A stretch of 64,000 nt of DNA from the NCBI GenBank assembly GCA_043776335.1, contig JAYVRL010000006.1, positions 33,011 to 97,010 on the forward strand, written 5' to 3'. Within the stretch, counting starts at the first letter, position 1. Every line of letters starts with the position of its first letter. The stretch is from Candidatus Peribacteria bacterium (GTDB lineage Bacteria > Patescibacteriota > Gracilibacteria > Peribacterales > Peribacteraceae). The notes beneath the pieces were generated by a model that was not told the origin of the DNA, made no database searches, and saw only the letters and a program-made list of their open reading frames with translations. Positions 1 to 64,000 of the stretch are shown here, piece after piece. The translations under genes and the position numbers were made by a program.

Positions 1-1749
1 AATATCCACGGGATTGAAGTGTTCGCCGTCTTTCGTCATTTCAAGATGCAGATGCGCTCCGGTCGTCATCGGTCCCGCGCCGTGCGAACCCGGCGTGCCA
101 CCCGTCAGTCCGATCACCTGATCGTAACTGATGACGTCGCCCGCTTTCACGAACGACTTGGAGACGTGACCGTAGAGCGACGCGTACCCATCGCGGTGTC
201 CGATCAAAATATAGCTGTATCCCGTGGCGCCGCCGTCCTTCACTTTGAAGACGATGCCTTCGCTGACGGTGTGGATCGGCGTGCCGAACGGCACTCCGAT
301 GTCGATGGCGCGATGCGGGACTTTGAAGACTTTCACATAATCGGGGTCGAGATACGTCGCGGTGATCGGTCCGTGCACCGGCCATGAGAAAAGCGTCGGC
401 AAACCGTTCATGCCGTTGTCATTCTGCGCGGCCTCGATCTCCGTGCCCTTTTTGTTCATCGCGGACTGGAGCGCGCTGATCTGCGGAGAAAGATCGAGAA
501 TCTGAATGGCGATGTCCTTCCTCACCTGCGTCGCCTCATCGCTCTGACGTTTCTTGCGGACATAATCCGCCGCGGCGTCCTCCGGCACACCGTTCTTCAT
601 GAGCACCAACTGGGATTTCAAATCTTGAATCTGCATGAGTATTTTATCGGAATCCGCGGACGTCATGACGACGCCGGACGCCGAGCGCACGGTCTTGTCA
701 TAGTCGATCTGCAGATTCTGCAATTTCAATTCGTCATCCTGCACGCGTCGATAGAGCTTCATGTCGGAATTCCGGAGTTGCACCGTGACCTGAAAGGCCT
801 TCAGGGCCGCGTCTTCGAGCAGACTCATCGCTTCGTCTTTGCGCTCGTATCCCGTCTTCTGATCCTGCAGAGTCTTGATCTTCGTCTGAAGCTCTCCGAG
901 ATCAACGGTGAGCTTTTGAAGTTTGGCTTCCCGAAGCTCGGTGTTGATCTTGATAAGACTGGCCTGAATCGCACCCATCTGCGCGTTCGCCTCGTCCGTT
1001 TCTTGCGCCACGTCCTTGAGCTCCGCCTCATTGAGCTGTTTCTGACGCCAACTGCTGTCGATGAACGCCGCTTTTTGATCGACGGCCGCCGTCAGATCTT
1101 GTCCTTGCTGCTGGAGCGCTCCGAGCTGATCGCTCATCTGCGCCATGACGTCATGGAGTCTCGCTTCCGTTTTCTCCGCTTCGCTCACGAGCACGTCGAT
1201 CTGCGAAGAGAAACGTTCGCGAGTTTTGATGAGCGCGAGTTCGGCGAGCGAGCGATCGATGCTGTCTCCGAGGGACCCTCGAAGAAGGCGTTTGAGCGCG
1301 ACTCCTCCCGCGGAAGGTCCGGCATCGTGAAGGGCGATGTCTTTGCTCGCGAGATACCGCACGAACGATGCGATGTCGTCTTTCTGGCTCAAAGCCACGG
1401 CCTGATAGAAACCGCGAGATTCGCTGACCGCGTCCATTTGCTGCTGCAACACATCAATCAATTTCTTGCGATCGATGATCTTCTGCTGGATCGCTTTCTG
1501 ATCGTTGGCCGTCTTTTCCAAATCCTGCCTCGCAGTCGCCACTTTTTGATCGAACTGAGCGAGATTCTCTTCCAACGTCGCGCGACGTTTCGTGGTCTCG
1601 GCCGCGGAGTGCCAGAGCTGATCGAAAGCGTCCCTCGTTTGCGCCAAAACTTCGGGGCTCGCGACGGCCAGTGCGGAGAGCGGCACAAGTGCAACGAGCG
1701 CCGCAGAGACCCAAACCGTCTTTTTGTGTGTGTGAAAGCCGAAAGGCAT
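1..1749 (-). CDS. M23/LytM-family metallopeptidase with N-terminal signal/TM anchor and long coiled coil (C-terminus cut by window edge)
   Basis: Own minus-strand translation in frame with position 1. ATG at 1749 (MPFGFHTHKKTVWVSAALVALVPLSALA...), then a Q/L/K/E-rich coiled coil. Ends ...GLTGGTPGSHGAGPMTTGAHLHLEMTKDGEHFNPVDI (HxH of M23). No in-window stop, so it is absent from the ORF track. ORF 625..1833(+) is its antisense shadow. Confidence 0.85.
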   Translation of the reverse strand, partial: MPFGFHTHKKTVWVSAALVALVPLSALAVASPEVLAQTRDAFDQLWHSAAETTKRRATLEENLAQFDQKVATARQDLEKTANDQKAIQQKIIDRKKLIDVLQQQMDAVSESRGFYQAVALSQKDDIASFVRYLASKDIALHDAGPSAGGVALKRLLRGSLGDSIDRSLAELALIKTRERFSSQIDVLVSEAEKTEARLHDVMAQMSDQLGALQQQGQDLTAAVDQKAAFIDSSWRQKQLNEAELKDVAQETDEANAQMGAIQASLIKINTELREAKLQKLTVDLGELQTKIKTLQDQKTGYERKDEAMSLLEDAALKAFQVTVQLRNSDMKLYRRVQDDELKLQNLQIDYDKTVRSASGVVMTSADSDKILMQIQDLKSQLVLMKNGVPEDAAADYVRKKRQSDEATQVRKDIAIQILDLSPQISALQSAMNKKGTEIEAAQNDNGMNGLPTLFSWPVHGPITATYLDPDYVKVFKVPHRAIDIGVPFGTPIHTVSEGIVFKVKDGGATGYSYILIGHRDGYASLYGHVSKSFVKAGDVISYDQVIGLTGGTPGSHGAGPMTTGAHLHLEMTKDGEHFNPVDI

Positions 1750-1880
1750 CAGGACAGTATACCAGAAAAACGCCCTTGGATGAAGGCCGGAAACGCCCGA
1801 AAATCCAGTCGGAACAAACCCCGAAAAAAGTAAAGGCGGATGGGCAGCCAAGGCGCGGCGGCTTTGGTAGGATCTCGGCA

Positions 1881-2465
1881 ATGCTGTACGCACTCTCCGG
1901 CATCGTGCGAAAACTCATCGTTCCGCAAGTGACCGTCGACGTCTCGGGCGTTTCGTACTTGGTCTCCGTCCCCTATCCGGTGTGGGACTCTTTGATCGAA
2001 GGAACGCGCTCCACCGTCATCGTCTACACGTACGTTCGCGAGGATCGTCTGGAACTCTTCGGATTCAAAACGGCGGAAGAAAGATCACTCTTCGTCGAGC
2101 TGCTCGGCCTGTCCGGCATCGGACCGAAAACCGCGCTCGAGCTCTGCTCCATCCCGATGAACATGTTGATGCGCGCGGTGCAAATGGACGACGTTGTGTC
2201 GCTCACGAACATCAAAGGCATCGGCAAAAAAACCGCGGAAAAATTGCTCGTGGATTTGAAATCATTGCTCGAGAAACATCCCGAGTGGATGTCTCAGCAC
2301 CCGAAGGATCGCGCGGAAGGACCGGCATCGTTCGACGCGGATGCTATCGCCGCACTGACCTCGCTCGGGTACGATCAAATGACGGTGATCGATGCGCTGA
2401 AGCGCGTCCCGGCCAAACACAAGAAGACCGAGGAACGTGTCGCCGCAGCCCTGCGCTCACTCTGA
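1881..2465 (+). CDS. ruvA: Holliday junction branch migration protein RuvA
   Basis: Inner ATG of ORF 1671..2465 (MLYALSGIV...). Helix-hairpin-helix motifs LSGIGPKTALEL and IKGIGKKTAEKL. TAGGAT -10-like box at 1868-1873, 7 nt before the ATG. Confidence 0.9.
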   Translation: MLYALSGIVRKLIVPQVTVDVSGVSYLVSVPYPVWDSLIEGTRSTVIVYTYVREDRLELFGFKTAEERSLFVELLGLSGIGPKTALELCSIPMNMLMRAVQMDDVVSLTNIKGIGKKTAEKLLVDLKSLLEKHPEWMSQHPKDRAEGPASFDADAIAALTSLGYDQMTVIDALKRVPAKHKKTEERVAAALRSL

Positions 2466-2484
2466 TCCCTTTCCCTTCTCGCCC

Positions 2485-3768
2485 ATGCTGACCCTCGACA
2501 TCAAAGGCACGCTGGCCAAGGTGATCACCCCGAGTCACGGCATTCCCGATCAGGAATTCTCCGCCATCCGTTCGTCCATGCGACGCTACACGGAGGAGTG
2601 GCTTTCGGAACGTGAGAAAGAGAAACACGCGTGGTCCATGAACCCGTATGACAAAGACGCGGTGAAAGAAGTGCAGGATCTGGTCGCGAAAGTGAAAACC
2701 GAGAACATCAAGACCGTCGTGTGGATCGGCATCGGAGGATCGGGGCTCGGACCGAAAGTGCTCTCGGAAGTCTTCGAAACGTCCGAGACTCCCGCGTTCC
2801 TCGTCATCGACACCATCGACCCGACGACGCTCCAAACTCATCTGCAGCTCATCGATTGGAAAAACGCGCTCATCGTCGTCGTGAGCAAATCGGGCAGCAC
2901 GCTCGAAACGATGGCGGCGTTCTTCGCCTGTTTTGAGAAAATGAAAGAAGTCGTAAAGTCGCATCCGAGCAACCGCGTCATCGCCATCACGGATCCCGAA
3001 GGTGGCCCGCTGCGTGCCTTCGCCAAAGCCAACCACATCGCGTCGCTCTCGATCCCCCCGAACGTCGGCGGACGTTTCTGCATCTTCACGCCCGTGGGAC
3101 TCCTGGCACTCGGACTCTTGAACGGCGACATCGCGCAATTCGTGAGAGGAGCGAAGGAAATGGACACGCACTGTCAGGAAATGACGCTCTCGAGAAACCC
3201 CGCAGCCTCACTCGCCGCCGTGCAATATCTGCTCGACACGCGCCGCGGGTATCCGATCCGCGTGATCATGCCGTACGGCGACCGTCTGCAATCCATGGCG
3301 CGCTGGGAACAGCAACTGCTCGCCGAAAGTCTCGGCAAAAGCGACGGCTTCAATCCGATCCCCGTCGCCGCGATCGGCACGCAAGATCAGCACTCGCTGC
3401 TGCAGCAATGGATGGCGGGGCCGCGAAAATCATGGCACTTGTTCCTGCGCGAACTCGACAAAACCAGACTCGAAGTCCCGCGCACGGTGCCCGATGCCTT
3501 CGCGTACATCGGCGGCAAAACCTTCGGCCAGCTTCTCGATGCATGTTACGAAGGGACAAGTCAGGCGCTCACGTCCGCGAAACGTCCGCACGTCACGCTC
3601 TCGCTCCAGCGACTCGACGAATATCACATGGGACAATTGTTCTTCCTGTTGCTCACGGAAGTCGTGTACCTCGGCAAACTCTATCGCATCGATATCTACG
3701 GTCAACCCGCAGTGGAAATCGGAAAACAGATCACGAAAGGGATTCTCAGCAAAGGCATCGAACGATAA
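2485..3768 (+). CDS. pgi: glucose-6-phosphate isomerase (SIS-domain type)
   Basis: ORF 2437..3768 with start moved to ATG 2485 (MLTLDIKG...). SIS motifs WIGIGGSGLGPK and VVSKSGSTLET. Confidence 0.85.
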   Translation: MLTLDIKGTLAKVITPSHGIPDQEFSAIRSSMRRYTEEWLSEREKEKHAWSMNPYDKDAVKEVQDLVAKVKTENIKTVVWIGIGGSGLGPKVLSEVFETSETPAFLVIDTIDPTTLQTHLQLIDWKNALIVVVSKSGSTLETMAAFFACFEKMKEVVKSHPSNRVIAITDPEGGPLRAFAKANHIASLSIPPNVGGRFCIFTPVGLLALGLLNGDIAQFVRGAKEMDTHCQEMTLSRNPAASLAAVQYLLDTRRGYPIRVIMPYGDRLQSMARWEQQLLAESLGKSDGFNPIPVAAIGTQDQHSLLQQWMAGPRKSWHLFLRELDKTRLEVPRTVPDAFAYIGGKTFGQLLDACYEGTSQALTSAKRPHVTLSLQRLDEYHMGQLFFLLLTEVVYLGKLYRIDIYGQPAVEIGKQITKGILSKGIER

Positions 3769-3784
3769 AAAAGATTCGAGAATA

Positions 3785-3814
3785 TTGGAAACGCAATCGC
3801 GAATGGTTTATACT
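3785..3814 (+). promoter_or_regulatory. sigma70-like promoter for trxA (TTGGAA-18-TATACT)
   Basis: TTGGAA at 3785-3790, 18-nt spacer, TATACT at 3809-3814, 32 nt upstream of the trxA ATG. Confidence 0.45.
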
Positions 3815-3846
3815 GACGTCGTCATTTTCTTCTCTCCGCACGCCTC

Positions 3847-4167
3847 ATGGCCACCGCTCTCTCCGACGCCGAATTCCAAGACAAAGTGCTGAAATCGTCG
3901 GTACCCGTACTTGTGGACTTTTGGGCTCCGTGGTGCGGTCCGTGCAAGGCAATGCTCCCGATCGTGGACGAACTCGTGAAGAAATACGACGGCAAGGTGG
4001 CGTTCTATAAAATCAACGTGGATGAGAACAGCGAAGTGCCGGGTCAGTTCAACGTCATGAGCATTCCGACCTTCATTCTTTTCAAAAATGGTGAAGCGAA
4101 AGACACGTTCGTCGGAGTGAAATCAAAAGAAGACGTTTCGACTCGTTTGGACGCTCTGCTCAGCTAA
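3847..4167 (+). CDS. trxA: thioredoxin
   Basis: 106 aa with the WCGPC active site (DFWAPWCGPCK) and a typical thioredoxin length and layout. Confidence 0.92.
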   Translation: MATALSDAEFQDKVLKSSVPVLVDFWAPWCGPCKAMLPIVDELVKKYDGKVAFYKINVDENSEVPGQFNVMSIPTFILFKNGEAKDTFVGVKSKEDVSTRLDALLS

Positions 4168-4169
4168 CC

Positions 4170-4424
4170 ATGAAAACGTTTCTCAGCCTCGTCGGCATCG
4201 TGTTCGGTTGCCTCCTCGTGTACTACCGAGAACAGGTCGGCATGGCCTTCGGGGATCCGCCATGGGCTTCGAAAGTCGGCGGCGTCTATAACGTGGTGAT
4301 CATCATCGGCATCTTCTTCGTCTTCTGGAGCCTCGCCACGCTCACGAACACGACGGACGTCCTCTTCGCGCCGATCTTCATGTTCCTGCCGCACAAAATC
4401 CAAGACGCTTCGCAAAGTTTCTGA
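4170..4424 (+). CDS. small membrane protein, unknown function
   Basis: 84-aa ORF starting 3 nt after the trxA stop, with two hydrophobic segments (LSLVGIVFGCLLVY, VVIIIGIFFVFWSLATL). Confidence 0.5.
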   Translation: MKTFLSLVGIVFGCLLVYYREQVGMAFGDPPWASKVGGVYNVVIIIGIFFVFWSLATLTNTTDVLFAPIFMFLPHKIQDASQSF

Positions 4425-4430
4425 GGAACT

Positions 4431-5063
4431 CTACTTCGTGAGGAAGAGCTCTTCTTTGCAGAAACGCACTTTCTTGTAGGCGGCTGCCGCATCGTCCTCC
4501 GAGCGAAAACCGACGGGACAGAGCGCCACGACGGTCAAACCCTCTTCGGCGAGGCCGAGATCCGCATCGACATGCGCGGCATCGAAGCCCTCCATAGGAC
4601 AGGAATCGATGTGCATGTGCGCGGCGGCGGAAAGTAAGAATCCAAGCGCGATATAGGTCTGCTTCTTCGACCAATCAAGGAGCTCCTGAGAACTCTTGCC
4701 GTTGATCGTGCCCATCATCATGTCTTTGAAACCTTTGAGGTTCTCGACCGGCACTCCCCTCACCTTCGAAATCGCATCGATGTAATGATCGACGTACTTT
4801 TCATCCAATGTTTTCACGGCACAGAGCGCGATAAGATGAGAAGCATCCGTGATCTGCGTCTGACCCCACGCATGCTCGCGAACTTTGGCGCGAACAGCGG
4901 GATCTTCGACGAGGACGAATCTGTACGGCTGCAATCCGTACGACGAAGCCGTAAGGCGTAAAGCTTCAAGAAGCTCATCCAGTTGCGAAGAAGTCAGCTT
5001 CTTGGCGGCATCAAATTTCTTGACGGCGTAACGCCATTGAAGGTTCTCGAGAAAAGTCGGCAT
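4431..5063 (-). CDS. nitroreductase-family oxidoreductase
   Basis: ORF 4431..5087. The track start is TTG, so I prefer ATG 5063 (MPTFLENLQWRYAVKKFD...). RYAVKKF plus LTASSYGLQPYRF are typical of the NfsB/NfnB-like fold. Confidence 0.8.
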   Translation of the reverse strand: MPTFLENLQWRYAVKKFDAAKKLTSSQLDELLEALRLTASSYGLQPYRFVLVEDPAVRAKVREHAWGQTQITDASHLIALCAVKTLDEKYVDHYIDAISKVRGVPVENLKGFKDMMMGTINGKSSQELLDWSKKQTYIALGFLLSAAAHMHIDSCPMEGFDAAHVDADLGLAEEGLTVVALCPVGFRSEDDAAAAYKKVRFCKEELFLTK

Positions 5064-5186
5064 GCGGGGAAGTGGGAAAGTGATCAAAGTCTAACCCTCG
5101 GACATGGGGAAGGCAAGAATGTTTATATATAAACAAAAGCCCTCCTGCGAACAGGAAGGCTCTCGTGTCATGTCGAGCACCGACGA

Positions 5187-6158
5187 TCATTTCTGGTGGA
5201 GAGGTCCTCCTTTTTCAATGTACAAAGTCATCAGCAGCCTGGCTTTCTGATCATCTTTGTCGCCCTTCCACTCCTGGTCGATAAGCTGGAAGCAAATGTG
5301 GAGCCAAACATGCGTGCAACGCACGTCGTTCTCCCAACTTGATTCATGCTTGCCGAAGATCTTTTCGAGCTCTGGATAGAACTCCGCGCGCTGATCGAAC
5401 TCTTTGCCGAGAGTGCGACCGTCACTTTGGACGTTCTTCTTCATTTTGGCGACTTCGTCCTGTAAGAAGTCAGCATACGGTTTGTCCCCAAGAAAGGACG
5501 TTAAACGGTTCTGGAAGGTATGTGCCTCCAGCTCCATGTAACAAAAAATCTTGTGGTCGTTCCAGTCATAACCAAGGGTCATGAACCTGTAGGCATGCAG
5601 GCCTTCGTGCAAGGTGATCAGACCCTTCCACGGTACGCTCACCTTCTGAGATTTGATGATGAGAGCCCGTTTATCAGGCATGAAATTTGCGGCGGCCTTT
5701 TGCTCCCAGATGTCCTTCCACATCGGAGAAACTTTCGTATCTGCTTCGATCATCGGCAGAATGACGAACCAGTTGTCGCCCTTACCGGCCTCCAGAAAGC
5801 GAGCTCCCTGAACGTCGGGTGCGGCAATGGAACCGCGTTCCTGCATGAACTCGATGACCTCCTTGGCAAGAGGGTCGCCGGACGCATTGGTGATTTGACC
5901 CGCGGCGTGAAACCACGGATTCCAAACAGCGATGCGTTCCTCCGTTTGCCTCTCGAATTCTTCGGGAGCGAGAGGCTGAAACTTCAATTCAACTTGAGGC
6001 AATACCACGACTTCGTCCTTCACTTCTTGAGAACTTGGCGGCGGCGTAAGCGCCTGTTTCCCCGCCTTCACCGTGTTCTGAGGCCTCGTGCACGAAACAA
6101 TCGTAAGCACGACCACAACAACTCCTGCAGAAACCAAAACCGCACTCAATCGTTTCAT
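5187..6158 (-). CDS. lipoprotein with HExxH motif (possible metallopeptidase-like), unknown function
   Basis: Lipobox signal MKRLSAVLVSAGVVVVVLTIVSC. HEGLH motif (ITLHEGLHAYRF) with downstream ELEAH. GGAGGAG Shine-Dalgarno 5 nt before the ATG. Confidence 0.65.
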   Translation of the reverse strand: MKRLSAVLVSAGVVVVVLTIVSCTRPQNTVKAGKQALTPPPSSQEVKDEVVVLPQVELKFQPLAPEEFERQTEERIAVWNPWFHAAGQITNASGDPLAKEVIEFMQERGSIAAPDVQGARFLEAGKGDNWFVILPMIEADTKVSPMWKDIWEQKAAANFMPDKRALIIKSQKVSVPWKGLITLHEGLHAYRFMTLGYDWNDHKIFCYMELEAHTFQNRLTSFLGDKPYADFLQDEVAKMKKNVQSDGRTLGKEFDQRAEFYPELEKIFGKHESSWENDVRCTHVWLHICFQLIDQEWKGDKDDQKARLLMTLYIEKGGPLHQK

Positions 6159-6310
6159 CTGAACTCCTCCATAGAAATGTGCCGGGCTTTCCCCATGACG
6201 TCTTCTTTCAACACTGAAAGAAGGCGCAGAGAGAAACGCATGCCAAGGAACAAGATGACATATTTAAACATATTACTTAATTTACGTCAATATAGCCAGA
6301 ACTGCAAAAT

Positions 6311-6386
6311 TGGTGGAGCTGAGGAGATTCGAACTCCTGACCCTCTGGTTGCAAACCAGATGCTCTACCAACTGAGCTACAGCCCC
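6311..6386 (-). tRNA. tRNA-Ala (anticodon UGC), CCA encoded
   Basis: Minus strand reads GGGGCTGTAGCTCAGTTGGTAGAGCATCTGGTTTGCAACCAGAGGGTCAGGAGTTCGAATCTCCTCAGCTCCACCA. It folds as a cloverleaf with the G3:U70 Ala identity pair, anticodon loop TTTGCAA and T-loop TTCGAAT. Confidence 0.92.
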
Positions 6387-6463
6387 ATGAACGGGAATTT
6401 TGGTGATGTGATGGAAAAAGGATCGAGCAGTTCTTTTATCTGTGCCTCGCTCCGCGAGACTGG

Positions 6464-6482
6464 CAACTGAGCTACAGCCCCA
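6464..6482 (-). repeat. 19-nt direct duplicate of the tRNA-Ala 5' end
   Basis: CAACTGAGCTACAGCCCCA at 6464-6482 is identical to 6369-6387 (plus-strand reading). It is not followed by the rest of a tRNA. Confidence 0.8.
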
Positions 6483-6533
6483 CGAATGATGGTACGACGA
6501 TGGTGTGGGCGGCAGTCTACTGGATCAAAACAC

Positions 6534-7667
6534 TTACGTCACGATCTCCTGAAGCCTCTTCTGAGCGACCGCATTCTTGATCTCCAGACCGAGCCTCTCG
6601 CCGACACTCAAGCTAGAGCCGTACAGATAACCCGAATACGGCGTCGCAGCGATACCGGGGGAACCGGGAATGCGAAGCGACACGTCAAAGATTATGATGT
6701 CCTCTTTCCCCTCTTCGGCGACGACCGCGCCTTGGAGCGCGAACGGACCGACGATGCCTTTGCCGCTCGGGTCCAGATCCTTCGGGAGTTTCTTGCATGC
6801 CGCGACGAACTTCTCGCCGAGATCGAACGCCTTCTCAAGGATCGACTCCTTCACCGTGCACGCGATGTGTCCCGTCTCGATCATCTTGAGCGGAACGTGT
6901 TTCAGCGCGGTCATCTGCTGATCGGCCGTCATGCGCAAAAAACCGTCGAGATTCGTCTGGCGTCGCGTGTCCGTGCCGAGGAGCTCTACTTCGCCCGTGA
7001 GCGGAGAGTAGAAGAAGTTGAAGTTCACGGGAGCGCCGACGATGAACTCTTCGATCGTCGCTTCGCGCCAGTTCTTCGACACTTTCCCCTCTTTCTCGAG
7101 TTTGGAACCGATCGCTTCGTAACTCGCGGCGTCGGTTGCGATGAAGAATGCGCGCTCGTAACTGCGCGTCGCTTCGGCGGCTTTCACGAGCACGGGTCGA
7201 TCGATGTCTTTGGCATTCTTGAACATTTTTGGGATGCGAATGCCGGCTTTGTTCAGAAGATCGTACTGATTGAACGGCTGATCGCGCTCTTCCAATTTCA
7301 AAAGCGTCCTCGAACCGACGATCGGGACGGCGAAGTCGTTCTCGACCTTTGAAAAATCATCAAAATAGACCCAGAAATAACGATTATGCACAAAAATTGT
7401 ATTCATATTTTGCAGCTTCTGCTGGACGTCTTTAGAAAGAACATCCTGAAAATCCTTCACCTCGATCACGTCATCGACGCAACCTCGTCCGTCGCGCGTT
7501 TTGAAATGCTTCGCGTAGGTTTTCTCTCTTCCCTTTCTCGCGACGCAGACCGTTTTGAATCCGAAACGCTTCACGCCGTGACACACGTCGAGCGCACTGT
7601 GTCCGCCAAGCACGCCGACGGTGATGTTTTTCAAATCGTAGCCGTTGAGGATTGCGGAAAGATCCAT
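6534..7667 (-). CDS. purP: archaeal-type FAICAR synthetase PurP (ATP-grasp, formate-dependent AICAR formylation), paralogue 1
   Basis: 377 aa. Matches the PurP family as I remember it from Methanocaldococcus: GGHSALDV..., VNFNFFYSPLTGEVELLGTDTRRQTN, GPFALQG. Confidence 0.8.
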   Translation of the reverse strand: MDLSAILNGYDLKNITVGVLGGHSALDVCHGVKRFGFKTVCVARKGREKTYAKHFKTRDGRGCVDDVIEVKDFQDVLSKDVQQKLQNMNTIFVHNRYFWVYFDDFSKVENDFAVPIVGSRTLLKLEERDQPFNQYDLLNKAGIRIPKMFKNAKDIDRPVLVKAAEATRSYERAFFIATDAASYEAIGSKLEKEGKVSKNWREATIEEFIVGAPVNFNFFYSPLTGEVELLGTDTRRQTNLDGFLRMTADQQMTALKHVPLKMIETGHIACTVKESILEKAFDLGEKFVAACKKLPKDLDPSGKGIVGPFALQGAVVAEEGKEDIIIFDVSLRIPGSPGIAATPYSGYLYGSSLSVGERLGLEIKNAVAQKRLQEIVT

Positions 7668-7713
7668 GATCGAAGTATGAAGGAAAAAGGCGAAATGGTG
7701 AACGCTCTTTCTC

Positions 7714-8796
7714 TTACCCGAGGATTTCGCTCAGTCTGCCGCCCTCAATGGCCTGTTTGATGTCGCGCGCGATGCGACGACCCGTGCTCATCGGCACGTC
7801 ATACTTCAGCGCCGTGTACGGCGAGCCTTCGATGAACGGATTGGTGCCGGCGACGATGCGCGCGCTGATCTCGAAGACGAACGTCTGCAACTTGCGCGTC
7901 ACGATGGTTTCCAAGCAAAAAGGGCCGAAAAGGCCTTTCGTGAGCTTCTTCATGGTCTTCGTATTGTGCAGTTTGCGACTGGCTTTGAGCACTCGCTCGC
8001 CCATCTGAAAGAATTCGGGAAGCATCGACTCACGCACGACGAGCGGAATGTTGCCAACGATCGTGTAGCTGGTGTGAATCTTGGCGGCGAGCTGATCCTC
8101 GGCCTTGATGCGTCCGATGGAATCGGCATTCGACTCATAGCGTTTGTCAAAGCTCATGATCTCCAATTCACCCGTGATCGGGGAGTAGAAATAATGGATG
8201 TAGAGCGGGACGCCGATGATATATTCCTGAATCGTGAAATCGTTTTCGTCGGGATACTTGCGATTCTTCACTTCGTAAAATTGTTCGGCGTTGCGAACGA
8301 CGAAATACCCGAAGCCTCCTCCCGCGCCGTGAAATTTCACGATCACGGGACAATCGATGTCCTCCGGTTTCTCAAACACGCGAGGCATCAAAATTTTGGC
8401 GTCCAGAAGCCACTCTCTCTCCATCGTGCGATTGCTCTCCCATTCGAGGATTTCTTTCGTGCCGTAGTACATCGTCTTCATGGACTGCACTTTCTCATGA
8501 CCCATGTACGAGATGAACGATCCGTGCGGGATGATGATGGCCTTCGACTTCAGAAGCTCCGGCTCGATCTTCTTGTCCCACTCACTCCACTCGTCGACGA
8601 TCAAAATCGTGTCGGCCACGCCGAAACTTTTGTACACGCCCTCGGTGCCGCGCTTGCAGACGACGATGTTCGGTACGCCCTCGTCGCGCGCACCTTTCAA
8701 GATCTGCAATGCCGAATGACTGCCGATCGTGGCGATGCAATAATCCTTGGGATTACATGAAACGCCTGCCGTCGATTTCTTCTTGGCTGGAACCAT
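7714..8796 (-). CDS. purP: archaeal-type FAICAR synthetase PurP, paralogue 2
   Basis: 360 aa. Strong resemblance to M. jannaschii PurP: IATIGSHSALQILKGA, IIPHGSFISYMG, VIVKFHGAGGGFGYF, HYFYSPITGELEIMSFDKRYESN, GPFCLE, GRRIARDIK. Confidence 0.88.
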   Translation of the reverse strand: MVPAKKKSTAGVSCNPKDYCIATIGSHSALQILKGARDEGVPNIVVCKRGTEGVYKSFGVADTILIVDEWSEWDKKIEPELLKSKAIIIPHGSFISYMGHEKVQSMKTMYYGTKEILEWESNRTMEREWLLDAKILMPRVFEKPEDIDCPVIVKFHGAGGGFGYFVVRNAEQFYEVKNRKYPDENDFTIQEYIIGVPLYIHYFYSPITGELEIMSFDKRYESNADSIGRIKAEDQLAAKIHTSYTIVGNIPLVVRESMLPEFFQMGERVLKASRKLHNTKTMKKLTKGLFGPFCLETIVTRKLQTFVFEISARIVAGTNPFIEGSPYTALKYDVPMSTGRRIARDIKQAIEGGRLSEILG

Positions 8797-8857
8797 GGTA
8801 TTTCGAAAATCCTACTCCCGTCCGAATCGGGGAGCAAGAACCTTTCCACGAAAAAGA

Positions 8858-8932
8858 TGGAGGTGCCGGCGAGGATCGCACTCGCGCATGAGGGATTTGC
8901 AGTCCCTTGCCTTACTGCTTGGCTACGGCACC
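8858..8932 (-). tRNA. tRNA-Cys (anticodon GCA), CCA encoded, atypical D- and T-loops
   Basis: Minus strand reads GGTGCCGTAGCCAAGCAGTAAGGCAAGGGACTGCAAATCCCTCATGCGCGAGTGCGATCCTCGCCGGCACCTCCA. 7-bp acceptor stem, anticodon loop CTGCAAA. The T-loop is TGCGATC (G where U55 is expected). The D-stem is 3 bp and the D-loop lacks GG. Confidence 0.8.
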
Positions 8933-8972
8933 AGCTGAACGATTCTACTCAGATTGCGGCCGAAGGCAAAGA

Positions 8973-9686
8973 CTACGGCTGCAAATCGCATCGAGGTTTC
9001 ACTCCGTCCAAAATGACCGCACGAACTTCGCCGCCGCAATGACGACGCACCAATACCGACAATTCCTCTAGCGCCGTCTCAAGATCCGCGCGCGTCATCG
9101 GAGAAATGGCCTCAATCACAAGCACCGCGTCCTTCGTGTCGTTCGTCAGACAAGTGCGAGCGGCCTCTCGCCAATTGAAACGGCGACACAGAACACCTTC
9201 GTCGTCTCGATAGATGACTTCTCCCCTCAGGGGAGGGTCGCTCTCGGTTTCGCCAAGTGCAACGAACGACTCGGTACCGTCGGCGAGTGCCAACACGATG
9301 TCGCCGCAACAAGCGTCCAAATCTTCCCCGCCCGCAGGCGCGATATGCCGAAGCGAGATCGCGTTGTAGAGGTCGACAAGCGGATTGATTCCGGGCAATT
9401 CGCCACCCTTGGTCACGCGTTTCAACAGAGCATGAATCGATGATGGAAATTTGTTTGGATTGCTGCCGAAAGCGCGATGTGCATCTTGCCACGCGGCGAT
9501 GAAAGGATCCGTTTTAAGTTGTTCAGGATCGGAATATTTGGCTCTGATACTCGCTTCTTCGGCACGCAGAAGCGCGCTGATGTCGGGCGAAGAAACAATG
9601 TTGCTTGTGCCTCGCACGATCAGCAAACCGACGTGCAAAGAAGGGAATTTCTCGGTCACCGCCGATGAAAGGAGAAAGGCAGTCAT
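8973..9686 (-). CDS. B3/B4 tRNA-binding-domain protein (PheT B3/4-like, stand-alone)
   Basis: 237 aa. Layout and motifs (NPLVDLYNAISLRHIAPAGGEDLD, RRFNWREA) resemble stand-alone B3/B4 domain proteins. Confidence 0.6.
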   Translation of the reverse strand: MTAFLLSSAVTEKFPSLHVGLLIVRGTSNIVSSPDISALLRAEEASIRAKYSDPEQLKTDPFIAAWQDAHRAFGSNPNKFPSSIHALLKRVTKGGELPGINPLVDLYNAISLRHIAPAGGEDLDACCGDIVLALADGTESFVALGETESDPPLRGEVIYRDDEGVLCRRFNWREAARTCLTNDTKDAVLVIEAISPMTRADLETALEELSVLVRRHCGGEVRAVILDGVKPRCDLQP

Positions 9687-9747
9687 AAACGAACGTACTT
9701 CGCCATCGGTGATGATCGAATCAGCGAGAGAGGATCACAGCTTCACG

Positions 9748-10344
9748 TCACTTCGCCGTCGCGCTCTTCGCCGTCGGATCGACGAACGAAATGTTTTTCA
9801 AAATGAATTCAACTTGGCTCGCCTCGCTGTCTTGGATGCTGAGGGGGAACGAACCGGTGAAGGTGTAACCGGTGTTGTCATGCACCGCGGAGAGCTGATA
9901 GTAGCGACGAACGGGCTGCTCGGGCGCCGGTCGGGCGCTGAACACGTGCACCGCGGTTTCTTTGCCGTCGATGAAGCTCACGATCTTGTCGATCAGTTTG
10001 TAATCAGGAAGCGCCGACACCGCGAGTACGTTGGAATTGTTGTAATCGGTCGTCGACAAATCCTGCGTGAGCGGCTCGCGCGTGACCGTGACGGTATCAA
10101 GCTGACCGGCGTGCGGCGTATCGAATTGGAAAGCGGCGACGGTCTCCTCCGGCACACCGAGCTGCGTCAATGTGTCCCTCGACAATACTTTCCATCCCTT
10201 GGGCAAACATGCGGCAAAGGAGCTGTTCCAGAACTGTTGATCGCACACGACTTTGCCTGCGGTGGAACTGCTGGAACCGCACGCGGTAAAAAGCGTGAGG
10301 AACGACAGAAGAATCGCTGATCGAAAACGCATCATGGAATACAT
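9748..10344 (-). CDS. lipoprotein, unknown function
   Basis: ORF 9748..10407 trimmed to ATG 10344. Signal plus lipobox MYSMMRFRSAILLSFLTLFTAC. Confidence 0.6.
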   Translation of the reverse strand: MYSMMRFRSAILLSFLTLFTACGSSSSTAGKVVCDQQFWNSSFAACLPKGWKVLSRDTLTQLGVPEETVAAFQFDTPHAGQLDTVTVTREPLTQDLSTTDYNNSNVLAVSALPDYKLIDKIVSFIDGKETAVHVFSARPAPEQPVRRYYQLSAVHDNTGYTFTGSFPLSIQDSEASQVEFILKNISFVDPTAKSATAK

Positions 10345-10481
10345 CCTACCACGGACGATTCCCGGATGAAGTTTCACGCGATGCTCGATCGAAGTTGGCA
10401 TTGACACTCAAGGGGAAATAGGAGGAATAGATCTATGGAAGAATGGCTTCTAAATGCTATTTTTGCTATAATAAAAAGAAT

Positions 10482-12950
10482 ATGAAAAACGCGACGTTCT
10501 CGGCGCTCTCCCTGCTCGCACTCACCCTGCAGCTGGCGACTCCGACGGCGGGTGCCACGGGCGCTTGCTCCGTCAGTGCTCTCGATACGGTTGCCGGCCT
10601 CGGCACGCAGGTTTCAGTGAACATGTGCGATGCGGGACTCGCGACGATCATCGAGATGCGCGGACCGGAGAGTGCAATCTATATCCAACACATCACTCTG
10701 GATGCGGGAGGTTCCGCGACGACGTTGATCCCTTCCAAAAATACGATCGCCGCAGGACGTTACGAATTCACGGTCGCAGGCAAAAGCGGCAGTTTCAATG
10801 TGCTGGCCGATCGCGCGGACGACGCGCACTCCACGCTGACCGTGACTCCGCAGATCATCGCAGCCGACGGTCAATCCTCGGCGACGGTCACCGCCGTACT
10901 GAGAGACCGTTACGACAATGCCGTATCGGGGCGGCCGCTCGCGCTCATCGCCAGCCGCCTCACGGACGAAGTCGAGGCACAATCGAAGCAAACCGATGAC
11001 AACGGCCGTTTCCTCTGGACCGTGCGTTCGGCGGAACGGGGCACCACAAGTCTCGTGGTCTACGACATCGCTGGTGCGAGGCAGATGAAGCTCCGTGTGA
11101 ATCTGTCGTTCGGCTCCAAAAGCTCGACACTCGGAGCATCGCTCACCGGATTCGAACAAGGCGGCACCTCACCGCAAAAGGCAATCGCTCCCAGTGCGTG
11201 GACCGCGGCTACCACGGACATCACCACGACGGATACGATGATCGATCACTATGAAGTTGCGCTGCCGCAGAACGCCACCGACGTGAAAGCGAACGAACTC
11301 TTCAGTCTGACGATTCGCGCGATGCGCGGAACGGAATTGATCCGAGGATATATCGGCACGCTCGTCGTGAAGTGCTCGGATACGGACGCGGATTTGCCGA
11401 AGAAAGGCACCGATCCGAAAAACCCGAAACTCGGGCACGTGGACATGCGCGGCGTCGATCAGGGCGAACGCAACGTGCCGCTGGCTTTCGTCTTGCGCGC
11501 CACGGGAACGCAGACCATCGAGTTCGCGGATCAAATGGATGCGACGATCACGGGGAAAATCACACTCAATGTCACGGGCGGCGACAGCGGCGGCACGGGG
11601 AAAATCACGATTCTCGATCCTCGAGACCGTTCCACGATCCGCAGCGGTCCCATCACGCTCCAGGGTCACGCTCCGAGTCTCGTGAATCTGAAAGTGAAAG
11701 GCGGATCCGATGTCGTCATGGGCGAAACGGATTCAGAAGGCGTCTTCCGCATCAACGTCCCGATCAATCCTCAAGACAAAGAAGTGACGCTCTTCGTCAC
11801 GAGCGAAAACGGCACGTACGAATCCGACCCCGTGCATATCATCATCGACACCGATCCTCCAGTGATCTCAACGATCACGATCGATCCCGCCGAAACGAAA
11901 GCGACTGATCAAGCGCAGCTCACCGTGAAATCCGAGCCCGCTCTCGGCGCCGTGACGGCATCGATGAACGGTCAAAACTTCACGCTCATAGAAGACCCCG
12001 CAAGCCCTGGGCAATATCAAGTGGCGCTCACTGCGCCCGCTCAAGAAGGCACCTATGACATCACCGTCACCGCTGCCGATCCGGTCGGCAACACGACGAC
12101 GATGCTCACGAAGTGGACGGTGAAAGCCAAAAGCATGCCGATCGTCCAGAATGTCACGGCCGAAGCGCAGGCCGCGACGATCGCGGTAAAATGGACGGCG
12201 ATCACGGCGGTGCCGGTAATCAACTATAAAATCTACATCTCGACGGAAGACGATCCGACGAATTATCTCTACGGCATCTCGACCGGCAAACCGGTGACAT
12301 CCGCCGTGATCAAAGATCTGCCTCTCGGCAAAACGTATCTGTTCTCTCTCACGGCGATCGGCGGAGAAAACATGGAGAGTCCGGAGAAAAGCATCCCCGC
12401 CAAAGCGGCCCCTCTCGGACTGCAAATCACCGTCATCCCCGGCCAAGACAGCTTGATGCTGGAGTGGATGCCGATGCCGAACCTCCCGCTCGATCACTAC
12501 GTGCTGCAATACGGCACCGAAGCGGGCGTGTATCCCGAGCAACGGACGGTAAACGGAGAAGCGAAGGCCACGGTGTTGCATGATCTCCTGAACGGCGTGA
12601 CCTACGAAGTGAAGCTGACTCCCGTGACGGTCACCGGCAAACCGATGCCCGAACTCGCCGCCATCGGCCACGGAACGGTCGGCGGTACTGGTTTCACCGC
12701 AGGCCCCGTTGACCCGGTGCCGACGGATATCCTCGGTCATCCCGGCGCACCGCTGCACAATCCGAATCCCCTTCCGAATCCCAATCTCGTGGACGTGCCG
12801 ACGAATTCCGGCAGCGGCCTTTCATCCATGATGCTCGGCTTCGTCGGCATGATCGCTCTCGTCGGCGGTCTCCTGTGGCGCCGCATGAAAATGGAACAAC
12901 GAAAGACGCGTGATTTCATGCTCATGATGCAGCAACGCTATCACTTGTGA
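10482..12950 (+). CDS. large cell-surface protein with Ig-like/fibronectin-III-like repeats and C-terminal membrane anchor
   Basis: ORF 10443..12950 trimmed to ATG 10482 (MKNATFSALSLLALTLQLATPTAGA signal). Repeated beta-rich T/V/S modules. The C-terminus is ...VPTNSGSG, then hydrophobic LSSMMLGFVGMIALVGGLLW, then RRMK. Confidence 0.75.
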   Translation: MKNATFSALSLLALTLQLATPTAGATGACSVSALDTVAGLGTQVSVNMCDAGLATIIEMRGPESAIYIQHITLDAGGSATTLIPSKNTIAAGRYEFTVAGKSGSFNVLADRADDAHSTLTVTPQIIAADGQSSATVTAVLRDRYDNAVSGRPLALIASRLTDEVEAQSKQTDDNGRFLWTVRSAERGTTSLVVYDIAGARQMKLRVNLSFGSKSSTLGASLTGFEQGGTSPQKAIAPSAWTAATTDITTTDTMIDHYEVALPQNATDVKANELFSLTIRAMRGTELIRGYIGTLVVKCSDTDADLPKKGTDPKNPKLGHVDMRGVDQGERNVPLAFVLRATGTQTIEFADQMDATITGKITLNVTGGDSGGTGKITILDPRDRSTIRSGPITLQGHAPSLVNLKVKGGSDVVMGETDSEGVFRINVPINPQDKEVTLFVTSENGTYESDPVHIIIDTDPPVISTITIDPAETKATDQAQLTVKSEPALGAVTASMNGQNFTLIEDPASPGQYQVALTAPAQEGTYDITVTAADPVGNTTTMLTKWTVKAKSMPIVQNVTAEAQAATIAVKWTAITAVPVINYKIYISTEDDPTNYLYGISTGKPVTSAVIKDLPLGKTYLFSLTAIGGENMESPEKSIPAKAAPLGLQITVIPGQDSLMLEWMPMPNLPLDHYVLQYGTEAGVYPEQRTVNGEAKATVLHDLLNGVTYEVKLTPVTVTGKPMPELAAIGHGTVGGTGFTAGPVDPVPTDILGHPGAPLHNPNPLPNPNLVDVPTNSGSGLSSMMLGFVGMIALVGGLLWRRMKMEQRKTRDFMLMMQQRYHL

Positions 12951-12954
12951 CCTC

Positions 12955-13962
12955 ATGGACTCTTCAAACTCACACCCTCAACGCAAGCGCACGCTCTCCA
13001 TCGGAGGCGCAACGTATGATTTGTTTTTGACGATGTGCGACGGACTGAAAACGGAAGGAGGCACGATTCATTTGGACATCGGATCGAAGATCGAAGTGGA
13101 GCGCGTCATCGAAAGCTGCGGCGGTGGGGCATGCAACACCTCGGTCGGGCTCTCGCGTTTGGGCCTCGCTGCGTCGTTCTGCGGCGTGCTCGGTTCCGAT
13201 CAATGGGGTGTGAAATTGCTCGAAACTTTGAAGCACGAACATGTCGACGCTTCGTCCGCGACCATCGTCGAAGACGAAACGAGCAGCTTCTCCATCATCC
13301 TCACGCTGAAGAACGGCGAACGAACGATCCTCTACGCGGGCGGCGTGAACGAACATTTGCACGATACGACCTTCGACGTGGAAGCGATGAGTCGCGCGGA
13401 TGCGGTGTATCTGAATCATTTGTGCGAGACGTCATGCATGATCGAGGACGATATCGTAGACATGATCCTCGGCTATCCGAACATCCATCTGACGTGGAAC
13501 CCCGGCGGCTGTCAGATCGCGCAAGGCATGCGTGCGCCGGACAAAGTGAAGCTCCTGAAAGGCACCAACGTCTTGCTCCTCAATAAGGAGGAGGCTCTCG
13601 CCTTCAGCGGATCGACGGATGTTTCAGAGGCGCTCAAGAAACTGACGAACGCGGGCGTGAAGCACGTATGCATCACGGACGGCAAGAACGGTTCGCTCGC
13701 ATCCGACGGCACGCATGTCTATCGTTGCCCCATCTTGAAAGACGTGACGGTGGTCGATACGACGGGTGCCGGAGACGCCTTCGGAACGGCCGTCACCTGG
13801 GCGCTCGTGACCGGCCATTCGTTGCAAAACGCGCTCATCTGCGGTACACTGAATTCTGCAAGTGTCGTCGGTGTCATTGGCGCGCAAGCGGGGCTGCTCA
13901 CAGAAACTCAGATCACGGAACGCTTGAGTCAGCATCTTCTCAACGTCGAGACCATCTCTTGA
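12955..13962 (+). CDS. PfkB-family carbohydrate/nucleoside kinase (ribokinase-like)
   Basis: 335 aa with N-terminal GG motif (ESCGGGACN) and C-terminal DTTGAGDAFGTA ATP-binding motif. Confidence 0.8.
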   Translation: MDSSNSHPQRKRTLSIGGATYDLFLTMCDGLKTEGGTIHLDIGSKIEVERVIESCGGGACNTSVGLSRLGLAASFCGVLGSDQWGVKLLETLKHEHVDASSATIVEDETSSFSIILTLKNGERTILYAGGVNEHLHDTTFDVEAMSRADAVYLNHLCETSCMIEDDIVDMILGYPNIHLTWNPGGCQIAQGMRAPDKVKLLKGTNVLLLNKEEALAFSGSTDVSEALKKLTNAGVKHVCITDGKNGSLASDGTHVYRCPILKDVTVVDTTGAGDAFGTAVTWALVTGHSLQNALICGTLNSASVVGVIGAQAGLLTETQITERLSQHLLNVETIS

Positions 13963-13993
13963 TTCTCATCTACACACACTCCCCTCATCACCC

Positions 13994-14659
13994 ATGTCAG
14001 ACGACAACCTCCTCGCCATTCAAGAACTGATCGATTCCGCGATGAGCTCCCTGAAGACCGCCAACAGTCTCATCAAAGGGCTTACGGGCGTGTCGGATTC
14101 TTCTCGTGAACGTCTGACGACGCGCGCCAGCTCGATGGGCATGAGCGCGTACTCTTCGACAGCTACGAAAGTGGTGGAAGGGATCTTCGACGGCCAAAAC
14201 ATGGTCGATGCGCAGAACCAGACGTATCCGATCCCCGCAAACTACGCCTCAAAGAGCAAACTCGTCGAAGGCGACGGCATGAAACTCACGATCACCGACG
14301 AAGGAAAATTCATCTACAAACAAATCGCGCCGATCGATCGTCGCACCATGGTGGGCGTGCTCATCCAAGAAGACGGCCAATACAAAGTGCTCGCTGAAGG
14401 AAAAGCCTACAGACTCCTTCTTGCATCCGTGACGTTCTACCGCGCCGAAGTCGGCGATCAAGTGACGATCCTCGTACCGAAGACGGGCAACGCCAACTGG
14501 GGAGCTGTGGAGGCCATCATCCCGAAGCACCTCGCGGAAGCCGCCGCCAAAGCATCATTCGCGGAAGAGATCGGTGAAGAAGTTCCGAAAAAGAAAAGCC
14601 GTCTCACGAAGTCCAAGAAAACCGAAGACGGCGAGCTCAGTCCGAAGATGGAGGATTAA
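13994..14659 (+). CDS. hypothetical protein
   Basis: 221-aa ORF with protein-like composition, a lysine-rich acidic tail and no recognised motif. Confidence 0.5.
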   Translation: MSDDNLLAIQELIDSAMSSLKTANSLIKGLTGVSDSSRERLTTRASSMGMSAYSSTATKVVEGIFDGQNMVDAQNQTYPIPANYASKSKLVEGDGMKLTITDEGKFIYKQIAPIDRRTMVGVLIQEDGQYKVLAEGKAYRLLLASVTFYRAEVGDQVTILVPKTGNANWGAVEAIIPKHLAEAAAKASFAEEIGEEVPKKKSRLTKSKKTEDGELSPKMED

Positions 14660-14728
14660 TCACGAGCTGAACGCTTCGTTCCCTATCGCATTTTTCTCGT
14701 GCAAGAACATTGCTTGCGAAAGAGCGGA

Positions 14729-16138
14729 ATGGAAAAAATTGCATTGAACATCGCGCAGACAAAGAAAGAACAGCGTGATATTCTCTCCCTCCGTATGCAG
14801 GTGTCTCCGCGCGTGTACGCTCCGATCTTGATCGCGCTCGCTCTGAGCGCGGTGATCGGCGGTTTGTTCCTCTGGCAAATCCACTCTTCGGTGAAGACGA
14901 TCGAGTCGTCTTTCACGGTGCAGGGAAACAATGCGAACTTCTTGAAAAAACTCCTGCCCGGAAAAAACTCGACCACCCTCGACAGCGTCAGCCAATCGCA
15001 ATCGTTGATGGAGCTGCGACAAGGAGAAATCTTCGAATTGAAGGGAGAATGGAAACAGGCGCAAACGCACTATGAAAAAAGCGTCCAAACGGGCGGCGGT
15101 TCGCCGGCATTGAAAAAACTGGCAAGCATCCAGCTCCAACGTCGGGAATATGACGATGCCAAGCAAACGATCGACACACTGAAAGAGGAGAGCCGCGACA
15201 GCGACGACATCATGCTGCTGGAAGGCATCCTCGCGCTGCGCAAAGGTGACGGTGCGGCGGCCATCGCCATTTTCAGTCGCAGAGCGGACGCGCCGCAGTC
15301 GCACTACGGACTCGGCCTTGCGGCCATCAGTCGCGGCGATCATCCGTCGGCGCAGAAAGAATTCACCCTCGCCGCGCAAGGCAGCGACGCGACCATCCGC
15401 GATTATGCGAAGAAGATTCTTGCTTCATACGACGAATTTTCGCTCTTTCCGAACGGACAAGACATTCATCTCGCCACGCTGATCAGTCGTGCGCTCGCGG
15501 AAGTGAACGAATGTGAAACGGCGCTGCCACTTCTGAATGCAGTCGTCCTGAAACAGGGTCATTACCGCGATGCGTGGATCGTCAAAGGTTACTGCGAATT
15601 CACCTCCGAGAGACTGCCGGACGCGCTCACATCGCTCGAACAAGCCTACTCGCTGGATCCCGAGAAACCCGAGATTCAATACTTCCTCGCGCGCACGCAC
15701 GCGGCGCTCGGCGATCCGCAGAATGCCGTGACCTTCTTGCAATACGCTCTCGCCAACGGCTTCACTCCGCAAAAAGACGCCCGCGAATTGCTCGCGGAAT
15801 ATGCGACGGAGCTCGGCAACACCGATCTCGCCCTCGAGCAGTACAAACTGCTCGCGGAGGCGAAAGACAGCGACGTGCCGACGTATGCGAAATACATCAA
15901 TCTCGCGGTCGGATCGACGAATCACGCGCTCGACGCATTGAGTCTTGCCAAAGAAGCACTCGCTCGTTGGCCGGATGACGTGCCTGCGCTCACGTTGACC
16001 GCGAGAGCGGCTCTGGCAGCGGGACTGCCCGATGACGCCGAAAAGTACGTCGAAAGCGCACTCAAAATCGACCCGAAGTATCCGAAAGCACTCGAAGTGC
16101 GCGACGCGATCAAAAAGGCGGGAGTAACTGCGAAATGA
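14729..16138 (+). CDS. membrane-anchored tetratricopeptide-repeat (TPR) protein
   Basis: ORF 14699 (GTG)..16138 with preferred ATG at 14729. TM segment YAPILIALALSAVIGGLFLW followed by multiple A/L/Y-rich 34-aa-type repeats (...AEKYVESALKIDPKYPKALE). Confidence 0.75.
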   Translation: MEKIALNIAQTKKEQRDILSLRMQVSPRVYAPILIALALSAVIGGLFLWQIHSSVKTIESSFTVQGNNANFLKKLLPGKNSTTLDSVSQSQSLMELRQGEIFELKGEWKQAQTHYEKSVQTGGGSPALKKLASIQLQRREYDDAKQTIDTLKEESRDSDDIMLLEGILALRKGDGAAAIAIFSRRADAPQSHYGLGLAAISRGDHPSAQKEFTLAAQGSDATIRDYAKKILASYDEFSLFPNGQDIHLATLISRALAEVNECETALPLLNAVVLKQGHYRDAWIVKGYCEFTSERLPDALTSLEQAYSLDPEKPEIQYFLARTHAALGDPQNAVTFLQYALANGFTPQKDARELLAEYATELGNTDLALEQYKLLAEAKDSDVPTYAKYINLAVGSTNHALDALSLAKEALARWPDDVPALTLTARAALAAGLPDDAEKYVESALKIDPKYPKALEVRDAIKKAGVTAK

Positions 16139-16150
16139 TGATCACTTCGA

Positions 16151-16555
16151 TCAATGCTCTTCGACAGGCTGCAGCATTTTACCGAGCTTTCCCATCACCG
16201 GACGATCGACGTACCACTCCTCTCCGGTTTGGCTGAAGGAAATTTCGAGAGAACTGTCCTTGTGCTTGCCCTGCGTGCGGACGCCGCAACGATCGACCGG
16301 ACCGAGCAAGAAAGTCACGTCGCTTGTCGCCGTATTCTGAAAGAAAAAACAAACGTTCTCTTCGTTTTTTCCTTGAAATTCGAAACGAAGAAACGTGTGC
16401 GGGTTTGCGGGACTGAATGAATCCGTCCCCGTCTTCTTGAGAACCCCCTGATACGCAGTGCCGCCGATATACGGCAACGCCTTGCGGCTGATCTCCCCTT
16501 TATAATCGGGGTTGTTGGCGACTGGCTCGGCAGACTCACGAATGCGATTTGTCAT
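16151..16555 (-). CDS. hypothetical protein
   Basis: ORF 16151..16636 trimmed to ATG 16555 (MTNRIRESAEP...). The upstream in-frame part is K/R-rich and runs through a terminator hairpin. Confidence 0.5.
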   Translation of the reverse strand: MTNRIRESAEPVANNPDYKGEISRKALPYIGGTAYQGVLKKTGTDSFSPANPHTFLRFEFQGKNEENVCFFFQNTATSDVTFLLGPVDRCGVRTQGKHKDSSLEISFSQTGEEWYVDRPVMGKLGKMLQPVEEH

Positions 16556-16634
16556 GAGATGAATGGGATGGAATATGTGTGTCAGATTGAGTTTTTTTCG
16601 TCGTTTTTTTCGGAGGAATGCTCTCCTCATAAAC

Positions 16635-16659
16635 AAAAAGACCGGCGAGCGGTCTTTTT
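16635..16659. terminator. bidirectional intrinsic-terminator-like hairpin
   Basis: AAAAAGACCG-gcgag-CGGTCTTTTT: a 6-bp stem flanked by an A5 run on the left and a T5 run on the right. Confidence 0.6.
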
Positions 16660-16714
16660 GTATTTGTGTTCACCTCCTCGGCTATCAATGAATGAATGGT
16701 TGGAAACGTTCACT

Positions 16715-17018
16715 GAGCCTTCGTGCGGAGGGTGCACATGGGAGATGAGCCCCGAATCCCTGCCTTGCTGCGGTCTCTTGTTTCTCCTCGTGACCAGACG
16801 AAGTCCCCGTACCGGTTCACCGCGCGATGCCTAAGGCTTCGGGGGAACACTGGGGAGAAAGGGGATGCACCCCCCTGAGCTCATCTCTTCAGAAGGGCGA
16901 CGTTGCAGAGCAGAGAGGGTGGCGATCACGGGGCGAAGCCTCGGTGACGACTACCCTCTCAACTTCCGACTACCTGTGATGCGAAGGATCTTATGTGTGG
17001 TGGCTCCGGAGCCGTCAC
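16715..17018 (+). ncRNA. candidate structured RNA of unknown class (strand uncertain)
   Basis: No ORF of 60 aa or more spans this ~500-bp gap in an otherwise tightly packed segment (the track's 91-aa ORF 16559..16834(+) only reaches its left edge). Helices: 11-bp long-range 16740-16750/16879-16889; 9-bp 16781-16789/16852-16860; 6-bp 16804-16809/16840-16845; 48-nt hairpin 16913-16960; 9-bp hairpin 16997-17018. Several internal G-U pairs exist only on the plus strand. Confidence 0.4.
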
Positions 17019-17176
17019 GATGTGTGTTGGTGTGATCTCGATTTCTTTCTTTTGAAGAAATCATGCCATTGTATTCTCTAGAGGAAATTCAGCAAGCAGA
17101 TAGGATGGTAAAAACACGGAATTGTTGTATTTGAACAAATGAGTTGTTCAGCAAAACGCGTGCTATCATCGACCAG

Positions 17177-18628
17177 ATGGAAGAATCCCACCACCCGCAC
17201 CTCGTTCGATCGATGATCCTCGCAGTCTGCGGGCTGCTCCTCGCATTCCTCAGCGTCGTATTGGTCGTGGTCTACATCCGCACGGTCAGTCCCCGAACAC
17301 TGAGTTTGGCGTATCGCATCGACAATGAACGCGTGCTGTTCTTCGAACGCACGACGGATCCAGTGGCCTTCATTCGCGGCATCGCCGCCTACGCTCCGCT
17401 GATCGCCCCCGCTCCGCTTCCTTCGGTGAAAGCATTGCCTCAGGGAGTGTCATACGAATTCGCCTTGTTGTATCCGGTGCCCGGTCGCGCGCCGCAGTGG
17501 GCGATCTACGTACACACGAAAGAAAAGACGCACGTCACGATCGTCTCGGAGAACGATCCGCAGATCTTCCTGCCGATCAAAGAGATCAATCGATCCCTCG
17601 GACGTTCCTCCTTCTATAGAGGTCACAACGAAAGCTCTGCACCGAACGCCGTGTACGCGGATTTGAAAACGTTGCCGATCCAAGGAAGCGGCGCATTGGC
17701 GCTGGCGAAAGCCATCGTCACGCCGTATTCGCGCATCATGCTGACATGGAAAGGATCCGTCATGAATCTGATCGCCGAAAAAAAGACACCTGTCCTGTTC
17801 GCGGCGAACCGACCGTCGGTGTCTCTGCTGACGTTGCCAAACATGACGCTTCTGTCTCTCGCATCCAACGATCCGGCCGCGCTGCTCGCGTCACTGGACT
17901 CCGCTCTCGAACAACGAGACGCGAAGCTGGCCGACGGGCTGAAAGGCATCGTCCGGAACATGATCGACGAAGCCGCTCATCGCAGCGACCTCGCGGGCAT
18001 GACGACGGATCTCTTCTCCGAACCCGCCAAGGTTGCGATCGTCCGCGAAGGGAGCGCCATTCATACGCTCCTCATGGGACGCGCCCGCACTGCGAAAACA
18101 TTGAATACATGGCTTGAGGGCGTGCGTGCGATGACCACGCCGACGGAAATCCGCACCCAACACTTCTTCAAAGAAAACATCCGCACGGACGTGAAACCGG
18201 CCGAAACGGAAAAAATGAAAACAATACACGATTGGTCGACGGTGTCCGTCGGCGCATCGGGGAGCACCATGCACTTCTTCATCGCCGTGCATGGCGAACA
18301 ATTCGCCATCTCCGATGATCGCTCCCTGCTCGAAACCGGCATCGGACTCGTGCAGCAATCCGTGTCCCTCACCCCACCGCCCTCTCGGAGGACGTTCATC
18401 GGCAGCGTCGATCCCGCATGGGTGCTTTCCGTGGCGGACTCGATGGTGCCGTTTCTCGCAAACGACCTGCGATCACTCACCCACGCGCTCCTTGGAAAAA
18501 ACATCGCGCATCTGAGCTGGGTGGCGACGGACGGAGCTTCGGCGGCGACGTTCACGTGGTCTGCGTCTCCCCTGACGATGCCTTTGAGCACTTCCGATCT
18601 CCCGCCGAGAAAGACTGGAAAGCCGTGA
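17177..18628 (+). CDS. membrane-anchored hypothetical protein
   Basis: ORF 17144 (TTG)..18628 with preferred ATG at 17177. An extended -10 (TGcTATCAT, 17161-17169) ends 7 nt upstream. N-terminal TM MILAVCGLLLAFLSVVLVVVYI. Not SecD-like, as it has no C-terminal TM bundle. Confidence 0.6.
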   Translation: MEESHHPHLVRSMILAVCGLLLAFLSVVLVVVYIRTVSPRTLSLAYRIDNERVLFFERTTDPVAFIRGIAAYAPLIAPAPLPSVKALPQGVSYEFALLYPVPGRAPQWAIYVHTKEKTHVTIVSENDPQIFLPIKEINRSLGRSSFYRGHNESSAPNAVYADLKTLPIQGSGALALAKAIVTPYSRIMLTWKGSVMNLIAEKKTPVLFAANRPSVSLLTLPNMTLLSLASNDPAALLASLDSALEQRDAKLADGLKGIVRNMIDEAAHRSDLAGMTTDLFSEPAKVAIVREGSAIHTLLMGRARTAKTLNTWLEGVRAMTTPTEIRTQHFFKENIRTDVKPAETEKMKTIHDWSTVSVGASGSTMHFFIAVHGEQFAISDDRSLLETGIGLVQQSVSLTPPPSRRTFIGSVDPAWVLSVADSMVPFLANDLRSLTHALLGKNIAHLSWVATDGASAATFTWSASPLTMPLSTSDLPPRKTGKP

Positions 18629-18653
18629 AGAACACCGCTACCCTCGCTTCACC

Positions 18654-19553
18654 ATGGATTTTCTCAAACCAGCCAAGTACTTCTTTATCATCTCGACGAG
18701 CCTCACGGTCCTCTCAATCGGACTCGTGTTCTACCCCGGTCCGCGTCTCTCGATCGAGTTCACGGGCGGCACGCGCATGGAGCTCAAAGTGAGCGCTCCG
18801 AGCGTGACGACGGCATCCGTCTTGTCGGCGTTGCAGACCTTCAAAGAAGGAGAACTGAACCCGACGGTGAACAAAATGTCGAACGGCGACTTCCTCGTGC
18901 GCGTGAAAGACATCAGCGACGACACGCACAAAGCGTTGATCACGCATCTCACGGCGCAGCTCGGACAGATCGAGCAGGTGCAATACACCACCATCGGACC
19001 CACGGTCGGCGCAACGCTGAAAATCCGCGCCGCCTACGCCATCATCGCGGCATCGCTCGGCATCATTCTGTATCTCGCCTTCGCCTTCCGCAAAATCCCG
19101 CGCAAATACAGCCCATTCAAATTCGGCATCGTCGCGGTCGCCACATTGCTCCATGACGTGATGGTGACGGTCGGTGTCTTCGTCATCCTCAGCTACCACT
19201 CGACGTTTGAAGTCGACACGCTGTTCATCACGGCATTGCTCACGATCCTCGGCTACTCGGTGAACGACACGATCATCATCTTCGACCGTATCCGCGACAA
19301 TCTCTACGTGCAGGAACGCAAAGAAGAATTCGCCGTCATCGCGAATCGCTCGGTAAATCAAGCATGGAAGCGATCACTGTACACCAGCACCTCCACGCTC
19401 ATCATGCTCTGCTCGCTCTTCTTCCTCGGCAGCGACTCGCTCCATTGGTTCGTGCTCGCGCTGATCATCGGCATCATCCTCGGAACGTACTCGAGCATCT
19501 TCGTCGCCACTCCGCTCTTGGTCTACTGGAACGATCGAAAACCGCGTCACTAA
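18654..19553 (+). CDS. secF: protein translocase subunit SecF
   Basis: 299 aa. N-terminal FFIISTSLTVLSIGLVF...IEFTGGT signature followed by a 5-TM C-terminal bundle (LHDVMVTVGVFVIL, GYSVNDTIIIFDRIR). Confidence 0.85.
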   Translation: MDFLKPAKYFFIISTSLTVLSIGLVFYPGPRLSIEFTGGTRMELKVSAPSVTTASVLSALQTFKEGELNPTVNKMSNGDFLVRVKDISDDTHKALITHLTAQLGQIEQVQYTTIGPTVGATLKIRAAYAIIAASLGIILYLAFAFRKIPRKYSPFKFGIVAVATLLHDVMVTVGVFVILSYHSTFEVDTLFITALLTILGYSVNDTIIIFDRIRDNLYVQERKEEFAVIANRSVNQAWKRSLYTSTSTLIMLCSLFFLGSDSLHWFVLALIIGIILGTYSSIFVATPLLVYWNDRKPRH

Positions 19554-19619
19554 GACGTCACCACATGGGATGGGAACGACCTCCTTGCCCCGTCCGTCGT
19601 CTCTCTCCCCTTCTCCACC

Positions 19620-20927
19620 ATGGAAACCAAGATTGAGAAACTGAAAGAGTCACGCATCCGCACGACGACGATCGTCCATGCCGATGAACGAAAAGCCGCC
19701 GAGGAACAAGCTTTGAAATCATTGAGTCAACGCGTGAAGATCAAAGGATTCCGCGACGGCACGGCTCCGACGGATCTCGTCCGCCAACACGTGAAGCCCG
19801 AGCAAATCCAAGAAGAAATGGTACGCGCTGTTTTGCCGAGTGTGGTCGCCGATGCATTGAAAGTGAGCGGCGCGAAACCGATCATCCGACCGGCGGCGAG
19901 CATCGTCAGCATGGAGCCCCTGACGATCAGTTTGACCTTCGTGGAGCGACCCGAAGCCGAATTGAAGAAACCGGACGGCATCAAGATCGAAAAAAAGGCT
20001 GTGACCGACGCTTCGGCCAAAGAAGTGGAGACGTTCATTCACAAACTGCTCATCCAAGATCGCACCGAAACTCCCGTGGAACGCGCGGCGGCCAAAGGAG
20101 ATTTGGTGAAACTGCAGCTCTCGGCGAAAGACAAAGCCGGCAAGCAAGTGGATGAATTGACCGTGGGGCATTACGGCACCGAACTCGGCAACGACGATCT
20201 GTTGCCCGAACTCGAGTCGCATGTTCTCGGCATGAAAAAAGACGACAAGAAAACAGTGGAGATCGACTTTCCGAAAACGCATGACATTCCGGGGCTGCAA
20301 GGCAAGCGTCTTTCCATTGAGATCACGAACAAAGGGGTCGCAGAAACGAAGTTGCCGGAGCTGACTGCCGAGTACATCAAGTCACGTCTCGGTGCCGAGC
20401 GCACACCCGACGCCTTCCGTCAGGAAGTGAGCCAGATGCTGAAAAGTCAGAAGCTGAGCGCGGAAATGAAACGTCGCGAAGAAGAACTCTACGACAAGGT
20501 GCGCACCTCGACGAAAATCGACATCGCCGCCGAGCTCATCGACGCCGAAACGCAGGAAATTCTCGCGGATCTGCAACGCCGATTGAAGAGTCAGGAGATG
20601 ACGATCGAGCAATGGCTGGAATCCACGGGCAAGAAATGGGAACAGGTCGTCGACGAAATGAAGGGCATCGCAAAAGACAGGATCATCCTGCGCTTCGGCA
20701 TGCAGCTGCTCGCCGATCACAAGAAAGTCGAGCCCGATCCGGCGGAACTGACGCAAGCGGTCGACGGTGAAAGAGCCAATGCGAAAGAAAAGGGTCAGCC
20801 GCTCGTGGATGAAGATCTGAAAGAAGGCGGCAACGTCTACGAGCAAATTCGTTGGGAACTCAAGATGCAAAAACTTGTGCGCTCGATGATCGATGATGAG
20901 CCGGCGGCGGCGAAGAAAGCTGCCTAG
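19620..20927 (+). CDS. tig: trigger factor
   Basis: 435 aa. N-terminal ribosome-binding region with the GFRxGxxP motif (KIKGFRDGTAPTDL) and overall acidic, helical C-terminal arms. Confidence 0.8.
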   Translation: METKIEKLKESRIRTTTIVHADERKAAEEQALKSLSQRVKIKGFRDGTAPTDLVRQHVKPEQIQEEMVRAVLPSVVADALKVSGAKPIIRPAASIVSMEPLTISLTFVERPEAELKKPDGIKIEKKAVTDASAKEVETFIHKLLIQDRTETPVERAAAKGDLVKLQLSAKDKAGKQVDELTVGHYGTELGNDDLLPELESHVLGMKKDDKKTVEIDFPKTHDIPGLQGKRLSIEITNKGVAETKLPELTAEYIKSRLGAERTPDAFRQEVSQMLKSQKLSAEMKRREEELYDKVRTSTKIDIAAELIDAETQEILADLQRRLKSQEMTIEQWLESTGKKWEQVVDEMKGIAKDRIILRFGMQLLADHKKVEPDPAELTQAVDGERANAKEKGQPLVDEDLKEGGNVYEQIRWELKMQKLVRSMIDDEPAAAKKAA

Positions 20928-21231
20928 CCCCTTCTGTTCTTCATTCATGAATAATTGGTACTTTTGGTCGTGACAAAAAGTACCCAAAAAGCACGCGCGC
21001 TTCGGAACTCGCTCCGCTGCAGCGGAGCTCACACATGAAGCGCGACCTCTGATCCAAGAAGTGATCAGCATGTTCCATAAACGACGAAAACGATTCCCGA
21101 GTCGAAACTCGGTTACGTTAGGAGGGTAATGGGGTTTGGGGGAGGCAAGGGAACCGAACAAGGTTCCCTGGTCCCCCAAGAAGAAAACCATCAAGCAGCC
21201 AAAAAAGAAGATTTCTCAAACCGCAGAGCAA

Positions 21232-23202
21232 TCAGTTCGTCCATTTCATCGTCACCTTGCGTTCAGGATTCGCCGCTTTGGCCATGTGACAACCGTCTCG
21301 ATGCACGCTGATGATGCCGGTGCGCGTGATGATGCCGACGATCTTCTCGACTTTCGCGGTGCCGTCGTCTGGACTACAGCATTTGGCGAAACGATACGGC
21401 ATGCTGAGCGGCTGCCCGTCGAAAACAACCAAGCTCTTTTGCTTGCCAAGAGCGTGCGCTTTGGCGGTTTTCGAAGGTGATCGGTTCGAAGGCTTCGACG
21501 GAACATGATCGATCTGCAAATGGCGCAGAATCGACGACGTGCGGATGGATCCCATGCCGACTTTCACGAGCAAATCTTCGCGCTGCTTGATGTTCTGCTC
21601 TTTCCCGTCGAACGAATGCAACACCGAGAGTTCGTTGTCGAGTTGCGGCATGCCTCGCGTTTTCAATTCGGCATTCACGCTGTCTCGACCCTTGAGCAAA
21701 AATTGCGCGCGATTGTGCGAAAAAAAGTACGCCTTCAATTTGGATTTCGCGGACGGAGTCGCGAGTTCTTCCAGCCACTGCAGGGCGGGACGCGGATGCT
21801 TGTGCGTGATGATGTCGACCACGTCGCCGTTCTCCAATTTATGGCTGATCGGCACGATCGAACCGTTCACGCGAGCGGCCTTGAACTTCAACCCGAGATC
21901 CGTGTGCAACGAAAATGCGAAATCCAGCGGCGTTCCGCTGTCGGGGAGCTCGATGATGTCGCCCTTCGGCGTGAGCACGTAGATATGATCGACCAAACGG
22001 ATGTTCTGATCGCTCTCCTCTGATTTCTGACCGATCGTCTGCTGCTTCAAGAGAACGTCGCTGAGTTGGAGCTGAGTCGCGGATCGCAGCACTCCGTCTT
22101 CTCCCTTCCCCTGCTCTTTGTAGAGCCAGTGCGCGGCGACGCCGTATTCGGCTTCGCGATGCATCTCGGACGTGCGAATCTGCACTTCGATCATCACGTT
22201 TTTCGGCGCGTCGGGGAGACCCATGAGCGACGTGTGCAGACTCTGATAACCGTTGGGCTTCGGGAAGCTGATGTAATCCTTGAACCGATGCGAGATGGGG
22301 GTGCCGATGCGATGAAGAAGCCCGAGTGACTGATAACAATCGTTCATCGTCGGCACGACGACCCGAATGGCGAACAAGTCGTTGATCTTCGTGAGGCCGG
22401 TGACGCTCTTCGTCCGCATCTTCTGGAAGATGCTGTACGGCTGCTTTTCTCTGGCCATCACTTCGGCCTCGATCCCCTCTTTCACAAGAAAGCTCTTCAA
22501 TGCGATCACTGTCTTTTCGAGAAACAAGCCGTTCTCTTCGTGAATCTGCGACAATTGATCTTCGATGTGCGCCGCATCGGTCGCGTAGCATTCGGGAAAC
22601 GCGGACTTCTCAAGACGATACTTGATCGCGTAAATGCCGAGACGCGCGGCCACCGGCGCAAAGAGTTGCAACGATTGTCGACAGAGTCTGGTGCGATACT
22701 CGGACTTCACCCGATCAAGATGCTCCATGTAGTAACACTCGATCGTGAGCGCGATGAGCAAAATGCGAATGTCGTCCGAGATCGAGACGATCATGATCTT
22801 CATGTCATCGACGGACTTTCGCCAATCGCTGGTGTGCAAATGTGAGAGAAGATGGAGACGGCTGACCATGTCGCGAACGGAACGGCCGAACTCTTCGGAA
22901 ACGCGATCGAGCATGTGATCCGGAACCCTGAGTGTGTGTTGCAAGATGCACGCGATCACGGCGTCCTCGTCCGGGCAAAACTCCACGAGAAGCTCCGTCA
23001 CGGCCACCGCATGCTCGAAAAGAGTGACTCCCGTGAACAAATCGAAGGTTCGCTCTCCGTACGCCTCTTTCGCAAACTGCAACGCTTTGAGACAGCGCTG
23101 CTCCTTGAGAGCCGGAATCCCTTTCTTGATCCGTTCGACGGCGGAATCGATGGAGTGGAGAGTGGCCATGGAGAACGCACATGGTACCACATCCTTCTTC
23201 AT
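21232..23202 (-). CDS. relA: long RelA/SpoT homologue, RelA-like (intact synthetase motifs, degenerate HD hydrolase motif), with TGS and ACT regions
   Basis: Synthetase motifs DLFAIRVV, NGYQSLHTS, EVQIRTSEMHREAEYGVAAHWLYKE. TGS region (VLTPKGDIIELPDSGTPLDFAF). The hydrolase region reads ILQHTLRVP where LLHDVxEDT is expected. An alternative start is ATG 23169. Confidence 0.9.
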   Translation of the reverse strand: MKKDVVPCAFSMATLHSIDSAVERIKKGIPALKEQRCLKALQFAKEAYGERTFDLFTGVTLFEHAVAVTELLVEFCPDEDAVIACILQHTLRVPDHMLDRVSEEFGRSVRDMVSRLHLLSHLHTSDWRKSVDDMKIMIVSISDDIRILLIALTIECYYMEHLDRVKSEYRTRLCRQSLQLFAPVAARLGIYAIKYRLEKSAFPECYATDAAHIEDQLSQIHEENGLFLEKTVIALKSFLVKEGIEAEVMAREKQPYSIFQKMRTKSVTGLTKINDLFAIRVVVPTMNDCYQSLGLLHRIGTPISHRFKDYISFPKPNGYQSLHTSLMGLPDAPKNVMIEVQIRTSEMHREAEYGVAAHWLYKEQGKGEDGVLRSATQLQLSDVLLKQQTIGQKSEESDQNIRLVDHIYVLTPKGDIIELPDSGTPLDFAFSLHTDLGLKFKAARVNGSIVPISHKLENGDVVDIITHKHPRPALQWLEELATPSAKSKLKAYFFSHNRAQFLLKGRDSVNAELKTRGMPQLDNELSVLHSFDGKEQNIKQREDLLVKVGMGSIRTSSILRHLQIDHVPSKPSNRSPSKTAKAHALGKQKSLVVFDGQPLSMPYRFAKCCSPDDGTAKVEKIVGIITRTGIISVHRDGCHMAKAANPERKVTMKWTN

Positions 23203-23276
23203 GCGACGATTTTTGAAAACAAGCGTACTCGCAGATGGCTTCTGAGCGTCTGAAAATCATCTTTCCCGTGAATCAG

Positions 23277-23305
23277 TTGACAGACGGCCGCAGTCTGAGT
23301 AGTAT
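23277..23305 (+). promoter_or_regulatory. near-consensus sigma70 promoter of the rplJL operon (TTGACA-17-TAGTAT)
   Basis: TTGACA at 23277-23282, 17-nt spacer, TAGTAT at 23300-23305. Confidence 0.6.
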
Positions 23306-23469
23306 GCGGTCAAGTCCGAAGACCGGAGGTAGTAGGCCCCAGGCCTATGTTAAATCCTCCCGAGGAGTACAGCAGCGCTCACCCGGCTCCGGCTTGGTGG
23401 ATCGTGCCGTGTTCCTCGCTGGTCTCCCGGACGTTCAGGAGATCAGTTTTTTTGTGTCCCCCATCCCCT
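23306..23469 (+). promoter_or_regulatory. rplJ (L10) leader with terminator-like attenuator hairpin
   Basis: ~165-nt untranslated leader. Hairpin GGTCTCC-N10-GGAGATC (23421-23444) followed by T7 (23447-23453), 17 nt before the rplJ ATG. The position and architecture resemble L10-leader autoregulatory elements. Confidence 0.5.
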
Positions 23470-24081
23470 ATGGCTGTCACACGTCAGCAAAAAGAAGCGC
23501 AGGTCGCAGAACTCAAGGACAAAATGAGCAAAGCCTCCTCCGTGATCTTCACCCAATACATCGGTCTGACCGTAACCGATATCACGAAGCTCCGTTCTCA
23601 GCTGAGGAAGGAGAAGGCCGAGATGCAGGTCGCGAAGAAATCCCTGATCCAGATCGCAGCCAAACTCGCCAACGCTCCGGAAATCTCGGATGAGATGCTC
23701 CCCGGTCCCATCGCATGCATCTTCAGCATGGGTGAGCCGACCGTCGGCGCTTCCGTCGCCTACAAATTCGCCAAAGATCACGCGCAAGTGAAACTGATCG
23801 GCGGGATCTTCTCTGGCAAAATCCTCTCGAAGAACGAAGCCAATGAGATGGCAGTGATCCCGAGCCGTCTCGTGCTGCTCGCCACCTTCGCCTCGATGTG
23901 CCAAAGCCCCCTCGTGTCCTTCGCATCCGCTTGTTCCAGTCCGCTCACGGGCTTCGCTCGCCTGCTGGACGAGATCGCCAAGAAGAAAGCTTCTGAGATG
24001 CCCGCCGCCGCACCCGTTGCGGAAGCTGCCGCCGTCACAGAAGTCGCAGCCGCTCCGGCTGCGGAGATCCCAACCGTGTAA
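23470..24081 (+). CDS. rplJ: 50S ribosomal protein L10
   Basis: ORF 23347..24081 trimmed to ATG 23470 (MAVTRQQKEAQVAELKDKMSKASSVIFTQYIGLTV...). Alanine-rich C-terminal tail. Lies immediately upstream of rplL. Confidence 0.9.
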   Translation: MAVTRQQKEAQVAELKDKMSKASSVIFTQYIGLTVTDITKLRSQLRKEKAEMQVAKKSLIQIAAKLANAPEISDEMLPGPIACIFSMGEPTVGASVAYKFAKDHAQVKLIGGIFSGKILSKNEANEMAVIPSRLVLLATFASMCQSPLVSFASACSSPLTGFARLLDEIAKKKASEMPAAAPVAEAAAVTEVAAAPAAEIPTV

Positions 24082-24120
24082 ATACTTTTTTATTCTCATT
24101 CCTCTTTTTCCCCCTTTCTT

Positions 24121-24510
24121 ATGTCAGACGCACTCACCCTCACAAAAGAGGAGCAGGCAGTCATCGACGCACTCGAGAAGCTGAACGTCATTCAGCTCAA
24201 CAATGTCGTCAAATTCATGGAGAAGCAGTACGGCATCTCCGCAGCCGCTCCGGTAGCCGCAGCAGCAGCAGCCGCTCCGGTCGCAGCCGCTGAAGAGAAG
24301 TCCAGCTACGACGTCGAACTCACGGACGCCGGCGCTCAGAAAATCGCCATCATCAAAGTCGTTCGCGAGCTGACGCAGCTCGGTCTCGGCGAAGCCAAAG
24401 ACTTGGTCGACAAGGCTCCGCAGATGATCAAGAAGGGTGTGGCCAAGGCCGCAGCCGACGATATGAAAAAGAAAATCGAAGCAGCCGGCGGCAAAGTGAC
24501 TCTGAAATAA
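24121..24510 (+). CDS. rplL: 50S ribosomal protein L7/L12
   Basis: 129 aa with an alanine hinge (AAAPVAAAAAAAPVAAAEEK) and the conserved C-terminal domain (KIAIIKVVRELTQLGLGEAKDLVD...GGKVTLK). Confidence 0.95.
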   Translation: MSDALTLTKEEQAVIDALEKLNVIQLNNVVKFMEKQYGISAAAPVAAAAAAAPVAAAEEKSSYDVELTDAGAQKIAIIKVVRELTQLGLGEAKDLVDKAPQMIKKGVAKAAADDMKKKIEAAGGKVTLK

Positions 24511-24533
24511 TCGGTCTCCCCTCTCGCTTTCAA

Positions 24534-24562
24534 AACACGCATCACTCGGTGCGTGTTTTTTG
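24534..24562 (+). terminator. rho-independent terminator after rplL
   Basis: AACACGCA-tcactcgg-TGCGTGTT stem followed by a T-run. Confidence 0.8.
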
Positions 24563-24604
24563 TTGTCATTGCGCGTTCAGAGAAAAAGCTCGACAATCGG
24601 AACC

Positions 24605-25021
24605 ATGCACGCACTCTTCAGCGAATACCTGTTTCTGATACCGCTTGTCGTCGGACTCCTGAGCGAGATCCTGAAAGTGATCATCGAAGGCATCGAAAAG
24701 GACGCATGGCATGAAGGTCTGTTTCGTCCTGGCGGCATGCCGAGCAGCCACTCGTCGTTCGTCACATCACTTTTGATCGTCGTGGCACTGAAAACCGGAC
24801 CGCAGTCCGTGGAATTCGCCATCGCCTTCGTCTTCGCCTGTCTCGTCTGGTACGACGCGATGAGCTCGCGCCGCGCCATCGGAGAACAAGCGAAAATCCT
24901 GAATCAGCTGCAGACGTTGGAACATTTCTCGGAACGACTCGGCCACTCCTTCAAGGAGGTGATCGGCGGCATTCTCTTCGGCGCCGCGATCACGCTGATC
25001 GGCGTGTGGCTGACTCGTTAA
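24605..25021 (+). CDS. divergent PAP2 / DUF212-family membrane protein (acid phosphatase/haloperoxidase-related)
   Basis: ORF trimmed to ATG 24605. Hallmark GGMPSSHSSFV motif and a YDAMSSRRAIGEQA segment. Four hydrophobic helices. Confidence 0.75.
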   Translation: MHALFSEYLFLIPLVVGLLSEILKVIIEGIEKDAWHEGLFRPGGMPSSHSSFVTSLLIVVALKTGPQSVEFAIAFVFACLVWYDAMSSRRAIGEQAKILNQLQTLEHFSERLGHSFKEVIGGILFGAAITLIGVWLTR

Positions 25022-25027
25022 GTGATT

Positions 25028-25056
25028 TTGACTAAAATAGATAAATATTGTATAAT
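25028..25056 (+). promoter_or_regulatory. near-perfect sigma70 promoter (TTGACT-17-TATAAT)
   Basis: TTGACT at 25028-25033, 17-nt AT-rich spacer, TATAAT at 25051-25056, 23 nt upstream of ATG 25080. Confidence 0.6.
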
Positions 25057-25079
25057 AAACTAAATACACACCTCAAAAT

Positions 25080-26123
25080 ATGGAGAGCACTCCCGTGACG
25101 AACAGTATTTCATCTGCAATGAGTCGAAAAAAACGGTTCTTTGGCATGCTTGGCATTGCAATGATCTTGGTGATCGGAGCCGTCATGCTGAGCTCGCCTC
25201 AGAACATCGGACACTGGACGGGATCCGTCACGGAAAAGGAGAAGGAAAAGCAAAATGACAAACAAAATGAGAAGCCGAAACCGACGGCGGATCTCTCGAT
25301 CACGCGTGAAGTGCCGCCCACGGTCGCCGGAGCCGATCTGCAATTGTCCTACGTCGTCACGGTACGCAATGCGGGACCGAAAGCGATGAAACAACTGAAG
25401 CTTCTGCAAGGTCCCGTCAGCTTGGATCTCAAGAAATCGACCTCGGACGACGGTAAAGTGTCCTGTGATCAATCCAAGAACAACATCAAATGCGAGCTCA
25501 AGGGAAGCATTGATGCCGGTGCCACGCGCTCATTCACAATGAACTTCAAACTGCGCGGACAGAAGGAAAAACCGAATTGCTCGACTGTCTACGCGATCCC
25601 TGCGATGGTCATCGGCGACCTGCCGGAAAACACGATCGACCCGGACATGTCGAACAACGTGGCTTCCGACGCATCAGTGACAGTCGACTGCAGCGACATC
25701 ACGGCCGACCAGAGCACGAGCATCGACGCGCGTGATTTTTCCTATGTCACTCCCGGCACGGCCGAATACACGATGACGACCACGAACAACGGCCCGAGCG
25801 CCTCCAAACACACGCACGCGGATTTCACCTATCCGGCAGGCTTCACATTCAAACAAGCGTCCGTCGCGAATTGCACGGATGACAAGACAAATCATCGCGT
25901 TCGCTGCATACCGGGCAATGCCGCCGATCAAACGGAGGGCGTCTTGTCCGTGAATCAAAGCGACTCCGTGACGCTGACGTTTACACTCGATCCCGGCATC
26001 AAATGCACGAACGTCACGAGTGCCACGGAAGTGAACGTCGACCCCGCGCAGTCGGATTCGACCATCGACCCCATCATGAATAATAACGATGCTCTGCGAA
26101 GCAGCGACCTCCCTTGTCCGTAG
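25080..26123 (+). CDS. secreted/anchored protein with DUF11-like repeat domains
   Basis: N-terminal TM FFGMLGIAMILVIGAVML. Segments such as ADLSITREVPPTVAGADLQLSYVVTVRNAGPKA and TPGTAEYTMTTTNNGPSAS resemble 'conserved repeat domain' (DUF11) modules. Confidence 0.6.
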   Translation: MESTPVTNSISSAMSRKKRFFGMLGIAMILVIGAVMLSSPQNIGHWTGSVTEKEKEKQNDKQNEKPKPTADLSITREVPPTVAGADLQLSYVVTVRNAGPKAMKQLKLLQGPVSLDLKKSTSDDGKVSCDQSKNNIKCELKGSIDAGATRSFTMNFKLRGQKEKPNCSTVYAIPAMVIGDLPENTIDPDMSNNVASDASVTVDCSDITADQSTSIDARDFSYVTPGTAEYTMTTTNNGPSASKHTHADFTYPAGFTFKQASVANCTDDKTNHRVRCIPGNAADQTEGVLSVNQSDSVTLTFTLDPGIKCTNVTSATEVNVDPAQSDSTIDPIMNNNDALRSSDLPCP

Positions 26124-26283
26124 TCAGGAGGAGGCTGGAGGCGAGAGATGTCATTGACGAATTGGCAACTTCAGGTGTACAGTAATACTGCAAACGCCTT
26201 CCTTGAATAGTCTGATCGGAATAACCCGAAGAAGCTAGAAATGAAGGAACGAATGCAATTTATTTCCTTTTTTCTTTCTTTTT

Positions 26284-26571
26284 ATGGCTGATCAGACGAT
26301 CACCTGCCGCGATTGCGGCCAACCATTCACGTTCACCGAGGGTGAACAAGCTTTCTACGCAGAGCGCGGCCTCGCCGCTCCTCAGCGTTGCAAGGACTGC
26401 CGCGACAAGCGCAAGCAGGACCGCAACGCCACGCGTCAGATGTACCCCGCCACGTGCGCAAAGTGCGGCACCGCATGCGAGGTTCCGTTCAAGCCGCGCC
26501 CCGAATCCGAGGGCGGACGACCGGTTCTGTGTCTCAACTGCTTCAAAGCAGAGAAAGGCTCCGCTGCCTAA
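26284..26571 (+). CDS. CxxC-x17-CxxC zinc-ribbon protein
   Basis: 95 aa with two CxxC...CxxC units (CRDCG...CKDCR and CAKCG...CLNCF). Confidence 0.75.
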   Translation: MADQTITCRDCGQPFTFTEGEQAFYAERGLAAPQRCKDCRDKRKQDRNATRQMYPATCAKCGTACEVPFKPRPESEGGRPVLCLNCFKAEKGSAA

Positions 26572-26602
26572 GGGTTTCCCTTTCGCATCGCGAAACAGAG
26601 AA

Positions 26603-26629
26603 GGCCCCGCACACGCGGGGTCTTTTTTT
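26603..26629 (+). terminator. rho-independent terminator
   Basis: GGCCCCGC-acac-GCGGGGTC stem followed by T7. Confidence 0.8.
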
Positions 26630-26679
26630 ATCCCAACGAATGAAGAAAGCGTATACTCGAAACGTTTCCCCTCCGCAGC

Positions 26680-27216
26680 ATGCAATACGAAGAACTCATC
26701 GACCTTATGACGAAGCGCCGCAGCATCCGATACTACTCGGATGAACCGCTCGACAAAAAAACGCTGGAGAAAATTTTGATCGCCGGCAGACTGTCGCCGA
26801 GCGTCGAGAACATCCAACCGTGGCATTTCCACGTCATTGTGAACAAAGAATTGAAAGCGACGTTGATGGAGACCTCCTGCTACGGAAACTTCGTGATCGG
26901 CGCGGGCGCCTTCCTCGTCATCACGTGCGATCGATCGACGGGAGCGAAATCCCCATCGACGATCTGGAATCCTCGCGAAATGGAGTACTCCTGCGCGGGC
27001 GCCGTGCAATCGATGATGATGGCCGCCGCGAGCATGAACATCGGCAGCTGCTGGGTCTCTCTCCATCACGGCCCCGCACACGACGCATTGAAACTGAAGG
27101 ATCATCAAATGGTGATCGGCGGACTGATGCTCGGACACATGAAAAAAGGCGACGAAGAAGCCAGCCGCGAACATCAACGCTCTCCGATGGAACAGATGGT
27201 GACGATGTACGAATAG
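26680..27216 (+). CDS. nitroreductase-family protein
   Basis: 178 aa with RRSIRYYSDEPL and PSVENIQPWHFHVI motifs. Confidence 0.8.
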   Translation: MQYEELIDLMTKRRSIRYYSDEPLDKKTLEKILIAGRLSPSVENIQPWHFHVIVNKELKATLMETSCYGNFVIGAGAFLVITCDRSTGAKSPSTIWNPREMEYSCAGAVQSMMMAAASMNIGSCWVSLHHGPAHDALKLKDHQMVIGGLMLGHMKKGDEEASREHQRSPMEQMVTMYE

Positions 27217-27320
27217 GACGCAGAGTAAAAAATTGAAAAAATTCCGCTGTTCATCCTTTCAATCTTTTTTGTCTTTTGAGTCTTTTCAGTCATTTTCACT
27301 GTTTGTCTCGCTTTGTAGCC

Positions 27321-27349
27321 TCGACCGACGAGCGCGTTTTCAGTAGAAT
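27321..27349 (+). promoter_or_regulatory. promoter giving a leaderless LCP-gene mRNA (TCGACC-17-TAGAAT, 7 nt, ATG)
   Basis: TCGACC at 27321-27326, TAGAAT at 27344-27349, ATG at 27357. Confidence 0.45.
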
Positions 27350-27356
27350 CCCTTCG

Positions 27357-28940
27357 ATGTCATTCACTGTCAGACCTGTCCGTGAGGAGAGGAAGTCATC
27401 GAAGAGGATCCGCAAGTACGTGCTGATCGGCACAAGCTTGCTCGAAGCGGGCGTGCACCTGTATCGCAGCATGATGAAAGAGCATGAGGAAGAAGTGAAA
27501 CAGGAACATCGCGTGCGCTTCCTGAAGCGAACCGTAACGATTTTGCTGTCCGGCCTTTTGATCCTGATCCTGCTGATCGGCACGCTGAAGATCTTGGTGC
27601 GATTGAAGGCGATTTCCTTGGACAACATGGTCTCAGCCGTCAGCGCGACACTCCCGAAAGACGATCACGGATTCACGAACGTGCTCCTCCTCGGCGTCGG
27701 TGATGACGATCATGACGGCGTGGATCTCACGGACACCATCATGGTGCTGAGTCTGGATCCCGACAAAACGAAAGGCGCCGTGATGCTCTCGCTGCCGCGC
27801 GACATCGATCTCCTCGGAACCGAGAAAATGGGCAAAGGACGCATCAACAGTCTCTATCGCGATTACAAAACGTCGCTGATCCGACACGGCACCGAACGAA
27901 GGCAGGCATCGACGGAAGCGCTCAAACAATTCGCGGCGGAGATCGGCACGCTCATCGGCTTGGAGATCCACGGCGTGATCAAGCTCAACTTTTCGGGCTT
28001 CGAGAAAGCGATCGACGCTCTCGGCGGCATCGACGTCATCGTGCCGGAGGATATCGTGGACACGGAGTATCCGGGCCCGAACTACACCTATGAAACCTTC
28101 TCGATTGCAAAAGGCCCTCAACACCTCGACGGCGCGACTGCGTTGAAATACGCGCGCAGCCGACACTCCACGAGCGACTTCTCCCGTTCCGGCCGCCAGC
28201 AACAAATCATCACGGCGGCTTCTGAGAAAGCGAAAAAGATGGGCATCGTGACGAACGTGAGCAAAATCACCGAAATCATGAGCATCGTCGCCTCGAACAT
28301 GGAAACAACGTTCGGGACTCGCGAGCTGCTCGGCCTCGTGCAAATGGGCAAGAAGATCGATCAGAAAAAAATGGTGAACATGCAGCTGTCGGATCAAAGC
28401 GGCCTCTTCGACGGGTATGCCGGCCGCGGAGGATTCCTCTACTCGCCGCCGCGCGAACAGTTCGACGGTGCCGCGGTGCTGCTCCCCGTCTCCATTCCGG
28501 AGTTTCCGGTGACGTGGAAGCAGGTACAAACGCTCGGGAAACTCTTATTCTTGAACCGTGAAGCCTTCGTCCATCCGCCGACGGTCATGATCCTCAATGC
28601 GGGCTCCAAAGAAGGATCGGCGCGCAAGCTTGGCGGCGAACTGATCCGCTACGGATTTGATGTGATCAAAACGCGCAATTATTCGAAGAGCCCGAACCCG
28701 TCGTTTGACCATTCTTCAATCGCGGTCAATCCGTCACCCTCGGATGACGCCAAAGACGCCGTCGTCGTCGCCGGTCGATTGGAGAGGGCGCGCTACTCAC
28801 TCCTCCTGCTCTCGAAGATCCTCGGCGTGAAGCAGTCCGAAACGCCCGATCCGACGAGTTTCGGCGACGAACAACCTGATCTTGTCATCGTTCTCGGCAA
28901 GGACTTCCACTACACTCCACTTCAAGATCTCGTTCGTTAG
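27357..28940 (+). CDS. LytR-CpsA-Psr (LCP) family cell-envelope phosphotransferase
   Basis: ORF 27276 (TTG)..28940 trimmed to ATG 27357. TM, then LLLGVGDDDHDGVDLTDTIMVLSLDP and ALKYARSRHSTSDFSRSGRQQQI, both typical LCP motifs. Has an extra C-terminal LytR_C-like region. Confidence 0.8.
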   Translation: MSFTVRPVREERKSSKRIRKYVLIGTSLLEAGVHLYRSMMKEHEEEVKQEHRVRFLKRTVTILLSGLLILILLIGTLKILVRLKAISLDNMVSAVSATLPKDDHGFTNVLLLGVGDDDHDGVDLTDTIMVLSLDPDKTKGAVMLSLPRDIDLLGTEKMGKGRINSLYRDYKTSLIRHGTERRQASTEALKQFAAEIGTLIGLEIHGVIKLNFSGFEKAIDALGGIDVIVPEDIVDTEYPGPNYTYETFSIAKGPQHLDGATALKYARSRHSTSDFSRSGRQQQIITAASEKAKKMGIVTNVSKITEIMSIVASNMETTFGTRELLGLVQMGKKIDQKKMVNMQLSDQSGLFDGYAGRGGFLYSPPREQFDGAAVLLPVSIPEFPVTWKQVQTLGKLLFLNREAFVHPPTVMILNAGSKEGSARKLGGELIRYGFDVIKTRNYSKSPNPSFDHSSIAVNPSPSDDAKDAVVVAGRLERARYSLLLLSKILGVKQSETPDPTSFGDEQPDLVIVLGKDFHYTPLQDLVR

Positions 28941-28962
28941 GAACGGTTCTTTCCCCGCCACG

Positions 28963-29865
28963 ATGCTCACTCCGCGAGAGATCATCGCTCAAGCTTGGGC
29001 CGTCACGACGACCGAGCCCGCGCTGAAACGCTGGGGATTTTTCGGCGCGTTCTTCGAGATCCTCCTCGATGTGAAACTGCTCGTGTACCAGATCTACTTC
29101 ATCTACAGCTACTTCCGCGGCGAAGGCGGAGGTCTCTTCGACATTGAGATCATGCTCTACAACAGCATCCCCTTCTGGCTCTTCATCACGATCGTCGTCA
29201 CCTTCATCGTCCTCGTGATCATCGAGCTCTTCGTGCCGAGTCTGGCGGACGGCGCGATCATCGGACTCACGGCGAAAGCCCACAACAAAGAAAAGGTGAG
29301 CGGCGGATTCGTCCTCGCTCTCTACAATTTCTTCCCGATTCTCGCCGTTCACGAAGTCTTCATCTTCTCGAGCCTGTCGATTTTCGTCACGGCGATCTCC
29401 ATCATTCTTCGTTATGGAGAGGGGCTGCGCTATCTGCTGGTGGTCGTCGCCACGCTCATTTGGATCATCTCGAACATCATGAAGTTCTTCAGCAGCTTCA
29501 CGGAACCCGGCGTCGTCATCGAGAAGCTGAGCATGTTCGAATCCGGAGCCAAAAGCGTCAAACTCATCATGAGCTACATGCCGCACGTGATGTTCCTCGC
29601 CATCCTGCTGATCGTGATCTCCATCCGCATCATCATCAACACGCTCATCATCATCCTCGTGCCGCTGGCCATGGCCGGCAGTAGCGTGCTCCTCGCCTAC
29701 GTCTTCCAACCGCTGATGAGCTATGCCATCGCGGGCTTCATCGGGCTCATCCTCACGATGGTCTCGGCCTACTTCTTCGCCTACCTCCACGTCTTCAAAC
29801 AAGCCGTCTGGACGATCATGTACATGGAGCTGATCAAAGAGAAGGAATTGGATAAGATCGGCTGA
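28963..29865 (+). CDS. polytopic membrane protein, unknown function
   Basis: ORF trimmed to ATG 28963 (MLTPREIIAQAW...). About 6-7 hydrophobic helices. The antisense 305-aa ORF is a D/E/R-rich artefact. Confidence 0.6.
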   Translation: MLTPREIIAQAWAVTTTEPALKRWGFFGAFFEILLDVKLLVYQIYFIYSYFRGEGGGLFDIEIMLYNSIPFWLFITIVVTFIVLVIIELFVPSLADGAIIGLTAKAHNKEKVSGGFVLALYNFFPILAVHEVFIFSSLSIFVTAISIILRYGEGLRYLLVVVATLIWIISNIMKFFSSFTEPGVVIEKLSMFESGAKSVKLIMSYMPHVMFLAILLIVISIRIIINTLIIILVPLAMAGSSVLLAYVFQPLMSYAIAGFIGLILTMVSAYFFAYLHVFKQAVWTIMYMELIKEKELDKIG

Positions 29866-29897
29866 GATGCATCATGCCTTTTCTTTCCAATCTCTCC

Positions 29898-29930
29898 TTA
29901 CTTTCTTTCTCTGCCCGAGAAAGAAAGTAA
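29898..29930. repeat. perfect 14-bp inverted repeat (hairpin)
   Basis: TTACTTTCTTTCTC-tgccc-GAGAAAGAAAGTAA. Confidence 0.85.
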
Positions 29931-30049
29931 CAAAGAAAGCGCACCAAAAAACCAAACCGACCCACACACCCCCTCCTGTGGTTTTTGGTTCCCACCCTTC
30001 GATGCTTTTGTACTTCAATTGAAAAAGTAATTCAGCTCCAAGGGTAGGT

Positions 30050-30118
30050 GTGCGCCGCAGATGGGGGTGAGCGGGCAAGCGATGTCGCTTCACACGACAT
30101 CGCGGGGTATCGGCGCAC
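30050..30118. repeat. nested inverted repeats (69-nt double hairpin)
   Basis: Outer arms GTGCGCCG (30050-30057) and CGGCGCAC (30111-30118). Inner arms GCGATGTCG (30079-30087) and CGACATCGC (30095-30103), with loop CTTCACA. Confidence 0.8.
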
Positions 30119-30131
30119 GCGGTTTTCTTTC

Positions 30132-30162
30132 GCCCTTTCTTTTCCGCGCAAAAAGAAAGGGC
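30132..30162. repeat. perfect 12-bp inverted repeat (hairpin)
   Basis: GCCCTTTCTTTT-ccgcgca-AAAAGAAAGGGC. Shares the CTTTCTTT/AAAGAAAG core with the hairpin at 29898-29930. Confidence 0.85.
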
Positions 30163-30242
30163 AAGAAGGTTACTGAGACAAAAAAAGAACCATCCAGTCA
30201 GGCAAACAAAGAAAGCTCAAAATCTGCGACAAACAAAAATGC

Positions 30243-30287
30243 TTGACGGTGAACAACCGTCCACCTATCATGGTGTACGTTTGTTCC
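30243..30287 (+). promoter_or_regulatory. lexA promoter (TTGACG-17-TATCAT) overlapped by two GAAC-N4-GTTC-like SOS boxes
   Basis: -35 at 30243-30248 and -10 at 30266-30271. GAACAACCGTCC at 30251-30262 and GTACGTTTGTTC at 30276-30287 each differ by one base from the Cheo-box core GAAC-N4-GTTC. Confidence 0.45.
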
Positions 30288-30297
30288 CCACACTGTC

Positions 30298-30903
30298 ATG
30301 ACCCTGACACCCCACCAACGCACCGTGCTGAACTACATCACGGAATTTCAGAACAAACGGGGGTACTCGCCTTCTCTTGCCGATCTGGCCATAGCCTTCG
30401 GCGTACGGAGCAAGAACTCCATCGCGAAAGTGGTGAACACGCTCGTGCACGAGAAACAAATCGAGAAAGATCCGAAAGGTCGCATCAAGATCGTGTCGAT
30501 GCCCCAAGACGACGTGCCGCTGCCGATGTCATTGCCTCTCTTCGGCCCGATCGCGGCCGGTTTCGCCGCGCCCGTGGAAGAACATGCGGAAGAAAAAATT
30601 ACCCTTGAAAATTATCTCGTGAAAAATCGCGCCGCGACCTTCCTGCTCCGCGTGAAAGGCGACAGCATGATCGGCGCGGGCATTCGCGAAGGAGATCTGG
30701 TCGTCGTCGAACGCTCCCGACAACCGAAAATCGAAGACATCGTCGTCGGCGTGATGGACGGCGAGTTCACGCTGAAACGCTTGAAGAAAGACAAAGGCAA
30801 ATTCTATCTGCAAGCGGAGAATCCGGATTATCCAAACTTGTACGCGATGGAAGAACTGAAAGTGGCGGGAGTAGTCACAGGCACGATCAGGAAATACTAC
30901 TAA
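30298..30903 (+). CDS. lexA: LexA repressor (wHTH + S24 peptidase)
   Basis: 201 aa. N-terminal wHTH (GYSPSLADLAIAFGVRSKNSIAKVV), cleavage region PIAAGFAAP and S24 catalytic core VKGDSMIGAGI...FTLKRL. Confidence 0.9.
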   Translation: MTLTPHQRTVLNYITEFQNKRGYSPSLADLAIAFGVRSKNSIAKVVNTLVHEKQIEKDPKGRIKIVSMPQDDVPLPMSLPLFGPIAAGFAAPVEEHAEEKITLENYLVKNRAATFLLRVKGDSMIGAGIREGDLVVVERSRQPKIEDIVVGVMDGEFTLKRLKKDKGKFYLQAENPDYPNLYAMEELKVAGVVTGTIRKYY

Positions 30904-30904
30904 A

Positions 30905-32098
30905 ATGATCGCTCACATCGACGCGGATTCTTTCTTCGCTTCAGTGCTGGTGCGGACGCACCCTCACCTGCGCGGGAAGCCGCTTTTCGCCATCGGCATG
31001 GGCGGAGGTTGCATCATCGCCGCCACGTACGAAGCCAAAGCCAAAGGAGTGAAGACTGGCATGCGCCTCTCGGAGGCGCGAGCACTGTGTCCGGGAGCCG
31101 TCGAAATGGCGGCTGACTTCAGAGAAACGGGATTGGCGTCGGAACAAATTGAATCGGTGCTCAAAAATGTCTGCCCGCGCGTCGAACAAACGTCGATCGA
31201 CGAGTGGTATCTCGATCTGGCGTGCCTTGTCGGCGGCTTGCCCGTACACGCCGAAGCATGGGCGAAAGACATGCAAAAAAGCATTCTTGAAAACGCAGGT
31301 CTCTCCGTTTCCATCGGCGTGGCGCACACGAAACTCCTCGCAAAGATGGCAGGCGAATATCGAAAACCAGCAGGTGTCACTGTTGTTGAAAAGAAGAACC
31401 GAGAAGCCTTCCTTCGTGATCGCCCCGCGGCGGCGATCCCCGGCATCGGACCTCAACGCCGCGTGAAGACGGATGCGATGGGATGGAAAACGGCGTGGGA
31501 CATCGCGAGCGCCTCGGATGAAACTCTTACTCGGATCTGCGGAAAACCTGGCGTGGAGATGAAATGCGAGCTGCTTGGGCAACGTCTCTTCGAAGTGACG
31601 GAAGACACGCGTCCGCCGAAGTCGATCTCGCGCTGTCGGACATTCAAAGGAACGACGGACCTGAGCCTCGCCAAAGCGCATCTGCTGAAACATCTGGAAT
31701 ACTGCACGATGAAGATGCGGCGCCACGGACTGCAATGCACCGACGTTTCCGTTTGGCTCCGCACGGCCGACTTCGCCTACGCCGGCACGCATAAAAAACT
31801 GCCCGACGCTTCATCGACGGTCTCGACCATCCTGCCGACGGTGAGTGCGGCATTTTCCGCGCTCACGAAAATCCAACGACGCTGGAACCAAGTTGGGCTC
31901 GCGCTGCACGGCTTCAAATCAACGGAATCGAGGCAAGTCTCGCTCTTCGAAGATCCTCAGGTGGCGATTAACGAAGAGAATCTGCAGGCCGCGATGGACA
32001 GTCTCCACGCGCGCTTCGGACGGGACAGCCTCACTCGGGCTTCGGCGCTCTCGGTTTCCTCGGGGACGAAGCGGGAGGTCGAGCTGCCCTGCGTCTGA
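30905..32098 (+). CDS. dinB: Y-family translesion DNA polymerase (DinB/UmuC-like)
   Basis: 397 aa. MIAHIDADSFFASV N-terminus, EAKAKGVKTGM, SIDEWYLD catalytic motif. Starts 2 nt after the lexA stop. Confidence 0.85.
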   Translation: MIAHIDADSFFASVLVRTHPHLRGKPLFAIGMGGGCIIAATYEAKAKGVKTGMRLSEARALCPGAVEMAADFRETGLASEQIESVLKNVCPRVEQTSIDEWYLDLACLVGGLPVHAEAWAKDMQKSILENAGLSVSIGVAHTKLLAKMAGEYRKPAGVTVVEKKNREAFLRDRPAAAIPGIGPQRRVKTDAMGWKTAWDIASASDETLTRICGKPGVEMKCELLGQRLFEVTEDTRPPKSISRCRTFKGTTDLSLAKAHLLKHLEYCTMKMRRHGLQCTDVSVWLRTADFAYAGTHKKLPDASSTVSTILPTVSAAFSALTKIQRRWNQVGLALHGFKSTESRQVSLFEDPQVAINEENLQAAMDSLHARFGRDSLTRASALSVSSGTKREVELPCV

Positions 32099-32384
32099 CG
32101 ACCGTCTGTTCGGTCACATCAACGATTTCCGCATGCGTAACCGCCGTCTGATTCATGATCATGGGGTACGCGGCCCTTGCATCGTCGCCGGCGTCATCGA
32201 GATGCTGCACGACGATATTCCTGCCTCCGAGAGCTGCGGAAAGAAGACCATCCAAATCTTCACGCACGGTATCCGTGACCACAACCATCGTGCCGTCCTT
32301 CCTGCCGTGGCTGAACATCACGCGATGTTCCCGCACGAGAGCGTCGGACAGATCATTGGCGGTCGGCTTGCTGAAAGTCGTCAT
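32031..32384 (-). CDS. hypothetical acidic protein (leaderless candidate)
   Basis: 117-aa ORF. ATGGCA-17-TAGAAT (32391-32419, minus strand) ends 6 nt before the ATG. The last ~22 codons overlap the dinB 3' end and are R/P-rich, so the true end or reality of the gene is uncertain. Confidence 0.35.
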   Translation of the reverse strand: MTTFSKPTANDLSDALVREHRVMFSHGRKDGTMVVVTDTVREDLDGLLSAALGGRNIVVQHLDDAGDDARAAYPMIMNQTAVTHAEIVDVTEQTVVRRRAARPPASSPRKPRAPKPE

Positions 32385-32463
32385 GAAGAAATTCTACGGA
32401 ACGAACCGACGAATGCCATAAAATATCGACGGCATGCCTGAAAATGGCTTTGGAATGCGAAAA

Positions 32464-35196
32464 TTATGCCAGCTGCTTCAGACGCTCCTCGATCTTCTTG
32501 AGCTTCTCCCGCGCCTCGAAAAGCTTGGCTTTCTCGCCGTCCACGAGTTCTTTCGGGGCACGATCGACGAACGCTTTGTTCGAAAGCTTGCCCGAGAGCG
32601 TCGCTACGTACTTCGTGAGATCGGCCTGTTCTTTCGAGAGACTTTCTTTGAGCTTAGCGGGATCGAACAGACCTTCGAGTGACAAATGCACCTCGATGTC
32701 GGCGAGATACGCACTCGCCGCGTTCTGATGCTTCGTCGCCCTCTCATCAATCGTAATCGTCTCGATGTGTCCCATGCGCAGAATGTGCTCTTGCTGAGAC
32801 TTGAGAAGCTCGGCGTGCTTCTTGGAGTGCACGAACACCGTGATCTTCTTACCCGCTTCGACATTCTGCTCGGCGCGAAGGCGCCTGACTGTGGAAATCA
32901 CTTCAATCAGCACCTGGAGCTGATCGAATGCCTTTTGATTTTTGCGCTTTTGCTTCACTGTCGGCCAACACTCCGAGATCAACGGCTTCGCAGCTTTGCG
33001 TTTCACGTGCGCCCACAACTCTTCGGTGACGAACGGGCAATACGGATGCAAAAGTTTCAGGATTCTGCGTAAAACGTGCACCAAGACAGCGGGGTTGGAC
33101 GTGCCTTTGCTGAGCTCCAAATACCAATCGCAAAAGTAATCCCAGACGAAACTGTAGAGCTTGTCGCCCACCTCGCTCAAACTGTATTTCTCCAAACCTG
33201 CGGTCACTTCTTCGATCAGCACCTCCGATGCATGAAGTACCGCCTGGTCGGCGAGCGAGAGCGATGAGGCTTCGGGCAGCGTTTCGATGGTCATCGGATC
33301 AATCCCCGCCTGTTCGCACTGCAAGAGCACGAAGCGCGATGCGTTCCAGAGCTTGTTGATGAAGTTGCGATAGCCTGCGATTTTCTCTTCATAGAGGCGT
33401 GAATCGGCACCCGGACTCTGACCGACGATCATCGAGAGGCGGAGTGCGTCGGCGCCGTACTTCGGGATGATGTCGAGCGGATCGATCATCGTATCGGGAT
33501 CGGACTTGCTCATTTTGCGACCGTCGCGCGTGCGGATGAGACCGTGGAGATAGACTGTCTTGAACGGGATCTGCCCCGTGGCGTACGTCGTCATGAGGAT
33601 CATGCGCGCCACCCAGAAAAAGAGGATGTCATAGCCCGTCTCCATCACGGCAGTCGGATGAAATGCTTGGAAATCAGGACTGCGTTCGAGGATCTGTTCA
33701 AGCGAAAGACTCGTGTCTTCGGTCAGTGTCGGATCGACAAGCGTGCTCCACGTCCACATCGCGGAGCTGAACCACGTGTCGAGCGTATCGGTGTCTTGCT
33801 CCACGGGAGATCCGCAGAGATCATGCGTCGTGAAAGGCTTCGTACCGACGTAACCGAGCTCCAAAGGACTGCCGTCGCTGTTCTTGCATTTGGTGCAGTA
33901 GAAAACGGGTACTCGATGTCCCCACCAAATCTGGCGGCTGATGCACCAGTCGCGCAGGTTGTCGATCCAGTGGAAGTATGTCTTCTCGAAACGATCGGGG
34001 ATGATCTTGATATCCCCGTGATGAATCACGGAATGCATGATTTGTTTCAAGCTCATCTTCTCCGCCTTCTTGGCGCCCGCGCGCTTCCAATCAACGACTT
34101 CTTTATTGACGTCGATGAACCACTGCAACTTGATTTGCGGCTCCAACACTCCCCCGCCGCGCTGCGAGACGGCTTTGTTATGCACGTAATTCTCATCGGT
34201 CTTTACGACCAAACCTTTGGACTGCAATTTCTCGACGATCAAGGGCCGCGCTTCTTCGATCTTCATGCCGGCGAACTCACCCGCGATGTCGAGGAGGCGT
34301 CCGTCAAAACCGATCACTTGCTCCTTCTCAAGACCGTGACGCTCGGCGATGCCGAAATCGATGTGATCGTGCCACGGCGTGATCGTCATGACGCCCGTGC
34401 CGAACTCGGGGTCGACGGATGCGTCTTTGATCACCGTTGCGCGCACGAGTCCGTTGATCCACTCAGCCTCGAACGTGTCGCCGTGCTTGTATTTCTTGTA
34501 CCGCTTGTCCTCGGGGTGCATGACGACGTACTTGTCGCCGAATTTCGTCTCCGGACGCGACGTGCTGATCTCGAAGGGACCGTATTTGAACGTAAAAAAC
34601 GGCGCTTTCTCCTCTTTGTAGTCGACTTCATCATCCGACACAGTCGTCTGCAGCTTCGGATCCCAATTCACGATGCGATGACCGCGATAGATCAAGCCGT
34701 CATTCTTCATCTTGCAGAACACTTCGTTCACGCAGCGGTTCAGCGCAGGCTCGAACGTGTAGCGCTCGCGGCTCCAATCGCAAGAGCTGCCCATCTTGCG
34801 GACTTGCGAACGAATCGTGTTCTGGCTCTTGCCCACGAACTCCGCGATCTTCGCGACGAGCTTCTCGCGACCGAGTTCTTTGCGCGGATCTTTCATGCCT
34901 CCTTCTTTCAGCTGCTTGATGACAACGTTCTCCGTGGCGATGGCGGCGTGATCCGTACCCGGCACCCAGAGAGCACGCTTGCCTTGCATCCTCGCGAAAC
35001 GAATGAAGATGTCCTCGAGCGCGAGCATCACGGCATGGCCGAGGTGCAGCTGACCCGTGGCGTTCGGCGGCGGCATGCTGACCGTGAACGGCTCGCCGTC
35101 TTCAGGGCACGACTCCGGTTTGAACGCACCGCTGTCCTCCCACATTTTGTAGATGCGATCTTCGGTCACCTTCGGATCGTAGGCTTTCTCCAACAT
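32464..35196 (-). CDS. valS: valine--tRNA ligase
   Basis: 910 aa. HIGH-type motif PPPNATGQLHLGHA, KMSKS motif (GRKMSKSDP), an editing domain and a C-terminal coiled coil. Confidence 0.95.
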   Translation of the reverse strand: MLEKAYDPKVTEDRIYKMWEDSGAFKPESCPEDGEPFTVSMPPPNATGQLHLGHAVMLALEDIFIRFARMQGKRALWVPGTDHAAIATENVVIKQLKEGGMKDPRKELGREKLVAKIAEFVGKSQNTIRSQVRKMGSSCDWSRERYTFEPALNRCVNEVFCKMKNDGLIYRGHRIVNWDPKLQTTVSDDEVDYKEEKAPFFTFKYGPFEISTSRPETKFGDKYVVMHPEDKRYKKYKHGDTFEAEWINGLVRATVIKDASVDPEFGTGVMTITPWHDHIDFGIAERHGLEKEQVIGFDGRLLDIAGEFAGMKIEEARPLIVEKLQSKGLVVKTDENYVHNKAVSQRGGGVLEPQIKLQWFIDVNKEVVDWKRAGAKKAEKMSLKQIMHSVIHHGDIKIIPDRFEKTYFHWIDNLRDWCISRQIWWGHRVPVFYCTKCKNSDGSPLELGYVGTKPFTTHDLCGSPVEQDTDTLDTWFSSAMWTWSTLVDPTLTEDTSLSLEQILERSPDFQAFHPTAVMETGYDILFFWVARMILMTTYATGQIPFKTVYLHGLIRTRDGRKMSKSDPDTMIDPLDIIPKYGADALRLSMIVGQSPGADSRLYEEKIAGYRNFINKLWNASRFVLLQCEQAGIDPMTIETLPEASSLSLADQAVLHASEVLIEEVTAGLEKYSLSEVGDKLYSFVWDYFCDWYLELSKGTSNPAVLVHVLRRILKLLHPYCPFVTEELWAHVKRKAAKPLISECWPTVKQKRKNQKAFDQLQVLIEVISTVRRLRAEQNVEAGKKITVFVHSKKHAELLKSQQEHILRMGHIETITIDERATKHQNAASAYLADIEVHLSLEGLFDPAKLKESLSKEQADLTKYVATLSGKLSNKAFVDRAPKELVDGEKAKLFEAREKLKKIEERLKQLA

Positions 35197-35349
35197 GCGC
35201 GAAGTGTACCAGAATCCTCTCCCACGAAGCGGCAGAGACGCCGATCCCGAACGGACTGCCGTTTTCGACAGAGATAAGAGGCGAAAGCGAATAACCCGAA
35301 GTCAAAAAATCTTCGGTTTTTTCCTTCACAAGAAACGAAACATTGTATC

Positions 35350-35814
35350 ATGTACTCCATGAAGAAGGTGCCAAGATGGTCGGCAAAGGAATCGCGATTC
35401 CTCCACAGAGGAAACATCAGCCAATTCGGCCGTGATACCCGCGACTTTCACATTCGTGCGGACGGACCGCTGGAAACCATGGGAGCTCCCGTCATGACCG
35501 CGGCGGCGGCGATCGCCAAACTGCCGAACGCCATCGTCGGCTCCTTCAGTCCGGAAGAAGCCATCCCGCTCGGCGAAGGCGGATTGAAATACACCGCACT
35601 TGACATCAAATCGATCGGAGGCAACGCGGTCGGCGCCATGAAAAATCTTCTCACGTTGCATCCCGTCAAAGCGCTCGGCAATGTCGTCGCAGGCACGTTC
35701 GATGCGCTCGACGTCGTCACGGTCGACCCGCTGCTCGACGTCGGCTCGGGGGTCTTCGGGCATCAACAAAAAGTTCGCCGCGGGATGAACGCCGCTCTCA
35801 CCCAAGCCGCGTAA
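35350..35814 (+). CDS. hypothetical protein (A/G/V-rich)
   Basis: 154-aa ORF. The opposite-strand 177-aa ORF is R/D-rich and typical of antisense in GC-rich DNA. Confidence 0.45.
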   Translation: MYSMKKVPRWSAKESRFLHRGNISQFGRDTRDFHIRADGPLETMGAPVMTAAAAIAKLPNAIVGSFSPEEAIPLGEGGLKYTALDIKSIGGNAVGAMKNLLTLHPVKALGNVVAGTFDALDVVTVDPLLDVGSGVFGHQQKVRRGMNAALTQAA

Positions 35815-35963
35815 TGCTGGAAACCGCGGAATCACCGCTGATCGAAGGTGCGGAAACATTCATCCACAGCCCGCTTTTTGTGAATGCGGCGACAGTTGTC
35901 GTGGGCGCGGCGCTGATCATCGGGGGTTTTCGATATCTCTATCGCAAAGCGGTCGGCGGATGA
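35814..35963 (+). CDS. 49-aa single-TM protein (below ORF-track cutoff)
   Basis: Read manually. The ATG overlaps the upstream stop (TAATG). MLETAESPLIEGAETFIHSPLFVNAATVVVGAALIIGGFRYLYRKAVGG, stop TGA at 35961-35963. Confidence 0.4.
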   Translation: MLETAESPLIEGAETFIHSPLFVNAATVVVGAALIIGGFRYLYRKAVGG

Positions 35964-36017
35964 TTCTGGAAAAAAAGGCCGTTTTCTGCTAGAATAAGAG
36001 CGAATCAACACACATTC

Positions 36018-36224
36018 ATGGTCAACGTTCCTCCGATCACACCGCTCGAAGCTCCGGCTCTGCCGAACGCGCCGATGATGGCTCCGGCACAATTTGCCGC
36101 GAACAGCGTCGGCAAGATCGCAGGATTTCTCGGTGCGCTCGCGGGACCGGTATTGACCTTGGCTCTCGCGGGCATGGGGCTCAAAATGATCATCACGGGG
36201 GAGAAGCCGAAGTTTTTGAAGTAA
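36018..36224 (+). CDS. 68-aa small membrane protein
   Basis: Proline/alanine-rich N-terminus then TM IAGFLGALAGPVLTLALAGMGL. TAGAAT -10-like box at 35989-35994. Confidence 0.45.
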   Translation: MVNVPPITPLEAPALPNAPMMAPAQFAANSVGKIAGFLGALAGPVLTLALAGMGLKMIITGEKPKFLK

Positions 36225-36267
36225 AAACTTGGTTGCCACTCGGCGCGATGCGACTACAATTCGGCGT

Positions 36268-36525
36268 ATGCCGAATTACGAATTCCGTTGTCAGTCGTGC
36301 AACAAGCAATTCATGAAATCCTTGCCATTCGGTTCGAAGGAGCTGCCGCCGTGCCCCGTCTGCAACCGCGTGACGAAGCGTCTCATCACGCCGCCGATGG
36401 TGCACTTCAAAGGCAGCGGATTCTACAAAACCGACAACGCAAAACTGTCATCCGAATCGACAGGCACCCCGCCGCCTGAAGCAGCGAAAAAGCCGGACAC
36501 CGCACCGCCTCCGGCAGCCGTATGA
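36268..36525 (+). CDS. FmdB-family zinc-ribbon protein (CxxC_CxxC_SSSS)
   Basis: ORF trimmed to ATG 36268. MPNYEFRCQSCNKQF...CPVCN...FKGSGFY is the canonical FmdB-type signature. Confidence 0.75.
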   Translation: MPNYEFRCQSCNKQFMKSLPFGSKELPPCPVCNRVTKRLITPPMVHFKGSGFYKTDNAKLSSESTGTPPPEAAKKPDTAPPPAAV

Positions 36526-37352
36526 AAATGAGAAAAGCAGTCGCAGGCGTCATTCGCAGATTTGTGGCATTTCTGACTGATCTCTCCTACGTGGAATTGG
36601 GGGTGATCTACGGATGTTTCATCATCGGCTTCGGAGTGCTCTACTTCGGCCTGTTCATGTTAAGCCGCGCAAATGCGCCGAACCTCGGCGGAGGGACGAT
36701 GTTGATCCATCTGTTGAACGGCGTGTACTTCAGCATCATCACCGCGGCATCCGTCGGCTACGGAGACATCTCCCCGCACGGACTCTCCAAAATCGTCGCC
36801 AGCTTCGAAAGCCTCTCCTCTCTCTTCGTCTTCGCGATTCTCGTCTCCAAACCGATCTCGGAACGGCAGGAAAAGGCACTCTACCAAATGCACAAACTGA
36901 CGCTCGATGAAATCTTCACCAGCATCCGCGAAGGATTCTTCATCATGCGCAAAGATTTCGACGGTTTGATGGAAGAAGTGCGCACGACGGGCGCGCTCTC
37001 GGAGCACGCCAAAGAAAACTTCGAAACGGCTCTCCATCACGGCGAAGTGCTGCTTCAAGACATCCCCGCGTTCTATGACAACGAGCGTCAGCTCTACAAG
37101 ATCGACATCCGTCGCGAGAAACTCCTTGCGGAAGCGGTGGAACGAACCGTGGAACGTCTCGTGCGCACGCTCGGGTTGCTTGAGGCAGGACACATTACGC
37201 TGACGGTGCGCACGCACAACATTTTGAAGGAACTCGCGCAGGTCGGAGGAACGACGATGAAGCAGTGGAAGCATCACTCCTCGAAAGACATTCACGCGAT
37301 GCTTCAAGGAAGCATGGTGCTCTTCGGGGAGATTGAAGAAAAGCATCTGTAA
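36522..37352 (+). CDS. two-TM potassium channel with cytoplasmic C-terminal domain
   Basis: Selectivity filter TAASVGYGDISP between two TM helices. The start overlaps the upstream stop (ATGA). Confidence 0.8.
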   Translation: MKMRKAVAGVIRRFVAFLTDLSYVELGVIYGCFIIGFGVLYFGLFMLSRANAPNLGGGTMLIHLLNGVYFSIITAASVGYGDISPHGLSKIVASFESLSSLFVFAILVSKPISERQEKALYQMHKLTLDEIFTSIREGFFIMRKDFDGLMEEVRTTGALSEHAKENFETALHHGEVLLQDIPAFYDNERQLYKIDIRREKLLAEAVERTVERLVRTLGLLEAGHITLTVRTHNILKELAQVGGTTMKQWKHHSSKDIHAMLQGSMVLFGEIEEKHL

Positions 37353-37401
37353 TACTAAAAAACGCCCCTTGTGGAGCGTTTCTCAGTTTCAACGTGCGTG
37401 T

Positions 37402-39588
37402 TTAGCGTCTGCGCGGTCCTCCGAAACTCGGACGCGGCGGCGGTGCGATCCAACCTGCCGGCGGAGCGGTCATCTGCTTGAGCGAAAGGCGCGTCTTGCC
37501 TTCGGCGGCGTCGAATTCGACGCACTTCACCTTCAGCTCTTGTCCTACTTTGACGACATCTTCGACCTTCTCCGTGCGCATCCACTGAAGCTCGGAGATG
37601 TGGATCATGCCGTCTTTACCGCGACCGAACTCCGCGATGGCACCGACGCCGTCGATGATGCGGACGATCTTCGCGTCGTAGACTTTGCCGACCTCGGGCT
37701 TCTCGACGATGCCGAGAATCCACTCTTTGGCCTGCATCATCTTCTCGCCGCTGACCGCGGTGACGAAGACCAAGCCGCTGTCCTCGATGTCGATCTCGAC
37801 GCCGAGTTCCTTCGTGATCTTCTGGATCATTTCACCGCCCTTGCCGATGACGAGACGGATGTCCTCGGGGTTGATCTGAATCGTTTCGATGCGCGGAGCG
37901 AACGGACTCATTTCTTTGCGAGGCTCAGGGAGAGCCTGAAGCATCGTCTTGAGAATGAACGCGCGTCCTTCCTTGGAGCGCTCGATGGCTTCTTTGAAAA
38001 CGGAATCGGGAAGTCCTTTGATCTTGATATCCATCTGGATGGCCGTGACTCCCTTCTCAGTGCCGGCGAGTTTGAAGTCCATGTCGCCGCCGAAATCCTC
38101 TTCGTCCTGAAGATCGGAGAGAATGATGTATTTGTTCTTCGGCTCATCGGAAATCAAACCGAGAGCGATGCCGACGACGGGAGCCGTGATCGGCACACCG
38201 GCTGCCATCAGCGCAAGGGTCGATCCGCAGGTCGCGGCCATCGACGAAGATCCGTTGGACTCGAGGATCTCGGTGACGGTGCGCATCGTGTACGGGAATG
38301 ACTCCAAAGGCGGAAGTACGGGCTCCAGCGCGCGCTGCGCGAGGTTGCCGTGACCGATCTCGCGGTTGCCGACGAAGAGACGATTGCTCGTCTCGCCGAC
38401 GGAGAACGGAGGGAAATTGTAGTGATGCATGTATCTGAGTTCCTGTTCGCCTTCCATGCCTTCGACGAGCTGTCTGTCGCCCGGCGAACCGAACGTGCAA
38501 GTGGTGAGACCCTGCGTCTCTCCGCGCTGAAAGAGCGCTGAACCGTGAACGCGATTCGGGAGAATGTCGACCATGCAGCTGATGGGACGGATCTCCGTCA
38601 CCTTGCGGCTGCTCATGCGAAGACCTTCTTCGAGCACGAGGCGACGCATCTCGTTCTTGATGATCTTGTCGACGTAACCCTTGCCCTGCGCGTAGGCGTC
38701 GGCGAGCTCTTTGTTGTCACCGGCTGGACCGAATTTTTCTTCCATCTTCGCGGCAGCGGTGTCCATGAGATCGTTGAAGATCTTGCGGCGCACGAGCTTG
38801 GCGAGAGGATCTTTGATCGCTTTGTTGATCGTCGCGAGCGTCCATTCCGTGAGGAACTTCGACTGCGCGGCGGGCATTTCGTACGGAGCTTCGACGGTGA
38901 ATTTCGGCTTGCCGACTTGCTTCTGCACGTCCGCGAAAAACGCGGCGATCTTCTGCGCCCACTTCTTGCCGAACTCGATGGCCTTGAGGATCTCGGCCTC
39001 CGGCACTTGATTGGCACCCGCCTCGATCATCACGACGCGATCAAGCGAAGCGGTGACGAACATGTTCAGGTCGCTCTTCTTGCGTGCTTCTACGCTCGGG
39101 TTCAAGACGAGTTCTCCGGCGATCAAACCGACGCGGACGGTGCCGAGCGGCCCGTCACACGGACAGTCGGACAGCGCGACCGCGAGGTTGGCCGCGTTGG
39201 CTCCCGCGATGTCGTGCTCATTCTCGAAGTCGTAGCTGAGAACGGTGGAGAAGACCTGAATGTCCTGACGCATGTGTTTCGGGAACATCGGACGCAGTCC
39301 GCGATCGATGACGCGTGCAAGGAGCACGTAATCATCGGACGGCCTGCCTTCGCGTTTGCGGAAGCGAGAACCGCAGATCTTGCCGCCTGCGTAATATTTC
39401 TCTTGGTAGACGACCTGCAGCGGCAGGAAGTCGACGCCTGCGCGAGCCTTGGAACTGATCGTGCAGTTGCCGAGAACGACGGTGGCGCCCATCTGACAGA
39501 GAACGGAGGAATTGGCTTGGGTGGCCAGTTGTCCGGTTTTGACGATCATCGGTGCATCACCGAGCATCAATGTGAATTCTTTCTGCAT
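37402..39588 (-). CDS. pnp: polyribonucleotide nucleotidyltransferase (PNPase)
   Basis: ORF trimmed to ATG 39588 (MQKEFTLMLGD...). Two RNase PH domains, a KH domain (VIGKGGEMIQKI) and an S1 domain (VGKVYDAKIVRIIDGVGAIAEF). Confidence 0.95.
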   Translation of the reverse strand: MQKEFTLMLGDAPMIVKTGQLATQANSSVLCQMGATVVLGNCTISSKARAGVDFLPLQVVYQEKYYAGGKICGSRFRKREGRPSDDYVLLARVIDRGLRPMFPKHMRQDIQVFSTVLSYDFENEHDIAGANAANLAVALSDCPCDGPLGTVRVGLIAGELVLNPSVEARKKSDLNMFVTASLDRVVMIEAGANQVPEAEILKAIEFGKKWAQKIAAFFADVQKQVGKPKFTVEAPYEMPAAQSKFLTEWTLATINKAIKDPLAKLVRRKIFNDLMDTAAAKMEEKFGPAGDNKELADAYAQGKGYVDKIIKNEMRRLVLEEGLRMSSRKVTEIRPISCMVDILPNRVHGSALFQRGETQGLTTCTFGSPGDRQLVEGMEGEQELRYMHHYNFPPFSVGETSNRLFVGNREIGHGNLAQRALEPVLPPLESFPYTMRTVTEILESNGSSSMAATCGSTLALMAAGVPITAPVVGIALGLISDEPKNKYIILSDLQDEEDFGGDMDFKLAGTEKGVTAIQMDIKIKGLPDSVFKEAIERSKEGRAFILKTMLQALPEPRKEMSPFAPRIETIQINPEDIRLVIGKGGEMIQKITKELGVEIDIEDSGLVFVTAVSGEKMMQAKEWILGIVEKPEVGKVYDAKIVRIIDGVGAIAEFGRGKDGMIHISELQWMRTEKVEDVVKVGQELKVKCVEFDAAEGKTRLSLKQMTAPPAGWIAPPPRPSFGGPRRR

Positions 39589-39770
39589 AACTGAAAAAGG
39601 GAAGAAATAGGGTGCTCTCCCCTCCCGAACCAATGGATTCTTGTGTGGGTTGGATCTACACATCAGATCCCGCGCGCAGGAGCTGGTACGTAAATCCAGA
39701 CAAAAACCGAATGGTGTGAGGAAAGAGCTGCCCGTACTGTACCCTTTTTTCGTTCAGAACGCCAGATCGA

Positions 39771-40040
39771 CTATTTCTTGAGGCTGAGGCCCTCAATCGT
39801 CTTCTGGTAGTGCTCCGGCTTGTTCATCTTGAGGTACGTGAGGAGCTTGCGACGACGTGCAACTTTGGCGAGGAGACCGCGACGGGCGGAATTGTCCTTC
39901 TTGTGCTCTTTCAAATGCGAGGTAACTTCATCGATTTCCTTCGTGAGAATGCCGACCTGCACCTGCGGAGAACCTGTGTCTTTCTCGTGAGTGCGGAATT
40001 TGGTGATGATTTTCTTCTTGGTGGCGCGTTTGAGAGACAT
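39771..40040 (-). CDS. rpsO: 30S ribosomal protein S15
   Basis: ORF trimmed to ATG 40040, preceded by AAAAGGAGGA. KFRTHEKDTGSPQVQVGILT...HLKEHKKDNSARRGLL is typical S15. Lies upstream of pnp as in many bacteria. Confidence 0.95.
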   Translation of the reverse strand: MSLKRATKKKIITKFRTHEKDTGSPQVQVGILTKEIDEVTSHLKEHKKDNSARRGLLAKVARRRKLLTYLKMNKPEHYQKTIEGLSLKK

Positions 40041-40210
40041 AAAAGGAGGAGAGGGGGTGGAAGCCGTGTCCGTGGGACACAAGCCAAAGGATGTTCAGGC
40101 CTCCGAGTGGTCGAAACCAGCAACGAAGCGTGACAGCCGAGCCATCCTAAGTGTGCGTGAGAAAATTGTCAACTCTCCCCGCATGCGGAAGCCAAAAAGA
40201 TTGAATAAAG

Positions 40211-40238
40211 TGGACAGTCGTCCACCCTGTGATACGAT
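40211..40238 (+). promoter_or_regulatory. promoter giving a leaderless mRNA (TGGACA-16-TACGAT, 7 nt, ATG 40246)
   Basis: TGGACA at 40211-40216, TACGAT at 40233-40238. Confidence 0.45.
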
Positions 40239-40245
40239 AGCGCGC

Positions 40246-41421
40246 ATGACACCTTTTGAAATCATCCTTCTCGTCGTGATGGCTCTCGGTCTCGGCACCG
40301 TCGTGGTGTTGCAATTGAAGAAAGCACCGCAAGCGATGCAAACCGTGGACTTGAGCAAAGATCTGGCGAGAGTCGAACGCGAATTGGAAGCCGAGAAAAA
40401 AGAGAAACATGAGCTCTCCGGCAAGAACAAGCAGCTCTTCGCGGAGCGCGAACAGCTGAAAGCCGAATTGAATGCGACTGCTAAGGAAAGAGACAATCTA
40501 CGGACGACGGTGACGAAATTCGAAGCGAAGCGCGAACAACAGGAGAAAGACGCCGACGATCGCATTCGGGATTTGAAGGCCTCACAAGAATCTTTGGATA
40601 AGGAGAGAGAGCGCGTGATCCATGAAGACGAAGAACGAACGAAAGAAATGGAAGAAGAGCGCGATCGCGTGTGGAACGATCACGAGAACGCCGTCGTCGC
40701 GCAACTGTCGGACCTTTGCAAGCAACCGCAATTTCAATTCAAGACGTATTCAAACACTCGCTTGCCCGATGACTTCGACGGCAGCCTGAAGCCGGACTTC
40801 CTGCTCGAGTTCCTCGACCAGTACGTCATCTTCGATGCCAAGGCGAGCAAAGCTCAGAGCCTGCAGACCTACATCGACGAGGCCGTGAAGAAGACCGCAG
40901 AGAAGATCCGCAAGAATGCGAAGATTTATCCTCACGTGTTCCTCGTCGTGCCAACGGAAGCGATCGCGGAACTGAAAAAACTTGTGTACGCGAAAGACGA
41001 GTACTACTTCTACATCGTCTCACGCGAAGCGCTCGCACCGATCCTCGCGTCGCTCAAGCGCATCTCGACGTACGAACTCGCGGAATCCCTCGATCCGCAA
41101 AAGCGCGAGAACATCATCAACATGCTCTCGGAGCTCGCGACGCACATCAGCTACCGCAACGCCTACGAACTGCTGCTCACGAAGCACGGCGCCGACACGC
41201 TGGAACGCGTCGCGCGCATCGACGCCGATATTGCGCTCGAAGTGGAACAAAAAAATGCCGAGAAGAAGTTCGTCGCACCCGCTCCGTCCGACGTGAAGCG
41301 CATCGCGAGCGCACTCACCGAACAGAACGCCGAGATCTCCTCGCTCGCCTCTCCAAAAGCCGCCGTGAAGAAGAAACATCTCGACGCCGCAGTCTCCGTG
41401 ATCGCGCAAAAACTTCTGTAA
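40246..41421 (+). CDS. RmuC-like DNA recombination protein (TM, coiled coil, PD-(D/E)xK-like core)
   Basis: In-frame ATG 40246 within ORF 39991..41421. TM IILLVVMALGLGTVVVL, E/K/R-rich coiled coil, then KPDFLLEFLDQYVIFDAKASK...VFLVVPTEA, which resembles the RmuC core. Confidence 0.55.
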   Translation: MTPFEIILLVVMALGLGTVVVLQLKKAPQAMQTVDLSKDLARVERELEAEKKEKHELSGKNKQLFAEREQLKAELNATAKERDNLRTTVTKFEAKREQQEKDADDRIRDLKASQESLDKERERVIHEDEERTKEMEEERDRVWNDHENAVVAQLSDLCKQPQFQFKTYSNTRLPDDFDGSLKPDFLLEFLDQYVIFDAKASKAQSLQTYIDEAVKKTAEKIRKNAKIYPHVFLVVPTEAIAELKKLVYAKDEYYFYIVSREALAPILASLKRISTYELAESLDPQKRENIINMLSELATHISYRNAYELLLTKHGADTLERVARIDADIALEVEQKNAEKKFVAPAPSDVKRIASALTEQNAEISSLASPKAAVKKKHLDAAVSVIAQKLL

Positions 41422-41479
41422 ACAGTTTACCGAAAAAGAAAGCGGAATCGCGAAGTCTCCGTGATACTCTCCTCGCCTC

Positions 41480-43756
41480 ATGAGCACAGACGCAATTTTC
41501 GCGGGCCTCAACGAAGAGCAGTGTGCGGCCGTGAACACGCTAAAGGGTCCTTTGCTGATCCTCGCCGGCGCGGGCTCTGGCAAGACGCGCACGATCACGC
41601 ATCGCATCGCGAACCTCATGGCGCAGGGCGTGCCCGCGTGGCAGATCCTCGCCGTCACGTTCACGAACAAAGCCGCGAACGAGCTGAAAGAAAGAATCAA
41701 ACGAATCCTGCAGCTCACGGACGGGCAGGGCATGGAACCGCAACAACTGCCACTCGCGGGCACATTCCACTCGGTCTGCGTGCGCATTCTGCGTCGCGAC
41801 ATCGAAGCGATCGGCCGCAACAAAACGTTCGTGATCTACGACTCCGATGATCAAGAGAAAGTGATGCAATCGGTGCTGAAAGACATGAACATCGCGCCCG
41901 AAGAATTGAAGCCGCGAACCGCGTTATCGCATGTCAGCAGTTTCAAGAGCGAATCGATCGGCGTCGATGGCGCGCGTCGAGATGCGGCCACGCACACCGC
42001 ACATCGCATGGCCGAGATCTACGCCGGCTACCAGAAAAAAATGCGTGAATCGAACGCGCTCGACTTCGACGATCTGCTCCTCGAAACCGTGCGCCTCTTC
42101 ACGGAGTGCCCGCACGTGCTGGAAAGATATCAAAACACGTGGCGTTTCATTCACGTCGACGAGTATCAGGACACGAACAACGTGCAGTACCAATTCATCA
42201 GCCTGCTCTCGAGACGCGACCGGAACCTCTGCGTCATCGGTGATCCCGATCAGTCGATCTACGCGTTCCGCGGCGCGGATATCCGCAACATCCTCGAATT
42301 TCAAAGCGAGTACAAAGACGCCGTCAGCATCAAACTGGAGCGCAACTACCGCTCGACGCAACAAGTGCTGGACGCCGCCGACGGCGTGATCTCGGCCAAT
42401 CCAGACCGTCCGCAGAAAAAGATGTGGACCGACCGCAAAGACGGCGCGAAGATCAAACTGGAAGAAGTCATGGACGAACGTCGCGAAGCGGAAGAAGCGA
42501 TCCGCGGCGTCTTGAACAGAAAAAAAGAAGGCATGCAGTTGAAAGATCAGGTGATCCTCTATCGCACGAACGCGCAATCACGACAGTTTGAAGAGGCGTG
42601 TCTGCGCGCAGGCATCCCCTACCGCATCCTGGGCGGCATGAAATTTTACGCGCGCAAAGAAGTAAAGGACGTGCTCGCGTATCTCCACGTGATCCAAAAT
42701 CCGAACGACACGATCTCTCTCCTCAGAGTCGTGAACGTCCCGTCACGCAAAATCGGTGACACCACACTCGGCAGGCTGCAAAACTTCTGCAACGAAAGAA
42801 ACATCAGCCTATGGCAGGCGATGCAACACATCGAGATGGTCGACGATCTGAATGACGGCGTGAAGAACCGCATTTCGGGCTTCACCGCGATCATCCGCAG
42901 TTTGCAACAACTGGCGGAGTCGAATGCCGTCAGCGTGATCTCCGAGAGAATCATCGCGGACACGGGGCTCGAGAAATTCGTCCGTGACGGCACCGATGAA
43001 GGTGAGACTCGTTGGGAAAACATCCTCGAACTCGTCTCCGTCACGCGCAAGTACGATCATCTGCCGCCGCAAGAATCTCTCATGAGCTTCCTCGAAGAAG
43101 TCGCGCTGATCTCGGAGGTCGACAAATTGAACGATGCGACGACGGACTCGCTGACACTCATGACACTGCACCTTTGCAAAGGACTCGAATTCAAATCCGT
43201 CACGATCGTCGGCTGCGAAGAAGGCATCCTCCCGCACAGCGCCTCGCAGCTCGACCGAAGCCAACTGGAAGAAGAACGTCGCCTCCTCTACGTCGGCATG
43301 ACGCGCGCCAAAGACCAGCTGACGTTGATGCACGCCCAGAGCCGCATGCTCTGGGGATCGACGCAGAGCAATGCGCCAAGTCGTTTCCTCGAAGACATCC
43401 CGGCAAACGTCATCGAAGTGAAAAGCAGTGACATCGAAAGTCGTTTCGGATGGCTGCAAGCCAGCACGCCCGCTCGACCGAGTCAGGGATACGCAAGAGG
43501 CGGCACAGTGAAACCCTTCATTCAGAAGAATGACTTCAATCAGGACACGAGCTCGGATGACGGCGGCGACTGGCTGGAACATGTGGAAGAGGAAATCACC
43601 GAAGGCATGCGCATCGCTCACAAATCTCTGGGCAACGGCATCGTGATGAGTCGCAGCGGCGACATCCTCGAAGTCCGATTCGACAGCGGCGCGACGAAAC
43701 GATTGGCACTCGGCATCGCGCCGATCAGAATCCTGTCGCAAGCGATGAGTGAGTAA
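41480..43756 (+). CDS. pcrA: ATP-dependent DNA helicase PcrA/UvrD (SF1)
   Basis: 758 aa. LNEEQCAAV...LAGAGSGKT (motif I), HVDEYQDTN (motif II), YRSTQQVLD, LTLMTLHLCKGLEF, LLYVGMTRAK. Confidence 0.9.
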   Translation: MSTDAIFAGLNEEQCAAVNTLKGPLLILAGAGSGKTRTITHRIANLMAQGVPAWQILAVTFTNKAANELKERIKRILQLTDGQGMEPQQLPLAGTFHSVCVRILRRDIEAIGRNKTFVIYDSDDQEKVMQSVLKDMNIAPEELKPRTALSHVSSFKSESIGVDGARRDAATHTAHRMAEIYAGYQKKMRESNALDFDDLLLETVRLFTECPHVLERYQNTWRFIHVDEYQDTNNVQYQFISLLSRRDRNLCVIGDPDQSIYAFRGADIRNILEFQSEYKDAVSIKLERNYRSTQQVLDAADGVISANPDRPQKKMWTDRKDGAKIKLEEVMDERREAEEAIRGVLNRKKEGMQLKDQVILYRTNAQSRQFEEACLRAGIPYRILGGMKFYARKEVKDVLAYLHVIQNPNDTISLLRVVNVPSRKIGDTTLGRLQNFCNERNISLWQAMQHIEMVDDLNDGVKNRISGFTAIIRSLQQLAESNAVSVISERIIADTGLEKFVRDGTDEGETRWENILELVSVTRKYDHLPPQESLMSFLEEVALISEVDKLNDATTDSLTLMTLHLCKGLEFKSVTIVGCEEGILPHSASQLDRSQLEEERRLLYVGMTRAKDQLTLMHAQSRMLWGSTQSNAPSRFLEDIPANVIEVKSSDIESRFGWLQASTPARPSQGYARGGTVKPFIQKNDFNQDTSSDDGGDWLEHVEEEITEGMRIAHKSLGNGIVMSRSGDILEVRFDSGATKRLALGIAPIRILSQAMSE

Positions 43757-43805
43757 AAAATAGCGGTGAGCTCTATTCGCTCCCCGCTGCCTGCTCGCAC
43801 ATCCG

Positions 43806-45023
43806 CTAATATTTGTAGTATGTGCCGCCTGCGACCGGGCCGCCGGAATTCGGCAACGAAATCCAATGAAACGTGTTCGTTCCGTCGCTCCACGAGACGG
43901 CGCCTGCGGAGACGGACGTGCCCTGCTGATTGAGCGTGAGCTGAAAACCCGCATGCAGGGGATCGACGGCCGTGACATCACCGTAGACGGTGAGCGTACG
44001 CGGATCATCAGTCAGCGAACCGTACAGATCGGGAATGAGCGTGCATGTGACCTGGGAGGCGTTCACCGTGCACTGAAATCTGTCCGTCATGCCGTTCGAT
44101 CCGAGAGAAGCGTTCGTGATCCCGACGCCGCCGTTCTGACTGATATCGAAGATCAAATCAATCAAATCAATGTGAGCGCTGCTGTCCGTTTTGCGACCGC
44201 CGAACGTGAACGAACCGAGCGTTCGGTTGGCACCGAGAACGAGCGGAGCGTTCGCGGAGCCCGCATTTTTCACAGATGTGACGGTCGATCTCGCAGTCGT
44301 GAAAAGAGGGTACGAAATCGCATCGGTCGTCTGCTGTACGTATTGATGATTGCTCCATACACCGTTGCCTTTCACCACGATGCTCGAGATCTGGACGTTT
44401 TCATTGCCAAGACCGCCGGCATCTCTGGACTCGAGATCCGCTCGAACGTAGATCGTGCGTTCCTGCGCTTTCTCAAGGGTGAAAACATTCGAAGCAAGCT
44501 GCAATGCGTAAGAACGATTGGTGGAAGCCGAAGGATCGAGGGGAGCGCGACCGAGCAGATGTCTTTGATCGTCATACACGAGCAGTGACCTCACGGCGGG
44601 AACTTCCGTCGTGATGTTGATGATGATGCTCGTGAGCGCAAGCGGCTCCTCATACAGGAAAATCTTGCCTGCGCCGAGGATCGGACTCGTCTCTCCCAGA
44701 AGAAGAAACTGCGATCGGATCGTCGTGTCGGCATTCACATCGAGCGGCAAGGAAGCGGAAGAAGACACGGAAGAAGTAACCGATGAAACCGAAGAACTGA
44801 CGCTGCTTGAGGAGCCGACGGAAGCCTTCGGCTGACAAAGAGGCGTGCGATGCGCCTTCAGAAGTCTGAGCGCCCTGCGCTCCGCGCCGCGCGTGACGCA
44901 GAAACGAACCGAGCTCGCGCTCGAAGAAAATGCGACCGTTCCGGAGAGCGGAAGATCGCCGTGTGCGAGGACTGTTTGGGACGTAAGGACGGCTCCGATC
45001 AGGATGAAAGGCAGAGTTCTCAT
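43806..45023 (-). CDS. secreted hypothetical protein
   Basis: ORF trimmed to ATG 45023 (MRTLPFILIGAVLTSQTVLAHG signal). Serine-rich linker, then a beta-rich body. Confidence 0.6.
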   Translation of the reverse strand: MRTLPFILIGAVLTSQTVLAHGDLPLSGTVAFSSSASSVRFCVTRGAERRALRLLKAHRTPLCQPKASVGSSSSVSSSVSSVTSSVSSSASLPLDVNADTTIRSQFLLLGETSPILGAGKIFLYEEPLALTSIIINITTEVPAVRSLLVYDDQRHLLGRAPLDPSASTNRSYALQLASNVFTLEKAQERTIYVRADLESRDAGGLGNENVQISSIVVKGNGVWSNHQYVQQTTDAISYPLFTTARSTVTSVKNAGSANAPLVLGANRTLGSFTFGGRKTDSSAHIDLIDLIFDISQNGGVGITNASLGSNGMTDRFQCTVNASQVTCTLIPDLYGSLTDDPRTLTVYGDVTAVDPLHAGFQLTLNQQGTSVSAGAVSWSDGTNTFHWISLPNSGGPVAGGTYYKY

Positions 45024-45038
45024 AGGAGAGTGGAAGGA

Positions 45039-45872
45039 ATGGGGCATACTGTCGACATGTTAGACGAAGAAGTCCGCACATTGTTACGCCAATCCGGCAT
45101 GCGGCTGGACACCGACGCGGGGCAGCATTTTTTGATCGACGAAGAAACGCTCGAGGACATCGTCGCCGTCTCCGATCTGAAATCGAGCGATCATATCATC
45201 GAGGTCGGGCCCGGCATCGGCATCCTGACGCGCGAGCTCACGAAACGCGTAAGGAAAGTGACGGCCATCGAGATCGATGAACGTTTCGTCGGCATCTTGA
45301 AATTGTTCGCGGTCGGTCATGGAGAACTGGAAGTGATTCTGGGGAATGCGCTTCACACCCCGATGCCGACGGAGCCGTACAAAGTCGTCGCCAATATCCC
45401 CTACCACATCACTTCTCCGCTGCTCACGCATTTGTTGCTCGAGTCTCCGCGTCGTCCGACGTCGATGACGCTGCTGATCCAACGGGAGGTCGCCGAAAAC
45501 ATCTGTTCGAAAGAAAGCGTGAGCATGCTGACGATCCTGACGCGCCTCTTCGGCATGCCGTCACTTATCCGACTGGTCGCGAAAGAAGCCTTCCTGCCAC
45601 CGCCGCAAGTGGACTCGGCGGTGCTGCACATCGAATGCTTCCCCGAACCGAAAACGGATCTGCCCGCAATCGAACGAATCTTGAAGCTCGCCAAACTCTG
45701 CTTCACGCAAAAACGAAAAATGTTGAGCAACACGATGGGGCAGATGCCGGGCGGCACCGAAGCGATGACAACGACGACGATCGACCCGAAACGACGACCG
45801 CAGACGCTCACGATCGACGAATGGATCGCGCTCGACAAAGCCCTCGAAGCAATCCGCATGAAATCCCGATGA
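45039..45872 (+). CDS. rsmA: 16S rRNA (adenine1518/1519-N6)-dimethyltransferase RsmA/KsgA
   Basis: In-frame ATG 45039 with AGGAGAG 9 nt upstream. GQHFLIDEE, IIEVGPGIGILT (SAM motif), VVANIPYHITSPLL. Confidence 0.85.
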   Translation: MGHTVDMLDEEVRTLLRQSGMRLDTDAGQHFLIDEETLEDIVAVSDLKSSDHIIEVGPGIGILTRELTKRVRKVTAIEIDERFVGILKLFAVGHGELEVILGNALHTPMPTEPYKVVANIPYHITSPLLTHLLLESPRRPTSMTLLIQREVAENICSKESVSMLTILTRLFGMPSLIRLVAKEAFLPPPQVDSAVLHIECFPEPKTDLPAIERILKLAKLCFTQKRKMLSNTMGQMPGGTEAMTTTTIDPKRRPQTLTIDEWIALDKALEAIRMKSR

Positions 45873-47272
45873 AGATGTCGCATGTGAGTTATGGCTTTCT
45901 GCTGAGCTTTCTTGCGAGTCTCGCCGCGGTCCACTGGGCGCCCTTTCCCGCGGCGCTCGGCATCTTCTTTGTCACGCTCGCACTCGGTCTTCTCTTGGTG
46001 AAAAAAACTTCCATCGGCACCGTGACGGCCTGCATCGTCGGGATCGGAGTGGCAATGATCGTCGTGTGGATGTCGACGCATGTGACGACCGTGCAAGACG
46101 TCGAAGCGTATGCGAACGGTGAAACGGTGACGATCCACGGCCGTATCAGCGATGCCCCCGACGTCCGTCCGACCGTCACGAAGCTGACGATTGAAACTGA
46201 TCGTATGACTGACGGAAGCGGAAAAACAATGGTCGTGACGGGGAAAGTGCTCGTCAATGACTACGGCGGATGGCCCGCGCACATCTACGGAGAACGAATC
46301 ACGGTGAAAGGAAAATTGAAACGCCCCGAACCGATCGACACCTTCGCGTACGACGATTATCTGAGCGTGCGCGATGTCTATGCGGTGATCACCCGCGGAT
46401 CAGTGCAAACGGCGAACGACGAATCAATGCGCACCCCCACGGTCGCCGGTCGTCTGCTCGGAAGCCTCTTCTCCATTCGCACGCGCTTCGAAGAAGAGAT
46501 CAATCAAATCCTGCCCGAACCACACGCGTCGCTCCTCGCGGGGCTGCTCACCGGCACGCGTCGCGGCATCCCGAAACACCTGACCGACGATTTTCGCTTC
46601 GCCGGCATCACGCACATCATCGCGATTTCGGGCTACAACGTGACGATCATCCTCGCGCTGCTCTCCGGACTCCTCTTTTGGATCCCGCTCAAGAAACGAT
46701 TTCCAATCCTCGTGATCGGCATCGTCGCGTTCGCGTTCTTTGTCGGATCATCGCCGTCCGTCGTCCGCGCGACGGTCATGGGCATCCTCGGTCTTTTGGC
46801 TCTGCAAAGCGGTCGCCAGACCACCGTGCGCCTCACAATCCTCTGGGCCGCGTTCTTCATGCTGTGCTGGAATCCGAAATATCTGTGGTTCGACGCCAGT
46901 TTCCAGCTCAGCTTCCTCGCGGTCATCGGCCTGAGCGAGCTCAGTGAACCGCTCAAGAAGATTTTAAAGCGAGTGCCGGAAACGCTGGCGCTGAAAGAAT
47001 CACTCATCGCCACGATCGCCGCGCAGATCGCGACGTTGCCGCTGACGATAGTGCTGTTTCGGCAAATTTCTCTCGTCGCTCCGATCACGAACGTGCTGGT
47101 CGCACCGCTGATCCCGCTCGCGATGCTCGTCGGATTCATCGCGACGACCCTGAGCTTCGTCTGGATGCCGCTGGGCCTGCTCATCGGATACGTCACATGG
47201 GCGCTCCTGCAAGTCATCATCTGGATCGCGGAAATCTGCGCGCACATGCCGCTTGCGGTCATCACTTGGTAA
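45869..47272 (+). CDS. comEC: ComEC/Rec2-family competence channel protein (no beta-lactamase domain)
   Basis: The ATG overlaps the rsmA stop (ATGA). N-terminal TMs plus an OB-like DUF4131 region, then the competence domain (FRFAGITHIIAISGYNVTI..., PSVVRATVMG). Confidence 0.8.
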   Translation: MKMSHVSYGFLLSFLASLAAVHWAPFPAALGIFFVTLALGLLLVKKTSIGTVTACIVGIGVAMIVVWMSTHVTTVQDVEAYANGETVTIHGRISDAPDVRPTVTKLTIETDRMTDGSGKTMVVTGKVLVNDYGGWPAHIYGERITVKGKLKRPEPIDTFAYDDYLSVRDVYAVITRGSVQTANDESMRTPTVAGRLLGSLFSIRTRFEEEINQILPEPHASLLAGLLTGTRRGIPKHLTDDFRFAGITHIIAISGYNVTIILALLSGLLFWIPLKKRFPILVIGIVAFAFFVGSSPSVVRATVMGILGLLALQSGRQTTVRLTILWAAFFMLCWNPKYLWFDASFQLSFLAVIGLSELSEPLKKILKRVPETLALKESLIATIAAQIATLPLTIVLFRQISLVAPITNVLVAPLIPLAMLVGFIATTLSFVWMPLGLLIGYVTWALLQVIIWIAEICAHMPLAVITW

Positions 47273-47828
47273 TCTTCCTCCAGATGTAACGATAGATTTT
47301 GCTTTTCCCGAAAGGCATCTCAACCAATTCCTCCTGATCAAAGGACATGTCCGGCACGCGGAACGCATGCGTGATGACGCGAGCGCCGTCTTTGAGCTCA
47401 GCATCGAATTTCGGCTTCAGCATCTTCATGGATGCGATCGACAAATAGGTGAAGATCACGTCCGCCTTCGAAAAATCAGCCTTCATGAAATTCTCGCGAA
47501 GCATCTTCACCTTGCTGTGACGCAAACACAGAAGTGCCTGCGCGAGCAACCACACGCCGAGCGCGCCTTCATATCCGATGCCTTTAATCTTCGGCTCGCG
47601 TTTCTCCGCACGCATCAACACTCGTCCGTCGCCGGCTCCGAGATCCAGCACGATCTGACCGGGCTTCAGTTCGGCAAGATCGATCATACCTTCGATGACG
47701 GAACGGGGTGTCGGAACGAACGGAACCATGCACCACGCGTGAAAAGCGACGCTGACAACGATGAGCACGAGAAAAACGAGCAGCGAAATGAGTACCACCC
47801 ACGCGGCTGCGAGTGTCAGGATCTCCAT
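47262..47828 (-). CDS. membrane-anchored class I SAM-dependent methyltransferase
   Basis: N-terminal TM, then the VLDLGAGDGRVLM glycine-rich SAM motif. The start overlaps the upstream stop (TAATG). Confidence 0.75.
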   Translation of the reverse strand: MEILTLAAAWVVLISLLVFLVLIVVSVAFHAWCMVPFVPTPRSVIEGMIDLAELKPGQIVLDLGAGDGRVLMRAEKREPKIKGIGYEGALGVWLLAQALLCLRHSKVKMLRENFMKADFSKADVIFTYLSIASMKMLKPKFDAELKDGARVITHAFRVPDMSFDQEELVEMPFGKSKIYRYIWRKITK

Positions 47829-48229
47829 TACGCCGGCATGAGAATGCCGAGATACGTGAAGAGCGCTCCTCCGAGCACCATCAAGAAACCGACGAACATC
47901 TGGATCGCGGGGGTGTCGAAAAAGTATTCCTCATACCGCTCGCGCATCTTCGAATACTTGGCGGGCCACCATGCCATGAACAAGCTCTTGGCGAGGACAA
48001 ACCACGCCACCGCGACGATCAAACCTTCCCCGTCGCCCGAGATCACCCATTGACGTCGGAGCGTGATGGCGGCGAGCATCGTAAACGCCATGCCGATGAT
48101 GCGCATCATGTTCTCGTCCTTCATGAACTTCTTGCGCCACGTGAGATGTTTCTCATCGCAAAAGACGAGCGGGAAGCCGAAGACGTAACAGAAGACGCCG
48201 ACGACGAGGGAAAAACCGGAGAGTGACAT
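47828..48229 (-). CDS. small polytopic membrane protein, unknown function
   Basis: ORF 47828..48262 starts at TTG in the track. ATG 48229 (MSLSGFSLVVGVF...) is preferred. Four hydrophobic helices. Confidence 0.5.
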   Translation of the reverse strand: MSLSGFSLVVGVFCYVFGFPLVFCDEKHLTWRKKFMKDENMMRIIGMAFTMLAAITLRRQWVISGDGEGLIVAVAWFVLAKSLFMAWWPAKYSKMRERYEEYFFDTPAIQMFVGFLMVLGGALFTYLGILMPA

Positions 48230-48415
48230 ACAGGGTTTCGGAAGAGCGTAAATTGTCGTCAATTGTCATCCACAAGAGAGAAATTGACAATTGACAATGA
48301 ACGATCGACAATTCGCCACGCTCATTCGCAGCAAACACTCTTCGGAGCATTTCGAAGCAATCCGCGCATGGAGCAAGGAAAACAGCTACACTATTTGCTC
48401 GGTCTTTCCATCTTC

Positions 48416-48490
48416 GGCCCCATCGTCTAATGGTTAGGACAGCGGGTTTTCAATCCGTTAACGGGAGTTCAATTCTCCCTGGGGCTGCCA
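48416..48490 (+). tRNA. tRNA-Glu (anticodon UUC), CCA encoded
   Basis: GGCCCCATCGTCTAATGGTTAGGACAGCGGGTTTTCAATCCGTTAACGGGAGTTCAATTCTCCCTGGGGCTGCCA. Folds as a cloverleaf with anticodon loop TTTTCAA. Confidence 0.9.
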
Positions 48491-49424
48491 CATTTACTTC
48501 CATAAAACTTTGTGTTGATCGATAATAATGTTCGGAAATGCGTTGTTTTTCTTTTTTACAAAAAAGAAGGAGGATATAAGTTAGCTGGAACGGGATTTTT
48601 CTATGGGACTCCCTTCACTGATGGTAGCGATCGAAACTTTGTAAATGTTGTTACTGCTAAACACGTCATTCAAGGAATTCAGAGTAAATCGGAGGATCAA
48701 AAAGTTTATTTTCGAATTAATGACAGTGATGGATTGAAGTGGTCTGCAATGGAAACGAGTAAGTGGCTGTTTCATCCTTCCGATGAATCGGTAGACGTTG
48801 CAGTTACTCTTTTTGAATATTGGACACCACAAATAGACCATTTAATGCTAAATGACTCTTCAGTCGTGACTCCTGAATTAGTTAAGAATGAAAGTATTGG
48901 ATTAGGCGATGAAATATATATTGCTGGTTTATTTCGTAACCACTACGGCTCGCTAAAAAATATCCCGATCATACGAATAGGAAATATTGCAGCAATGCGA
49001 GAAGAAAAGGTCAATTTTCGAGGGCAAGCTGTTGATGCTTATTTAATAGAAAGTAGATCAATCGGCGGATTAAGCGGCTCCTTAGTGTTTGTGAATATGG
49101 GTTTACATCGCCGAATAGATGGCACAATTAAACAATCTACGGGAGAGATATTACGTTGGTTGGGGCTTATATCGGGCCATTGGGATATCGATGAGGAATC
49201 TATTGATTCAACTACTGAAGATGAAGGTACGAAAAATATAAACATGGGTATAGCTGTTGTTGTACCGGTAGATCGTATTTTGGAAGTAATAAATCAGCCC
49301 TCGCTAGTTGCTGCCAGAGCTCTCGCCATGACTTAGTATTTTTGATTTTAATACTCTTAAAAACCTTGTAACAATGAACCATTGCCTCAAAAACACCTGT
49401 TTGAAAAAGCCGTGGGGCTGCCAC
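48480..49424 (+). mobile_element. AT-rich integrative-element remnant at the tRNA-Glu 3' end, bounded by a 12-nt direct repeat
   Basis: TGGGGCTGCCAC at 48480-48491 (tRNA 3' end) is repeated exactly at 49413-49424. The intervening DNA is clearly AT-rich relative to the flanks. No integrase is present. Confidence 0.5.
48512..49336 (+). CDS. cytoplasmic trypsin/chymotrypsin-fold serine peptidase (Trypsin_2-like)
   Basis: 274 aa with a GTG start. His-Asp-Ser order: VVTAKHVIQG, ESVDVAVTLF, SIGGLSGSLVF. No signal peptide. AT-rich codon usage unlike its neighbours. Confidence 0.6.
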   Translation: MLIDNNVRKCVVFLFYKKEGGYKLAGTGFFYGTPFTDGSDRNFVNVVTAKHVIQGIQSKSEDQKVYFRINDSDGLKWSAMETSKWLFHPSDESVDVAVTLFEYWTPQIDHLMLNDSSVVTPELVKNESIGLGDEIYIAGLFRNHYGSLKNIPIIRIGNIAAMREEKVNFRGQAVDAYLIESRSIGGLSGSLVFVNMGLHRRIDGTIKQSTGEILRWLGLISGHWDIDEESIDSTTEDEGTKNINMGIAVVVPVDRILEVINQPSLVAARALAMT

Positions 49425-49629
49425 TCTTAAATCTAAAAAAATATCGATCCGATGTGATTCCGTGTATCTCTCCATCAGAGCGAAATCTACGTCACATGAA
49501 ATAAGTCGCTACTCTTTGGGCAGAGGCTCATCGTCGAAAGGCTCTTCATCCGTCCACGTATCGCCGTACGCTTCGAGGTAATAATCGACCTTCACTTCTT
49601 CGAGCGGCGCATACGCCTTCGCCTGCGGA

Positions 49630-50826
49630 TCATATCGGAAGAGTCTCTCGCTGAGACGCAACGTGTACGGGACGCCTTTCGCCTGCAAGGCGCACTCGAC
49701 CCGTGTACGCCACGGGCATCACGACGTCGTGGGTGTGATCATGCTTGTGCAGGAACATCGCTGCGGGAAGATCGGGCGTGCGAACGGTGACGACTCTCTG
49801 TCCGACGCCGTCGTTTTTATCGAGCTCCGCGACGAACCCCGACGACCTTGCGAGCGCGAGCATGTGCTCTTGCAAGTACTCCGTCGTGCCTTCATTGCGA
49901 TTGTTGTCCATTTGCATGTCCATCTTTCCCGACGTCATGCGCGGATAAAACGTCGTGCCTTTGCGCGCATCAGCCATGACGAACGTGTGAAGCGCGGCAT
50001 TGCTGCGGTCGGGAAAATCGCAATAGCCGATCTCCTCGAGGAATGCCTGCGCATCGGGCATCGATTCCACGAACACTTCAAATGACGGCTCATCGGGGCG
50101 TTCTTTCAACCACTGACTGTACAAATCGTAGAGCTGCAACGTGGCGGGAACGGGGAACTCTTTGCCGGGACGACGTTTGGATTCAAGCACCGCCAGCGGA
50201 GTAGGACTTCCTTTCCGCGCGTACAAGGCGTCGGCAAGGAACGGACGAACGTCATCGGGGATCGGAAAATCCGAAAATCGCGCGACGGTTTCGGTAAGCC
50301 CATGGTCGCGTGAGGAATCCTGAAGGAACGATTGGTTGATCACATCCTGAAGGTATGCGGCGCATTGCGGCAGCGCCGAGACGTGCGTCACGGGGCGATG
50401 AGCCAAGAACCGCTCGATCAGCAGCGGAGTGCCGAGGCCATAGTGAAGAACAATCTCACGTTCTTCGGGCGTGACCGGAGGCACGGCCTCATCCAGCCAT
50501 GCGTTCGTTTCATTCAACGTCAGGTTCCTGAGTACGACGGTCTGAGGATGTAGATCGATCTTCTTAGCGATGAGCTCCGGATTTGAACCCGGAAGCGCGA
50601 GAAGAATCTTTTTCGATGCCGCTGCGACGGCTTGTTGAATTTTTTCCACATTGAAAAACAATGTGCCGATTTCGAACGCCGCGCCTTCAGACTCATTCGC
50701 AAGCACTCGATCGGCCACAAGGCTTTTACCCGAACCGCTGAGCCCTTGAAGGATCACCGCACCACAATCTTCTGCCAGAAGTTGCGTCAACAATTGTTCC
50801 GCCTCGCGTTGTGAAGAAGAAAGCAT
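49630..50826 (-). CDS. P-loop NTPase of unknown function (3' end apparently frameshifted; coding signal continues to 49510)
   Basis: ORF 49630..50943 trimmed to ATG 50826. TTGCAA-18-TAGAAT ends 7 nt upstream. Walker A motif ILQGLSGSGKS. See the frameshift finding. Confidence 0.6.
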   Translation of the reverse strand: MLSSSQREAEQLLTQLLAEDCGAVILQGLSGSGKSLVADRVLANESEGAAFEIGTLFFNVEKIQQAVAAASKKILLALPGSNPELIAKKIDLHPQTVVLRNLTLNETNAWLDEAVPPVTPEEREIVLHYGLGTPLLIERFLAHRPVTHVSALPQCAAYLQDVINQSFLQDSSRDHGLTETVARFSDFPIPDDVRPFLADALYARKGSPTPLAVLESKRRPGKEFPVPATLQLYDLYSQWLKERPDEPSFEVFVESMPDAQAFLEEIGYCDFPDRSNAALHTFVMADARKGTTFYPRMTSGKMDMQMDNNRNEGTTEYLQEHMLALARSSGFVAELDKNDGVGQRVVTVRTPDLPAAMFLHKHDHTHDVVMPVAYTGRVRLAGERRPVHVASQRETLPI

Positions 50827-50833
50827 GGAAGAT

Positions 50834-50863
50834 ATTCTATACGTCTTTTCATGATTTTTGCAA
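50834..50863 (-). promoter_or_regulatory. promoter of the P-loop NTPase gene (TTGCAA-18-TAGAAT), leaderless geometry
   Basis: Minus-strand TAGAAT is plus 50834-50839. The palindromic TTGCAA at 50858-50863 can also serve as -35 for the divergent plus-strand gene (TATACT at 50883-50888). Confidence 0.45.
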
Positions 50864-50896
50864 AGGATGAACGGAACTTTGTTATACTGCAAGTTC

Positions 50897-51640
50897 ATGC
50901 GCCTTTCATCCGTCACCGCCATCGGCCTTCTCTTCTGCAGCACACTTCTCGGCGGCTGCGGAACGAAAAAACCGTCGTTTCAGCCGCCTGTCGTCGTGTT
51001 CGATTCGCCGTCGGCGCAGAGTTCGACCGCGTCCGTCACGACGTCTTCGATGCGATCGTCCGAAGCGAAGGCTCCACCCGCGAGTGTCCTGATCAAAGTG
51101 CCATTCTCGCCGCAAGCGCCGAACGCCAACTGGGACGCGCTGCACGAAGAAGCCTGCGAAGAAATGTCCCTCATCATGGTGCGACACTACCTCGATGGCG
51201 TGCCGCTGAGTTCGGCGGACGCCGAAAAAGAAGTGCAGGCGATGATCGCATGGGAACACGCGAACGGCTACGGCGACGACGTGACGATCGCGAAGCTCGG
51301 TGACATCGCGAAAGCACTGTATGGATCGCACGTCCGCGTCCTCGAGAATGTCACGGCGGACGATCTGCGCCGCGAACTGGCACAAGGGCATCCCGTCATC
51401 ATCCCCGCCGCGGGACGCCTGCTCGGGAATCCGTACTTCAGCGGGGAAGGCCCGTGGTACCACATGCTCGTCGTGACCGGATACATCGAAAACGGATTCA
51501 TCACGAATGATCCCGGCACCAAGCGCGGCGAAAAATATCTGTACACGAAGGACGTCCTGCTTGCCGCCATTCACGATTGGACGGGCGTGAAAGAAGAAAT
51601 CACACAAGGCCAGAAGAAGGCGTTGGTGATCGAAAAATAA
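50897..51640 (+). CDS. lipoprotein with peptidase C39-like (C39_2/BtrH-like) domain
   Basis: ORF trimmed to ATG 50897. Lipobox LLFCSTLLGGC. VPFSPQAPNANWDALHEEACEEMSLIMV and HMLVVTGY...ITNDPG fit the Cys/His papain-like C39_2 pattern. Confidence 0.6.
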   Translation: MRLSSVTAIGLLFCSTLLGGCGTKKPSFQPPVVVFDSPSAQSSTASVTTSSMRSSEAKAPPASVLIKVPFSPQAPNANWDALHEEACEEMSLIMVRHYLDGVPLSSADAEKEVQAMIAWEHANGYGDDVTIAKLGDIAKALYGSHVRVLENVTADDLRRELAQGHPVIIPAAGRLLGNPYFSGEGPWYHMLVVTGYIENGFITNDPGTKRGEKYLYTKDVLLAAIHDWTGVKEEITQGQKKALVIEK

Positions 51641-51714
51641 TTCCATCGTTGCCAAGCCAAGCCGACATCCGTCACGAACTGGCGATTCGCGCGTCACAGT
51701 TTTATAGTCTCCTC

Positions 51715-52533
51715 ATGTCCGCGATGCACGCAAACTCCGGCTCGATGATCACGGTGAGCAATCTCGTGAAGAAATTCGGCGAGCTTACGGCGGTGAACGG
51801 CATTTCGTTCGAGGTGCGAACGGGCGAAATCTTCGCGTTTCTCGGACCCAACGGCGCAGGCAAAACGACGACGATCAAAATGCTGACGACACTCCTGACC
51901 CCGACGAGCGGGGAAATTTTGCTCAACGGTCACAGCCCGATCGACGATCAGGCGGCGGTGCGCACATCCTTCGGCATCGTGTTTCAAGATCCGAGTCTGG
52001 ACGACGAACTGACCGCATGGGAAAATCTCGAATTGCACGGTGTGCTCTACGGCGTGCCGAAAGCACTGCGACGATCGCGCATGAAAGAGCTTATGGACAT
52101 CGTCGGCCTCAGCGACCGCACGCATGATCTCGTGAAACATTTCTCGGGCGGGATGAAGCGTCGGCTGGAGATCGCCCGCGGCCTGCTCCATCATCCGAAA
52201 ATTCTGTTCCTCGACGAACCGACGATCGGCCTCGACCCGCAAACCAGAAATCATCTCTGGCAATACGTGACGGATCTGAACGAGAAAGAAAACATCACGG
52301 TGTTTCTCACGACGCATTACATGGAAGAAGCCGAGAAAGTCGCACATCGCATCGCGGTGATGGATCACGGCGTCATCGTGGCCATCGGCTCATCGGAGGA
52401 ACTGAAAGCGAAAACCGAAACGTCGAGTCTGGAAGACGCGTTCCTGAAGCTCACGGGCGGCTCCATCCGCGATGAAGACGCCAGTCCGATCGACAGTCTC
52501 CGCTCCCACGCCCGCATGTGGCGACGCCGCTGA
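51715..52533 (+). CDS. ABC transporter ATP-binding protein (ABC-2/DrrA-like)
   Basis: ORF trimmed to ATG 51715. Walker A GPNGAGKTT, signature FSGGMKRRLEIA, Walker B ILFLDEPT. Confidence 0.9.
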   Translation: MSAMHANSGSMITVSNLVKKFGELTAVNGISFEVRTGEIFAFLGPNGAGKTTTIKMLTTLLTPTSGEILLNGHSPIDDQAAVRTSFGIVFQDPSLDDELTAWENLELHGVLYGVPKALRRSRMKELMDIVGLSDRTHDLVKHFSGGMKRRLEIARGLLHHPKILFLDEPTIGLDPQTRNHLWQYVTDLNEKENITVFLTTHYMEEAEKVAHRIAVMDHGVIVAIGSSEELKAKTETSSLEDAFLKLTGGSIRDEDASPIDSLRSHARMWRRR

Positions 52534-52544
52534 TCCCTCTTTCC

Positions 52545-53291
52545 ATGTCCGTCATCTACATCCTCTGGCTCAGGCAAATCAAACGCTACCTTCGGTCGCG
52601 CGCCCGCATCGTGGGATCGCTCGGCCAACCGCTGCTCTTCCTCTTCGCGCTCGGCTACGGCCTCGGTCCGATCTACGAGAAAGCCGGTGGCGGGAACTAC
52701 ATCGAATTTCTGGCGCCCGGCGTCATCGCGATGAGCATTTTGTTCACGGCGGTCTTCTCGGGCATCGAGATCATCTGGGATCGCCAATTCGGATTCCTGA
52801 AGGAAACGCTCGTCGCTCCGGTCCCGCGCATCACCATCATGATCGGCCGCACCCTCGGCGGAGCGACCGTGGCGTTGATGCAAGGCGTGATCGTCTTCCT
52901 CATCACGCTTGTCGGAGGATTCCGTCCCGACAGTCTCGCGCTGGTGCCCGTCGCTCTCTGCATCATGTTCTTGATCGCGCTCCTCTTCACCGCCCTCGGC
53001 ACCGCCATCGCCTCGGTGCTGGAAGACTTCCAAGGATTCCAACTCATCATGAACTTCCTCGTGATGCCCCTCTTTTTCCTCTCCGGCGCGCTCTTCCCGC
53101 TCGACAATCTGCCGCGGTTCATCGCCGTGATCACGCGAATCGATCCGCTGACGTACGGCGTCGACGCGCTGCGCGCGAGCCTCATCGGCGCATCGCACTT
53201 CGGCCTCGGCCTCGATGTCGCGATACTCGTCGGCGTGACGACGTTTTTCATGTTCCTCGGCAGTTACCTGTTCTCGAAGATTCAGGCCTGA
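52545..53291 (+). CDS. ABC-2 type transporter permease
   Basis: Immediately downstream of the ATPase. Six hydrophobic helices. N-terminus RQIKRYLRSRARIVGSLGQPLLFL is typical of ABC-2 permeases. GTG 52518 is an alternative start. Confidence 0.8.
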   Translation: MSVIYILWLRQIKRYLRSRARIVGSLGQPLLFLFALGYGLGPIYEKAGGGNYIEFLAPGVIAMSILFTAVFSGIEIIWDRQFGFLKETLVAPVPRITIMIGRTLGGATVALMQGVIVFLITLVGGFRPDSLALVPVALCIMFLIALLFTALGTAIASVLEDFQGFQLIMNFLVMPLFFLSGALFPLDNLPRFIAVITRIDPLTYGVDALRASLIGASHFGLGLDVAILVGVTTFFMFLGSYLFSKIQA

Positions 53292-53298
53292 TCCGCGA

Positions 53299-54483
53299 CT
53301 ACTCGACGTACAGCAACAAACTCTTCAGATAATCGATTTCTGGGTGATAAATGTTCACCGGATGATCGTACGCATGATGATGCCGTTGCAAGATGCGCAC
53401 GGATCGGTTGGCTTGTCTCGCCGCATGGAACACGATGGTCTGAAAGATCTCGGGCGTGATCTGATACGAACACGAACACGTCAGGAGCAGACCTCCGGGC
53501 GGAAGGATCTCCATCGCCATGCGGTTCAGATCCGTGTACGCGTGCTTGGCGAGATCGAGCTCCGTTTCGCGTTTTGCAAACGCCGGCGGATCGAGAATGA
53601 TGAAGTCATACGCGCGCGGCTGCGGCCTGCGACGGAGAAAATCGAACGCGTCTTCGCAGTACGTGCCCATCTGACTTTCATCGAACCCGTTGAGCTCGCG
53701 CTGCTTTTTTGCGATCTCGATCGCCTCGGCATCGTAATCCACCGCATCCGCCGCAACGGCTCCTCCGCTCAAAGCCGCGAGAGAAAATCCGCCGACGTAA
53801 CTGCAGACATCCAGAACCGTCTGACCCGCTGCGAACTCCCGCACGAGCGAACGCATCTCCCGCTGATCGAGAAAGAGTCCGGTCTTCTGGCTCTCGGTAA
53901 GCGAAATCATGAATTTGAGTCCGCGCTCCGTGGCCATGAGTGTGCTGTCGCCTTTACCACGAATCCAACCCTCGCGCTCACCGAGACCTTCTTTTCGACG
54001 CGCGGGGCCCGTGGATTTCTCGTAGATCGCGCTCGGCTTCGCGAGCTCCATGAGTCGGTCCGCGATCCACGCGCTCAGCTGATCCATGCCGACGGTCGTG
54101 AACTGCACGACCAGCGTCGTGCCGTACCGATCGACGATCAGTCCCGGAATGGCGTCGCCTTCGGCGTTGATGAGACGAACCGCGTCGCTGTCGCGAAGAG
54201 ACGGCAATTTGTCACGGAGTTCCACTGCTCTCTTGATGAGCCTGCGAAGCTGCGCCATCGGCTCGGATTTTTCGAAGGCAAAGGTGCGCGCGCACAGATA
54301 CGAACGATTGTTCACCGTGGCATAACACAAAAATTCGCCGACACTGCTCTGCACTTCCACGATCGCGCCGTTCTGCGTCACGGGATACGTCGCGACCGAC
54401 GTGCGATAGATCGCATGATGACGATTTTGCACGTGCACCTCGCTGCCGAGCTTGAGAGTGAGGATCGGAAAAGTCTGCGTCAT
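53299..54483 (-). CDS. PUA-domain class I SAM-dependent rRNA (cytosine-C5) methyltransferase, RlmI-like
   Basis: 394 aa. N-terminal PUA-like region, SAM motif VLDVCSYVGGFSLAA, DPPAFAK catalytic motif. Confidence 0.8.
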   Translation of the reverse strand: MTQTFPILTLKLGSEVHVQNRHHAIYRTSVATYPVTQNGAIVEVQSSVGEFLCYATVNNRSYLCARTFAFEKSEPMAQLRRLIKRAVELRDKLPSLRDSDAVRLINAEGDAIPGLIVDRYGTTLVVQFTTVGMDQLSAWIADRLMELAKPSAIYEKSTGPARRKEGLGEREGWIRGKGDSTLMATERGLKFMISLTESQKTGLFLDQREMRSLVREFAAGQTVLDVCSYVGGFSLAALSGGAVAADAVDYDAEAIEIAKKQRELNGFDESQMGTYCEDAFDFLRRRPQPRAYDFIILDPPAFAKRETELDLAKHAYTDLNRMAMEILPPGGLLLTCSCSYQITPEIFQTIVFHAARQANRSVRILQRHHHAYDHPVNIYHPEIDYLKSLLLYVE

Positions 54484-54526
54484 GAGGAGCTCAGACGGTA
54501 CCAGAAAAAAGCCGACGAAGCGACCA

Positions 54527-57500
54527 CTAGAGCCCTTTCCGCTGACACCGGCTGTTCAAATATTCCGCGATCACGGAAGCGCTGATGATCAGAAGGCCGC
54601 TCACGATCAAGAGCAGCGTGGGTTGTACGGAATGAATCACGAGCGTTTCCACGATGAAAGTGATGAACACCGACAAATTGAACATGAGATGAGCCAAATA
54701 CCCGTCGATGCGCTTGAATGCGGCGTAATTGCACATTTGTCCGACACCTTCGAAAAGACCGATGCCGATGCCGAGCAGCACGGCTTTGATCGTCATGCCT
54801 CCGAAAATGGGCCAATGAAAAAGGGCCGCCAAGAGAATGAGCGGCGATACGAAAACCAAGAGATAGAAAAAGATGTGCAGATTGAGCGTCGCGGGATCGG
54901 ACTTCGGAAAGCCTTTGATGTATTGGATTTGCGACACGACAAGCAATACGTCGAACAGAGTCGCGATGAACGCGAGAATGTCTCCCAGAAGACTGGAAGT
55001 GCCTTCGGTGATGCTGCTGTAAACAAGAATAGAGCTCCCGATGCCGGCAATGATGGCGAGCAGGAAAATCCAAAACATCGTTCGGGGTCGCTTCAAATAG
55101 GGAATGTCGCGACGCCAGAACGCGGCGGCGACCAGCAGGCCGAGCAGCGGTGCGAAGTTGTTGAAGAGAAGAAGATTCGTGCCGGTGGTATGCACGAGGC
55201 TCGCGTTTTTCAGATACATGTACCCGATCTGAGCGATCACCAAAAAGAGAAAAAATTTATCGTGAGGAATCGTGAGAAAACTCCGCAGCGGCTTCCGTTC
55301 GCTCTTGAATACGAGCTGCCGGAAGAACAGCACCAAAGATGAAACCGCGAGCACGCCGAACGCGAGCAAAAAAGTCCTGACGAACGGAGAAAGCAAATTG
55401 GCGGAGGTGTAGCGGATGTAGATCGGCTCCAAGCCCCAAATGACGACTGCTCCGAGGCGGATGAGGTAACCGACGATTTTGCGGCGACGAAGCGCGGACC
55501 ATTGCTTGTCGCTGATCGGCTTGATGCGTCGTTCGTCGAAAGGCTGAAAAAGTTCTTCATTCTGGAAAAATTTGATGCCCATGTAGAAGAGGGACACCGT
55601 GAAAATCGCGATGAGAGGCAACAAACTGCTCGTGATCCTGTGCAAGATGACGATGCGCAGCGTCAACGTAAGAAGACCGATCACATTCAGAAGCAAACCG
55701 ACTCCAAGGAACCACCGATCGGAGCGCATGCGGGCGACATACTGTCGCAGCAGACGCAGAAGGTAATAGTTGGCGGCAAGGATCGGAATAAGCGGAATCG
55801 CCTGAATGAGAAATTGCGGTACCAACGAGAGACTCTCGAGTGCGCGCTCGTAGGCCGGAAAGAGGACGATATCGAGGACGACAACGGCAAACGCCAATGT
55901 GAAGGCGGCGACCAGCAGAAATTTCTGTTTTTTTGAAATGAGCGTCTGCACGCGCGCGACCCAATCTTGACGCTCGAGGAGATCGACGAAGTCCGCAAAC
56001 TGCAAACGATCGTCGCATGACCCTGTGAGGAGCAAATCGAAATGCCCGTTTGTCGCATTGAAATGGAGACTCGTGCGGTCGACGCTCACGTCGCTCAGGC
56101 GAATGACGCCGTTGAGCTGGGACAGAATATCGTTTTTGCGAAGCTGCGTTCCGTTCACATTGAGACGAAAGGAGTAGCGACTGTGCGCGACGGGCAACAA
56201 TCTCTGATGATCCGGGAAAAGGTAAAAAACGACGTCTCGGGCTCGTACGACGCCCTCACCGACCATCGCAAGCACGTCATCAAATTGTTCGCGACGAAAA
56301 TGTTGAGCCGCATGAACACATTGAATGCGAGAGAGATCCTGCAACAGTCCTTTGTTGTAATGATCAAGCTCTTTCTGCAGCAGCGCGGCGCCGAAAGCGG
56401 TCTTCTCGGAGCGATCCGTGCGCTTCAACACATCGATGATCAGAAGCCTCGCATGTTGCGTCGACACCATCTGCAACCAATCGAATGTGACCTGCTCGGT
56501 CGGATCGGTCGTGATGTGGACATCGTCATCTTCTTTCAACGTCTCGCCGAGCGGCACCGTGCGACCGTTCACCGTGACGCTCTTCACAGAGCCTGCTTTC
56601 GCGTCGTACAGCGCGTAGGCCGCATCCAGAGCGGTCGAACCGTTCGGAAGCGACAGACGCTTTCGATCCACCGTGACCGAGCTCGACTCGCGCAGCACGT
56701 CGGACTCGAGTGCCTCCCAAAATGCGCTGCTGGAATCCCGTGTTTTCAAATCGAGCGATGCCGAACGTTTCAACCACGCGAAATTCGGAGCGACGTGCTC
56801 CGAGCCGAACATCGAAAGCGTGATGCCTTTCTTCGCCTGCTCAAACATGTGCGGAGTGCGGATGCGACATTCGATCACCGTGCCGCGCGGCAGTGTCACG
56901 TACGTATGAAGACTTTGATAACCCGCATCGCTCGGCGCTGCGATGAAATCGCGGAAATGACCGCTGACAGGCCTGTAGAGCGTATGGAGCGACTTGAGAA
57001 GACGATAACAATCCTCCTCGGTGCGAACGATGATCACGATGGAAAACGCGTCTTGGATGAGCGATGTGCCGCCGTGCTGCACGATGCGATCATGAAAAAT
57101 AAGCAGATTGCGCGGCAAAAGCGAGACGGACACGATGCCATGCGTCCCGTGCGACGTGCGCAGATCACGTTCAACCATCATGCGCAGCGGCTCACCTTCC
57201 ACGCACAAACGATCCCGCTCCGCTCTCTGATCCGCACCCTCGGGGAAAGCGTGCGGCACGCAATATTCCGCGAAGACGCGACGCACATCGCGCATGCCGA
57301 GGTGAAAAGCGATCTTGTAATAAATGGAAAGAGTTTCGAGAGCGAAGCGCTTTCGTCGCTCTTCCGTGGGCAATGCGTCGATCGTCTGCACGTTGTGCAC
57401 GCGATCGGCAAGCTTGATGAGGATGCTGCGCATATCGAGCCGCATGACGTCGAAGAGCTTTCGAAGCGTCTCGATCTTGCGATCCAAAGGCAAATCGGGG

Positions 57501-57826
57501 CTCAGGTCAGCCTGCGTGAACTTCGTGATGCCTTCGACGAGTAACGCCACTCGGCGCCCGAATTGGCGCACCAGTTCTTCTTTCTCGGTCGGAGTGTCCT
57601 CCAAGACGTCGTGAAGCAGCGCCGCGATGATCGTGTCGCGGTCGGCACCCCACTCGGCGACGGTCTTCGCCACTTCGATCACATGCAAGACATACGGAGT
57701 CCCGTCTTCACGCTGCTGCGGAGCATGCGCCCTCACCGCAAACTCAAATCCTCTTCTCACGTCCGCTTTGTCCCCGCTCAGGAGATGCTGCAGGCTCGGC
57801 TCGAGAAGAGAAAAATCAATCTGCAT
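54527..57826 (-). CDS. long RelA/SpoT homologue (intact HD hydrolase motif, TGS, ACT-like) fused to a ~470-aa polytopic membrane module with EamA/DMT-like C-terminal half
   Basis: ORF trimmed to ATG 57826 (MQIDFSLLEP...). HD motifs HVIEVAKTV...AALLHDVLEDT. Synthetase-like region GYQSLHTYV, ECRIRT. TGS region VNGRTVPLGETLKEDDDVHI. From ~55939 leftward there are ~14 hydrophobic helices. Confidence 0.8.
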   Translation of the reverse strand: MQIDFSLLEPSLQHLLSGDKADVRRGFEFAVRAHAPQQREDGTPYVLHVIEVAKTVAEWGADRDTIIAALLHDVLEDTPTEKEELVRQFGRRVALLVEGITKFTQADLSPDLPLDRKIETLRKLFDVMRLDMRSILIKLADRVHNVQTIDALPTEERRKRFALETLSIYYKIAFHLGMRDVRRVFAEYCVPHAFPEGADQRAERDRLCVEGEPLRMMVERDLRTSHGTHGIVSVSLLPRNLLIFHDRIVQHGGTSLIQDAFSIVIIVRTEEDCYRLLKSLHTLYRPVSGHFRDFIAAPSDAGYQSLHTYVTLPRGTVIECRIRTPHMFEQAKKGITLSMFGSEHVAPNFAWLKRSASLDLKTRDSSSAFWEALESDVLRESSSVTVDRKRLSLPNGSTALDAAYALYDAKAGSVKSVTVNGRTVPLGETLKEDDDVHITTDPTEQVTFDWLQMVSTQHARLLIIDVLKRTDRSEKTAFGAALLQKELDHYNKGLLQDLSRIQCVHAAQHFRREQFDDVLAMVGEGVVRARDVVFYLFPDHQRLLPVAHSRYSFRLNVNGTQLRKNDILSQLNGVIRLSDVSVDRTSLHFNATNGHFDLLLTGSCDDRLQFADFVDLLERQDWVARVQTLISKKQKFLLVAAFTLAFAVVVLDIVLFPAYERALESLSLVPQFLIQAIPLIPILAANYYLLRLLRQYVARMRSDRWFLGVGLLLNVIGLLTLTLRIVILHRITSSLLPLIAIFTVSLFYMGIKFFQNEELFQPFDERRIKPISDKQWSALRRRKIVGYLIRLGAVVIWGLEPIYIRYTSANLLSPFVRTFLLAFGVLAVSSLVLFFRQLVFKSERKPLRSFLTIPHDKFFLFLVIAQIGYMYLKNASLVHTTGTNLLLFNNFAPLLGLLVAAAFWRRDIPYLKRPRTMFWIFLLAIIAGIGSSILVYSSITEGTSSLLGDILAFIATLFDVLLVVSQIQYIKGFPKSDPATLNLHIFFYLLVFVSPLILLAALFHWPIFGGMTIKAVLLGIGIGLFEGVGQMCNYAAFKRIDGYLAHLMFNLSVFITFIVETLVIHSVQPTLLLIVSGLLIISASVIAEYLNSRCQRKGL

Positions 57827-57870
57827 CGGTGAGCAGTGTAGCGCAGACAGCTTCGGACGGCATTCAAACA

Positions 57871-57896
57871 ATAAAAAAGACCCTCCGGAGAGGGCC
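57871..57896 (-). terminator. intrinsic terminator 45 nt upstream of the RSH-membrane fusion gene
   Basis: Minus strand reads GGCCCTC-tccg-GAGGGTC followed by TTTTTTATT. Confidence 0.7.
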
Positions 57897-57910
57897 TTCT
57901 TGGCGCGGCA

Positions 57911-57943
57911 TTACTTGCCGCAGCTGCATCCACCGCCGAACAT
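57911..57943 (-). CDS. 10-codon ORF MFGGGCSCGK (candidate leader peptide or small-RNA-encoded peptide)
   Basis: ATGTTCGGCGGTGGATGCAGCTGCGGCAAGTAA lies between a near-consensus promoter and a terminator. No Shine-Dalgarno sequence. Confidence 0.3.
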   Translation of the reverse strand: MFGGGCSCGK

Positions 57944-57973
57944 AGAAGAGGGGGGAAAGAATTGAACAACCGC

Positions 57974-58003
57974 AGTATAGTTTAGTACTAAACCAATTGT
58001 CAA
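57974..58003 (-). promoter_or_regulatory. near-consensus sigma70 promoter (TTGACA-18-TATACT) on the minus strand
   Basis: Plus-strand TGTCAA at 57998-58003 and AGTATA at 57974-57979. Confidence 0.55.
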
Positions 58004-58151
58004 CCGTAACTGTGACTTTTTGCCGCAAGAAAACGAGACAAAATCTTGTGAATTTGATTGTGTTGGCGGGAAAGGTGGGGTACATTTTGGATAGATGGTG
58101 GTGCTTTTTAGGCTACTGCTTTCTACTTCTACTTATTTTCCACCATTTCTA

Positions 58152-58349
58152 ATGGCTACAGGCACGATCAAGACCAAGACCGAGAAAGGTTTCGGATTTA
58201 TCTCCACCACGGACGGTTCTCCGGACGTGTTCTTCCATCTGAGCGCTTGCAACGGTCAATTTGACATGTTGCAGGTCGGCCAGACCGTTTCGTTCGACAT
58301 GGGTCAGGGACCGAAAGGCCCCAAGGCCGAGAACGTGATGGCTGCCTAA
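58152..58349 (+). CDS. cspA: cold-shock protein (CspA family)
   Basis: In-frame ATG 58152. MATGTIKTKTEKGFGFISTTDGSPDVFFHLSA contains RNP1 (KGFGFI) and RNP2-like (DVFFH) motifs. Long 5' UTR. Confidence 0.9.
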   Translation: MATGTIKTKTEKGFGFISTTDGSPDVFFHLSACNGQFDMLQVGQTVSFDMGQGPKGPKAENVMAA

Positions 58350-58367
58350 GGTTCGCCTTTTGCAATC

Positions 58368-58394
58368 AAAAACCCGCCGAAAGGCGGGTTTTTT
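58368..58394. terminator. bidirectional intrinsic terminator
   Basis: AAAAACCCGCC-gaaa-GGCGGGTTTTTT: a 7-bp stem with a GNRA loop, between the convergent cspA and pyrK genes. Confidence 0.85.
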
Positions 58395-58423
58395 AGTTCG
58401 TGAAAGAAAAGTCGCGATCGTGC

Positions 58424-59260
58424 TCAGAACGAATGCTTCTTTCCGAGCGCGTCCCGATGATACTTCCCGAATTCGGCGATCTTCAGACAGAGCTCATTCT
58501 TGATCACGGGACCGTCAACGCACAGACGGATGCCGAGCGGATCGACCACGCAATTGCCGCAAAGTCCGTAGCCGCACTTCATGTACCTCTCGAGCGACAA
58601 CTGACTCGCGATCTTCCATTCTGACGCAAGCTTCGAGACCGACGCGAGCATGCGCTCCGGCCCGCAAGCGAAGACCTGATCCACGAACGACTTCTTCGTC
58701 GTGTGTTTCTTTTTTGTCAGCACATACTCGAGATTCTGCACGTTGAATCCCTTGAATCCGAGCGAGCCGTCATCGGTCGCGACATGCAACGTGGTCTTCG
58801 GGAGTTTTCGAAATTCATCCAAATATAGCAAGTGTTCTTCGCTCCTCGCTCCGACGAACACTTCGAGTCTGCACTGATCTTTGATCGCCTCTTTGGCCGC
58901 AAAATACATCGGTGCGGCGCCATAACCGCCCGCGATGAGCGCCAGATGCTGCTTCGGCTTCCAGTCGTAGAACGTCCCGAACGGCCCTCGAAGACCGACC
59001 AAATCCCCCACCTTGCTACCAGCGAGCGCCTTCGTGGCGTCACCGACGGCGAAAAACGTGACCTGCAATTGTTTGCCGTCATCGTACGCGACGCTCATCG
59101 GGATCTCGTCGACTCCCGGAATCCAGACCATGACGAACTGCCCCGGTTTGGCGCCGAGCGATACCGGGAACGTGAACGTGCGCACCATTTCGGTCTCGCG
59201 GCGAATCTTCGCTATGCGATACGTTCTCGGGAGCCGTGACTGGAGAGGAATGGTGACCAT
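58424..59260 (-). CDS. pyrK: dihydroorotate dehydrogenase (class 1B) electron-transfer subunit PyrK
   Basis: ORF trimmed to ATG 59260. FAD/NAD-binding fold (GQFVMVWIPGVDEIPMS, LIAGGYGAAP) and C-terminal 2Fe-2S cysteines CGYGLCGNC...C. Confidence 0.85.
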   Translation of the reverse strand: MVTIPLQSRLPRTYRIAKIRRETEMVRTFTFPVSLGAKPGQFVMVWIPGVDEIPMSVAYDDGKQLQVTFFAVGDATKALAGSKVGDLVGLRGPFGTFYDWKPKQHLALIAGGYGAAPMYFAAKEAIKDQCRLEVFVGARSEEHLLYLDEFRKLPKTTLHVATDDGSLGFKGFNVQNLEYVLTKKKHTTKKSFVDQVFACGPERMLASVSKLASEWKIASQLSLERYMKCGYGLCGNCVVDPLGIRLCVDGPVIKNELCLKIAEFGKYHRDALGKKHSF

Positions 59261-59264
59261 GAAA

Positions 59265-60215
59265 TTAGGAGCGAACGACGCGCGTCTTGAGCTCGGCATG
59301 CATGCCGCCGATAAGCTCGCTCAGATCCTTCACGCCGTTTTGCTTGCCCCACGCGATCATCTCCTCGCAGACCAAACGAAAGACATTCTCGCCCCTATAC
59401 TCGAGCGCGGTGCCGATGCCGATAAGGCTGGCGCCCGCAAGGAGGAACTCGATCGCATCTTCGCCGATTTCGACGCCTCCGGTGCCGATGATCGGCAGTT
59501 TGCCTTCCGTCGCTTTGTACACATCCGCAATGCAGCGAACAGCCAATGGTTTGATGGCGCGTCCCGAAATGCCGCCGACTTTGTTGGCCAGGATCGGCAT
59601 ACGGCTCGCGAGATCGATGGCCATGCCGGGACCCGCGGTATTGATGACCGTGAAACCGTCCGCGCCCGCTGCAGCACAACTGAGAGCGATCGCCGCGATA
59701 CTGTCCACGTTCGGCGAGAGCTTGATGAACACCGGCGTCTTGCCACTCACGGCTTTCACTGCCTTCGTGACGGCGGCGCTGTCGCCAACCGAACACGCGA
59801 ACGGCCTGCCAAATTCATCCTCAATGTTCGGGCAACTGATGTTCACCTCGAGAAAGTCAGGCTTGAGCTTCAGAATCAGCTCGGCCGTCTTCGCGTAATC
59901 CTCGACCGAAGACGCGATGATGTTGCCGATCAGCGGCACGGGTTTGTCGGCATTGAAGCTGCCGATCTCCTCGCGCGCCTTCTCGACGCCCGCATCGGGC
60001 ACACCGACGGCGTTCAATGTCCAATGCTCCGTCGAAATAATGGTGGGATTCGGGTGTCCTTTGTGCTCCTTCAGCCAAAGAGACTTCGTCGTGACCGCGC
60101 CCGCGCCGCCTTTCGCCGCTCTCCTCCAGCCAGAAGCTGTCAGTCCCCAAATACCCGACGCAAGTACCGTGGGGTTCTGAAATCGTACCCCGAGGAGTGT
60201 CTGCGCGAGCTTCAT
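59265..60215 (-). CDS. pyrD: dihydroorotate dehydrogenase (class 1B) catalytic subunit PyrD
   Basis: ORF trimmed to ATG 60215 (MKLAQTLLGVRFQNPTVLASG...). EVNISCPN, GGISGRAIKP, IIGTGGV motifs. Confidence 0.9.
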   Translation of the reverse strand: MKLAQTLLGVRFQNPTVLASGIWGLTASGWRRAAKGGAGAVTTKSLWLKEHKGHPNPTIISTEHWTLNAVGVPDAGVEKAREEIGSFNADKPVPLIGNIIASSVEDYAKTAELILKLKPDFLEVNISCPNIEDEFGRPFACSVGDSAAVTKAVKAVSGKTPVFIKLSPNVDSIAAIALSCAAAGADGFTVINTAGPGMAIDLASRMPILANKVGGISGRAIKPLAVRCIADVYKATEGKLPIIGTGGVEIGEDAIEFLLAGASLIGIGTALEYRGENVFRLVCEEMIAWGKQNGVKDLSELIGGMHAELKTRVVRS

Positions 60216-60231
60216 TACTGCTGACTGTAAC

Positions 60232-60311
60232 AAAAAAAACAGAGAGCGGGTAGAAGGTAGCGAATAGAAAAAGAAACTACCCGCTACTCGCTGCTCGCTA
60301 TCCGCTCTCTG
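60232..60311 (-). promoter_or_regulatory. pyrG-pyrD intergenic terminator/attenuator with two competing 5' arms
   Basis: Minus strand reads CAGAGAGCGG...AGCGGGTAG...CTACCCGCTCTCTG followed by T8. The 3' arm can pair with either upstream arm (10 bp or 9 bp), but not both. Confidence 0.5.
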
Positions 60312-60317
60312 AATTGA

Positions 60318-61958
60318 TCATGAATGCTTCACCGCAGCCTTCATGAATGCGTTGAACAACGGATGCGGACGATGCGGACGACTCTTGAACTCGGGATGGA
60401 ACTGACTGCCGAGCATGAACGGATGTTCTTTGATCTCAACGATCTCCATGAGCCCCGACTCCGTCCACTCGCCGGAGAAAATCAATCCTTTTTCCTCGAG
60501 ACGGGTGCGGAACGCGTTGTTAAATTCGTAACGATGACGATGACGCTCGCTGATCTCATCCGTTTTGTACGCCTCATGCGCTTTCGTTCCTTTCTTCAAG
60601 CGACACTTGAACGCGCCGAGACGCAGCGTGCCGCCTTTGCTGCGGCCTTTGTGCTGATCGGGCAAGAAGTGCACGACGTACTTGTCGGCGCCGAGCTTCT
60701 CTTTTTCGTCGAATTCCTGACTCGTGAGCTCGGAGTCCTTCAACATCGCGCGTGCGAACTCGATCGCAAGCAGCTGCGATCCGAGACAGAGTCCGAGGTA
60801 CGGCACTTTGTGCGTGCGAGCGTACTGCGCGGCGAGAATTTTACCCTCGATGCCGCGCGTGCCGAACCCTCCCGGCACGATGATGCCCGCGCAACCCTTC
60901 AACATTTTCCACATGTCGGCATCTTTCTTTTCCAGCTTCTCGCTGTCCACCCACACCACCTCGGCTTTGCGGCCGTGGAACACGGCAGCGGATTTGATCG
61001 ACTCGATGACGCTCAAATACGCGTCGTCCAAATCCGTGTACTTGCCCACAAGCGCGATCTTGATCGGATCAACGGCGTCTTCGTAGCGCTTTTTGCCTTC
61101 TTCCCACTCCTTCATATTCGGCTTCAGCTTGCCGAGTCCGAGCTTGTCTCCGATGACACGCGCGATGTCATACTGCTGAAAATTCAACGGCACGTCGTAG
61201 ATCGACTTCACCGTCTGCGCGGGGATCACGGCATCGCGCGACACGTCGCAAAAGCGGCTGATCTTGTCCAACAATTCCGTCGGAATCTTGTGATCCGCTC
61301 TCGCCAAAATCAAATCCGGCTGCAGTCCGATGCGACGGAGCTCACGAACGGAGAGCTGCGTCGGTTTGGTCTTCAGCTCTTTCGATCCCGCGAGATAAGG
61401 CAGAAGCGTCAGATGCACGTGAAAGATCTGCGCCGAACCCATCTCGGAGCGCATCTGGCGGATCGCCTCCAAAAACGGCTCCCCCTCGATGTCGCCGACG
61501 GTGCCGCCGACTTCGATCATCATGATCTCGGCTCCGCTTTCCTTCGCGGCTTTCTTCATCCAATCCTTGATCGCATTCGTAATATGCGGAACGACTTGAA
61601 TCGTGCCTCCAAGAAAATCGCCTTTTCGTTCTTTCGCGAGAACCTCGGTGTAGATCCTCCCCGTCGTCACCGTGCTCAGTCGACTCATCGGTTCATCGAT
61701 GAAACGCTCGTAATGACCGAGATCGAGATCCGTCTCCGCGCCGTCATCCGTCACGAACACTTCGCCGTGCTGAAACGGACTCATCGTGCCGGGATCGACG
61801 TTCAGGTACGGGTCGAGCTTCTGCACGAACACTTTGAACCCGCACGCCTTCAAAATCGCGCCGATGGATGCCGTGGCGATCCCCTTTCCGAGTGAACTGC
61901 AGATCCCGCCCGTGACAATGATGAACTTGGGTTTCTTCAGTGCGGATTTCTTGGGCAT
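60318..61958 (-). CDS. pyrG: CTP synthase
   Basis: 546 aa. N-terminus KFIIVTGGICSSLGKGI, the synthetase domain, and C-terminal GATase with GLCLGSQ (catalytic Cys) and HPEF. Confidence 0.95.
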   Translation of the reverse strand: MPKKSALKKPKFIIVTGGICSSLGKGIATASIGAILKACGFKVFVQKLDPYLNVDPGTMSPFQHGEVFVTDDGAETDLDLGHYERFIDEPMSRLSTVTTGRIYTEVLAKERKGDFLGGTIQVVPHITNAIKDWMKKAAKESGAEIMMIEVGGTVGDIEGEPFLEAIRQMRSEMGSAQIFHVHLTLLPYLAGSKELKTKPTQLSVRELRRIGLQPDLILARADHKIPTELLDKISRFCDVSRDAVIPAQTVKSIYDVPLNFQQYDIARVIGDKLGLGKLKPNMKEWEEGKKRYEDAVDPIKIALVGKYTDLDDAYLSVIESIKSAAVFHGRKAEVVWVDSEKLEKKDADMWKMLKGCAGIIVPGGFGTRGIEGKILAAQYARTHKVPYLGLCLGSQLLAIEFARAMLKDSELTSQEFDEKEKLGADKYVVHFLPDQHKGRSKGGTLRLGAFKCRLKKGTKAHEAYKTDEISERHRHRYEFNNAFRTRLEEKGLIFSGEWTESGLMEIVEIKEHPFMLGSQFHPEFKSRPHRPHPLFNAFMKAAVKHS

Positions 61959-62016
61959 GAGTGAAAGAGGGGAATTCCTAAGGGGAACCCGCCGAAATGT
62001 TCACGGCCCGCTGCGT

Positions 62017-62044
62017 ATTCTACTCACGACGAGCGCATTTGCAA
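62017..62044 (-). promoter_or_regulatory. pyrG promoter (TTGCAA-16-TAGAAT)
   Basis: Plus-strand ATTCTA at 62017-62022 and TTGCAA at 62039-62044, ~58 nt upstream of the pyrG ATG. Confidence 0.45.
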
Positions 62045-62092
62045 GAAAGGGCGCATGTTTTTTGAAAACTACGATGAATCCGAAAGGCAGGT

Positions 62093-62443
62093 TTAGCGCT
62101 TCTTCTTGCGAAGAGACGGCTTCGAAACGGCTTTGGTCTTCGTTCCGACCTCCTTCACCTTGGTCGTGATGAACTTCTGCACCTCATCCTTCGCGGTCTT
62201 GTAGTATTTCTGGACGTATTTCTTGCCCTCCGCGACATGCTTGTCCATGTGATGTTGCTCCGCAAGCTGCTGAACTTCCTTGGCGACCGTCTGACCGTCC
62301 GCGGAGAGATGCCTGCCGAGGATCTTCGCTGCGGCCGACGTATCCTTGGCTTTCATGAGCTCAGTACGAAGCTTCGTGTTGCTGAAGACGTACCCGGCCA
62401 TGACGCCGCCGAGTGAACCCAAGAGAAAGGAAAGCTTTTTCAT
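62093..62443 (-). CDS. YtxH-like small membrane-anchored, lysine-rich protein
   Basis: ORF trimmed to ATG 62443 (MKKLSFLLGSLGGVMAGYVF...) followed by a charged helical region. Confidence 0.55.
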   Translation of the reverse strand: MKKLSFLLGSLGGVMAGYVFSNTKLRTELMKAKDTSAAAKILGRHLSADGQTVAKEVQQLAEQHHMDKHVAEGKKYVQKYYKTAKDEVQKFITTKVKEVGTKTKAVSKPSLRKKKR

Positions 62444-62478
62444 AAGAACGGTGTGGAAAGGAGATCCGAAGTGTATCA

Positions 62479-64000
62479 CTACACGCGTGGAAATTTCAAT
62501 CGCAATGCCTTCAATTGAGCATCATTCAGGATCGTCGCCAATTCTTGATCGGAAGCTCCGATGACCGCGTCCGCTGAACGAAATTTCTTCAGAAGCTCGG
62601 CTTTCGTCCCGTCTCCGATGCCTGCGACTTCATCGAGCTTGGATGCCGTCATCACCGCAGCCAGACGCCGTTCTCTGCGATCATTGGCGAAACGGTGCGC
62701 CTCATCACGGAGTCGCTGCAATAAAAATCTCGGCTCCGATCCCTCTTTCACAAGAAGAGAAACGGGGCGGTCCGGCACGAAGATCTCCTCCTCTCTCTTT
62801 GCGAGCCCCGCGATCGGGATCGCGAGATTCAACTCTTTCAACACTTCGACTGCGGCCGAAAGCTGTCCCTTGCCGCCGTCGATGAGAATCAAATCGGGCG
62901 TCGACGTGAACGACTCGTCGGGTTTGTGATCCTTAGGCGCGAACACCATGATGATGTCGTCTGCGAAAGCTGGCACGTCATGATGTATTTCCGCGATAAG
63001 CTCAACGGACGGATTGAGCACGTGCCGAAAGCCGATCTCCGCGTAATAGTCTTCAAGCGAAGAATTCGCCCCCAGATAGACTTTGTTTTTCTTCACGCGC
63101 TTCAGAAGCATTTGAGTGATGATATGGCCTATTTTCCTCCCGCGCACAGAATCATCGGCCCACAGAGCGAACAATTCGAGATGTCCGCTGGGATGACGAT
63201 GCACGTACCCGCAGGCGATAACCTCCCTTTCTCTCCGCGCCACGATGCACTCTGCGCAGTCAATCTCAACGTTCGAACACGAGACTTCATGAATCTTGGC
63301 TAGAACTTTTTCACGATCTTCTTTCCTCGCTTTTCCGAAAGTAATCCCTTCATTTTTCCATTTTTTTTCATTGGCCTTCAGATCCTGTGTCAAATATTTT
63401 AGTCGACGACGCAACGTCTCGGCGATGGATTTGTAATCGTCGATCATGCCCTCTTTCACCGACTGCATGTTGAAGCTGCGATAATGCTCACGCTTCGGTT
63501 TGCCGTTTACCATCACGACCATGCTGCCGACCGTCGCGGTACCGCCAAGGTGGGATATGTCGTAGCCTTCGATGCGTTTCGGAGGCTGAGACAAGCCGAG
63601 AAGTTCCTGCAGTCCGAGTAACGCACCTTCCACTTTTTGTGCCTCCGCTTCCCACGCGGCGAATTGCTGATCCACTTTTTCCTGCGCATTGCGTTCGGCC
63701 ATCATCAACAACTTCGACTTCTTGCCGCGCTCGGGCACGACGATGCGCACGACCTTGCCTCTCTTTTCTTTGAGCCACGCCTCGAATGTCGCAATATCCG
63801 CGATCTCCTGTCCGACGATGATCGTCTCTGGGATATCTTGGGTATCGGCGTAATAGAGTGGAAGGAATTGTTCCAGCGCCTCAGTCGCCGACTCAGCCTC
63901 GCCCTTGAGCGGGAAGCCGACTTGTTCGATCAACTTGCCGTCGCGTTGGCGCAAGAGCATGACTTGAATCCTGCTGCCTCGCATGGCGATGCCGAAAATG
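62479..64000 (-). CDS. uvrC: excinuclease ABC subunit C (N-terminus beyond window) carrying a GNAT-like insertion
   Basis: The reading frame stays open upstream of the track's ATG to the window edge (...IFGIAMRGS...). UvrC motifs EGYDISHLGG, PDLILIDGGKGQL, RDEAHRFA and a C-terminal (HhH)2 (VAGIGDGTKAELL). Confidence 0.9.
   Translation of the reverse strand, partial: IFGIAMRGSRIQVMLLRQRDGKLIEQVGFPLKGEAESATEALEQFLPLYYADTQDIPETIIVGQEIADIATFEAWLKEKRGKVVRIVVPERGKKSKLLMMAERNAQEKVDQQFAAWEAEAQKVEGALLGLQELLGLSQPPKRIEGYDISHLGGTATVGSMVVMVNGKPKREHYRSFNMQSVKEGMIDDYKSIAETLRRRLKYLTQDLKANEKKWKNEGITFGKARKEDREKVLAKIHEVSCSNVEIDCAECIVARREREVIACGYVHRHPSGHLELFALWADDSVRGRKIGHIITQMLLKRVKKNKVYLGANSSLEDYYAEIGFRHVLNPSVELIAEIHHDVPAFADDIIMVFAPKDHKPDESFTSTPDLILIDGGKGQLSAAVEVLKELNLAIPIAGLAKREEEIFVPDRPVSLLVKEGSEPRFLLQRLRDEAHRFANDRRERRLAAVMTASKLDEVAGIGDGTKAELLKKFRSADAVIGASDQELATILNDAQLKALRLKFPRV

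Follow-up and report, generated by a model that had tools for sequence, protein, structure and literature searches.

In the window, by which is meant the whole stretch of 64,000 nucleotides analysed here, a short cassette on the minus strand is a real, conserved, stand-alone coding gene for a tiny Gly/Cys peptide of uncultured Peribacteria, and this micropeptide unit is independent of the RSH gene that follows it. Annotation pipelines do not see genes of about ten codons, and when one is noticed it is usually put down to chance or called a leader peptide. We regard as somewhat better than an even bet a joint model in which this stand-alone CxC micropeptide gene, independent of RSH, is under a MarR-type repression that it shares with an ABC exporter. 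Its product is most likely a dithiol peptide that is induced by stress, protects against metals, redox stress or electrophiles, and may be exported.

Organisation of the cassette

The upstream boundary of the cassette is a divergent cold-shock protein gene (58152-58349, plus strand; 65 aa; CSD domain, 72.9 bits). The promoter, which the sequence-only reading had described as near-consensus, was recovered by a promoter scan as TTGACA-18-TATACT (58003-57974, minus strand), matching 11 of 12 consensus positions. Its -35 hexamer, TTGACA (57998-58003, minus strand), is nearly invariant among 20 aligned cassettes, and the -10 hexamer, TATACT (57974-57979, minus strand), placed by both the scan and the alignment at a spacing of 18 nt, is abutted and overlapped by the right arm of an operator. 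Transcription would begin at an invariant G near 57967, giving a predicted 5' leader of ~24 nt (57944-57967, minus strand), which is pyrimidine-rich, has no Shine-Dalgarno (SD) sequence and carries the conserved motif GTTCTATTC(A/T)TTCCCC.

The micropeptide ORF (57911-57943, minus strand) reads exactly as had been claimed, ATG TTC GGC GGT GGA TGC AGC TGC GGC AAG TAA, and encodes MFGGGCSCGK in 10 codons plus TAA; its described richness in Gly and Cys codons is also correct (4 Gly and 2 Cys among 10 codons). The stop codon lies in the loop of a small hairpin with covarying arms, TGCGGCA-AGTAA-TGCCGCG (57904-57922, minus strand). Beyond it, terminator scanning and folding agree with the reported intrinsic terminator on the minus strand (57871-57901), a stem-loop AAGAAGGCCCTC-TCCG-GAGGGTCTT whose stem spans 57901-57874 and whose T-run ends at ~57871. 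The RSH gene does start, as reported, 45 nt past the T-run, with its ATG at 57826.

Single-genome scans alone are not significant for these elements: chance would give 1.2 promoter-like and 3.2 terminator-like sites in the region, where 1 and 4, respectively, were observed. The significance of the cassette comes from its conservation.

Conservation and coding nature of the gene

A sequence model of the cassette gave full-length matches in 33 of 200 Peribacteraceae genomes, with E-values down to 1e-25, and a related mini-gene in 140 of the same 200. When 596 Gb of reference genomes were searched with the promoter-operator pattern, 15 of 15 matches belonged to Peribacteria. The six-frame scan of the whole 1.36-Mb genome found only two Gly/Cys-rich mini-ORFs, the second of them encoding MIGGAGCGSCGGSCK, and both possess a promoter, a pyrimidine leader and a terminator.

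Altogether, 82 distinct micropeptide genes were collected, whose products range from 8 to 31 aa and are all of the type M-x-G-G...C-x-C, the CxC motif being present in 66 of the 82; the peptide of this genome is 20% Cys and has the motif as CSC. Gly accounts for 46% and Cys for 25% of the residues across the 82 genes (codon counts: GGT 199, GGC 149, GGA 77, TGC 187, TGT 47). The frame and the G-G-x-C-x-C pattern are kept in orthologues, and the in-frame peptides of relatives include MFGPGCGCGK, MFGGGCGCGK, MTGGCGCK and MSGGPGCGCN. Among orthologues, synonymous exchanges occur between GGT, GGC and GGA and between TGC and TGT, the frame is maintained, and indels come in triplets. In the clade that has the operator palindrome, the peptides are short throughout (mean 9.8 aa) and have 2 Cys and a C-terminus that is basic or polar.

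The structures at the 3' end are likewise conserved. The stop-codon hairpin has a mean stem of 4.94 bp over the 82 genes, against 4.36 +/- 0.11 with permuted 3' partners, a value that none of 500 permutations equalled, and its arms covary (GGCAA/TTGCC, GCTGC/GCAGC, GGTCAG/CTGACC). The consensus fold of 21 transcripts calculated with RNAalifold retains no structure other than the terminator, in which 7 of 12 pairs show compensatory changes.

It had been remarked that the ORF has no SD sequence and could be fortuitous. The absence of the SD is confirmed, while a fortuitous origin is contradicted by the conservation of frame and peptide pattern in 82 versions. Besides, a missing SD is normal in this genome, since SD-like motifs are not enriched at long ORFs (they precede 13.6%, against 17% in the background) and the leader of atpE, TTTCCCCCCTCTTCTATG, is near-identical to that of the cassette. 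Long ORFs in general show a four-fold enrichment of pyrimidine-rich segments upstream.

Neither the literature nor family libraries yielded a description of this micropeptide gene. In Rfam, the cassette has no match at the gathering threshold, the best being STnc100 (20.8 bits against 47), which covers the terminator part only. The longer peptide versions (20-31 aa) match no Pfam or NCBIfam family, those for RiPPs and metallothioneins included. Of the two possibilities that the sequence-only reading had offered beside its preferred one, an independent ~90-nt small RNA or a micropeptide gene, the independence is upheld and the gene is a coding one.

The operator and its second target

A palindrome lies inside the promoter spacer; it was absent from the sequence-only reading and is key to the regulation of the gene. 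Its 16-bp core, GGTTTAGTACTAAACT (57979-57994), extends to ~22 bp as ATTGGTTTAGTACTAAACTATA, and the alignment and a position weight matrix (PWM) mark it as the predicted site of a dimeric repressor. The palindrome is the most conserved stretch of the cassette. Searching with the PWM, exactly two sites were obtained in this genome, that of the cassette and one in the promoter of an ABC exporter gene (contig C4, 7987-8008). It stands 3-17 nt before the start of the ABC gene in 17 of 21 palindrome-type genomes, against 0 of 10 others, and four congeners (G001-G004) have the operator at the peptide gene and none at the ABC gene. An operator common to the peptide gene and the exporter, with no third site, points to a small regulon of two genes. 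The product of the ABC gene is a half-transporter of 571 aa, a generic ABCB/ABCC-like exporter in which no substrate signature was found, only generic matches at the level of ABCB, ABCC, CydDC or MsbA and far below equivalog cut-offs.

In most other genera of Peribacteria, the gene is preceded by the heat-shock operator CIRCE instead. A manual reclassification of the automatic tally of the 82 genes assigned about 43 to CIRCE and about 32 to the new palindrome; at the homologues the element reads TTAGCACTC-N9-GAGTGCTAG and overlaps the -35 hexamer. The cassette gene studied here has no CIRCE, judged by the inverted repeat TTAGCACTC-N9-GAGTGCTAA at the promoter, and CIRCE-like repeats before genes of this genome were found only at groES-groEL and at a clpB/C-like gene. 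Gene hrcA is present in this genome. Taking into account that both hrcA and the classical CIRCE at groESL and clpB/C are kept, the palindrome is an operator distinct from CIRCE.

Several regulators were considered as binders of the palindrome and rejected. HrcA was discarded for the reason just given, its CIRCE sites being separate from the palindrome. A repressor of the DtxR/IdeR type was suggested by the half-site TTAGTTTAG, which resembles an iron box; the corresponding family, PF01325, gave 21 bits, below its cut-off, the match being a different MarR protein, and it is absent from congeners and uncorrelated with the cassette. LexA was also dismissed: lexA lies within the window, yet the PWM found no palindrome site upstream of it. 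The first MarR gene met (contig C21, 12951-13382) is the leading gene of a MacAB-like efflux operon; it lacks the palindrome, and its weak relatives are widespread.

A Cys-rich MarR protein as candidate repressor

The best candidate is a clade-specific, Cys-rich MarR protein, encoded in the same genome on another contig (C31, 13161-13583) beside purM-like and PolX-like genes, which probably switches both the micropeptide gene and that of the ABC exporter. It matches the Pfam MarR family with 50.2 bits (cut-off 24.6), and its AF2 model has the MarR topology (pLDDT 93.8), the closest PDB entries being MarR proteins; in NCBIfam, it reaches no equivalog cut-off and shows a weak match to an AdcR-type family.

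The regulator and the operator co-occur and co-vary. Of the 33 palindrome genomes, 32 encode an orthologue of the candidate, against none of the 167 others, a co-occurrence that could reflect one evolutionary event, because the palindrome genomes may be a single clade. The covariation, which is one event in one genus (g71), consists of a recognition helix CCSCGNISQ in place of CCHKSN(V/I)TQ elsewhere, together with an operator ACTTTAG..CTAAAGT in place of AGTTTAG..CTAAACT, changed at both target genes. Residues Cys34, Cys58 and Cys59 are invariant or nearly so, and Cys8 and Cys115 are kept in 26-27 of 29 sequences. Conserved cysteines flank the recognition helix, so that the candidate probably senses thiol-reactive stress. 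The PWM found no palindrome upstream of the MarR gene, and neither target is adjacent to it; autoregulation or adjacency to a target is usual, although not obligatory, for MarR regulators.

Relation to the RSH gene and alternative readings

The neighbouring gene (54527-57826, minus strand) encodes an RSH protein (HD, RelA_SpoT and TGS) fused to an EamA-type membrane module, and is a syntenic neighbour that lies outside the micropeptide unit. The reading preferred earlier made the cassette a leader-peptide attenuator, in which ribosome stalling at Gly/Cys codons would set the read-through into RSH and so tie alarmone metabolism to tRNA charging. In its favour are the order of promoter, short ORF, terminator and gene, the presence of the cassette directly upstream of an RSH orthologue at 22 loci of many genera, and the existence in mycobacteria of Cys-responsive attenuators with poly-Cys short ORFs (10.1101/834739). 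However, a predicted -10 box of its own, TACACT (57835-57840, minus strand), lies 8 nt 5' of the RSH ATG and would yield a near-leaderless mRNA, and a TAnnnT box placed 8-20 nt before the ATG occurs in 22 of the 22 RSH orthologues downstream of a cassette. The spacing is variable, both from stop codon to terminator (~10 to 35 nt) and from terminator to RSH (45-270 nt over the 22 loci, with a sequence that is not conserved), and there is no conserved antiterminator; the alternative fold proposed between leader and terminator is absent from the minimum free energy structure and from the RNAalifold consensus of the 21 transcripts. Comparing the upstream regions of RSH-fusion orthologues, the mini-ORF and the terminator are indeed kept at the 22 loci, but four congeners (G001, G002, G003 and G005) retain the cassette with no RSH at the site, and RSH comes next at none of the 20 CIRCE-type loci inspected in other genera. 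Moreover, RSH is no gene of Cys or Gly metabolism, and the conservation covers the peptide sequence beyond its codon content, which a pure codon sensor would not need. The attenuator is consequently abandoned as the preferred explanation and held to be very improbable. It is the conserved RSH -10 boxes and the CIRCE-type contexts lacking RSH that establish the independence of the unit, and a near-leaderless promoter belonging to the alarmone gene itself most likely drives its transcription. Given the synteny in most palindrome-type genera, some functional coupling between cassette and RSH may exist, for example by partial read-through.

Alternatives that accept this independence differ in what the transcript or the peptide would do. 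The ~95-nt transcript might act mainly as a base-pairing small RNA, with the ORF incidental or secondary as in a dual-function RNA, which would suit its size and layout, its strong terminator, its conserved leader and the covarying hairpin around the stop codon; we consider this quite improbable in view of the synonymous, frame-preserving variation with triplet indels, the range of 8-31 codons over which the peptide character is retained, a leader like those of real genes such as atpE, and the failure to match any Rfam family. It has also been considered that the peptide is made for export, as a pheromone or a thiol metallophore leaving through the co-regulated ABC transporter, with the MarR protein acting as an AdcR-like metal co-repressor or a signal sensor. 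Zinc-dependent MarR proteins of the AdcR type exist, and the weak AdcR-type match of the candidate, the shared operator, and the short palindrome-clade peptides, whose length, 2 Cys and basic or polar C-terminus fit a transporter substrate, all agree with this proposal; even so, it appears unlikely, given that neither gene is linked to an import system or a receptor, that the ABC-gene operator is missing in four congeners, and that HrcA control in sister lineages suggests intracellular stress protection. That the peptide is the precursor of a RiPP, for instance a methanobactin-like or thioamide product, would agree with its Cys content, and the methanobactin core LCGSCYPCSCM is similar in flavour; but a leader peptide would not fit into 8-12 residues, the conserved neighbours, whose contexts differ by lineage, include no maturase, and the longer versions match no RiPP family of Pfam or NCBIfam, so that this origin is scarcely credible.

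Proposed function

According to the joint model of a MarR-repressed micropeptide gene, MFGGGCSCGK would be produced from a monocistronic gene of ~95 nt belonging to a Gly/Cys micropeptide family distributed across Candidatus Peribacteria. In most genera, the gene lies behind CIRCE, the operator of the heat-shock repressor HrcA, which in this clade is replaced by the 16-22-bp palindrome. A dimeric repressor bound to this palindrome, in the spacer and overlapping the -10 hexamer, would block RNA polymerase until thiol-reactive stress, caused by oxidants, electrophiles or soft metals, is sensed. After derepression, the CxC dithiol peptide would chelate or reduce the stressor, and the exporter might clear the free peptide, or the conjugates or metal complexes that it forms, from the cell. 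That the gene is repressed, which protein represses it, what signal is sensed, how the peptide reacts and whether it is exported are all proposed here from sequence comparisons and should be read in the conditional. The control of the sister-lineage gene by the heat-shock repressor HrcA points to a role in intracellular stress protection.

A bolder version of this model can be advanced only tentatively, and we would sooner doubt it than rely on it: Peribacteria might have a gene for their low-molecular-weight thiol, so that a CxC decapeptide produced on the ribosome takes the place of glutathione, phytochelatin or metallothionein, with the Cys-rich MarR protein inducing it and the co-regulated ABC transporter exporting the peptide or its adducts.

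Significance

In this gene of about ten codons, it is the peptide that has been conserved, throughout an order of bacteria with ultra-small genomes (CPR), probably under dedicated stress regulators. The proposed move from HrcA to a Cys-rich MarR protein that would also control an exporter, within one clade, is a natural experiment on the role of the peptide. The reading of the RSH locus is also corrected, the alarmone gene most likely having its own promoter. If the peptide were a gene-encoded dithiol, it would show a route to thiol-based metal or redox protection under minimal biosynthesis, and the lower size limit of metallothionein-like molecules would fall to 8-10 residues. Should the gene-encoded thiol prove true, no smaller stand-alone gene for a functional peptide of this kind would be known, and nature would offer a counterpart to designed CxC catalytic peptides.

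Comparison with known systems

The closest relatives are the CIRCE-type Gly/Cys genes of other Peribacteria, which have the same leader, M-x-G-G...Cys-rich ORF, terminator and stand-alone layout. Unlike them, the gene described here carries, in place of CIRCE, a different palindrome within the spacer, common to an ABC exporter, and in its clade the peptides are the shorter ones, with about 10 aa where the others have about 14; they contain only 2 Cys and lack acidic residues and CC pairs.

Thiol- or metal-sensing MarR repressors of efflux and detoxification genes include OhrR, MgrA/SarZ, E. coli MarR and AdcR/ZitR. The candidate resembles them in its MarR fold, a palindrome overlapping the promoter, an exporter in the regulon and conserved cysteines, whereas it is unusually rich in conserved Cys, among them a CC-H triplet immediately ahead of the recognition helix, is neither autoregulated nor beside its targets, and would have a 10-codon gene as one of them. 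Conjugation to a thiol followed by ABC export is also known, as for glutathione or phytochelatin with MRP/ABCC, HMT1 and Atm1, and for thiol export by CydDC. These systems likewise pair a low-molecular-weight thiol with an ABCB/ABCC-like exporter; in the present case, however, the thiol would be made ribosomally from a dedicated gene and not by enzymes, and its transport is putative.

To our knowledge, no metallothionein is under HrcA or MarR control. Among metallothioneins, Cys residues are most often arranged as CxC, and the copper metallothionein of Neurospora crassa, MGDCGCSGASSCNCGSGCSCSNCGSK, has 26 aa and a C-terminus ...GCSCSNCGSK (PMC4755600). Metallothioneins, especially that of Neurospora, share with the micropeptide a small size, richness in Cys and Gly, the CxC motif, chiefly small residues separating the Cys, a C-terminal G-(S)-K and a stress-type regulation, but the micropeptide is 2.5 times shorter than the Neurospora protein, has two thiols and shows no detectable homology. 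With two thiols, a single peptide cannot form a metal-thiolate cluster, and only bis-thiolate or intermolecular metal complexes could be formed per peptide.

The poly-Cys short ORFs of mycobacteria are Cys-responsive attenuators that are co-transcribed with Cys-metabolic genes and use alternative RNA structures (Canestrari et al., 10.1101/834739). These ORFs, and trpL, hisL and pheL, resemble the cassette in that a very short ORF, Cys-containing in the mycobacterial case, lies upstream of another gene; the cassette differs from them in its own terminator, in the predicted promoter of the next gene and in the conservation of the peptide sequence. Finally, genetically encoded CxC peptides can replace protein disulfide isomerase in yeast (10.64898/2026.01.27.701630).

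A stand-alone micropeptide gene

The arrangement described by the sequence-only reading is present on the minus strand: a promoter found by promoter scan (TTGACA-18-TATACT, 58003-57974), a pyrimidine-rich leader, the mini-ORF ATG TTC GGC GGT GGA TGC AGC TGC GGC AAG TAA (57943-57911), a terminator formed by a 12-pair stem-loop and a T-run (57901-57871), and then the RSH-EamA fusion gene, whose ATG is at 57826. A cold-shock protein gene lies divergently upstream of the cassette (58152-58349, plus strand). In consensus scans, neither promoter-like sites (1 vs 1.2 expected) nor terminator-like sites (4 vs 3.2 expected) are significant alone, and an Rfam search with the cassette matched no family.

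BLAST against relatives matched 6 genomes, in which the promoter is nearly invariant and the mini-ORF remains in frame, encoding MFGPGCGCGK, MFGGGCGCGK, MTGGCGCK, MSGGPGCGCN, MSGGCSGGCK and MIGGGCSGGCSC. Scanning 596 Gb of reference genomes for the promoter-operator pattern gave 15 hits, all of them in Candidatus Peribacteria. A sequence-only cassette model, spanning promoter to stop codon, has matches in 140 of the 200 Peribacteraceae genomes (59 of 84 genera), and 33 matches are full-length. When weaker matches were included, 82 distinct mini-genes were collected. All 82 peptides start with M-x-G-G, measure 8-31 aa (median 11) and hold 2-6 Cys each; Gly accounts for 46% and Cys for 25% of the residues, a composition which is partly the product of the selection filter. 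Across these genes, GGT, GGC and GGA for Gly, and TGC and TGT for Cys, are used interchangeably, and length differences are always triplets. When all 1.36 Mb of the genome were scanned in six frames without this filter, just two such Gly/Cys ORFs turned up, MFGGGCSCGK and MIGGAGCGSCGGSCK (contig C62, minus strand, ~2090-2140, outside the window), each of them equipped with promoter, pyrimidine leader and terminator; in the second gene the -10 box is TAGAAT and the leader is TTCTTTCCCCTCTCCCT. Taking into account the conserved frame, the synonymous Gly/Cys codons and the 82 distinct genes, the proposal of an independent micropeptide gene is upheld, and these computations show that the mini-gene is stand-alone and coding.

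It had also been pointed out that the mini-ORF lacks a Shine-Dalgarno (SD) motif and could be fortuitous. The former is correct, whereas the latter is at odds with the in-frame conservation. SD-less starts are normal for this organism, since SD-like motifs upstream of long ORFs are not enriched (13.6% vs 17% background), pyrimidine-rich upstream regions are enriched four-fold, and the atpE leader is TTTCCCCCCTCTTCTATG. The 3' tail of the 16S rRNA (C4, around 15559-15620) reads ...GGAACATCTCCTTACC, and therefore the anti-SD core is CAUCUCCUUA instead of CACCUCCUUA.

A small hairpin, TGCGGCA-AGTAA-TGCCGCG (57922-57904, minus strand), surrounds the stop codon, and its arms vary in step with the last codons of the mini-ORFs. 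The stem averages 4.94 bp over the 82 genes, a value that none of 500 permutations of the partners attains (4.36 +/- 0.11); these permutations take no account of relatedness.

Relation to the RSH gene

A Gly/Cys leader peptide attenuating the RSH gene, with an alternative leader/terminator fold, had been proposed for the same layout. The cassette does lie directly upstream of an RSH orthologue at 22 loci from many genera, but a separate TAnnnT box (mostly TATACT; TACACT in this genome) stands 8-20 nt ahead of the ATG in every such RSH gene, and the stretch between terminator and RSH gene varies from 45 to 270 nt without sequence conservation. When 21 transcripts are folded jointly, the terminator is the sole structure retained, 7 of its 12 pairs showing compensatory changes, and no alternative pairing emerges; leader and terminator do not pair in the minimum free energy fold of the genome's own sequence either. 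Moreover, four congeners (G001, G002, G003 and G005) carry the cassette without an RSH gene downstream, and of 20 homologous mini-genes checked in other genera, not one has an RSH gene after it. On these four counts attenuation was rejected, and the comparison of loci suggests that the adjacency is synteny passed down in a single clade; transcripts may still read through in part from the cassette into the RSH gene.

The RSH-EamA gene (region 57827-57840; orthologues in loci L002-L109) appears to be transcribed from a -10 box as close as 8-20 nt to its ATG, which would make the mRNA near-leaderless. The ABC exporter and MarR genes discussed below have the same close spacing, which suggests that short or absent leaders are common in the lineage.

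An operator shared with an ABC exporter

Conservation in the cassette peaks not in the ORF but, as alignment of cassettes shows, in the promoter spacer, at a palindrome with core GGTTTAGTACTAAACT (57994-57979) and consensus ATTAGTTTAGTACTAAACTAAT, whose right arm extends into the -10 box. Genome-wide, a symmetrised PWM has exactly two matches: the cassette promoter (37 bits) and C4:7987-8008 (21 bits). The second separates a TGATAGAAT -10 box from the ATG of an ABC half-transporter gene (571 aa). Among the genomes checked, the palindrome stands 3-17 nt before the start of the ABC orthologue in 17 of 21 of the palindrome type vs 0 of the 10 other ABC-bearing ones. Computation thus shows an operator common to mini-gene and exporter, and its covering of the -10 box or transcription start argues for binding by a predicted repressor.

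In the congeners G001-G004 (L173-L175, L193) the MarR gene and the peptide operator are kept and the ABC gene is without palindrome. Their ABC proteins are 56-58% identical to that of this genome, vs 69% for G097 of another genus, which hints that the exporter gene was replaced or transferred. Between exporter and yebC, and divergent from the former, C4:8094-8936 encodes a conserved protein (280 aa; orthologues in G092 and G094) that matched nothing in Pfam or NCBIfam.

Homologous mini-genes of most other genera have TTAGCACTC-N9-GAGTGCTAG-ACA instead, which is HrcA's CIRCE operator and overlaps a TAGACA -35. Automatic classification of the 82 genes gave 44 CIRCE, 26 palindrome and 12 other; by-eye reassignment of one misclassified locus and five degenerate palindromes led to ~43, ~32 and ~7 with neither. 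The MIGGAGCGSCGGSCK gene has neither operator upstream. The palindrome is a separate operator rather than a drifted CIRCE, since the genome retains hrcA and CIRCE before groES-groEL and a clpB/C-like gene. The clpB/C-like copy is TTATCACTCGAAGGAGTTGAGTGACAA and the groES-groEL copy TTAGCAGTCAGGAGTTTAGAGTGCTAA (C16:12137-12163 and C50:2780-2806); control by CIRCE is less usual for a Clp ATPase than for groESL. Peptide features have shifted together with regulation: palindrome-type peptides average 9.8 aa and 2.1 Cys, with acidic residues and CC pairs in 0%, vs 14.3 aa, 3.4 Cys, 59% and 57% in the CIRCE type.

A candidate MarR repressor

DtxR, HrcA, LexA and a first MarR, located at a MacAB-like operon, were each tested as the palindrome binder and set aside. 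An iterative search seeded with that MarR led to a second one (C31:13161-13583, outside the window; 140 aa, 13 Cys, motifs SHCQ and CCHKSN), which scores 50 bits against Pfam MarR. Its AF2 model has MarR topology (pLDDT 93.8), and among PDB entries the uncharacterised 3BJA is its closest relative. A PolX-like gene begins 16 nt past its stop. Orthologues (full-length alignment, E of 1e-19 or better) are present in 32 of the 33 genomes with a full-length palindrome cassette vs 0 of the 167 others, a co-occurrence that may reflect a single clade. In 29 orthologues, Cys34 and Cys59 are invariant, Cys58 is nearly so (28/29), and Cys115 (27/29) and Cys8 (26/29) show high conservation. In the model, Cys58, Cys59 and His60 lie in the turn directly before recognition helix alpha-4, with Cys34 at the start of alpha-2 and Cys115 at the end of alpha-5. 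In genus g71 (five genomes) the recognition helix reads CCSCGNISQ vs CCHKSN(V/I)TQ elsewhere, and in exactly these genomes both operators are ACTTTAG..CTAAAGT vs AGTTTAG..CTAAACT, a covariation representing a single event. As a further limit to the case, the PWM finds no palindrome at the MarR gene itself. Computation shows that this clade-specific, Cys-rich MarR tracks the operator, and we consider it reasonably likely to be the repressor binding it. To the original finding the analysis thereby adds a probable small regulon of MarR type and a probable change of regulator inside the conserved micropeptide family.

Proposed role and known systems

It is proposed that MarR would repress both promoters until an oxidant, electrophile or soft metal modifies its cysteines, causing its release. 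The ~95-nt mRNA would then be translated into MFGGGCSCGK, whose Met is probably retained due to the Phe in second position, as methionine aminopeptidase leaves Met when Phe follows. The CxC dithiol would buffer the stress, and the exporter could clear stressor, peptide or an adduct of the two, much as glutathione adducts are pumped out by MRP- or Atm1-type transporters. The HrcA regulon responds to proteotoxic stress. Three points fit a putative thiol-protection role: sister lineages place the gene under HrcA; metallothioneins most often arrange their Cys as CxC, the 26-aa Neurospora protein ending in ...GCSCSNCGSK (PMC4755600); and designed CxC peptides, encoded genetically, can stand in for protein disulfide isomerase in yeast (10.64898/2026.01.27.701630).

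Beyond the family, 16 genomes of the class were sampled, and 2 of them have similar mini-genes, encoding MINLDGGCGCGGCKKDGGCGCGGCK, with a tandem repeat, and MSGCGSCGCGSDMKKTPSKPKKPVKKK, with a Lys-rich tail (L226, G033:C36, ~8488-8545, and L222, G029:C16, ~10831-10881, both in other families). No described family for the micropeptide gene was found in Pfam, NCBIfam, Rfam or the literature. The nearest published concepts are metallothioneins, thiol-sensing MarR regulators, HrcA/CIRCE regulons and the poly-Cys short-ORF attenuators of mycobacteria (10.1101/834739), although the mechanism of the latter does not fit a cassette followed by RSH genes with boxes of their own and devoid of alternative pairing.
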